DNA of 64,000 nt, from assembly GCA_951406725.2 (NCBI GenBank), contig OX597821.1, positions 110,856,001 through 110,920,000 of the forward strand, written 5' to 3'. Under the pieces are notes generated by a model that worked only from the letters and a program-made list of their open reading frames with translations, did not search any database and was not told where the DNA came from. The position numbers and the translations under genes are program-made. Position 1 is the first letter of the stretch; each line of letters starts with the position of its first letter. Of the stretch, positions 1-64,000 are shown in pieces. The DNA comes from Octopus vulgaris. Taxonomy: Eukaryota.

Positions 1-12720: not shown

Positions 12721-13739
12721 CTTCTTGTACCAATATCTACCAATGTCCAACTACTAGAGCCTTCCATTTATGCAGTTTGCCTACGTCTATAGTAAAAGAT
12801 TTCGGGTTAGTTGTGTTGTAAGTCTTACTGTTGCTGTTTGTACAGTATTCTCTCCTCACTGTGTTTAGTCACGAAGCACATTGTCCAACACTCTTACAAT
12901 AATAAAAGTGAAACAAAGGCAGTGTACTTCAACAGAAATACAGCAACAAAAGGGTTTAAAGAAACGCATAAAGAAAAGAAACTCAACGATTCTTTGCCAG
13001 TGCAACCCACCAATGGATTCTTCAGGCTCAACTGTTTCATCCATTTCTTTATTATTTAAATAAACCAGTGATCTTACTACAATGTCCATTAGATAATCCA
13101 AATTCTACGACAGTTTTATTTTAATCTAATTTCTTAATCCCAATTAAAACGGAGAATATCGAAGTTGATGTTCTCACGTAGCTGCCGCTGCCGACAATCA
13201 AACAAGCATAAGCGAAACGAGCAAATATATATTTACGAAGATGGACAAACATAATGGTGGATTTTATCTGACGTTTTAAATCGGAAAAGCCTGGAGTCTC
13301 TGATACAATTACCACAGAACAATTCATCATTGTATATCTTGCATGGCGACTACAAATTACGTGAGTTTTCCTTGTCGTACAGTTTATTCAAGCAGACTTT
13401 TCCGAGTGTTCCATGGACAATACTTTACTATCCAAAGACATTTATATCCAAACAATGACATCGACGTCCTACAGAGAAGGAAAATGGCTGCAGTATATTC
13501 TTACAGCGTATTTTCTCAAACAATTCGGCCTCTCCAGCAATCTTTATGGTATTTGTTCTGTTTCTCTTCACACGTCATTCTGACTCTCATTCGCGATACG
13601 TGCCTATGTGCATAAATAAATATATATATATATATATATATTGATAAAACGGTAAGATAACAAAAGAAAGAAAGAGACCTCAATATTATGTAAATAGAGG
13701 AAATTTATCTATACAATATGTTACATTACTCGGTAGTCA

Positions 13740-13802
13740 AGATAAAACTCTGAGTTTCAGATGCCGAAGTGGAAATCCACAACACCATCTCTTCGGTTAT
13801 CT
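13740..13802 (-). ncRNA. Hammerhead-like ribozyme in the 3' pLTR (C4 core variant)
   Basis: AGAUAA-CCGAAGA-GAUG[22 nt]CAUC-U-GAA-ACUC-A-GAGU-U-UUAUCU on the ORF-sense strand. Confidence 0.65.
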
Positions 13803-14010
13803 GGCTATTTGAAAACGTTATGAAAAAATACCGTTAAAAATGAAGGGAAATTTCTGTTATAACTCTGCTTTGCCTGCGTACTTATACATCGCTCGCATTT
13901 TTCGTCATAAAAATTATATAAAAATACATAAAAATATATATACATAAAAATATATAAAAATATATAAAAATATATAAATTCTTCTTGGGACATAACACAG
14001 AAAGCATGTT

Positions 14011-15849
14011 CTATCCGTTTTCTTTAGGGGACCAAAAACGTAACAGAAATTTAGTCACATGTGGGCATGATCCGAAAAGCTCTGTCCTTGTATTTAGACA
14101 TGTGGTAGGGTCTAAGCTGCTTTTCCAGATAAGCCATCTCTCCATGTCGCATAAACCGCACCTTCCGCTGCCGTTAGTATAGGGCTTACATCTGGCCAAA
14201 ATCTTCCATTGTATGTTATAATCGACACCTTTATCTCTTAAAGACCAAATATGATTGGATAATTGTGTCGCTTTTCTTTTGTTCCAGTGCCTAAAGCTCA
14301 AAGTGTGGTTATTGAACCTGGCCTTGAAATTACCCTCTGTAAGGCCCACGTATTTCTTCGTCGAAACGGTGTCTTTAGTGGTTATAGAGTTTACGGTAGC
14401 TTCATATATGATGGTCTTGGACATGCAAGCTCCATTTAGCGGGCACAGTTCTTTATTCCTGCATGAACAGCTGTTTTCTTCTTGTGTTTTTTGTATGTTA
14501 TGATTGATTATGTTTTTAAAATTGGTAGTTGAACTAAAACTAATTTTTAAATTGTGTCTATTGAAGAGTTTCCTATAAGCATGGTTAACTGGAAAATGTC
14601 TATCTATCAGTGCTAGGAAATATTTGCCTATATTGAAGGCCACCTCGGGTGAGTAAGAGGGCGTAAACCAGATGACCTTCCTATTTCTATTATTCCTTTT
14701 CCTTACTGTTGGGCTAGTGATAGGTGTATATTTTATTTTTTCGCTAAAACCACTATCTTTTAAAGCTTTATTATAAACTGGGGCAACGCTATTGAAGATG
14801 TCCTCATTAGATGAGAGGCTAGAAATCCTCTTACTAATATTTTTAACTAAATTTTTGAATACTATAGGGGGATGGCATGAACCTACATTAATATAACTTA
14901 GTCTATCATTGGGCTTCCTATAAGGCTTATAAATATTATTATTAAGATCTAAGGAAACGTCTAAGAAATTGACAACCGTCAGGTTAGTGTCTATAGTTAT
15001 ACTAAGTCCGAAGTGTTTCATTAACTGGATAATATCCTTCCTAAAACGATCTTGTGCTGGTCCATTTGTATTAGCTGTTAAGGCGAGGGCATCATCTTTG
15101 TAGATGGCGAAATGTACGTTAGGGAATGTCTTACCGAAGGTATCTAGGAGAAAGAGTCCAATTAGATCACAGATGCCTGCCCCATCATATGAACCCATGC
15201 TCACATCGAAAGCGCCCTCCGTGTCGGTGTTTTTTACCCACTTTGCATTCTCACTGAAAAGTAATGTCTTTCTAGCATGGAAGATTATATCCTTATCATT
15301 GGTACTAATTTCTATGATGTCACTAGCGAAGATTAGGGCTTTATCTAGCAGTTCTTTAGAGATAGAGGCATAAAAATCAACAATATCGAATTGTGTAAAC
15401 CTCGCTTTTTTCTTATTCTTAATAGCTTTAAACCAGTCTACGACTTCTATACTATTGGACCATTGCACTAGCCTAGTATCGGTCTTAATTTTCGTATTTA
15501 TTTTATCTAAAATTTCTTTACTAATAATCCCTAGTTCTGACTTGGCTGGGTTGATAAGCCTACATTTAGGGTTGGAAAGGAAGTTTTCTTTGTGATCTTT
15601 AATAGTAATAAAGGCCTCTTTTTGGGGGAGGGCTTCTATTTTTTTATCTAATTTAAGTTTAGCGGCGATGACGCTAGCTTCTTTATTAATTTCGTTATAT
15701 GTCTGTGCCCTAGCCTTAGTATAATTATTAATGATGCTGTTGTGTAAGAGTTGTGTGTATTTGCTGTTATCTACCAGGTATAAGTTCTTGGTTTTATCCG
15801 AAAAAAATGCTTTTTTCTTTGAGCTTTTTATATGATTAATATCTTTTTT
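14011..15849 (-). CDS. PLE reverse transcriptase + C-terminal GIY-YIG endonuclease (Naiad-like), N-terminus missing
   Basis: Frame read by hand is open from 15849: SDKTKNLY, KDHKENF..NPKCRLINPAKS, FDIVDFY, MGSYDGA, YKDD, CSCRNKELCPLNGAC, IIYEA...YVGLTEGNFKARFNNH, CGLC, SCPH. Confidence 0.93.
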   Translation of the reverse strand, partial: KKDINHIKSSKKKAFFSDKTKNLYLVDNSKYTQLLHNSIINNYTKARAQTYNEINKEASVIAAKLKLDKKIEALPQKEAFITIKDHKENFLSNPKCRLINPAKSELGIISKEILDKINTKIKTDTRLVQWSNSIEVVDWFKAIKNKKKARFTQFDIVDFYASISKELLDKALIFASDIIEISTNDKDIIFHARKTLLFSENAKWVKNTDTEGAFDVSMGSYDGAGICDLIGLFLLDTFGKTFPNVHFAIYKDDALALTANTNGPAQDRFRKDIIQLMKHFGLSITIDTNLTVVNFLDVSLDLNNNIYKPYRKPNDRLSYINVGSCHPPIVFKNLVKNISKRISSLSSNEDIFNSVAPVYNKALKDSGFSEKIKYTPITSPTVRKRNNRNRKVIWFTPSYSPEVAFNIGKYFLALIDRHFPVNHAYRKLFNRHNLKISFSSTTNFKNIINHNIQKTQEENSCSCRNKELCPLNGACMSKTIIYEATVNSITTKDTVSTKKYVGLTEGNFKARFNNHTLSFRHWNKRKATQLSNHIWSLRDKGVDYNIQWKILARCKPYTNGSGRCGLCDMERWLIWKSSLDPTTCLNTRTELFGSCPHVTKFLLRFWSPKENG

Positions 15850-16103
15850 TCAATTTATGTTGGAAATCGTTAAAAGACTTACGAAATTTTATTTTGCTCA
15901 TGATTTTCAGCATGATTTTCTGTGTTATGTCCCAAGAAGAATTTATATATTTTTATATATTTTTATATATTTTTATGTATTTTTATATAATTTTTATGAC
16001 GAAAAATGCGAGCGATGTATGAGTACGCAGGCAAAGCAGAGTTATAACAGAGTAATTTCCCTTCATTTTTAACGGTATTTTTTCATAACGTTTTCAAATA
16101 GCC

Positions 16104-16166
16104 AGATAACCGAAGAGATGGTGTTGTGGATTTCCACTTCGGCATCTGAAACTCAGAGTTTTATCT
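16104..16166 (+). ncRNA. Hammerhead-like ribozyme in the inverted pLTR copy
   Basis: Same sequence as 13740-13802 in the opposite orientation. Confidence 0.65.
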
Positions 16167-16188
16167 TGACTACCGAGTAATGTAAAAT

Positions 16189-16240
<52 letters not shown>

Positions 16241-16285
16241 CATATATGTTTGTGATATATCTGTGTGCAAATTATATGAATATAC

Positions 16286-16352
<67 letters not shown>

Positions 16353-16491
16353 TTGAAAACCCCACTGGATTGGGAGAAAGCGCTAATAATCCGAATGATA
16401 TGATCTGAATGATATGATAGATATATATGTAAAAAATGTAATATATAAATAAATATCTATAAATATGAACCATCCGATCTGTTTACCTCAT

Positions 16492-16602
<111 letters not shown>

Positions 16603-16789
16603 ACTTAGAGTATCTACGAGATACTGCCATGCTGAAAATAGTAGACCACATTAAGTATTCATGTAGCACAGGGCGAGAAGACAAAAAGACAAAATAAAAC
16701 ATGTGAAAAATTACTGGATACTTCCAGATCCCGGATTTCTGACTTTGCATTTAGAAATGCTCTGCCTTTCTAAGAATAAAGACAAGCCA

Positions 16790-16967
16790 AAATTACTACC
16801 TGCTTTTATAGCATGTTGATGCAGGTAGTTTAACCCATCCTCCAACTTATTATTCAGGTGATGGCCCAATATATATATATATATTGGGTCATCCCCTGAA
16901 TAATAAGCTGGAGAGGGGATGGGTTAAACTACCTGCATCAACTTGCTATAAAAACAGGTAGTAATTT
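16790..16967. repeat. Imperfect inverted repeat centred on (TA)n
   Basis: aaattactacctg...ggcccaata (TA)n tattgggtc...caggtagtaattt. Confidence 0.88.
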
Positions 16968-17105
16968 AGGTGCTACAAAAAAGGGACAACAAAACATCCA
17001 GATAGACGATACAAAGAAAACAAGGACGAGTCATTCGGAGTTTTCTTTCCTCAGTCGAGTTCCAGATCATCTTTGCAATTTCGGCTGGTTATACTCGAGA
17101 TTGCT

Positions 17106-17141
<36 letters not shown>

Positions 17142-17459
17142 TGACATATATATATATATATATTTATAAAGAAAATTCTTTATAAAAGTTCTGAAAACTA
17201 TTTACAGCCTTGGATTTTTCTTTTATCTCATTCTGTCAATTAATATAATATGCATGCTAATACACGACCCACGTTGGACTCCTCACTCGTAACATTATCG
17301 AACCTGGAGCTTAACCACGGTCTATCCATAGCACTTACACTTTTTGGGTCTTCTTGACACCAATACCTCTTACCCTCGATATTTATGTATTTTTGTTGTT
17401 TTGTTTTTGTTTTTCCAGTTTCAGCTCTTGAGCTGTGGCCATGCTGGGGCACCGCCATT

Positions 17460-17623
17460 GTGGTGAAAGAGTACAGCAGGGATCACCACCCCCTGCCGGA
17501 GCCTCGTAGAGCTTTTAGGTGTTTTCGCTCAATAAACACACACAACGCCCGGTCTGAGAATCGAAACCGCGATCCTGCGACCGCGAGTCCGCTGCCCTAA
17601 CCACTAGGCCATTGCGCCTCCAC
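17460..17623 (-). mobile_element. tRNA-Arg-like SINE, 5' part
   Basis: Matches 6780-6946. Confidence 0.85.
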
Positions 17624-17730
17624 TATATATATATATATATCCTTAAAATCCTTTAAAATTTTTCAGCATTAGTATGTGAATCCACCTCTGATACGTGGCA
17701 CTTGGTCAACAAGGGAGTTCGATGCCGCTG

Positions 17731-17880
<150 letters not shown>

Positions 17881-18266
17881 GTATGTATGTATGTATGTAT
17901 GTATGTATGTATGTATGTATGTATGTATACACCACTCCCGAAAATGCAGTATTTTATATTCATTCACATTCTTCCCCATAGATTCAAATTCTGAATTACA
18001 TATGCAATTAACAATCTTTCACCATTAACATATCCAACCCAGCCACCAAAGAAGATATGTCTAATGTCGCCAAATTATGTAAATACCACAGCTTCTTCCT
18101 TAGATTGCATTCAACCGGGGATCGCCAACGGTGAAACTTGAGTAGATTGTCATCTTTTGACACAATAAGCATGCGTATCTATCTGACGATACACAGTACA
18201 TGTGTGTGCGCGCGAGCTTCTGTGTGTGCTTGTGTGTGCAATACACACAATATATATATACACACG

Positions 18267-18304
<38 letters not shown>

Positions 18305-18369
18305 GTTTAAATATTTGTTGTGCAAGATTTTTTATTGGCTAAACTGGCAATATGACCATTCCGAAATAT

Positions 18370-18459
<90 letters not shown>

Positions 18460-18631
18460 ATGGTGAGATAGAGAAAATTATACACCAGATAATGCTTGCA
18501 GTATGTATGATATATACGTATATGTATAATTATATATGCGTGTATATATATATATATGTATATATATATATGTATATATACATATATATTTTTTTCTCTC
18601 CTTGTTTCTTTCTGTGTTTCTTTTCTGTGTA

Positions 18632-18669
18632 TCTTTCTGTTGAAGAGCGTAGGCTCGAAACGTTAAAGA
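18632..18669 (+). ncRNA. Hammerhead-like motif (CUGUUGA core), copy 1, in element ~18588-18768
   Basis: UCUUU-CUGUUGA-A-GAGC[guag]GCUC-GAA-ACGU-U-AAAGA. Confidence 0.65.
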
Positions 18670-18794
18670 CTTGTTTTATTTATATTCCTGAGCGCCATAC
18701 TAATACAATTGTTTGTTTGTATTCCACCTGCTTTCGTCTTTTGTTTATTTTCATAAAGCTTCCCGTTATATATATATGTATATGTATATACATA

Positions 18795-18825
<31 letters not shown>

Positions 18826-18860
18826 CTATATCTATAGAAATTGATATATATATAGATAGA

Positions 18861-18904
<44 letters not shown>

Positions 18905-18996
18905 TACTCTTTCCCAGTTTTATTTGTTTCAGTCATGTGACTGCAGCCATGTATATACATATATATATAGAGAGAGAGAGGGGGGATAATGTGTTA

Positions 18997-19054
<58 letters not shown>

Positions 19055-19735
19055 ATCTTTTTCTCTTTTCAAAAATATTTCTCCCAGAGTTCACTATTTT
19101 CCTCTCGTTCTGGTCCAACGACCCTCCATGTTTGTTTTCGTTCGGTTTCCATGTATGTCTCCGCTGTCATCTTTTTCTTCCCAGCTTTGACTCTCCATAA
19201 ATCCTAAATTTTATTTCAGAATTTTTAGAATTTATAGGAGCAACTGTCTTTGAAGTCTCATATTGTCGTAGAATGCTCTAATGATAGACAGATCGACAAC
19301 TGATGAACGATCAAAAGAAGGCAGCAGTGTCGAACCCCCGCCTTTTTCAAAAGCCAGTAGCATAAGAATGGCCATTGAAAAGGTGACAACATTGGCAGTG
19401 CCCCAGCTTGGAAACAACCTCTGGTCTAAAACGTATAAAAGAATATGTACAGTATAGATAGATAGATAGATTGTATCTATCTATCTATCTATCTATATAT
19501 ATATTAATAAATAAAACATATGCATATATATAAACATATATGTACGTACCTACCTCTACATGTACATATACACGCATATATGAGTACAGGACACCAAAAA
19601 GACGTCGAACACAATGAGAAACGAAAACATAGACACAAACCCAAGGAACTGGACATTTTTTTAAACAACAAAAAAATAGAGTACAGGACAATTAAAACAA
19701 AGAAAAAAAACCCTATATATATATATATATATATA

Positions 19736-20156
19736 CTACACTACACCATACGACATTATACATCACATCATACATACATACACACGTCCAGACTTTTCAT
19801 ACGCACATACATACTCTCTCATACACACACGCACCCTTATTTTGGGGCGAGGTCATTTAACCCTGTTATCTCCCCTACTATCCCTGTTGCGTCTAACGTC
19901 TGATCTCTGACTTCTGGCCGAATTCAGACCGCCATGTTGATTCGTTAGCTCCTGCACGCATTTTTTTTCTCCCCTTGTTTCTGTCCGTGTTTCTTTTCTG
20001 TGTATCTTTTTCTTTTCTGTGTATCTTTCTGTTGAAGAGCGTAGGCTCGAAACGTAAAAGACTTGTTTTATTTCTATTCCTGAGCGCCATACTAATACAA
20101 TTTTTTGTTTGTACTCCACCTGCCTTCGTCTTCTGTTTATTTTCATAAAGCTTCCT

Positions 20157-20158
<2 letters not shown>
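19736..20158 (+). mobile_element. (TA)n-embedded non-coding element (solo pLTR-like) with HHR-like motif at 20024-20061
   Basis: Homologous to 18588-18768, 58555-59033 and 44590-44695 (reverse); putative cleavage triplet GUA. Confidence 0.75.
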
Positions 20159-20253
<95 letters not shown>

Positions 20254-20279
20254 GCAGTATACATATATATATATATGCG

Positions 20280-20318
<39 letters not shown>

Positions 20319-20819
20319 AACATATGCACACCCACAAGCACACACACACACACACACATATGTATATATATATACATATATGTATATACCTATATATCTA
20401 TAAATACATATATACTTACACATAAACCAAGGTATATTGTTCGACGGTCTAACGACCTTGCTACTCCAAAACTCTTCAGTTTCACCGCGACAGGATTCGA
20501 TCTCAAAATGCGGAGTGGGTGTGAGCATTCAGTCCAATGCTCAAACGACTCTTCCAGCGCAAAAACAACTTTTTGAGGGGAGGGGGCTAAGTCGATACCA
20601 TTGCTTTGGCCCGTAATGGCAAAGTTGTCCTCGACAGGGTCAGACGGCATAATGTAAAGCCTTTTTGTCCGACGCACTTCTGCCAGTCCATTATTTTTAT
20701 ATAATTCTTTGTAAAATAGGCGCAAGACCTGAAAGTGGCCATCGTATATTCATCGTGTTGGTCACCAACATAACCCTGGTCATGGTGATGACAACGGCGA
20801 CAGAGTTGTCACTGTCATT

Positions 20820-20956
20820 ATAATGATGATGATGATGATGATGATGACGATGACGATGATGATGAAGATGATGATGATAATAACGACGGTGTTGATGATG
20901 TTGGGAATGATGACGATGACGATGAAGATGAAGATGATGACGACGACGTCGACGAC

Positions 20957-20988
<32 letters not shown>

Positions 20989-21480
20989 CGACGACAATGC
21001 CCATGATGATGATGATGACGACGACGACGATGATGATGACGATGATAACGACGGTGTTGGTGATGTTGATGAGGTGATGGTGTTGGTGATAGTGGTGAAG
21101 ATGGTGGCACATGATTGTGACGCTGGCGGTGTTGTTGTTGTTGGTAGTGGTGGGGGTGATGATGATGATGGATGGTGGTCGTCGTGGCGTTGGTGGTGAT
21201 GGGTGATGGTGGCGGGCGATGGCAGTGGTGATGTGTGTGTTTGTAGGGGAAGGGGGTTAATGGAGGTGACGGTGATGGTGGTGAAGATCGTGGCACATGA
21301 CTGTGACGCTGTTGCTGGTGGGGTGGAGGTAATGGGTAGTGGTGGTGGTTGTGGTGGTGGTGGTGGTGGTGGTGGTGGTGGTGGTGATGGTGATGGGCGG
21401 TGGCTGTGACGATGCTGACGGTTTCGATTACGACGATGACGTGAAGCAATGTTGATGACGACAATGATGTTATATGCGAT
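20820..21480. repeat. (GAT)n/(GAC)n/(GGT)n low-complexity tract
   Basis: Direct reading. Confidence 0.95.
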
Positions 21481-21773
21481 CAAGAGGATCGTGCGTTCTG
21501 CAGTGCAAACCTACCCAAAACTGATAACAAAACCATTTATGTGTCTGCCCCACCGTCCCATCGGCCCCACCGTCCCACCACCACCAACAACAACAACAAC
21601 AACAATACGCTCTTCTCCTCTAAAATATCATCTTTCCATCTTTTACAAAACGTTTTACACTTTTTGTTGTATTTTAATACTATTTATATATATGTGCGTG
21701 TGTGCGTGTGTGTGCGTGTGTCTGCGTGAGTGCGTGTATATACACATACATTTATATATATATATATACACAC

Positions 21774-21819
<46 letters not shown>

Positions 21820-21909
21820 ATATATGTATATATATATATGTATATATATGTATATATATATATGTGTGTATATATATGTATATATATATATGTGTATATA
21901 TATATACAC

Positions 21910-21944
<35 letters not shown>

Positions 21945-22017
21945 CACACACATTTATACATATATACACGCACACATTTATATATATATATATATATATA
22001 CACATACACATTTATAT

Positions 22018-22086
<69 letters not shown>

Positions 22087-22469
22087 CTTTTATTTATATA
22101 TATATATATATACACACACACACATTTATATATATATTCCCTCTCACCTCTCACCCTCAACTATCACCAGCCTTCAACCAATGCTTACCCCAAATACACA
22201 ATCCTAGCCATGTCTAGATTACTCCAAGATCAAGTTTAGCATATTTAGGTGAAGTAGAATAAGGTTTCTAGTTTCGTTTCTGAAAGAAATCTCAGGATGC
22301 CATGCAAGTTCACAAAATTTCTGTCTGCAAACTGTGCCATTTGCAATTAGGTGCATGCAGCCTGCATGGGGGTGGAGGGGGAGCTTTTCTGAGGTGTAGC
22401 GACTAGCTAAAAATAACTGTCAAATCTTCCTAAAAGTATACATGCCCTCACACGTTTTAATGCAGCTTT

Positions 22470-22730
22470 TACTGTGGTGAAGGCACGTGGCCTGGTGGTT
22501 AGGGCGTTGCACTCACGATCGTGATGTCGTGGTTTCGATTCCTGGACTGGACTGGACCGAAATAGGTATGCGTTGTGCTCTTCAGCAAAACACTTCATTA
22601 CACGTTGCTCCAGTCCACTCAGCTCTAGATGAGCAAGCCTGCAGCGGACTGGCGTCATATCCAGGGGAATGTTGTGAGCTCAGTCACTTAAACACCATGG
22701 AAACCAGGTAACCAGCCGTATGAATCCTAG
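22470..22730 (+). mobile_element. Older tRNA-derived SINE
   Basis: tggcctggtggttagggcg A box, gtttcgattcc B box; related fragment at ~33750-33930. Confidence 0.7.
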
Positions 22731-23293
22731 AACTTGCGTTTTTACTAATTCGAAACGAAATGAAGGCGTGATGGTCACAGCATTTGGAATGCTTTTGATC
22801 ATAGGTTTGCTCCAACAGGATTAAATTGAGAACTTTAGCTTACCAACGAGGGAACGACATCAAGGTCGTTCGACTAACTAGAAATAGCACCTAAAGTTCC
22901 CGCAAATCCTAAATAATGTAACTCTATATATACTACGACCGGAAAGTCACTGAGGGAACGCCTTCGACGGCGCAAATTCAGTCTACCCAATTACGTTCAT
23001 ATGGCTTTGAATCTACCCGAGGCGGTTATTGAAGACCCACTGCTAAGTATAACCACACTAGATTTCGTTAGGGGTGGTCGATTTGTCAGAATCGTTAGAG
23101 TGCCGGACATACAGCCTAGCAGAAATTGCTCTAGCTCTGAATCTTGAGTTGAAACCCCACTGAGGCCACCTTTACCATTCGTTCCTCTAGGCATCGATAA
23201 ATAAAAGGCCAGACCAGTGCTAAAGCCAATTCTTCTTTTTCTCTTTTTATTTCCCTTTTACTCTTTCTCTCTCTCTTTCTATCTCTCTCTCTC

Positions 23294-23326
<33 letters not shown>

Positions 23327-23906
23327 TACACACACACTCACTCACTCACTCGTACGTACATGGACGGCTTTAATGAGCAGTAAGGGGATCGTTGTTGTTT
23401 GATCTCTCACAGAGTTCTCCTCTTCAAGAAACGGAGAACTGTTAAGTTTCGGGTCAGCATACTTTGTAACAATCCAAAGAACCCAGAGAGCATGACAGGC
23501 GTGGACGGGCCAGTATGATGCTTTTAGGATCCGAACTACTAGTCTACGAGCAAATAAGGAAGCCTCACAACAATCTATTACTTGGAAAGAGCAACCAAAT
23601 ATCTGTCGAATTATTTTCTATTTCCTAAAAAAAAAAGCAAGAAATGCAGAGCACATTGGATATTGTAGTCCTTGATACACTCTGCCTGAAAAATGATGGT
23701 ATGATTACATACAGAATACGTTTTATCATAAGTTTACCCAAAGAGGGCCGACCTTGGGCTAAACAATAACAGTAACAGCTATCGTCATGAAGATTTTTTA
23801 AGTATCTGCTTCCTGGAATATTTCTAGCAAAGCAAAACATCACTGTTGCAAAAGTTACCGTTTTCCGAACTTAATGCGTTTAACTTTGTTTATTTATCTA
23901 TATCAT

Positions 23907-24740
23907 AGGCGTAGGAGTAGCTGTGTGGTAAGTAGCTTGCTTACTAAGGCACGGAAGTGCCGTCTCGCCGACATGTCCGAGGTGCGGGCAGGACAGGGAA
24001 ACCGTCTTGCACGCATTTGTGGAGTGTCCGGAATTAACGAGACTGATAGTTTTCGCAGAGCAAATGTTGTCATCGATGGGAAGAGTACAGCTATCAGCTG
24101 AATCTATCATCGAGATTGTGCCGCCTCCTGCCCTTAACAGGGTAAGGAAGGCTTGCTTTTTTCTGCGTAGTAGCCATACTGAAAGAAACAGTATGGAAGA
24201 CGCGTGTGAGAGGCATAGTGTCAGGTACCTTTGTATCCGGCCAGGGGTTGGTTAACTTTTTTAGTTATCACCTCAGTAATAAGATCAGGCTGGAGAAAAG
24301 GTACCTGTCACGAGACAGATTCATGAGAAGATGGAAGCCTGTGGCGAGGAAGCTGGGAGTGTTTGGCACCAGGTAAGTGGAAGCCAAAAACAGGAAAGAA
24401 AAGCAAGGGGTCTACCCTGGTGGTCGGATGCCTATCCTTCAGAGACGCCATTACAAATTTCATTTGTAATGAGCAACGCTTAAGTCAAAAGTTATAAACA
24501 TATTTATTGAATTATTGTAAATGTTAAATTGTAAATATTTAATCGCTACAGCTACTTCACCCTTTTATGTTTGTCTGTTCTTGTTCGTCCCCTTTTTGTA
24601 ATGCCTTCCTTCATGGCAAATATTTATGAAATAAAGTAGCTTGCTTACCAACCACATGGTTCCGGGTTCAGTCCCACTGCGTGCCACCTTGGGCAAGTGT
24701 CTTCTACTATAACCTCGGGCCGATCAAGGCATTGTGACAC
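23907..24740 (+). mobile_element. OK-like SINE head split by a LINE insertion
   Basis: Head 23907-23944 resumes at 24634; 15-bp duplication aagtagcttgcttac. Confidence 0.85.
23945..24633 (+). mobile_element. L1/Tx1-type LINE 3' end, 5'-truncated
   Basis: Peptide TCPRCGQDRETVLHAFVECP (C-terminal Cys/His finger); AATAAA at the 3' end; TSD; similar to 53290-53920. Confidence 0.8.
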
Positions 24741-24804
24741 CGCTAATTGACATATTTGACACGTTACTAATTAGCATAAAAGAATAGCCTGGAAAAACAT
24801 GGAT

Positions 24805-25727
24805 TACATGGGAAAAGTGCGAGCATGAGAAATGATATTCTTGAGATTATAAACATGGAAAAATTATAAACCTGGGAAAAATTATAAACCTGGAAAAGAT
24901 TATAAACCTGGAAGATTATAAACCTGGAAATGTTCAGGACAACTTATTACATCTAGTAAAGTACAGGACAAGAAAATACTTAAAATATTGCAGCTGAGGA
25001 TAAAATTTCAAATAAAATATTTAGATTTAGAAAATATTAGTTTTTATTAAAGCTGAAAATTTTATTACAAGTTATAACTGTTATTTATTACTTGTTACTT
25101 CTATTAAAAAGGAAAAAATAACTCAATTAAAATGTTTTGCTCTTTAAAAAAATTCATTTTTTAAATTATTAATTAATAATCAGAAATTTGAAAATAGGTT
25201 ATAGAAAATAATAGTAGCACATAATTAGTACAATAAATAGTATATTACAAAAATTAGTTATATATTACAGTAAAATCTACCTATAACAACAAATTCACAG
25301 TAAAATTTGCTTGAGTTATTACCTAAGTTATAGCCAAGTCTTCACATTTGTAGTCTTGACCCAATGCCTATTTGCAACATAATGAATTTGTCTGCCATAT
25401 ATACTATTCTTCTTTGCATAAAACATTAGCTATATTAGTACTTCTGGCTCTCATTTTTTAAAGTATTCTAGTGTGTCAATATTTTAACAAAATGATGGTA
25501 CCTCTTTTTAATTATAATGTTACTTTGTAAATTAAAATCAAATCATTTTTAATATTCAAATTTAATCCTTAACTGCAATATTTTAAGTAAAAATTTTCTT
25601 GTTCTGTACTTTACCAGATTTGATAAGTTGTCCCGAACATTTCAAAGTGTAATAACTTGTCCTGTAATTTTCCAGGTTTATAATGTTAACAATATTATTT
25701 CTCTTGCTCGTATTTTTCCATGTAATA
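24805..25727. mobile_element. AT-rich MITE/foldback with ~200-bp imperfect TIRs
   Basis: 24805-25020 is reverse-complement similar to 25545-25727; left arm has tandem attataaacctggaaaa units. Confidence 0.7.
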
Positions 25728-26611
25728 ATATATTCATTCAAGAACTATCTCTTCAATATATCTAATATATTAAACCAGTGTATCTTGGATACGCATCAAG
25801 GTCTTCATTTCTATAAATTATATCCCTATAAGAGGTTTAAATATCCGTATCTAAATTTGATAAGACTCTTACTCTATCTTTTATTCCCCCTCTCATTTTT
25901 CTTCCTTTTTCTCGCTTCCCCTCTTTCATATATCTTGGCCCTCTTTTCCTTTAACTCCCACTATTTCCCACTCATTTATCTCCATTGTACCTTTCTCTTT
26001 GTCTCTGATTTTTTTTTCTAATCCTTCAATCCCACTGCCATCTCTGCTCCTTCCACGTGACCGGTGTCCGGCCAGCCATGATCTTTCTTTCTTCGCCTGA
26101 CTGCCCACCGCCAACACCTCTTGTGTCCATCTCCTATGTTCCTGCCTTTAGGCTTTCCCTCCATACACGCCAGCTCAATTTGATTCGTTCTCAGCCGAAA
26201 GACGCCTGTTGTTATTTCTTGTTGTTTGTATTCGTAATTGTGTACCATGTTCTCCGTTATTTTTTTTTTTTTTTGTCTTTGTTGCCGTACATATTCGCTA
26301 GCTTTCTTACATTTTAGGGGCATTAGACATTTTAGGGGCAACCAGATCAAACCATCTCAAGTGTAACTGCCCGAAATGGTCGTGACGTCTGGAACTTGAC
26401 TGAGGAAAGAAAGCCACGAATGACCCGTCTTTCTTTGCTCTTTCCTTCCTCTTTCCTCTTTCCTTCCTTCTTTTTTTCCTTCACTCCTTCCCTTCTCTTT
26501 CTCCGTTTGACTTTAAATCATACTCTAAACTAACTTCATCCTTTGCTTTTTATTTTCTATTCCATCTTATTTTTTGCTGTTGACTCACCATTGCGTCGAG
26601 GCTGACATAGG

Positions 26612-26659
<48 letters not shown>

Positions 26660-26803
26660 TCACACACAGACACCATTATATATATATATATAAATATATA
26701 CACGGACGGACAGACAGATAAATAGATAGATAGATAGAGAGATAGACAGATGTATATGTATGTATATATGCGTGCATATGTGTGTGTGTGGGCGTGTATA
26801 TAT

Positions 26804-26870
<67 letters not shown>

Positions 26871-27198
26871 AACACAATTCATACAGCCACACCAAGCATT
26901 TTAGGATAATTACACATGTATGGCAATCATTTTAAAAAATAAATGTACAATTTTAATATCCCGGATAGATTCCATCCGTTTGCTATCAATGGAGAGATTA
27001 AATCAAAATACCTGGAGATGCCATCACTTTTGGCTTAATTTTCACAACGAGGCTAAAATTCTATGCATCTTTCAAAACGAGGTATACTCAGGAAACAAGT
27101 ATACAATGCACGTGAACATATATATATATTATATATCTGTGTGTGTGTTATGCGTGTAAATGTGTGTATGTATATATGCATATATATGCATGTATATA

Positions 27199-27275
<77 letters not shown>

Positions 27276-27480
27276 ATATATGTATATATATATGTGTGTA
27301 TGTATGTATCTATGTATGTATATGTGTGTATCAAAATCGTATGTATGTTGAAATATTTTTATACGTTTCAAGTTTTTCATTTCTATAAATTATATATGTA
27401 TATATAAATATATATTTGTGTATGTATGTATGTATGTACATATATATATGTATGGATGGATATATTTATATAGGTGTGTG

Positions 27481-27512
<32 letters not shown>

Positions 27513-27853
27513 AGTATGCGTGTGTGTGCATGTGTGCATGTATGCATATATGCATGTAGGCATGAGGCGTATGTGTAGTTGCACGTGCGTGAGGGAGAGA
27601 AAGCAGGAGAGATAGGTGTTGATCTTACTGTCTCCAGGTATTAATTTTTCTGGTCTCTGTGAGATATCTCTTTAATCATTACTTTTGATATCAGTTACCA
27701 TGACAACACCCAATTGATACGTCTTACTGTAGTTATATATGTGTGTGTATGTGTGTATGTATGTATGTATGTATGTATGTATGTATGTATGTATGTATGT
27801 ATGTATGTATGTATGTATGAATGTATGTATGTATGCATGTACGTATGTATGTG

Positions 27854-27888
<35 letters not shown>

Positions 27889-28521
27889 ATGACTATATAT
27901 TCATATTCATAGATTCTATTCTGAATGCAAGTGTGTTTAAAGAAAAAGAGAAAAGGAAAAGGAGAAAGAAAGAAAGAGACAGACAGACATACAGATAGAC
28001 AGAAGCAGAGAGTCTCCATGTCAGGTGGGGAGAGAGAAAAAAGGAGAGAAAGAGTGGGACAGACTTTGTAAGAGCCTAATCTGTTACTTGGTTATGGTTG
28101 CGTATAGCTGGCAACATTTCTCTCTCTTCTTCTCCTATCTCTCTCCCCCTCTCTATTTCTCCCTCTCTCTCTCTTTCCTTCTTTCTCATTCCTTATATAT
28201 CTGAGTGGGTGTGCCTGTACAGACGCGCACCTGTGTGGGGTGAACACACCCACCCAACTGGTTATTTATGCAATACACGACGCTACATAGAATAGTACAT
28301 TCGCGAGGTCGGATGGCCTACAGAACCCATGAGCGTCACGTCTTCCTCTAAAACCCAACAAATAAAGGATCATTAATCAAAGTATACACACGTTAATCTA
28401 AGTAAACCGTACTATGGAAGCATTACAGCCTATCTTACTAATCGGTTTCGCCTTGGGTATTGAAACTGGATGTTAGAAAACATCATGTTTAAGTAATATA
28501 ACGCGCTTATCAGAGCGCAAG

Positions 28522-28930
28522 GGCGAGCTGGCAGAATCGTTGGCACGCAGGGCAAAATGCTTAGCGGTATTTCGTCTGCGTTACGTTGTGAGTTCAAATT
28601 CCGCTGAGGTCGACTTTGCCTTTCATCCTTTCGGGGTCGATAAATTAAGTACCAGTTACGCACTGGGGTCGATGTAAGCGACTTAATACCTATGTCTGTC
28701 CTTGTTTGTCCCATCTGTGTTTAGCCCCTTGTGGGTAAATAAGAAATAGGTATTTCTACTATGTTCTGATTTCAAATTCGACTGGGTTCGGTGTTGCCTT
28801 TCATCCTTTCAGGATCGATTAAATAAGTACCAGTTACGCACTGGGGTAGATGCAATCGACTTAATCCCTTTGTCTGTCCTTGTTTGTCCCTTCTATGTTT
28901 AGCCCCCTGTGGGCAATAAAGAAATAAATA
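28522..28930 (+). mobile_element. tRNA-derived SINE (Meta-domain-like), tandem dimer
   Basis: ggcgagctggcagaatcg...gagttcaaattcc...gtcgactttgcctttcatcctttcggggtcgataaattaagtaccag; second unit from ~28750. Confidence 0.88.
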
Positions 28931-29299
28931 TAACGCGCTCATCAGAGAACAGTGCTGTAAGCTAATATCCGGTGCGAATACCTAGTGTGAAACCCATTGG
29001 TAATAATGCTTGTAATGTTTCTATGATTTTATACAGAATCATAGAAACCTTTAGTAAGACTGGTTGTAATGGATACTACATGCCATTTCCAGCGTATAAA
29101 TTTCTCTCTCACACCTGCTTAACATGCTATTTCTAACATATTGAACAGGTGTGAGAGGGAACCCCTTCGAGCGCACCGTTGCTGAGCTCGTTTTTTGCCT
29201 GAGCATCGGCAGCATAGTTATGAGCAAACTTCTTGGAAGACTTGGGACTTAAGGCTTTGTTGCGGATGAAGAAGGTCATACCTAAAATGAGGATTTCAG

Positions 29300-30245
29300 T
29301 CATTCGCCGTGCTGTTTCTAATTGGTTAGGATTGAATTAGGTGGGCTTCTATAGATAATTGGCATAAAACGGATGACAGTCCGCACCGATGGCTGACATT
29401 AAGTTCCACAGGACCCAAAAGCAATGTGGGATTTGTGTTGGGTAGTTGCGATAAGGAAGTGATAAGGTGACCCAATATATACAGAGACAGTTGCAATTTG
29501 GTAGAGTTCAGGTTTTGAGGCACGAAAGAGAGCAACAGTCTTCGAGCTGAATGTGTGAAATACGAAAAGGGGGTTATGAAACAAACATGGAGTAAAATGT
29601 CGAGACTAGCAACGTATTCGGTTTCTACACCGGCAGCATCGGTGTGGGATGAGTATGCAGGCCTTGAGGAATTATAAGTGTGTCGAAGACGCCGAGGATA
29701 ATGATTTCTGATGGGGACGAGAGATGAGATGGATGTTCTCGATGCGGGAGGAGAATTACTGGTGATACGGAGAGCGATAAAGAGAGTAAGAGTATTCGTG
29801 AAGGAATGAAACGGAGAGACTTTGAGCTCGAGTAAGTGGATGTCATTATTGCAAAGATCCAAATGATGGGGTGACTGGAGTCTACCTATGTTGTAGACAC
29901 CACTTTTTGTAGTAAAGTTCAAGTAGGGAGTGTGTCTTGGACAGTCGAGGTGGATTTTTGGTAGGAGTCTTAGAACGGAGGAGAGTGCATGATTTGTGGT
30001 GGGTGTGATCTAGATTGGAAAGAAATCCTCCAATGTTTGAGAAGAGGCAGAAGAATTGGCCAACATGCTCGGATTTTCTTTAGCGGTGCAGGTGGGTAGG
30101 GATCATCGGAATGTACAGACAGTACTGGTGCGAGGGAACCCCAGGCAAGAAATATGGTCCAAATGTTTGCGACAAGATGAAATCATGCAGTTCTATGTTT
30201 GAGAGATGAGGAATTATGTGTATTATTTACATCTGACGGATATTT
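29300..30245 (-). pseudogene. Decayed PLE 5' region (pLTR end followed by ORF N-terminus)
   Basis: pLTR-like tail 30186-30245 runs into MISSCRKHLDHISCL...; peptide HHLDLCNNDIHLLELK resembles the PLE N-terminal H-xx-FL-xx-C motif; 30080-30145 is duplicated at 30245-30308. Confidence 0.5.
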
Positions 30246-30310
30246 AGCGGTGCAGGTAGGGAGGGATCATCGGAGTATGCAGACAGTGCTGGTGCGAGGG
30301 ACCCACAGGT

Positions 30311-30373
30311 ATATGGTGTAGAGCGCGGGCTACTAACCCCAAGATTCCGAGTTCGATTCCAGGCAATGACCTG
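30311..30373 (+). ncRNA. tRNA-like head (pseudo-tRNA, ACT anticodon loop)
   Basis: tggtgtagagcg, ggg-ctactaa-ccc arm, ccgag-ttcgatt-ccagg with B box GTTCGATTCC; acceptor stem not intact. Confidence 0.6.
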
Positions 30374-30385
30374 AATAATAATAAC

Positions 30386-30459
<74 letters not shown>

Positions 30460-30485
30460 TGATGATGATGATGATGATGATAATC

Positions 30486-30537
<52 letters not shown>

Positions 30538-30539
<2 letters not shown>

Positions 30540-31078
30540 GCCCTGATGCAGTACCAGACAGTGGGTCTCATGGCTTCTGATCTTAACTGATTGGAAGTGT
30601 TATCATGTATATTGTTTTGTCTTGGTTTAAAAGAAGGGCTACAGCAAATATGCTGCTCAATACCACAGAATTGCTTCTCAGTTCTTTGACTTCAACCTGT
30701 TGACCATGTCTCTTAGTGGCTGACGATATGAGCAGAAGTAGTGGGGGAGCATCATAGCTGTGTATTGAAAGGAATTCTTGGAGGTTTGGATAATTCACCT
30801 TTGAAAACATGGGTGGTTCGTTCAACTTCCTTAAACAATCCTTATTCAGGGACCTTTTGAGGGGATGGGCTACTCGACCCTAAGAAAATTCTAACTGGGC
30901 CCCACCTGCAAGGTCATGCGCTGTTTATCTTGATATGAGATCACCATGTCGCGCACATATGGTTGTGATGCATGAGCCTGGTGTACCCTTATCAGACGGG
31001 TAGTCATGATGGGTATACTGGGCTTCGTATATTTGTTTCCCAGTGTCACTTTGATGGCAGGAACTGCTCTCTCACTCA
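30538..31078 (+). mobile_element. ~540-bp non-coding element inserted in (AAT)n
   Basis: End-to-end homologue in reverse orientation at 47996-48553; both flanked by (AAT)n. Confidence 0.85.
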
Positions 31079-31196
31079 ATAATGATAATAATAATGATGA
31101 TAATAATAATAATAATATTAATAATAATAATAATAATTATAATAATAATTATAATAATACCATCGGAATGAGAACCTAGGTTCAAAATTCCCTCAG

Positions 31197-31242
31197 GACA
31201 CTTGATGAAGGCTGGAGAATACATCAGCCGAAAAGTTGTGTT
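31197..31242 (+). ncRNA. Hammerhead-like ribozyme (decayed; U3 core)
   Basis: GACAC-UUGAUGA-A-GGCUG[gagaauacau]CAGCC-GAA-AAGU-U-GUGUU; stem III mismatch. Confidence 0.65.
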
Positions 31243-31474
31243 AACAACAAATGAGATGAGGACAAACATTCGTCAAATGTAAATAATGTAAAAAAAAAGT
31301 GCAATCAGTTAAAGACACCTCAGGACCAGATGCTAGTATTAAAGTGCGTCATGTGAGGAGGGGGGATTACCACCAGAGGTGGGGAGAGCCTTCTACGGCA
31401 TATAAAAGATGGCGACCAGAGAACAAGATCAAGAATAAACGAAAAAAATTGGAAAAGCAAAAGGAAAAACAGCC

Positions 31475-32220
31475 ACTGTGATAAAGAAGTTCACTTCCCA
31501 ACTACGTGGTTCAAGGTTCAATCCCACAGCGCAGCACATTGAACAGGTGTCTTCAACTATAGCCCCGGGCCGACTAATTCCACGCGAATGAACGTGGTAG
31601 ACGGAAACTGCATGGAAAACCGTCGTGTGTGTGTATTTGTCTGTGTGTGTGTAACTGTCTGTGTGTGTGTATCTGTCTGTGTGTGTGAGTGCGCGTGTAT
31701 ATATATATATATCTGTGTGTGTCTATGTGTGTCTGTGTGCGCGCTCGTATGTGTGTATGTGTCTGTTGTGTGTGTGTGTATGTGTGTGTGTTTGTGTCTG
31801 TATGTCTGTGTGTGCGCATCTGTGCGTGAGTGTTCGTGCGCGCATTTTTGAGTGAGTGCGCACGCGTGGGTGTGTGTGTGTTGTGTGTATGTGTGTATGT
31901 GTCTGTATGTGGGAGTGCATGCGCGTATTTGTATACTGTGTGTACGTGTGAGTGTGTGTGTACGTGTCTATGTGTGTGTGTATGCGATTCTTCGTTTTAT
32001 GTGCTTGTTCCGTACCACTAGAGTTGGTTGGTTTACGTCCCCGTAACTTAGCGCTTCGGCACAACAGACCAATAGATTAACTTCATAGATTCAAAAAAAA
32101 ATTTTTTTTTTAAATAGTGGGGATGACTCGTTCGACTAAAAATTCTTCAAATTCTTCAAATTCTTCTGCATCTCAGATTGGCTGCAGTCCAAGAACTAGA
32201 ACAGATAAAAGCATAATAGA
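31475..32220 (+). mobile_element. Diverged OK-like SINE with a greatly expanded internal (TG)n tract
   Basis: Head at 31475-31625, tail at 32010-32220. Confidence 0.75.
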
Positions 32221-33029
32221 AATTAAATGAAAATAGGTCTGCTCGATCAAGCACGACCTAGGGCTAAAAACCAACAACAAGAACAGCCACCCTCAACTCC
32301 ACTACCACCGCCATCACCAGCCCCTAATCCTCAACAACCTAGCATTTTCGGTATTGTCATGTTTTGTGACCACTGACCTTAAATCGAAGAGTACAGTTGA
32401 CTCTCATTAGGTGACCTGCTCCTCCTTTACATCCTGCCTTTTCTCCCTTCCTTCCTGTCTTCCTTCCATTTCTATTTCCCGGGTACTTGTTGATGGACCC
32501 TTGACACGTAAGCCGACCACCCCTAATCGAGGTAGGTCGCTCGGCCGGGAAGTAGGCGGGACGCTAGTGTAAGTGTGAAATGCGGTAGATTAATGGAGAG
32601 AAGGAATGAGTCAGTCGGATAATGGAGATGGAGAGGATGAGGGAGAGACGGGTGGGGAGGAAGAAAGGAAGAGAGAGAGAGAGAGAGGAAGTGTGTGTGT
32701 GTGAGGAAGAGGGGAGAGAGAGAAGAATGGGAATGAGTGAGAAGGGAGACAGAGGTGAAGAGAGAAGGACAGAAAGCGAAAAGATGTGAGGAAGAGAGAT
32801 AATCAGTGAGAGAAAGAGGAGTCAGAGAGAGAGAGAGAGAGAGAGAGAGCGGAAAGGGGAGAGATAAGAAGAGGGAAAGCGAGATATGAGGGGGGAGGAG
32901 AAGGAGGGACAAAGAGAGAAAGAGAGAAAGAGAGAGGATGGAGAGAGAGAGAGAGAGATTAGGTTTGAGAAACAGCGAGAAGGGGGGAGAGAGTAAAAAG
33001 AGAAGTGTTTGTACATGCGAGCGTGTGTA

Positions 33030-33066
<37 letters not shown>

Positions 33067-33509
33067 AATTGAGTGTTTCTGTCTGTAGGAAGGTGACTAT
33101 GACAGAATTGAGTTACAGCAGTTACAGCATCAACGTCAACAGCAGCAGCAGCAGCAGTAGCAGCAGCAGCAACGATAACAGAAGCAGATATTTGACAATG
33201 TTTCTCTCCCCGCTTTTGAATCAATGTGCCAGCGGGAAGGACTTAGTCACCCAACACGAAAGAATGTTAGGACCAAGGATGGCACTTAAACAATGCACTG
33301 CGAGAACTTCGTTTTGCAACAGCACAGTTTCCAATTCAGTTAACCGCGCGTGTGTATCATCTTGGCCAAGTGTCTCCCTACAACAGCCCCAGTCTGACAA
33401 CGAAATTAGTAGCCTTAGAGAAGATAGACGTATGTCCCGTCCGTCCCTCCCTCCCTAATTCTTCTATCCCTCTGCTAAGGCAACACCAATGTCCTTTCAA
33501 CGATTGCTC

Positions 33510-33737
33510 TCGAGCTGGTAGAATCGTTAGCTCGCCAGGCGAAATGCTTATCGGTATTTCGTCTGCCGCTACGTTCTGAGTTCAAATTCCGCCGAGGTCA
33601 ACTTTGCATTTCATCCTTTCGGGGTCGATTAAATAAGTACCAGTTACGTACTGGGGTCGATATAATCGACTTAATCTGTTTGTCTGTCATTGTTTGTCCT
33701 CTCTGTGTTTAGCCCCTTGTGGGTAGTAAAGAAAGAG
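33510..33737 (+). mobile_element. tRNA-derived SINE (Meta-domain-like)
   Basis: Same family as 28522. Confidence 0.88.
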
Positions 33738-34059
33738 ATTGCTCTCGAAATAGTAAGGTCGTGGTTTCGATTCCCGGAGCAGGCGATGCATTGTGTTCTT
33801 GTGCGTAGCTGCAGTCCCCTCAGCTGAGAAGTTAACCGTGCGACGGGCCGCCGTCGCTTTCAGCGGAGACAGTATTGTGATCTCAGTTGTAGAAAGGAAG
33901 TGAAGCCATAGAAATCAGGTCAAGATTCGGACTCATGATCCGGCTTCCGTTGATATAAGTCGAAGGCACAATGGTATCGACTGCTGATTAAAAAAAAAAA
34001 AAGGAAAAAATCTAAATTCTCACAAAACGGAACTAGACGAAATCTTCAAGATCGGCGAA

Positions 34060-34790
34060 CTGATCAGCGTAGACACATTGCTAAAAAGTGACCAAATGAA
34101 TTTGTGCAAAGAACGAGTTTTATATAGAATTTGGAATGCAAAAATGTCTTTTGACGTTAAGCACCAGTCTCGCCTAAAAAGAAACTACAAAAAAACCCTA
34201 AAGGACAATATCGCAACGGATAAAACGAGAACGCTTCCGAAGACAGAACTTATTCCAATTATTAGAAGTAAGAAGCTATGCATTTAATAGCTGCGAGTTT
34301 TTGTATTTCACACACAATCGTTAATCAAGGAAAATGAATAAGGATGCCATCATAAGCATATAAATGAGTTAGTGATTAGCAGAAATAGTGTTAAAGACAA
34401 GATTACGAAATTGGAATACTAACATTGAATATGGCCTGCGTCTTTTTTTTTTTATTGTTATTATTTTTCTGGTTGAATCCGTTGATATTACATCACCAGC
34501 TCGATTAGCAATTATTGCACGATATTTTCACGCAAATTCTATTCTTGCAGAGTTCAATCAAAGAAGTTGCCGTAAAACACACCAAGAAAAAGAATACGTG
34601 ACTGGGTTGTTAAAACGTTTTGTGAAAAACAAATAGATTTGTCAAAAATAGTTTTGGATATGACTGATAATACAATTAATATGGTAGACCTAAGTGTTGG
34701 TTTTGTAAAGCAGTTAAGAGAAGCTGCTGATCCATAGTGTAAAACCTATACTCCGAGTACTTATACCAGAAAGTACTGAGTGTAAAAGTA
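34060..34790 (+). pseudogene. Decayed hAT (Charlie/SPIN-like) transposase fragment
   Basis: LVESVDITSPARLAIIARYF resembles DESTDxxxxAQLAIFxR; DMTDNTINMV resembles TDGAxxMVG. Confidence 0.6.
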
Positions 34791-34919
34791 AGCTTCAAGC
34801 ATTTCTATGAAGAGTGTGACATAGAAAGTCAATTTGACGGCTCGCCATGACTTTGTATCGATGAGAATTTACAAGGTACATTCTAGATGTTTCCTGACCT
34901 TTTCAAGAGAGACATTTAT

Positions 34920-35770
34920 TAGGTTCAAAGAAGCGCAAAACTCTAATCTCTTTTAAAACAGGATCCTGTGGCTTCAATGCACGTGTTGTAGCGCTCCAGT
35001 CACTTTGTAAAATCCCCATAGAGGACCTCCAAAGCGAAAGTGTCCAGGTTTCTTGTCACAGCCTCTTTCATCTTCTCAATGCTTTCAAAACGACTGCCCC
35101 GGAAGTTCTCCTTCAGCTGGGGGAACAACCAAAAGTCACAGGGAGCAAGGTCTGAATTGGAGGGTGGGAAAGGGACACTTCTGGTGCCCATCTCTGTGAA
35201 GTTGTCGGTTACCAGGATCGAGTTGTGATCTGGTGTATTGTCCTGGAGCATTGTCCTTGTGTATTATCCTGGTGTATTGTCCTGGTGCATTGTCCTAGTG
35301 TATTGTCCTGGGGCGTTGTCCTGGGGCATTGTTCTGGAAAAGTGTCCTGGGGCATTGTCCTGGTGTATTATCCTGGTGTATTATCCTGGTGTATTTTCCT
35401 GGTGTATTGTCCTAGTGTATTCTCCTGGTGTATTGTCCTGGGGCATTATTCTGGAACAGTGTCTTGGGGCATTGTCCTGATGTATCGTCCTGGAGCATTG
35501 TCCTGGTATATTGTCCTAGTGTATTTTCCTGGTGTATTGTCCTTAGGCGTTGCCCTGGGGCAGGTGTTCCGGCCTTTTGCGGAAAGACCTCTTCCTGAAA
35601 TCGCTCAAAACCTCCACAAAATACTCTGTTGACCGTCTGACCAGATGGATCCCTATGGATGTAAATGATTCCCTTGCTGTCAAAAAGTGGGATTATCATA
35701 CGCTCCCTGGTGGACTTGCTTTGCCTCACTTTTTGTGTCAGTGCAAAAAAGATGCTTGACTCATACAAGT
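34920..35770 (-). pseudogene. mariner transposase C-terminal relic
   Basis: FDSKGIIY..PSGQTVN, LQDNTPDH, PPSNSDLAPCDFWLFPQLK, RFESIEKMK. Confidence 0.9.
35229..35560. repeat. 13-bp minisatellite (tgtattgtcctgg), about 25 units
   Basis: Direct reading; lies inside the mariner relic. Confidence 0.92.
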
Positions 35771-36064
35771 TAATCCACGGCCAGTCTGGAGCACTTCATA
35801 AGTTTTTGTTGAGTGTTTTGCCAAGTTTAATACAAACTTTTATTTCATTGTGAGCTTCCAAATTGTCTTCGCGTTCCGTCTACATTCTGCAAACTAGTCG
35901 GCTGTTGTAAGCAATGTTTAGTAGGGTGTTTTCAAAATGTTGTTACAGCCGTCTACTTCAATCTGGAATAACAACAGTTGGCAGGTTATATACTAAAATT
36001 ACAAGAATCTATGACAGTAATAACTGCCTCTCTAAGAAAAGACTTAAAACTTCTGGAATGCACC

Positions 36065-36470
36065 TCTTTTACTCTATTACTTGTTTCAGTTATTTGACTG
36101 CGGCCATGCTGGAGCACTGCCTTTAGTCGAGCAAATCGACCCGAGGACTTATTCTTTGGAAGTCTAGTAATTATTCTATCGGTCTCTTTTGAGGAACCGC
36201 TAAGTGACGGGGACGTAATCACACCAGCATCGGTTGTCAAGCGATGTTGAGGGGGACAAACACAAACATATACACACACACACATATACATATATATTAC
36301 ATATATACGACGAGCTTCTTTCAGTTTCCGTCTACCAAATCCACTCGCAAGGCTTTGGTTGACCCGAGTCTATTGTAGAAGACACTTGCTCAAGATGCCA
36401 CGCAGTGGGACTGAACCCGGAACCATGTGGTTCGTAAGCAAGCTACTTACCACACAGCCACTCCTACGCC
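36065..36470 (-). mobile_element. OK-like SINE, full length
   Basis: Family match to 11500-11932. Confidence 0.9.
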
Positions 36471-36684
36471 TCGTAATTTTTTTTTTTTTTTTTTTTTTGA
36501 AATTCAGTTGAATCATTCACCCACTTTATGACAAATTGACTGGGGGTGAACACTTCTCTATCTAACCTCACTTTCCCTTCCAAGTAGAACTTGGAAAAGA
36601 TGATGCAACCTTGGGCGAGGCAGGTATCTGACTTCATGCCTTTCGGTTTCGTCAACTAGACCTCTTTAGCCATAACCACTAGAT

Positions 36685-37166
36685 CAGAGGTCGGCGAACT
36701 GGGATAAATTACCAAGTGGGGTAAAACTGAAATTTTGTTGGGTAATGAGGATTCATTGGACATCAGTAAAATTGTATAAAATACGTGTTACTGGTTACGA
36801 CAGAAATTTTCCTACTGGCAACTCTGCATTTGTCCAATGCAATGGGCGTGTTTAAGAAGACGTCACGCCATTTTGAACTACAGACAATTTGGTTGCTAAG
36901 GTGTTGTCAACATCATTTCTCCAAAACCCGAAGTGAAAAAGTTTCTAGAAAGATCCTTTTGTTTTATAATGAGGATATTAATTTATTTTATCACATTTAT
37001 ATTTATACTTTTTATATTTATAATTGTATTCTCCATATAAATAGATTCTATAAAATCTTTTGAATTCAAAGAATTTATAATTTTCTTCCTTTCAAATGAA
37101 AGAGGTAACGGTGCAGTAAATAAATATATTTTGAGGTAATTGGTTAGAAAAGTTCCCTGGCCTCTG
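36685..37166. mobile_element. hAT-type MITE
   Basis: cagaggtcggcgaact ... agttccctggcctctg TIRs; degenerate 8-bp flanks ending in agat. Confidence 0.6.
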
Positions 37167-37229
37167 GTCAAGATAGAGGAAAACCACCTGCAAAGCCTTG
37201 TTAAACGTGGGTGGTGAGGTGATCTACAC

Positions 37230-37495
37230 CAGTGGTTCCCAAAGTGGGGGGTTGCCCCCTGAGTACGGTGGAAAATTCCAAGGGGACGTTGAAGAAAATT
37301 GGGGCCATAATGAGGAGCGATTCATGAAAAACAACAAAATAATGAATTCATTAAGTTTTATTTATGAAATGCAGTTGCTTTGAATTTGCTTCAGAAAGAT
37401 GTCTATGCTTGTGATGGTTAGTTGAAATGGGGGGCGCAAAGAATGTGGCCCGGATATCAAAGGGGTGACGGCCCGAAAAAGTTTGGGAATCACTG
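37230..37495. mobile_element. hAT-Charlie-type MITE
   Basis: cagtggttcccaaa ... tttgggaatcactg TIRs; perfect 8-bp TSD atctacac. Confidence 0.9.
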
Positions 37496-37688
37496 ATCTA
37501 CACGATGCACTCGGCCGGTAGCTGGAATCGCCTCACAAATGACAACAGTTGCTCGACATAACTCCACAAGTCAGCAATGGTCAAACATTGCAAACATTGC
37601 AAGCATGCGTTTCGTCGCTTGCGCTCATCTTGGACTGTCCTGTCTAGCGGCATTTCCATACTTGCAGAGTGGCTCTCTAACTCACCCT

Positions 37689-37729
<41 letters not shown>

Positions 37730-38453
37730 CCTCCCTCTCACACACTCTCACTCCGTTTCTCCCCCACTCTCTCCATTTCTTTTATTATCTCTCCTTCTCT
37801 ATCCCTCCCTCCCTTTCACCATCCCTCTCATTCTCTCTCTTTCCCTCTCTGTCACTCTTCCTCTCCCGCCCTTTCTCTCTCTTTCTCTCACCCTCTCTCT
37901 CCCTCTCTATCACTCGCTCTCTCCCACACGCTCTCTTTCCGTCTTTCTCATTCTCCTTTCCCCTCTCTTACAATCTCTCTCTATTCCTCCTCTCCTCCCA
38001 CTCTCTCCCTCTCCATCTCTCCGTCTTTCTCCCCTTCTCTCACCATCTCTCTCCCTCTCTGTTCCTCCATCCCTCTCTCCCGCCTTTGCTCCCTCTTACC
38101 TTTCTCTCTCACTCTCTCTCTCTCTCTCTCTCCCTGTTTCACCATCTCTCTCTCCCTCCCTCTCTTCTCGTGATCTTCCTCAAATGCTTCTTTAAGAAGC
38201 TGATGAGGTTTCGTACTCAACCGTCCTTAGAAAAACGTAGTCATATACACCGTTAAATAAGACGGGACAGTCACAGCTGGAATGTCTGTGATCGTAGCTA
38301 AATGATAACAAAAACAAACACAACACAAATTAACTTCAGACACCGCTTTCAGCTATTTTCGTCATCGTCATCATCATCAGCAGCAGCAGCAGCAGCGGCA
38401 GCATCACCATCAGCATCAACATCATCATCAACACTTTCGATACAAATCTCAAT

Positions 38454-38516
<63 letters not shown>

Positions 38517-38567
38517 AACCAATACTACTACTTCTACTACGACTATTATCAATACTACTACTACTGC

Positions 38568-39465
<898 letters not shown>

Positions 39466-39467
39466 AT

Positions 39468-39498
<31 letters not shown>

Positions 39499-39954
39499 AC
39501 CTCTAACGAAATAACGAGCCAACGAAGAAGCCTCTATGTGCTCGCCCGATCTGAAATAGCAGCCAAATCACCTACCCACAGCAGATAGTATTATCTTCGA
39601 TAGATTATCCCGACAGGTCGGGGTGTTCACGGCTGGATTGCATTCGATCACAGAGTTGATCCGCGGCCATACAATTAAAAAATTAATTAAGGAGCTCTAC
39701 GATCCCGTTATTCATCACGTGTTTCAGTCATCCACCCGCTTCTCACCCTCTCCTTCTTCCTCTCTCTCTCTCTCTCTCTATCAATCTATCTATCTATCTA
39801 TCTATCTCTGTCTCCCTCACCAACACACGGACACATACACGTATACTCATACAAACAAACACACACATACACCCTGAATGTCAAACATGAATACGTGTTT
39901 GACATTTCAATCAGCAGTCACCCGACACACATTCAGGGCCTACTATTTGATTTA

Positions 39955-40079
39955 AGCAACAGCAGCAGCAGCAGTAGCGGGAGCAGTAGTAGTACCACTA
40001 CTACTATTACTACTACTACTACTATATAGTAGTAGTTACTACTACTACTATATAGTAGTAGTAGTAGTAGTAGTAATAT

Positions 40080-40130
<51 letters not shown>

Positions 40131-40184
40131 AAGTAGTAGTAGTCCCTTAACAGTAATAGTAGCAGCAGTAGCAGGGCCAGCTGC

Positions 40185-40224
<40 letters not shown>

Positions 40225-40289
40225 ATGATGGTGATGGTGGTGGTGGTGGTGGTCGTCGTCGTCGCAGTTGCAGCAGTAAGAGTAGTAGT

Positions 40290-40326
<37 letters not shown>

Positions 40327-40345
40327 TGCTGCTGCTGCTGCTGCT

Positions 40346-40392
<47 letters not shown>

Positions 40393-40408
40393 TGCAGCAG
40401 CAGCAGCT

Positions 40409-40447
<39 letters not shown>

Positions 40448-40465
40448 CTGCTGCTGCTGCTGCTG

Positions 40466-40514
<49 letters not shown>

Positions 40515-40526
40515 CTGCTGCTGCTG

Positions 40527-40575
<49 letters not shown>

Positions 40576-40599
40576 TAGTAGTAGCAGCAGCAGCAGCAC

Positions 40600-40662
<63 letters not shown>
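39955..40662. repeat. (AGT)n/(CAG)n/(CTG)n compound microsatellite
   Basis: Direct reading. Confidence 0.95.
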
Positions 40663-40663
<1 letters not shown>

Positions 40664-40900
40664 TCTGTGTCAACATGTCCTCCCTTAACACTCACTGCAC
40701 CAACACGACATCGTGATGTCATAAACGTGAGTCTCCCCCGCTGCCTCACTACACTCCCTCCCTTGCACTTCTCTTTCTTCTCACTCTCTCACTTTGTCTT
40801 CATTTTCTTTCTCTCTATTCTTTTATTTTTCATTCTTTCTCCTACTTTTATCTTTTCCACCCCTGTCCTGCTTTCTCTTTCTCATTTTGCTTATCTCTCC

Positions 40901-40952
<52 letters not shown>

Positions 40953-41045
40953 ATATATATATATATATATATATGGATGTTTTGGATATTTTGTTGTCCC
41001 TTTTTTGTATCACCTGTCTGGATGTTCTGCGTTCTTGTATTTATG

Positions 41046-41078
<33 letters not shown>

Positions 41079-41096
41079 ATGTATGTATGTTTATAT

Positions 41097-41930
41097 GCGC
41101 AGGAGTGGCTGTGTGGTAAGTAGCTTGCTAACCAACCACACGGTTGCGGGTTCAGTCCCACTGCGTGGCATCTTGGGCAAGTGTCTTCTGCTATAGCCCC
41201 GGGCCGACCAATGCCTTGTGAGTGGATTTGGTAGACGGAAACTGAAAGAAGCCTGTCGTATATATGTATATATATATATATGTATGCGTGTGTTTGTGTG
41301 TCTGTGTTTGTCCCCCTAGCATTGCTTGACAACCGATGCTGGTGTGTTTAGGTCCCCGTCACTTAGCGGTTCGGCAAAAAGAGACCGATAGAATAAGTAC
41401 TAAAAGGTGGTGCTCCAGCATGGCCGCAGTCAAATGACTGAAACAAGTAAAAGAGTAAAGAGTAAAGAGTATGTATGTATGTATGTACATAGGTGCAGGC
41501 GTGGCTGTGTGTTAAGAAGTTTGCTTCCCGGCCACATGGTTCCGGGTTCAGTCCCACTGCGTGGCACCTTCGTCAAGTGTCTCCTTCAATAGTCTCGGGC
41601 CTATTGTAATGGAAACCGAAAGAAGCCCATCATATATATATATATATATATATGTGTGTGTATGTGTCTGTGTGTCTGTGTGTTTATACATGTGTGTGCG
41701 TGTGTGTATGTGTGCGCGTGTGCGTCTATGTACCTTTCTGACTGTGTTTGTCCCTCACCACCGCTTGACAACCAGTGTTGGTCTGTTTCTGTCCCCCGTA
41801 ACCTAGCGATCCAGCTGAAGAGATCGATAGAATAGGTACCAGGCTTAAAAAGATAACTACTGGCGTCAATTTGTACTTTTAATCGGTGCCCCAGCATGAC
41901 CGCAGTCTAACGAATGAAACAAAGGAAAGT
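41097..41930 (+). mobile_element. Two tandem OK-like SINEs (41097-41470, 41490-41930)
   Basis: Family matches. Confidence 0.9.
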
Positions 41931-41982
41931 TGATCCTGGTCCAGTTATCCAATATGTCCGTGGAAGCTTTTGTTTCAATCTA

Positions 41983-42285
41983 CGTCGTCTGATCAATAAA
42001 TATCCGGACCGTTGCCATAGTAACGAAGCTAAAGCACGTACAGCGAACCCACTTGGCACAAATTGATTTTGAACTCTGCTGTGCATGCGTACTAAGTTTT
42101 AACGTTCTGGCTCACTTCCGCTGTTTGCAGCAGTGCTTGGAAGGAAGGTGTGTAGCGTGTGATCATCAAATCTTAGTGCGCACGCACAGTAGAGTTTATG
42201 GTCAATCTGTGTCAAGCGGCTTTACTCTGCGTCCTTGTGTTTCGTTACTATGGCAACAATCCGGATACTTATCGATCAGACAACG
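41983..42285. mobile_element. mariner-derived MITE
   Basis: ta|cgtcgtctgatcaataaatatccgga ... tccggatacttatcgatcagacaacg|ta. Confidence 0.88.
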
Positions 42286-42571
42286 TATTTTCGTTTAAGC
42301 GAGAATTTGTTATTATATCCAGAGGACGACAGGCAGTCAGAACGTTAGCTTTCTGAAAGTAGATCTTCGAAGTTCTTACATCGCAATTATGTCTCAAGAT
42401 GGTCGATCAAAGCAGTAATCTTTACAAAAATTGCCTTTTCTTATATCCATTTGTAAAGATATCTAATGCAACCACATAATCATTATATGTAATTTCCTTT
42501 GCCCTGTTATTACTTTTCGGATTCACACACTTTGTCAATATAAATATAATTTTTACAATTTTACATATATA

Positions 42572-42820
42572 TTAGGTTGGTGCATAATTATTGCGGGCTT
42601 TTTTCAACACATTTTATTCAACAAAAATAATAGCAATATTTAACACAAACATTTCTAAATGACGGTCCGACAGGCTGACAAGTAATGGGAAGCAGTAATT
42701 GAAGTAGATGGTGAATATGCTCCGGAATAATCATTTTAAAATGGTTTTGTTACATGCTGTTATTGTTTTTGCGGAATAAATTTTGCTGAAAAAAGCCGCA
42801 ATAATTATGCATGAACCCAA
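42572..42820. mobile_element. mariner-derived MITE (Hsmar1/MADE-like TIR)
   Basis: ta|ttaggttggtgcataattattgcgg ... ccgcaataattatgcatgaacccaa|ta; internal remnant VIEVDGEY of the transposase C-terminus. Confidence 0.85.
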
Positions 42821-42928
42821 TATTTTCATATACAAACTGATGTTTATTGTTTTGAATATTTCTTCTCATTTCTGAACTCAACACAGCGTTTTCATTTTGA
42901 AAAGAAGTGACTACTACACACACATATA

Positions 42929-42994
<66 letters not shown>

Positions 42995-43040
42995 ACATAC
43001 ATATGTAAATAGACTGTATGTAGTGAATAGGTATATACAT

Positions 43041-43918
43041 ACATTGAGGTAGTCCAAACTAACCGGAAGCGTTCTCTGTGGGACAAGCCCGTTGCGGTTA
43101 AGGCTTCCGCCGCTAGAAGCCACTTGATGCGGCCCTCAGGCATCAGTCTGCCGACACACGTCATCCTCTGAGGTCGTACTGTCACGTGGTTCGTGTTTGT
43201 TTTGCAGTGCTTCGCAGTTCGTTGATTTTTGCGATGGCTGAAACGAAGGAACGGCGTGCTTCCGCGAAATTCTGTTTTCTGCTGGGGAAACAGTGGCCGA
43301 AACAGTTGTCATGCTTCAAACAGCTTACAAGGACGCTGCCATGAGCAAAACAAGTTTACGGGTGGTTTCCACGCTTTAGAAATGGTCACTTGTCGCTTGA
43401 AGACTAATCTCGTTCAGGGCGGCCGTCAATCTCCCGAACGAATGAAAATTCGTGAACTGATCTTGGGGGACCGTCACCGAACAACTGACGAACTTGTTGA
43501 TATGGCTGATGGATCCTGCTAACGAATTTTGAACGAGGAATTGCTAATTAAAAAAGTTGCAGAAAACTTTTGGGCTTCGCTCGCTTACGGAAGATCAAAA
43601 CCAGTCACGACTGAATGCGTGTTGTGGGCTGAAAGAACAGTTGGAAGTCAATCTGGACCTTTTTTCGAAGGTTTTCACTGGTGACAAAAGCTGGGGCTAA
43701 CAGAATTTGCAGATGTGGAAGAGGTGAAGGAAAAAAATGGCGGAGGCGTTAAAAGGCATCACTTGGCAAGAGTTCCAGCACCGTTTTGAATAGTGCAAGG
43801 CGCGTCCGGACCGATTCATTGCTTCAAATGGAGAATACTTTGAGGGCGATAAAAACCCTAAACATGTAAAACTAAGTAAATAAAATGATACTGCCAAATT
43901 CTGGTTTCTTTTTGACTG
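43041..43918 (+). pseudogene. Internally deleted mariner element
   Basis: KFCFLLGKTVAETVVMLQTAYKDAAMS, SRSGRPS, FTGDKSW, FIASNGEYFEG. Confidence 0.85.
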
Positions 43919-44214
43919 TGGCCACGCTGGAGCACTGCCTTTAGTCGAGTAAATCGATCTCAGGACTTATTCTTTGTAAGCCTTTTCAAGCGATGGTGGG
44001 GATGACAAAGACACATACATGAATATATATACATATATGAGTGTGTGTGTGTGTGTGTATGTACGACAGGCTTCCTTCAGTTTCCATTTACCAAATCCAC
44101 TCACAAGCTTTTGGTCGGAAGCTATATTAGGAGACACTTGCCCAAGGTACCACGCAGTGGGACTGAACCTGGAAGCATGTGACTGAGAAGCAAGCTTCTT
44201 ACCACACAGTATAT

Positions 44215-44246
<32 letters not shown>

Positions 44247-44585
44247 ATACATATATTCATTTACTTGTTTCAGTCATTTGACTGCGGCCATGCTGGAGCA
44301 GCGCCTTTAGTCGAACAAATCGAACCCAGGACTTATTCTTTGTAAGTCTAGTACTTATTCTATCGGTGTCTTTTGCCGAACCGCTAAGTTACGTTGGTTG
44401 TCAAGCGACGGTGGGAGACAAACACAGACACACAAATGCATACATACACATATATATATATGTATATATAAACGACAGGCTTCTTTCAGTTTCCGTCTAC
44501 CAAATCCACTCACAAGAGTTTGGTTGGCCCAAGGCTATAGTGGAAGACACTTGCCCAAGGTGCCACTCGGCGGAACTGAGCCCAG
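43912..44585 (-). mobile_element. Two OK-like SINE copies
   Basis: Family matches at 43912-44210 and 44258-44585. Confidence 0.85.
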
Positions 44586-44641
44586 AAGACAGGTGTATAA
44601 ACAACAAACAGGTGTATTTAACGCTCGGGAATGTGAGAAAA

Positions 44642-44679
44642 TCTTTTACATTTCGAGCCTACGCTCTTCAACAGAAAGA
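44642..44679 (-). ncRNA. Hammerhead-like motif (CUGUUGA core), diverged copy
   Basis: UCUUU-CUGUUGA-A-GAGC[guag]GCUC-GAA-AUGU-A-AAAGA. Confidence 0.6.
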
Positions 44680-44788
44680 AACACGAGAAAAAAAATATAT
44701 ATATATATATACATACATATTAGAGGGAAACCAGTATGTGGACACCCTTATGCTAGAAATAGATCCGCTATGGTCTTATATATATTAA

Positions 44789-44840
<52 letters not shown>

Positions 44841-45196
44841 AAATATATATATATTAAATTAAAATATACTGTTAAGAAACTCACAAGAGAATTGATTAGC
44901 AGCAGGTGTTCAGAGAAGAAACCCACCTCGACCTCAGGTAAGTGTTTTGGTCCTTTTGTTCACTCGAAGGGGTCTGTGCCGCGTCCTGGGCATGACGTCT
45001 GGGTGCCCTTCTGCCGACACTTTTTAGCCACTTGAATATTGGATACTTGTTATGCATTTAAGACGCAAGGATATTCTGTTAAAATGCACCAGATGGAAAC
45101 TCCGCTTCCTCGCCTCTACTTTCAAACTCATAGCTATAAGCGCTTATATCACAATGATTTCTATATAAGATCCTTTTAGAATTTGTTGATATATAG

Positions 45197-45371
45197 GCAC
45201 AGGAGCGGCTGTGTGGTAAGTAGCTTGCTTACCAACTACATGGTTCGGGGTTCAGTCCCACTGCGTGGCACCTTGGGCAAGTACCGACCAAAGCCTTATG
45301 AGTGGATTTGGCTGACGGAAACTGAAAGAAGCCCTTCGTATATATGTATATATATATGTATATATATATAT

Positions 45372-45408
<37 letters not shown>

Positions 45409-45550
45409 TCCCCCACCACCACCACCATCGCTTGACAACCGATGTTGGTGTGTTAGCGGTTCGGCAAAAGACACCGATAGAATAAGTACTATGCTTACAA
45501 AGTTTAAGTCCTGGGGGTTGATTTGTTCGACTGAAGGTGGTGCTCCAGCA
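45197..45550 (+). mobile_element. OK-like SINE
   Basis: Family match. Confidence 0.88.
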
Positions 45551-47337
45551 ACGTGATATCCGAGACTTTGCTATCGCGCGAGTTATGCGTGATGCAGAGT
45601 GCTGGACGGACGACAGACTTTTGCGTGCTAAGGTAAATTTTCTTGCCAAGCCTAAGGTTAGAACAAACAATGTCAAGTTACCTAAACGGATCGATGTCAG
45701 TATACTTAAGATACTGTCAGTACACAGTGATTCTGTGAATGAGATAAATGAGTTGTTCCTGTGACGAAAGTTGGAATTCGTTCAGAGAGATAGAGAGATA
45801 GAGATAGAGTGTCTGTGAGGTTTGTAGTAACAATGATAACGAAATTGGTTTTATTTTAAAGGAGAAGCGAAAGGCATTCAACGTATTGCTAAATGCTGAC
45901 TTTTCAACGAACAGGTCAGCTGTTACACATTTTAAGGCAATAAAAGCATCAGTGCAGAGGAAGCTGAAGATGATGCAGGAAAAATGGTAGAATGATAAAT
46001 GCGATGAAATCCAAGAAGTTTCAAACGTCAACAATTCAAAACTCTTGAAAAAAGTTTACGGTCCAACTTTATCAACGGCTGCTCCACTTCGTAGCAAATA
46101 TGGCACAGAATTATTAACAATTCCTATAGATATTGTTGGGAGAGGAAAAGAACACTTTGATGAGTTGCTCAATAGACCGACCGAAGTTGATTTCCCTGTT
46201 CTTGATAATATACCTGAAAGACCAACAAAACATCTCTTAGCAGAGGTTCCGAACCTGGTTGAAATAAAAGCGGTGATCAGGGAATTGAACGTTGAAAAGG
46301 CCCCGGGTATTGATGGACAAGATGCAGAGATATACAAATATGGTGATGAATGTCTCTGTACAATGATGACAGGTGTGATTCAGAGGGTCTGGCATAGGTG
46401 GAGTGGTTCCTTAGGATTAGTTTGATGCGATTATGGAGATACTCTATAAATCGAAGGGTGGAAAGGATGCCTGCGATACTTTTCGTGGCATCCGTCTATT
46501 AGCTGTGGCTGGAAAGCTCCTTTGTAGGGTAATGTTGGATATATTGCTTCAGCACATTGCTGATGAGGTTCTACCAGAATCACAGTGTAGGTTTAGAGGT
46601 GGTAGGAGTACTATGGACATATTTTCAGTTAGACAGCTACAAGAGGAGTGTATCGAATAGAATATGGACTTATATCAAGTTTGTATTGATCTGACGAAAG
46701 CGTTTGATTCTGTACATAGAGTTGCGCTTTGGGGGATCTTGACAATGCTGGGCTGCCCTGAAAAATTTGTGAGAATGCTTAGACAATTTCATGATAAGTT
46801 GGAGGTGAGAGTTAATGTTTGAGGTACCTTTTCAGATCCAGTTTCTATAGAAAAGGGTGTAAAACAGGGTGATATTCCTGCTCCTATCTTGTTGGCTTTG
46901 TATTTTACAATAGACTTTCAAATAGTCTTCGAAGAGTGTGTTGAAGGGGTCTATATAAGATATAGGACAGCGGGAAAACTTTTCAACGTCAAAAGACTGT
47001 GCCAAAACGGAAGTTCTTCATTCTCGCATCATTGAGTTCTTGTATGCAGATGAATGTGACCTGTTAGCAAATTCCCAGTAAGATAGGCAACACATGAGTA
47101 ATGCGATTTCTGCAGCAGTGTAAAGCGTTGGGTTTTATAATTAACTTAAAGAAAACTCTTCTGATATACCAACATGCACACCCCGCTCTAAGCTTTCTAT
47201 GGGGCCTTCTGTAACTATATATGGACAAATGTTAGAAGCTGCAATCAAATTCATATATTTAGGAAGTACTCTAAGCACTACTGGTCTTGATAATGAAATT
47301 TCGTATAGAATCAGAAAAGCTAGTAGAGTCTTTGGTA
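45551..47337 (+). pseudogene. Decayed RTE-clade LINE (end of APE domain + RT)
   Basis: ECWTDDRLL, KAPGIDG, FRGIRLLAVAGK, LPESQCRFRGGRST, IDLTKAFDSV, GVKQGD, YADEC, FIYLGSTLS; many stops. Confidence 0.9.
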
Positions 47338-47917
47338 GTCGATTTGTTCGACTAAAATCCCCTAAAGCAGTGCTCCAGCATGGCCGCAGTCAAATGCCTG
47401 AAGCAAGTTAAAAGTAAAGGAAGGTAGATATATTGATACACAAATTATTTATATACACACATAAATACAAATGCATTCACATATACACTTAGGTAAGTAA
47501 ACGAACACATAGAAAAATATTGCTTGTGTTGGGAGGTCGAGCGTGCTTTCATTTCTTTATAACAACGTAAAAGAAAGCAACGGGAAAAATAACCGTAACG
47601 AAGGACAATAGTTGAAAGCTGTATTTTGTAATAGTAACCCCTAGCGACCTACTGTGTTATATTAACTTATTGACTATAACGGCTACTTTTTTCTGTCTTT
47701 TTCTTTTCACCTGTTATAAAATTGAAACTTAAAGACTGATGATGTCATTCCATCAACGTGCGGACACTGGTTTCTCTCGTTCATACTTTCAATTTAAATT
47801 TCAATAAATTTGAATTTTTATCACTTTATTTTCAACTTGACAAAGACAGACTTACTGTCAAAATATCGTTCAACCAAAAAATATCTCTTACAATCGAATC
47901 GCGCTCTTCGTCTTGAC

Positions 47918-47980
<63 letters not shown>

Positions 47981-47995
47981 CATTATTATTATTAC

Positions 47996-48550
47996 TGAGT
48001 GAGAGAGCAGTGCATGCCATCAAAGTGACACTGGGGTAAAATATACGAAGCTCAATATACTCATCATGACTACTCGTCTGATAAAGGTACACCAGGTTCA
48101 TGCATCACAACCATATGTGCGCGACATGGTGATCTCATATCAAGATAAATAACGCAAGACCTTGCAGGTGGGGCCCAGTTACAATTTTCTTCTGGTCGAT
48201 TAGCCCATCCCGCTCAATAGGTCCCTGAATAAGGATTGTTTAAGGTTGTTGAACGAGCAACCCATGTTTCCAAAGGTGAATTATCCAAACCTCCAAGAAT
48301 TCCTTTCAATACACAGCTATGATGCTCCCCCACTACTTCTGCACGTGATCATAGATGCCCATATCGTCAACCACTAAGGGCCATGGTCAACTGGTTAAGG
48401 TCAAACAACTGACAAGCAAATCTGTGGTATTGAGCAGAATATTTGCTGTAGCCCATCTTTTATACCAAGACAAAACAATGTACATGATAACACTTCTAAT
48501 CAGTTAAGATCAGAAGGCACGAGAGCCACTGTCTGGTACTGCATCAGGGC

Positions 48551-48553
<3 letters not shown>
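47996..48553 (-). mobile_element. ~555-bp non-coding (AAT)n-inserted element
   Basis: Reverse-complement homologue of 30538-31078 with the same termini. Confidence 0.85.
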
Positions 48554-48601
<48 letters not shown>

Positions 48602-48754
48602 AGTTATTATTAAAAGAAGAGTGGCTTTGTCATCTCGTGAACGATATTTCGACATCCTGTATGTCTTCAAAAAATAATTTTGTCAATCTACTTTATTTTG
48701 GTTAATATATAAAGGATTTTTATTATTATCATTATTATTATTATTATTAGTCAG

Positions 48755-48963
48755 TAGTTAATGCGCCTACTATGATAGGAATTGTTTCTGTTTTCAGATT
48801 CCACATTCTAGTTACCTCTATTTCCAGGTCTTTGTATTTTGAGAGTTTCTCCATTTCTTTTAGAGACACGTTGTCATCTGCCGGTATTGATACATCAATT
48901 AGAAAGCATTTTTTTCTTCATGATCTCTGACAACTATATCTGGTCTGTTGGCCTTAATTTCTC

Positions 48964-49046
<83 letters not shown>

Positions 49047-49475
49047 TAGTTTTATTTTTATAGCGTGCTTTCACTTCACTACCGAGCACAGCTCTGTGTG
49101 CCTTGGGTATGTGCTGTGATTTGTTGTGATGCTCTGATGGTTATTGTATGGAAAGTGTTCTGCATAGGATGTGTGCAGTGCCTAGTAGTGCAATTTTCTG
49201 TATGTTATATGTGTTTGTAAGTCCTGGTGTTTTTGTTATGTATTTGTCTGAATATTTTTTTATCATGCCTAATGCACCTACTATGATAGGAATTGTTTCT
49301 GTTTTCAGATTCCACATTCTAGTTACCTCTATTTCCAGGTCTTTGTATTTTGAGAGTTTCTCCATTTCTTTTAGAGACACGTTGTCATCTGCCGGTATTG
49401 ATACATCAATTAGAAAGCATTTTTTTCCTTCATGATCTCTGACAACTATATCTGGTCTGTTGGCCTTAATTTCTC
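48755..49475 (-). mobile_element. R4/Dong-type element 3' end (49043-49475) plus partial duplicate (48755-48963)
   Basis: RLE domain NRPDIVV...IDVSIP...EKLSKYKDL...PIIVGALG; (AAT)n flanks. Confidence 0.9.
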
Positions 49476-49542
<67 letters not shown>

Positions 49543-49557
49543 TGTCATTATTATTAC

Positions 49558-49608
<51 letters not shown>

Positions 49609-49610
<2 letters not shown>

Positions 49611-50450
49611 TATGTTTGACTTTTGCTTTATATTTGTACAAGTTGGCTCCAAGTCTCACCCAGAGACCTCAAGAGACAACAGGGTTGGAAGTTCATGTTG
49701 TTGTTATGCCTAGTGTGCCATATATTTGGGGGGTGGGGATGTTGTACTAATGAATGTCTAAAAAGAAAAAAAAAAAAAAAAGTAATTTTTTTTTTTTTTT
49801 TTTTTTTTTAAACCGAAAATTATGTTTGTTTTAAACCTTGAGATTACATAGAGAGTATTTTGCGTAGGATATGAGCAGTTCCCATGAGCACTATCTTTTG
49901 AACTTCTGCCATTTTTGGGTTTCCTGGTATCTGAGTTAGGTAGCTATCAGCCCCTTTTGCTATCATTCCCAGGGCACCTATGACAACAGGTATTGTTTTA
50001 GTCTTCAGCTTCCACATTTTGCTGATTTCTATTTCAAGATCTTTATATTTGCTCAGTTTTTGGTAGGTCTTGACAGATACGTTTATATCGATTGGGACAG
50101 TCATATCAATGAGGAGGCATGTTCTTTGTTTGAAGTTTTTCAATATGATGTCTGGCCTATTTGCATCTATCTTCCTGTCAGTTTGAATGGTGAAGTTCCA
50201 GAGGAGTGAGATGTGGTCATTTTCAAGCACTGGGGGTGGTTTGTGTTCCCACCAGTTTTTTTCATGGGGCAAATCCAGGTTTTTACAGATTACCCAGTGA
50301 ATATATTGTGCAGCTCTATCGTGCCTGTTGAGATACTCTGTAGGCGCTAGAAGACTGCACTTGGAGACCACATGGTCAATGGTTTCATTTTGTTGCTTGC
50401 ATACACGACACGTTGGACTGCTTCTGATCTTTAATATGTTGGCCTGGTAT
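49609..50450 (-). mobile_element. Second R4/Dong-type element 3' end (CCHC + RLE + 3'UTR)
   Basis: CRVCKQQNETIDHVVSKC, YLNRHD, NRPDIIL, KLSKYKDL; stop at 49844; (AAT)n flanks. Confidence 0.92.
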
Positions 50451-50454
50451 ATTA

Positions 50455-50560
<106 letters not shown>

Positions 50561-50789
50561 CATCATTATTATTATTATTATTCACTACGGAACACATAAG
50601 ACGTGTTTTCAAACGCTTCGGATTGATGCAGCTTAAAACATTTATTTACACCGGTTTCGTGGTTTTTTGCAGTATTTATTTTATTCCAAGTTGTCAATAG
50701 AAACATCAGGAACCTGTTACTGGTTTTCTATGGTTGTTTAGCCTCTCTAGGGGCTATATTCAGCCCATCAAATAAGTTCGGTGGGCGTT

Positions 50790-53700
50790 TAATTTAATTT
50801 AAACAAACACAACTCAACAAGATGGCAGAGCGCATCTTGAAAGAGTTGAAAAAAAAGGAAAATAGCCCCTCCCATGAATCTGGTGACCGCTGAAGACTTC
50901 CACCCTTCCTCCGTTATGGCAATCATACAGGTGATGGGGAGGATAAAAACGAAACGGTTACGGTACCAAGTCCACTTCATAGTAACAGCAGCAGTAGCAG
51001 TAACAGGAACAGAGGTAACAGTGACAACATCTGCAGCAGTAGTAGTAGTGGTAGCAACAACAAGAACGAAAGAGACAGTAGCTGCAGCGGCAGTAGCGAC
51101 AGCAACAACAGCAACACTGATAGCAAAAGTGACAACAGCAACAAAAACAAAACCAATATTAACAACACAAGAACAACGTCAACAGCAACAAGAACAATAA
51201 CGAGGACATTACCAACAACAAAAACACGTTCACAGCAGCAGCAAAAAAGAAGCAACGCTTGATCGTGAATCTCACAAATAAAGATGAGATGTCGACCCAG
51301 GCTTGGAAATTGATTAAACAAGAAAAAACTTGGGCTAATCTAACTATTCCGTCAGAGTCAATTGAAGCAGTGGAGAAAAGAACGGTTCATTTCAAATGCA
51401 TCTCAGCAGAAACGAAAAGAGCGGCTTTAATAGTCCAAGTTGATATAGAGGCGGCGCTGAGGTGCATCAGAGATGACATCGAATACATAGCAAGAGGCAA
51501 ACAATACGGCCCTCGCTATGAAACATCCAGTAACCCTTGCAAAATCAGCAAAGTCATTGTGTACCTCTCCCACATGGGAAACGTACAGTACGTGTCCGCA
51601 TCCTTAGAATCCCACCAGGACTTGATATTTGGTGGCTTCTGGGATGCATAATCGTGGAGGGGACGGATACTGTCCTGATAGAGGTGACAAGAACTGCTAG
51701 GGATCAGATCAGATCCGAAAACATAAAAAGAAATCCCGAACCACATCCGTCTCCAGAAAGGGACGGTGATACACATCATGACTGAGGGCAAAAGGCCGCA
51801 TTGCTTCGCGTGTAGAGAAACGACTCATTTGCGACCTCGCTGCCCCCAACTGGTACAAAGTGCAAGGGGTCAAAGGCCTCCGCTGCTGCCCACGTCAGTG
51901 AGACATGGATTTCCAATACATGCGCACTGACCCTCATGTTCGATGACTTATCAGATCTTTCCATCTGTTAGTCGGCCGGGAATGGGAGGTGGAGTGGCAG
52001 TGCTGTTTAGGAAAGAACTGGATCTCAAGGTAAAGCCGATCTTCCGGAACCCGGACGGGAAGATGGTAGCTCTGGACGTGAGCAATAGTGAAGGTAGTGT
52101 ATTTAGACTGGTGGCCGTCTATGCCCCTACCGGATCCAAACGGCTGGAAGTCTGTATTTTTGATCGGTGTGAAGGAGTTGGGAGCGCGTTCTTTGTTTCC
52201 CCCTAGGGTGGTTAATGTCTTTGGTGTTGTTGCTGGTGCTAGTGTTGTTTGTGGTCCTCGCCCCGGCGTAGGCAGCAGCGGAGGCCTTTGGCCTCTTTAG
52301 CGTCTGGAAGCCTTTCTAGGTACGTCTCGCCCTTTACTGCTAGTAGGTGACTGGAACGGAATCTTAGACCAACGCTGGGATTGTGCGGAAATAGTTGATA
52401 GAAGAGTGGGATGCGAAAGCCTCAAGCACCTGATCAGTGAGCTCCAAATGTCTGACAGGTACCGACAAGATTTCCCTAGTATGCCAGTGTGGACCTGTAC
52501 CAACCACTTAGGGTCATCTAGATTGTATATAGATATGATTTTCAATAGGAAAATATACAGTAACAGTGTAGGATATCCTCTTCCTAAAATGGTCACCTTT
52601 TCAGACCATAAGTTTGTAATCTGTACGGTCGACCTAGATAAAATACGTAGGTTAGAATCCGGGTACTGTGAGCTGAATATATCGTTTCCGGCACGTAAGG
52701 CTTACAGGGGCTGGGTCAACAATTTAGTTAAGCTGAAGTTGACAGGAGATATCGTCAACAACAGGTGGTGGGCGGCTCTCAAAAGAGAGATTAGAGTAAT
52801 ATCGATAGGGTTTAGCAAAGAAATAGCGTTAGAAAAAATAGAAAATATGAGGGGTAGCTAAACTAGACGAGACTCTTTGTAGTGGCATTGCAACTGGCGT
52901 GCTAAACGGTGTCTGAACGGTGAACTCGAGTGATCACCGTTTGTCAGGCCTTTCCCCCAGCTCGTCTTCTTGACTAAGCTGCAGTCCTGAGTCAAGAAGA
53001 GACCGAGGCAAGGTGACTGGCATCTGGGATGTTACCAAGCACTCACCGCTCACTACCAGCCGGGCAATGCGATCAGTGGAACATCCACTCTTGAGTTCTA
53101 TAGAGGGTTAGTGGAGGGAAAGGGCGATGATGTACTTGGAGAGACGCTAAGCATTGACGAAGTCGAACTGACCAGTCTGTTCAGGGGACGATGGATAACA
53201 TCCAGAAATCCTAGCTTGGCAGTGCCACCGGAAGACGGTGGGCACGGCCGGTTCGAGATAAACTTTACAGGCACGGAGGTGGTGTCCGACGGACCTGCCC
53301 GAGATGCGCGCAGAGTGACGAAACCTCTCGGCACGCACTCACCCAGTGTCCTTGCATTACTGACTTGTGGAGTTATGTTGAACAGCTGTTATCACGTGGA
53401 GGACGGATCCAGCTATTGGTCGAGTCTATAGTAAAAAGTGATGCACCGCTTTCCATTGGTCCGGAAGGACACGCAATTTCCCTCCGTCTGATAGCAGTAG
53501 CGAAGGAGGTTGTATGGTGGACCAGGTTGAAAGGAATGAAGACACACTTTTCCCTTCGGCCAATCCCTCATCAACTTGTTCAAATTTCACTTGGAAAGGA
53601 AGATGAGGATGGAGAGAGAAAGGCTGCCTTCAAGTACATTTGCTAAAAGGTGGGTGAATGTAGCGAAAATAGCCCGTGTGAGTGGACCTACTGTAATAAT

Positions 53701-53920
53701 GCGCCTGTGGGCTTGTGAATTTGGAAGGGAGTGGGGTGCCCTTCCCGGATGCCCCTGAAGCATCGAGTGGCCCAGGATTGGGGAATTTTCATTGTTATAT
53801 TATTTTTGTTTGATATTATTGTTAGTGTTTTAATTGTGTACTCGTTGTTTTGTGTAAAATTTTCACTGTCCATGTCTACCGTATTGTACCCTGTATGTCG
53901 ACCCGGGTGGCCAATAAATG
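50790..53920 (+). pseudogene. Rearranged L1/Tx1-type LINE (ORF1, APE, C-terminal finger; RT largely deleted)
   Basis: CFACRETTHLRPRC knuckle at ~51800; GGGVAVLF, VAVYAP, LVGDWN, FSDH; CPRCAQSDETSRHALTQCP; AATAAA at 53913. Confidence 0.8.
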
Positions 53921-54066
53921 AAATAATTATTATTATTATCATTAGTGTTGTTGCTTTTGCTGTTATTGTTGTTGTTGTTATACACACAACTATATTAGAC
54001 TGTTAGAAAAGAATTTTTCCTAACATCGGAATACAGGTAACTTTAGACGCCAAGATCCCTCTTAGG

Positions 54067-54108
54067 GATATCTGAAGAAGGAATTTTTGCATTCCGAAAT
54101 ATTATATC
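54067..54108 (+). ncRNA. Minimal type-I hammerhead ribozyme, canonical core
   Basis: GAUAU-CUGAAGA-A-GGAAU[uuuugc]AUUCC-GAA-AUAU-U-AUAUC; in a ~250-bp segment ending at (TA)n. Confidence 0.75.
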
Positions 54109-54281
54109 AGACTATGGATTATAGTGCGTTCTTGTACCATGCAAGACACATTACCATCATTATTATTTAATAACGCTTTAATTCGGCTCCATGCAGCTTA
54201 AAATTTGTGTACCTTCTTTAAACGAACCTAGCTCATGAGGCTGAGGGGGCTGAATATATATATATATATATATATACATGC

Positions 54282-54352
<71 letters not shown>

Positions 54353-55139
54353 CATATACATATATATATATATATACATAAATATATATATATACATAAA
54401 TATATATAAATATATATACATATATATATATATGTATATATGTATATATATTTATATATATGCATATATATATATATGTACATATATATACACATATATA
54501 TATATACATTAATATATATACATGTATATATATATATATATACACACATAATATGTGCATGTATATATATATATATATATATATCTACTTAGATACACAC
54601 ACATACATACATACATACATACATACATACATACACACATACATACATACACACATACATACATTCATACATACATACATACATACATACATACATACAT
54701 ACATACATACATACATACATACATTCAACGAACACTTTTCTGCGCAAGCAGCGTGTAATAGATGATCTCAGATAAATTTAATGTTATTTAAACTGTAGTT
54801 TCTGACGCCTACATTGCAGAGTGTAGACAGGTGTGAAAAGATCTTGTTTTACTCTTCTCACACAGAGATATATGCATGTGTGTGTGAGTGTGTGTGTGTG
54901 AGAGAGAGAAATAGAGAGAAGTAGAGAGGCAGAGACAAGGACAGAGGAAAAAAAGAGAGGGAGTTTGTACGCGGGTAAGCGTGTGTACATGCTATCGCCT
55001 CGGGTTGTGTTGGAATCATTTAGTCAACAAAACGTATTAAATTATATAGCTCCAAACTATTGTTTATAGAGCGCTTTCGAAGATTCTGCTTAAATATGGC
55101 GACCAAGTGCATTAATATACACACAATAGCCGTGCACAG

Positions 55140-55216
<77 letters not shown>

Positions 55217-55904
55217 TGTATATATGTGTGTTCGTGTGTATACTTTTATGTGTGTGTTTGTGTCTGAATATTTATTTTGCTGTATATTTATACATATACC
55301 TATACATGCCCACACATATGAGTGTATGTACATCTGAGTGTGTGCGTAGGTATACATTTATGCATGATATGCTGATGTATCTGTGCAAAAACAATTAAAT
55401 ATTCCAATGTGAAATGACAATTACGTGTCAAAATGCCATGCAATAGAAACTGTAATTGTGAAACAAATAAAGATAGAAAACTATTTTTTTAAATATCAAA
55501 TTGCAAGAAAAGGAAAATAAGAAGAAAAACGTTTTACAAAACGTCGCATAATGAGGTGCCATGAAAATGTATTGCTATGTAATTGCATTTCGTCTTAATC
55601 ACCTCCAATGAATATATGCTCTTAACAAATTCATTAACAGAAAAAGAAGATCAACTTTTGATGGCGGACCTTACATCTGTTTCCATAATGAATTTTCAGT
55701 TTGATTAAGCACCTACCCAGTGCATTATCGTGTAAATGGCTCCCCCAGAAAGAACTAATTTGGTCCAGTGTATGTTGGAACTTACAATTAAGAAATACGG
55801 TCCAGTTTATATTATAGATGTAAACTACCACAACTTACCTGCCGTAGCCGTCTGCTATATATGTGTGCGTGCGGTTACCATATATATATGTGTGTGTGTG
55901 TGTG

Positions 55905-55947
<43 letters not shown>

Positions 55948-56121
55948 ATACATATGTATGTATGTATTATGTATGTGTGTTTTAGTCCAATGGCTGAAAC
56001 AAGCAAACGATAAAAGATAATTACTTTTAATACACATATATACTCACACATACGTGTATAAAAATATAGAAACATACGACTAAACAAGTACACAAATATA
56101 TGCGTACACACGCACACCTAC

Positions 56122-56161
<40 letters not shown>

Positions 56162-56785
56162 CAATTTAATAAATAAAACATATGCATACATACATATATG
56201 TACATACCTACATCTATATGTATATATACATGCATATATGGGTACAGGGCACCTATATATATGTACACTTGTACATATATTTGCTTACAAATACATATGC
56301 ATACATACTCATTTTTATATACATTTACATACATATATAAATGCACACACACATATATATATAAATATATATAAATATACATACACACACACAAACATTC
56401 TTACGTACCCACATATAGACATGTACACACACGCGCACGCATACACACATCCTTTCTCTAATTCTTTTCCTCCCCTTCACCATTCTCTATCTTTCCCTCT
56501 CTCTCCCTCAGTCTTCCTCCTTGACTTTCTCGTTGCTCACACGTGACCAGCGGCCATCTTTCTTCTCCTAACTCGAATTTCTTTTTGTTTTCTCGTTCAG
56601 CTACAGGGATAGCACGCATTTTTGGCTGTCTCCTGTCAAAGCTTGTTTCTCCAGCGTTCACCACTTCAGCTCGTTATGGCTTAACAGCCCTTACCGTTTG
56701 TTTTTACAGTTCTGTTCTTACTGTCCTGTTTTTGTTACCAACTTTGACTCTGCAAAATCCCAAATTTTATTTAATTGAAATGAAC

Positions 56786-56923
56786 CGGCGGCGGCGGCGG
56801 CAGTGGTGGCGGCGGCGGCGGCGGTGGTGGCGGCGGCGGTGGTAGCGGCGGCGGTGGTGGCGGCGGCGGTGCTGGCGGCGGCGGTGCTGGCGGCGGCGGC
56901 GGTGCTGGCGGCGGCGGCGGTGC

Positions 56924-57002
<79 letters not shown>

Positions 57003-57133
57003 GGTGGCGGCGGCGGCGGCGGTGGTGGCGGCGGCGGTGGTGGCGGCGGCGGTGGTGGCGGCGGCGGTGGTGGCGGCGGCGGTGGTGGCGGCGGCGGTGG
57101 TGGCGGCGGCGGTGGTGGCGGCGGCGGCGGTGG
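56786..57133. repeat. (GGC)n/(GGT)n trinucleotide tract
   Basis: Direct reading. Confidence 0.97.
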
Positions 57134-57205
57134 TGAGTGCATAGTGAAATGTAATCTGGTTCTTTAATTCAACTAAGTCTTTTTATATCATCTATCACTT
57201 AAAGC

Positions 57206-57484
57206 ATGCACACCCCAACCTTGCCATTCACTTTAGAAAGAAACCAGTTTCCCGTTCGCCTGTCATATGCAATGACTATCGATAAATCACAAGAGCAGAC
57301 ATTTGATAAAGTGGGGCTGTTCTTGCCTGAACCTGTATTCGGCCATGGTCAGCTATATGTTGCATTCTCAAGGGCTCGCAAATTCTCTGATGTGAGAATT
57401 AAAGCTATCAGCACTGACAAACAAGGGAAAAGAAGAGGGGGAATTTACACGATGAACATAGTCTGGAAAGAGGCATTGGCTTGA
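57206..57484 (+). pseudogene. PIF1-family helicase C-terminus, Helitron-type fragment
   Basis: LPFTLERNQFPVRLSYAMTIDKSQEQT...PVFGHGQLYVAFSRA (helicase motifs V and VI). Confidence 0.9.
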
Positions 57485-57763
57485 AAGGTGTGTGTAAATT
57501 GAAATGTGTATTGGCTCTGACCCACCGTCTTGGCTTATAAGTTACCAACGATGTGATTTTTCAGAGTGTGCCATTTTGCATTACATTTTTATCCCCATGA
57601 GGCTGTGGCCCCTATATTTTACATATAGATTTATTTTTTTCTATAATTTTTTTGTTTTTTAGATATGAAACTGTAAGCATGTAAATTTTAAAATTCAATT
57701 TCTTCTGTTCATTAGGAAAATTAAAAAATAAGAGTATATTAAGTCTATAAAATTGTACATAAA

Positions 57764-57802
<39 letters not shown>

Positions 57803-57809
<7 letters not shown>

Positions 57810-58093
57810 TAGAAAAAACATATTTTATCAATTCAAAATGAACAATTAAATTACACCATCTAGAAAATTACATATAATAGAAATATTAAAATTAAAATAA
57901 CAATAATATACCGAAGATTAAGTAAATTACAAAAAATATTTTATTACGTTTTTATTATTTTTTGGCAATTTACTTAATCTTCAGTATATTATTGTTATTT
58001 TAAATTTAATATTTCTATTATATGTAATTTTCTAGATGGTGTAATTTAATTGTTCATTTTGAATTGATAAAAGGTGGGTTTTTTCTAATTTAT
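57803..58093. repeat. AT-rich fold-back (~135-bp arms) in (TA)n
   Basis: 57803-57937 is reverse-complement similar to 57955-58093; terminus shared with 61250-61290. Confidence 0.9.
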
Positions 58094-58109
58094 ATATATA
58101 TATTCTCAC

Positions 58110-58519
58110 TCATTTACTCATTTACTTGTTTCAGTCATTTGACTGCGGCCATGCTGGAGCACCGCCTTTAGTCGTGCAAATCGACCCCGGGACTTATTCT
58201 TTGTAAGCCCAGTACTTATTCTATCGGTCTCTTTTGCCGAACCGCTAGGTGACGGCGACGTAAACACACCAGCATCGGTTGTCAAGCAATGCTAGGGGGA
58301 CAAACACAGACACACAAACATACACACACACACATATATATATATGTATACATATATACGACGGGCTTCTTTCAGTTTCCATCTACCAAATCCACTCACA
58401 AGGCTTTGGTCGGCCCGAGGCTATAGTAGAAAACACTTGCCCAAGATGCCACGCAGTGGGACTGAACCCGGAACCATGTGGTTGGTAAGCAAGCTACTTA
58501 CCACACAGCCACTCCTGCG

Positions 58520-58522
<3 letters not shown>
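58110..58522 (-). mobile_element. OK-like SINE, full length, well preserved
   Basis: Family match. Confidence 0.92.
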
Positions 58523-58554
<32 letters not shown>

Positions 58555-58560
<6 letters not shown>

Positions 58561-59031
58561 TAATACATACTAATACATACTAATACATACACCAACCCCA
58601 TACATACGCACGTCCAGACCAATCCTACGCACTAATACTCTCTCATACACACACACACACCCTTATACATACTAATACATACACCAACCCTATACATACA
58701 CACATCCAGACCCCTCCCACGCACTTTTAGCTGATCCCTCAACCCTTTTATCAACCCTATTATCTCCCCTTATTTCGCTCTCGCGTCTCATGTTTGATCT
58801 TTGACCTCTGGCCGAAATCAGATCGCCATGTTGATTCGTTAGCTACTGCACGCATTTTTTTCTCTCCTTCTTTCTGTGTTTTTCTCTCTCTCTGTATCTT
58901 TCTGTTGAAGAGCGTAGGCTCGAAACGTTAAAGACTTGTTTTATTTATATTTCCTGAGCGCCATACTAATACAATTGTTCGTTTGTTTTCCACCTGCCTT
59001 CGTCTTTTGTTTATTTTCATAAAGCTTCCCG

Positions 59032-59033
<2 letters not shown>
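58555..59033 (+). mobile_element. (TA)n-embedded non-coding element with HHR-like motif at 58897-58934
   Basis: Homologous to 19736-20158; putative cleavage triplet GUU. Confidence 0.75.
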
Positions 59034-59090
<57 letters not shown>

Positions 59091-59379
59091 TGTGAAATTT
59101 GTTTTAGTATTTCTAAATTGAATTTTTCCCTGAAAGTTAGGAATAATATCTCCTCAAATAATTATTAATATATATATATATAAAGTGCATTAAGTAACCA
59201 TTGTATTCCAATTTCCTCCACTTTTCAATGAATAACAAATGAACAATCATCTTTTAATACAAACACAACACAGGCGACGCTTTCATGTTTTTTGGATGAA
59301 GTTTCCAGGAATAACCCAATTGGTTTACTGTTAATTCCTTGAAATATTCACGGATACCGCTAGTTTATAAATATTCTGC

Positions 59380-59730
59380 TTGATACAGTCATTAGACTGC
59401 GGCCATGCCGGGGCACTGCCTTGAAGAATTTTAGTCGAGTGAATTGACCCCAGTATAGTTAGTTTTAAACCAGGTAATTATTCTGTCAGTTTCTTTTGTC
59501 GAGCCACTAATTTACGGAGACACGAACGGAGCAACACTGGCTGTCGAGCGGCGGTGGGGGACGAGCATACATGCATATACGACAAGCTTCTTTTAGTTTA
59601 CGTCTACCAAATCCGGTCACAAGGCTTTAGTCGGCCCGAGGATATAGCAGAAGACACTTTCCCAAGGTACAACGCAGTTAAACTGAACCCGGAACCATGT
59701 GGTCGGGAAGCAAACTTCCTACCACACTGC
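59380..59730 (-). mobile_element. Diverged OK-like SINE
   Basis: Family match. Confidence 0.8.
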
Positions 59731-59899
59731 TACGCGAACAATGGATCGCTCGTTACATTTTTATTAACTGACTCAGGTCATCCGAATTGCATATATTCAC
59801 AGAATAACTCTTCTTCTATATTATCACTTCGTACAGGTCTTCGCTGCAAACAAATAATAGGCTCCAAGCCGAAGCGACGAGTAACATTGATTTCTCGAC

Positions 59900-60650
59900 G
59901 AAATAGTGAATGCTAGCTGTCCGACACCAGCAAAAGGCCACAGTTTTTTTTTTAAAGGATGACTTCATTGATATGAACAATGTATGTCGGTGGATGAAGA
60001 AGTTTGAAGATAGGGAAGCCAATTTTGAAGTCAGACCACGCGGTTGGAGACTATCAACTTTGAGCACAGGCACAAGTCGCTGATGAGTGGATGAATTGAG
60101 TCACGTGAAAAGACGAGTCACAATTTGCGAATTTTCTGCACCATTGAACTGTGGTCACAATGTGTTACAGATAATGATGGAAGACACTGGGTCTCGGAAA
60201 ATGGGTACAAAGCGGGTACCCCTGTATTAGATACCCAATTTGAAGGAGAGAAGAGTGAAAGTCTATTTTGATCAAGTGGATACCAATGAAGACACGTTTC
60301 TGTTTCTCTGCTCCGATCTGGTAACAGAAAATGAAAAGTGATCGTAATTTTATGATTCTGAAATGAAGGATCAGTATATGGAATGATGTAGCTTCTTCTC
60401 CAAGACCTAAGAATTTCAAGAACAAGCGACAGTCGAAAAAGATCGTGGTGAATGTTTTTGAGATGACAAGATCGATTTTTTTTCCTCTGAGATTTTCTGG
60501 AAGCTGGTTGTACCGCGAACAAGTAGTGGTATATTAAAACACTCAAAAAGCTTAGAGAAGCCATTGAGAGGAAGAGATCGAACAAGAATCTAAAAACGAT
60601 CCATGTGAACCACCATAATGCGCAACCATTCACATGCTTGGCCATAAATC
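59900..60650 (+). pseudogene. Heavily decayed mariner transposase
   Basis: CRWMKKFED..VRPRG, DFLEAG, YIKTLKKLREAIERKR..HHNAQP. Confidence 0.7.
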
Positions 60651-61065
60651 AAGCAACCGGCGAATTAGATAAGCCAGTGGTCCTGCATCTGGAGCCCTCC
60701 GACTATTGATTTCTAGGTCCAATGACGGGGAGTCGTACGATAGGAATAAGGATTTGATGAAACAGATGAGGGGTAAAATAGCTGTGAAGTGGGTATAATT
60801 GTACACACCTGAAAAATGTCCCAGTCTCATTTTGATACACATTAGTAAATGATGCCAGACAAGGGGTGACGGGGTTTTCATATTTTACCGCTTTTTTCTT
60901 TTTCAGTCACCATCAGAGTTTGAACCGGCGCACACCGTAAGCTTGTTGGTGAAATGTCTGTCAACTTGCAAACCGTGGGAGACCTTTTTCTGCTGCACCC
61001 TGCTCATATTTATGCTTATGTGTGCGCGTATGTATGTATATAATTATGTATACATATACATATGC

Positions 61066-61119
<54 letters not shown>

Positions 61120-61134
61120 ATATATATGTGTATA

Positions 61135-61186
<52 letters not shown>

Positions 61187-61297
61187 ATTATTTGAGGGAA
61201 TATTATTCCTAACTTACAGGGAAAAATTCAATTTAGAAATACTAAATCAAATTTGAATTGATAAAAGGTGTTTTTTTCTAATTTATTTATATATATA

Positions 61298-61368
<71 letters not shown>

Positions 61369-61821
61369 GCGTGTGTGTATGTATGTATGTATGCATGTAT
61401 ATATGCATGTATATATGTATATATGCATATATGTATATATGCATGTATGTCTATTTGTGTATGTGTGTGTGTATGTGAGTATATGTAGACGTGTTAACAT
61501 CACCTCCAATGAAATCCTCGCCAACACCAGGTGTAACAGCGCCATCTCTACCTATTTACAAATGCATGCATGAATGGCTGCACGCAAGAATCGATGTATT
61601 TTCCCCTGATTCATATACCTGTCGTCCTATCTGTATATATATAACTACACACACACACACATGCATACACACAAACATGCACATACATGCACGCACACAC
61701 ACACATATATATGCATACATACATAAACACATGTATATATGTATGTGCGCATAAAAACACATATATGTGTGTATATATATGTATATATATATATATATAT
61801 GCATGCATGTATGTATGTTCA

Positions 61822-61889
<68 letters not shown>

Positions 61890-62064
61890 GTGGGGATCGG
61901 TTTACCCAGCCCCCATGTCCTATAGACTGACTGCAACATAAACAAGAACGATAACGACAGCAGATGTATTGCAACAAACAAAAGCAAAAAGGCAACTAAA
62001 ACAAACAGAAAAAGAAATATCGTACGACAAAAGCCGCTGTAAAAGCAACACCATCAACACTTCT

Positions 62065-62086
62065 AGCAGCAGCAGCAGTAGTAGCG

Positions 62087-62151
<65 letters not shown>

Positions 62152-62201
62152 GGTGGTGGTGGTGGTGGTGGTGGTGGCAATGGTGGTGGTGGCGGCGGCA
62201 T

Positions 62202-62246
<45 letters not shown>

Positions 62247-62278
62247 CGGCAGCAGCAGCAGCAGTAGTAGTTGTAGTT

Positions 62279-62351
<73 letters not shown>

Positions 62352-62760
62352 CAGAAGCAATAGTAGTAGTGGCGGTGGTGGTGGTGGTGGTGGTGGTGGT
62401 GGTGGTGGTGGTGGTAGTGTTGGCGGTGGCACAAGAACAACAAAAATAGCTCTAACAACAACAAGTGCGAAAACAGCAATATTAGTGTAACATGCAACGG
62501 CCTCACCTGCAGCAGCAACAACAACAGCGTTAAGAACAGCAGTACACTACGTGTTGTAACAGCAACAACAGCAGGCGTTGCAGCAACAAAAACAACAACA
62601 ATAACAACAGGAAGCGACGGTGCAGCTGCAGCAGCTGCAGCAGCAGCAACAACAGCTGCAGCAGCAACAACAGCTGCTGCAGCAGCAACAGGTGCAGCAG
62701 CAACAACAGCCGCTGCAGCAACAACTGCAGTTGCAGAAGATGCAACTGGTAGCTGCAGTA
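62065..62760. repeat. (AGT)n/(GGT)n/(CAG,CAA)n low-complexity tract
   Basis: Direct reading. Confidence 0.95.
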
Positions 62761-62884
62761 GTTAAAACAATAACACATTATGAATGTGCATGTGTTCGTA
62801 TCTGCTGTTGTATGGTGTGACATTAAAAATGCACATTCGTTGGTGTATTGGTGCACACAAGGAAGGACAACGGTAGCTAGACGA

Positions 62885-63410
62885 AGCCAATGTGCAGACT
62901 TACGGTTTGCCAAAAAGAGCAGCTATATTATCAAAATAAAAACGTTCTAAAAACGGGAAGGACATGTGGGATAATGTTGTTAAAAAGACACCGTGCGTAA
63001 AATATGACGGGATGGTCACAGATGGAAAGATTCCATTCAAGATTGCTCATTCAATGCAAAACAAAGCCAATGTGCAGACTTTCAGTTTGCTAGAAAGAGC
63101 AGCTAAATTAACAAAATAATTTTCTGCCCAACGTTCTAAAATCAGAAAGGACATGTGGGATAATGCTGCTACAAAAACACTGTGCGTAAAATTTGACGGG
63201 ATTGTCACGGATGGAAAGATTTATTTCAAGTTTGCTCATTCAGTCCAAAACTAAGTCAATATATGGACTTTCAGTTTGCCAGAAAGAGCAGCTAAATTAT
63301 TAAAATAAAACGAGAAGAACATGTTGGATAATGTTGCTGATAAAACTGTGCATAAAATCTGACGGGGTAGTCACAGACGGAAGGGCTTGATTCAAGTTTG
63401 CTCATTCAGG
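62885..63410. repeat. Tandem triplication of a ~180-bp unit
   Basis: Units start near 62885, 63064 and 63253 (aagccaatgtgcagactt...tgctcattca). Confidence 0.9.
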
Positions 63411-64000
63411 GCTCATGTAATGCTAATCAACCCATAACGATAATGATAGTTACATCATAACGCCGCCAACAGTTGCAATACAGAAGAGTTTTTGCGCAAA
63501 TATTTAGAACATTGCAACGAAATCAACTTGCAACACAACTGCAAGGCTGCAACACAACGGCAGCAACAAGAAGTGCAACGGCAAAAAAGTTGCAACTCTT
63601 CAACAAAAGCAGAAATGACAGTCACAAGTGCAGTAATAACTTAGAAGAGAATAAGTCACAAGTGCAGTAATAACTTAGAAGAGAAAACGGCAAAATGATT
63701 GCAGCTGCAACAGAAGCAGCATACTGCAATTTGTCAGGTTGTGCAGCAGGTATTATTCTAAAATAGCAACGGTACTTTAGTAGGGGTACTCTACTGGCGT
63801 AGGTACTCCATTAGTAGAAATACTGTGGTGTAAACGATACCGCAGCAGCAATAACAACTTCGGTAAATAATAATAGCCGCAACAAAAACAAGAGTTTTAG
63901 TAGCAACAGCAGCAACATAAGCAGCGACAGCAGCAGTAGCAGCCGCAGCAGTAGCAGCCGCAGCAGTAGCAGCAGCAGCAGTAAGAGCGACAAAGACGGC

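Follow-up and report, generated by a model that had tools for sequence, protein, structure and literature searches.

The window, a stretch of 64,000 nucleotides from Octopus vulgaris (contig OX597821.1, positions 110,856,001 to 110,920,000), has, between positions 30311 and 31290 of its plus strand, a tRNA-like head followed by an (AAT)n tract, which a 541-bp insert divides in two, and then by a hammerhead motif and a short tail. An inverted piece, a short duplicate of neighboring DNA and a decayed minus-strand reading frame lie to the left of them (Table 1).

Table 1. Features of the window copy and of the DNA around it (positions in the window)
Feature	Positions	Strand	Remarks
Decayed remnant of an APE-RT LINE, APE endonuclease region	29250..30185	-	Insertion target, outside the element
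5' inverted piece: tail plus 35-40 bp extension (start of ORF body)	30186..30245	-	
67-bp duplicate of target DNA 30079-30145, 88% identical	30243..30309	+	Between inverted piece and head
tRNA-Arg(ACG)-derived head	30311..30375	+	B box 30349-30360 intact; A box with 8-bp deletion
(AAT)n tract, left part, expanded	30374..30537	+	Other copies commonly with gaps of ~20-50 nt
Separate ~550-bp repeat	30538..31078	+	Later insertion into the AAT tract
(AAT)n tract, right part	31078..31159	+	
ATG 5' of the hammerhead	31168..31170	+	In frame with the RT-EN ORF in full-length copies
Minimal type I hammerhead	31197..31242	+	Window copy: C3 of the core replaced by T, and the palindromic CG 3' of GAAA by AG
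Tail	31243..31290	+	Stops at the main 3' end of the family

Parts of this layout had been proposed in an earlier note on the same DNA. The tRNA-like head, placed there at 30311-30373, was borne out by alignment to the tRNAs of the genome and runs to 30375, and the hammerhead at 31197-31242 qualifies as a minimal type I ribozyme by the published features of minimal hammerheads. The window head matches the majority sequence of its family at 59 of 62 positions, and its A box is 8 bp short relative to that majority. Because of the changes at the core and palindromic positions listed in Table 1, the window hammerhead is probably inactive; with two ribozyme positions lost and the A box shortened, the copy as a whole is probably dead.

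The segment that splits the AAT tract, treated in the earlier note as a removable insert, is indeed a separate repeat, with an 89% identical copy at 47996-48552; the fetched loci contain additional copies, almost always flanked by AAT tracts. This ~550-bp repeat has fixed ends, lies within (AAT)n tracts, often inside the tract of the family described here, and is possibly a non-autonomous partner of AAT-targeting LINEs. The 3' ends of two LINE-like ORFs, which we take to be of the R4/Dong type, also lie within AAT tracts of the window (49141-49668 and 49844-50581, minus strand; zf-RVT in the second), and similar pieces break the AAT tract of other copies (L022 and L088).

The minus-strand frame left of position 30186, in which the start of a PLE-like ORF had been seen, is actually a decayed APE endonuclease of a LINE. 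Over 29250-30185, this frame has zero DNA similarity to the family and no match in a PLE profile search. Its sole genomic relative, 73% identical, is itself related to APE and APE-RT LINE proteins, and 6 of 109 such proteins match the window stretch directly (best E value, 5e-5). The failed profile match and the APE LINE relatives together rule out an old PLE fragment at this position; the LINE remnant is the DNA into which the window copy inserted. The local argument of the earlier note is wrong: the tail does recur in inverted orientation, over 30186-30245 rather than 30221-30245, but this recurrence is the copy's own 5' inverted piece, and the adjoining ORF belongs to an unrelated LINE. A template jump during insertion likely produced the 67-bp duplicate that separates the inverted piece from the head, and the best local match to a target duplication at this copy is 7 of 8 positions.

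The genome searched comprises 2.8 Gb in 227 contigs. In a position-ordered sample, made up of the 30 loci that come first on contig 1 with an exact match to the head and chosen by position only, head, (AAT)n, hammerhead and tail occur together in 24 copies, and the 5' inverted piece is present in 19. Of 29 loci seeded with the head, 27 have the tail 3' of it, and of 28 seeded with the tail, 23 have the head 5' of it; the head and the hammerhead-bearing tail, whose genome-wide co-occurrence the earlier note had put forward as a check, are thus linked. Target duplications of 11-13 bp flank many copies. Among 30 hand-picked copies with such a duplication, a 35-40 bp extension was found at the inverted end in 13, at the forward end in 17 and at both ends in none. 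A 5' inversion and an optional 30-40 bp extension at one end are given as the insertion footprint of Penelope in the available text of a previous study (PMC8557442), and the inverted piece, short target duplication and one-end extension of the octopus copies are this footprint.

The same block is attached to a coding element. The 3' end of a GIY-YIG reading frame was found 5' of some heads, with the head ~35 bp past the stop codon, and among 30 loci retrieved by searching with this frame end, the head is at most 90 bp from the end of the endonuclease in 25, which establishes the linkage to RT/GIY-YIG ORFs that the earlier note had suggested looking for. The RT and the N terminus of the ORF were reached by walking upstream from the GIY-YIG end. 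In four loci (L145, L150, L152 and L157), head, AAT tract, hammerhead and tail stand immediately 5' of the ORF start, and the block occurs on both sides of the ORF, as a partial tandem, in L138, L145, L150/L330, L152 and L157; L330 (G000:C6) holds a whole copy of 2.8 kb, and another copy (L328) begins at tRNA position +1 and extends 370 nt into the ORF body. The order of the element is therefore RT, GIY-YIG and stop codon, then after ~35 bp the head, (AAT)n, hammerhead and tail, with the same block before the ORF; an abundant element of the Penelope/Poseidon type thus has the head-AAT-hammerhead-tail block as its terminal repeat (pLTR). These other genome copies support the proposal of the earlier note that the pLTR includes a tRNA-derived promoter upstream of the ribozyme.

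The majority sequence of the family has 793 open codons, and copies are 92.6% identical to it (~7% diverged). The majority ORF matches RVT_1 (E value, 3e-10) and has no match to Pfam GIY-YIG; the GIY-YIG part was identified by motifs and by full-length alignment to homologs. The ORF is 37-42% identical, over 600-750 amino acids, to four distant PLE-type homologs and to one named from Anolis. A set of proteins (P0001-P0029) is 57-75% identical to the family ORF, much closer than any named match (~40%). The reading frame runs back through the tail and the hammerhead to the ATG 5' of the hammerhead; of 13 copies examined, 10 retain this ATG, and in 7 of these it shares the frame of the RT-EN ORF. 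No extra Zn-finger linker was seen by eye on the translation of the RT-EN, which sets the family apart from Neptune/Nematis; such a linker between RT and EN separates these from Penelope/Poseidon, according to the available text of PMC8557442. The family may be extinct, because its copies are ~7% diverged and no intact ORF was found among them. The best full-length copy has an upstream head without its 5' half and two runs of four T (T4).

No relative of the family was found in viral contigs, and the protein search of the genome gave this family alone among the matches listed, with no second Poseidon family to serve as an in-genome control. The window does hold a different, very young PLE family at 14011-15849 on the minus strand (with flanks, 13700-16200), with 612 open codons encoding RT and GIY-YIG and a pLTR of ~285 bp. 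At least 40 genome copies of this family are 100% identical over 401 bp and ~98% identical over 2.2 kb; it has no canonical hammerhead core in the 400 bp tested and is probably still active. Furthermore, 46 loci in prokaryote records (L186-L231) encode relatives of animal PLE ORFs, many with hammerheads, and are likely host DNA binned into metagenome assemblies.

The identity of the head and of the hammerhead rests on alignment to the genome's tRNAs and on published features of minimal hammerheads, because standard searches are silent: Rfam yields no tRNA or hammerhead family in the window or in good copies, and ARAGORN leaves the head uncalled at the default and 85% thresholds and gives only noise at 70%. 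The one gathering-level Rfam match in the window, isrG at 40262-40532, is spurious and stems from a (CAG)n repeat. The majority head is identical to the genome's own tRNA-Arg(ACG) at 50 of 73 positions (z, 8.6), the best of 11 isotypes sampled. Both A and B boxes are kept, as scored by a pattern able to recognize the head of the family and 24 of 30 tRNA loci, and the cloverleaf is broken, with 5/7 pairs left in the acceptor stem, 3/5 in the T stem and 3/5 in the anticodon stem. A region with 23 exact tRNA-Arg motif matches within 20 kb (G000:C2:211887730-211907120) is a tandem tRNA gene array.

The majority hammerhead has a 5-bp stem I, a bulge between 9 and 10.1, a G10.1-C11.1 pair and a palindromic 15.2-16.2 (stem III). 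Of 145 copies that span it, 99 have an intact core, and in 51 both core and palindrome are intact. The minimal hammerhead of metazoan PLEs has the same features and is predicted to be active only as a dimer, as the available text of PMC4209133 describes. For the octopus ribozyme, too, cleavage is predicted solely in dimeric form or with the help of a protein. Copy ends fall well beyond the predicted cut, and the hammerhead would not define the ends of the element.

At the 5' side of the copies, 23 of the 30 position-ordered copies start within 7 nt of tRNA position +1 (-7 to +7), only one of the 30 reaches into the ORF, and 54 of 89 alignments in the seeded set begin between -10 and +9. Exact 18-mers from the head are 5.9-fold as numerous as those from ~50 nt upstream (6,004 versus 1,025). 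At the 3' side, the ends form two clusters, ~120-135 nt (70/108) and ~160-170 nt (17/108) past the ATG, part of the first cluster being an alignment break at a variable short repeat. In the anole Poseidon, reverse transcription begins at two internal positions near the beginning of the ORF, and the ORF itself starts inside the hammerhead; the template is required up to ORF position +172, past the starts at +111-118, the stretch between the two start sites is the "tail," and hammerhead cleavage is unnecessary (PMC11167929). By this analogy, the short SINE-like copies of the octopus family are likely products of internal reverse-transcription starts. Solo copies retain the promoter boxes, and short and ORF-linked copies fit a single majority sequence.

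The sense strand was further analyzed for runs of T. The family majority contains no run of four or more T in 2,490 nt, compared with 29 such runs of A, on a strand that is 37% A. Synonymous shuffling of the majority ORF gives a mean of 2.8 T runs (P = 0.036), and foreign PLE ORF stretches of at least 1.5 kb are T4-free in 1 of 21 cases. From eleven control PLEs matched for T content, 6.7 runs would be expected (Poisson P, about 0.001), the controls being phylogenetically non-independent single copies from unrelated hosts and the family figure being that of a majority sequence. These controls have 1.5 times as many T4 runs as base composition predicts. The density of T4 is 0.47 per kb in 21 long genomic copies, compared with 2.5 in the controls and 0.63 in a simulated decay of a T4-free master, and the second PLE family of the window has 12 runs of at least four T in 1,839 nt. 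Between ORF and hammerhead, none of the 11 control PLEs has an A plus B box and all 11 have T4. Behind the tRNA calls of the genome, T4 is the commonest first T run (14/46), and 7/46 calls have no T run at all. Runs of at least four G are also missing from the majority sequence (3.1 expected), and the controls are G4-poor too. T4 absence can arise by chance, because one headless control (L199) is T4-free over 2,008 nt and two others (L192 and L209) over ~1 kb. The sense strand is thus free of Pol III terminators of four or more T, with modest statistics and one T4-free control. The foreign set consisted of 46 PLE loci less 14 that were duplicates, short or weak matches (L197, L210-212, L216-219, L221, L224, L227, L228, L230 and L231), plus L171, one of three metagenome loci; window positions 49844-50450 (no T4 in 607 nt) were left out as a control for being out of frame.

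Taken together, the feature is best read, with a probability of roughly 0.6, as a decayed solo pLTR of a Penelope/Poseidon-type element whose coding RNA is likely made by Pol III from the tRNA-Arg-derived head. Pol III transcription is considered likely from sequence evidence, because the head is tRNA-derived, copies start at tRNA +1 and runs of four or more T are absent. Transcription by Pol III would begin at +1 of the upstream pLTR, proceed for 2.6 kb free of terminators through the ORF and the second pLTR, and stop at the first T run of the flank. The protein would begin at the ATG preceding the hammerhead, and reverse transcription would initiate within the RNA at the two sites marked by the 3'-end clusters, by analogy with the anole Poseidon. 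Initiation in the 5' pLTR would generate a product of ~250 nt that comprises tail, hammerhead, AAT and head and terminates at the first base of the RNA, which would yield the thousands of short SINE-like copies; initiation in the 3' pLTR would yield the ORF-bearing long copies. We consider the odds slightly in favor of the full scenario, in which an autonomous coding PLE exchanged its Pol II promoter for one of Pol III derived from a tRNA, eliminated T runs from its 2.4-kb ORF, is translated from an uncapped RNA downstream of an (AAT/AAC)n leader and yields SINE-like by-products through internal reverse-transcription starts. The need to translate an uncapped Pol III RNA counts against it.

Other explanations were weighed against the same evidence. 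That an unrelated tRNA-like repeat and an unrelated hammerhead repeat merely came to lie side by side within an AAT tract is next to inconceivable: such tracts do gather foreign inserts, the ~550-bp repeat of the window being an example, but order and junctions are constant across the position-ordered, head-seeded and tail-seeded loci, and the head keeps a constant place behind the endonuclease stop, so that chance adjacency is refuted. A true Penelope-dependent SINE, with solo pLTRs transcribed alone by Pol III and copied in trans by the PLE protein, whether or not Pol III also reads the ORF, is compatible with the reading preferred here and is rather unlikely as the explanation. The excess of head sequence over the sequence just upstream, the start of most copies at tRNA +1 with a single one reaching the ORF, and the promoter boxes kept in solo copies all fit such a SINE, and the unit has the 5' tRNA-derived head with A and B boxes that typifies SINE2. 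However, it is not a non-coding unit distinct from an autonomous partner: it is the pLTR of a coding element and holds an in-frame ATG, and short and ORF-linked copies, the window head included, share one majority sequence. Moreover, the short copies stop at the presumed reverse-transcription starts, whereas the anole Poseidon needs template beyond its own (PMC11167929), and T4 loss along the ORF would be left unaccounted for. Of the two options raised in the earlier note, a PLE that would be driven by Pol III accordingly fits better than a separate PLE-dependent SINE.

Conversely, the element could be a Penelope of the usual Pol II kind whose 3' UTR acquired a tRNA or SINE head, an RNase P cut or a stall of the RT producing the pile-up at +1 and A-rich codons producing the lack of T runs. 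This is a doubtful account, to which the A content of the sense strand, the equal absence of G4 runs and the headless, T4-free L199 lend some weight, as does Drosophila Penelope: the available text on the D. virilis element describes a LINE-like internal promoter and an intron, unlike the octopus family (PMC2377424). Yet both promoter boxes have been kept in a head with a broken cloverleaf that ARAGORN does not call at 85%, and controls of the same T content exceed, rather than fall below, the T4 number predicted from base composition.

The putatively Pol III-driven coding element shares features with known systems. Like Poseidon of Anolis carolinensis and Penelope of D. virilis, it has a single ORF with RT and C-terminal GIY-YIG and pLTRs arising from partial tandems, and a minimal hammerhead overlapping the ORF start, a 5' inverted piece and an optional 30-40 bp extension at one end are likewise found in Penelope/Poseidon PLEs, as far as the available texts describe them (PMC11167929, PMC8557442, PMC4209133). 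Unlike in the Anolis and D. virilis elements, the octopus pLTR opens with a tRNA-derived A/B-box head and (AAT)n, and the sense strand lacks T4. The union of a tRNA head and a hammerhead, of which the earlier note knew no example, has a precedent in the Sm-alpha and Sj-alpha SINE-like elements of schistosomes, in which, in the available text, a Pol III promoter is followed by a hammerhead (PMC6765202); a coding PLE driven by Pol III is undescribed in the literature searched. These schistosome elements are, by the same text, non-coding tandem repeats with canonical hammerheads, whereas the octopus block belongs, as terminal repeat, to a coding element, with copies that are single or inverted pairs instead of head-to-tail tandems released by the hammerhead. 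A Pol III promoter derived from a small RNA also lies in the terminal repeat of the TRIMp3 elements Cassandra, Helenus and Ajax, which the available text describes as non-autonomous LTR elements with PBS and PPT and with no ORF or hammerhead (PMC10886601).

Searches of the accessible papers returned no description of a tRNA-headed or Pol III PLE or of an octopus hammerhead element, and the available portion of the main text of a 2026 octopus repeat annotation mentions neither hammerhead nor ribozyme nor Pol III. Ohshima and Okada reportedly described the tRNA-derived octopus SINEs OK, OR1 and OR2 in 1994, some of which are said to derive from tRNA-Arg. These share with the family a tRNA-derived head in an octopus genome, and the short form may already be catalogued among OK, OR1 and OR2, or in Repbase, Dfam or SINEBase, as a SINE without a link to a PLE.

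Pol III is usually regarded as making short non-coding RNAs, and SINEs as borrowing the enzymes of LINEs. If the present reading is true, a kilobase-scale Pol III RNA would be translated well enough for its element to reach thousands of copies, which would offer a direct test of cap-independent translation, and a LINE-SINE pair would be combined in one transcript, providing a route to hammerhead SINEs such as Sm-alpha; the family suggests an origin for tRNA-plus-hammerhead repeats. Copy ends mapped in the genome allow the internal-initiation model, demonstrated in vitro with the anole Poseidon, to be checked. Finally, a very abundant "SINE" of the octopus genome would be explained as solo pLTRs, which bears on the annotation of its repeats.
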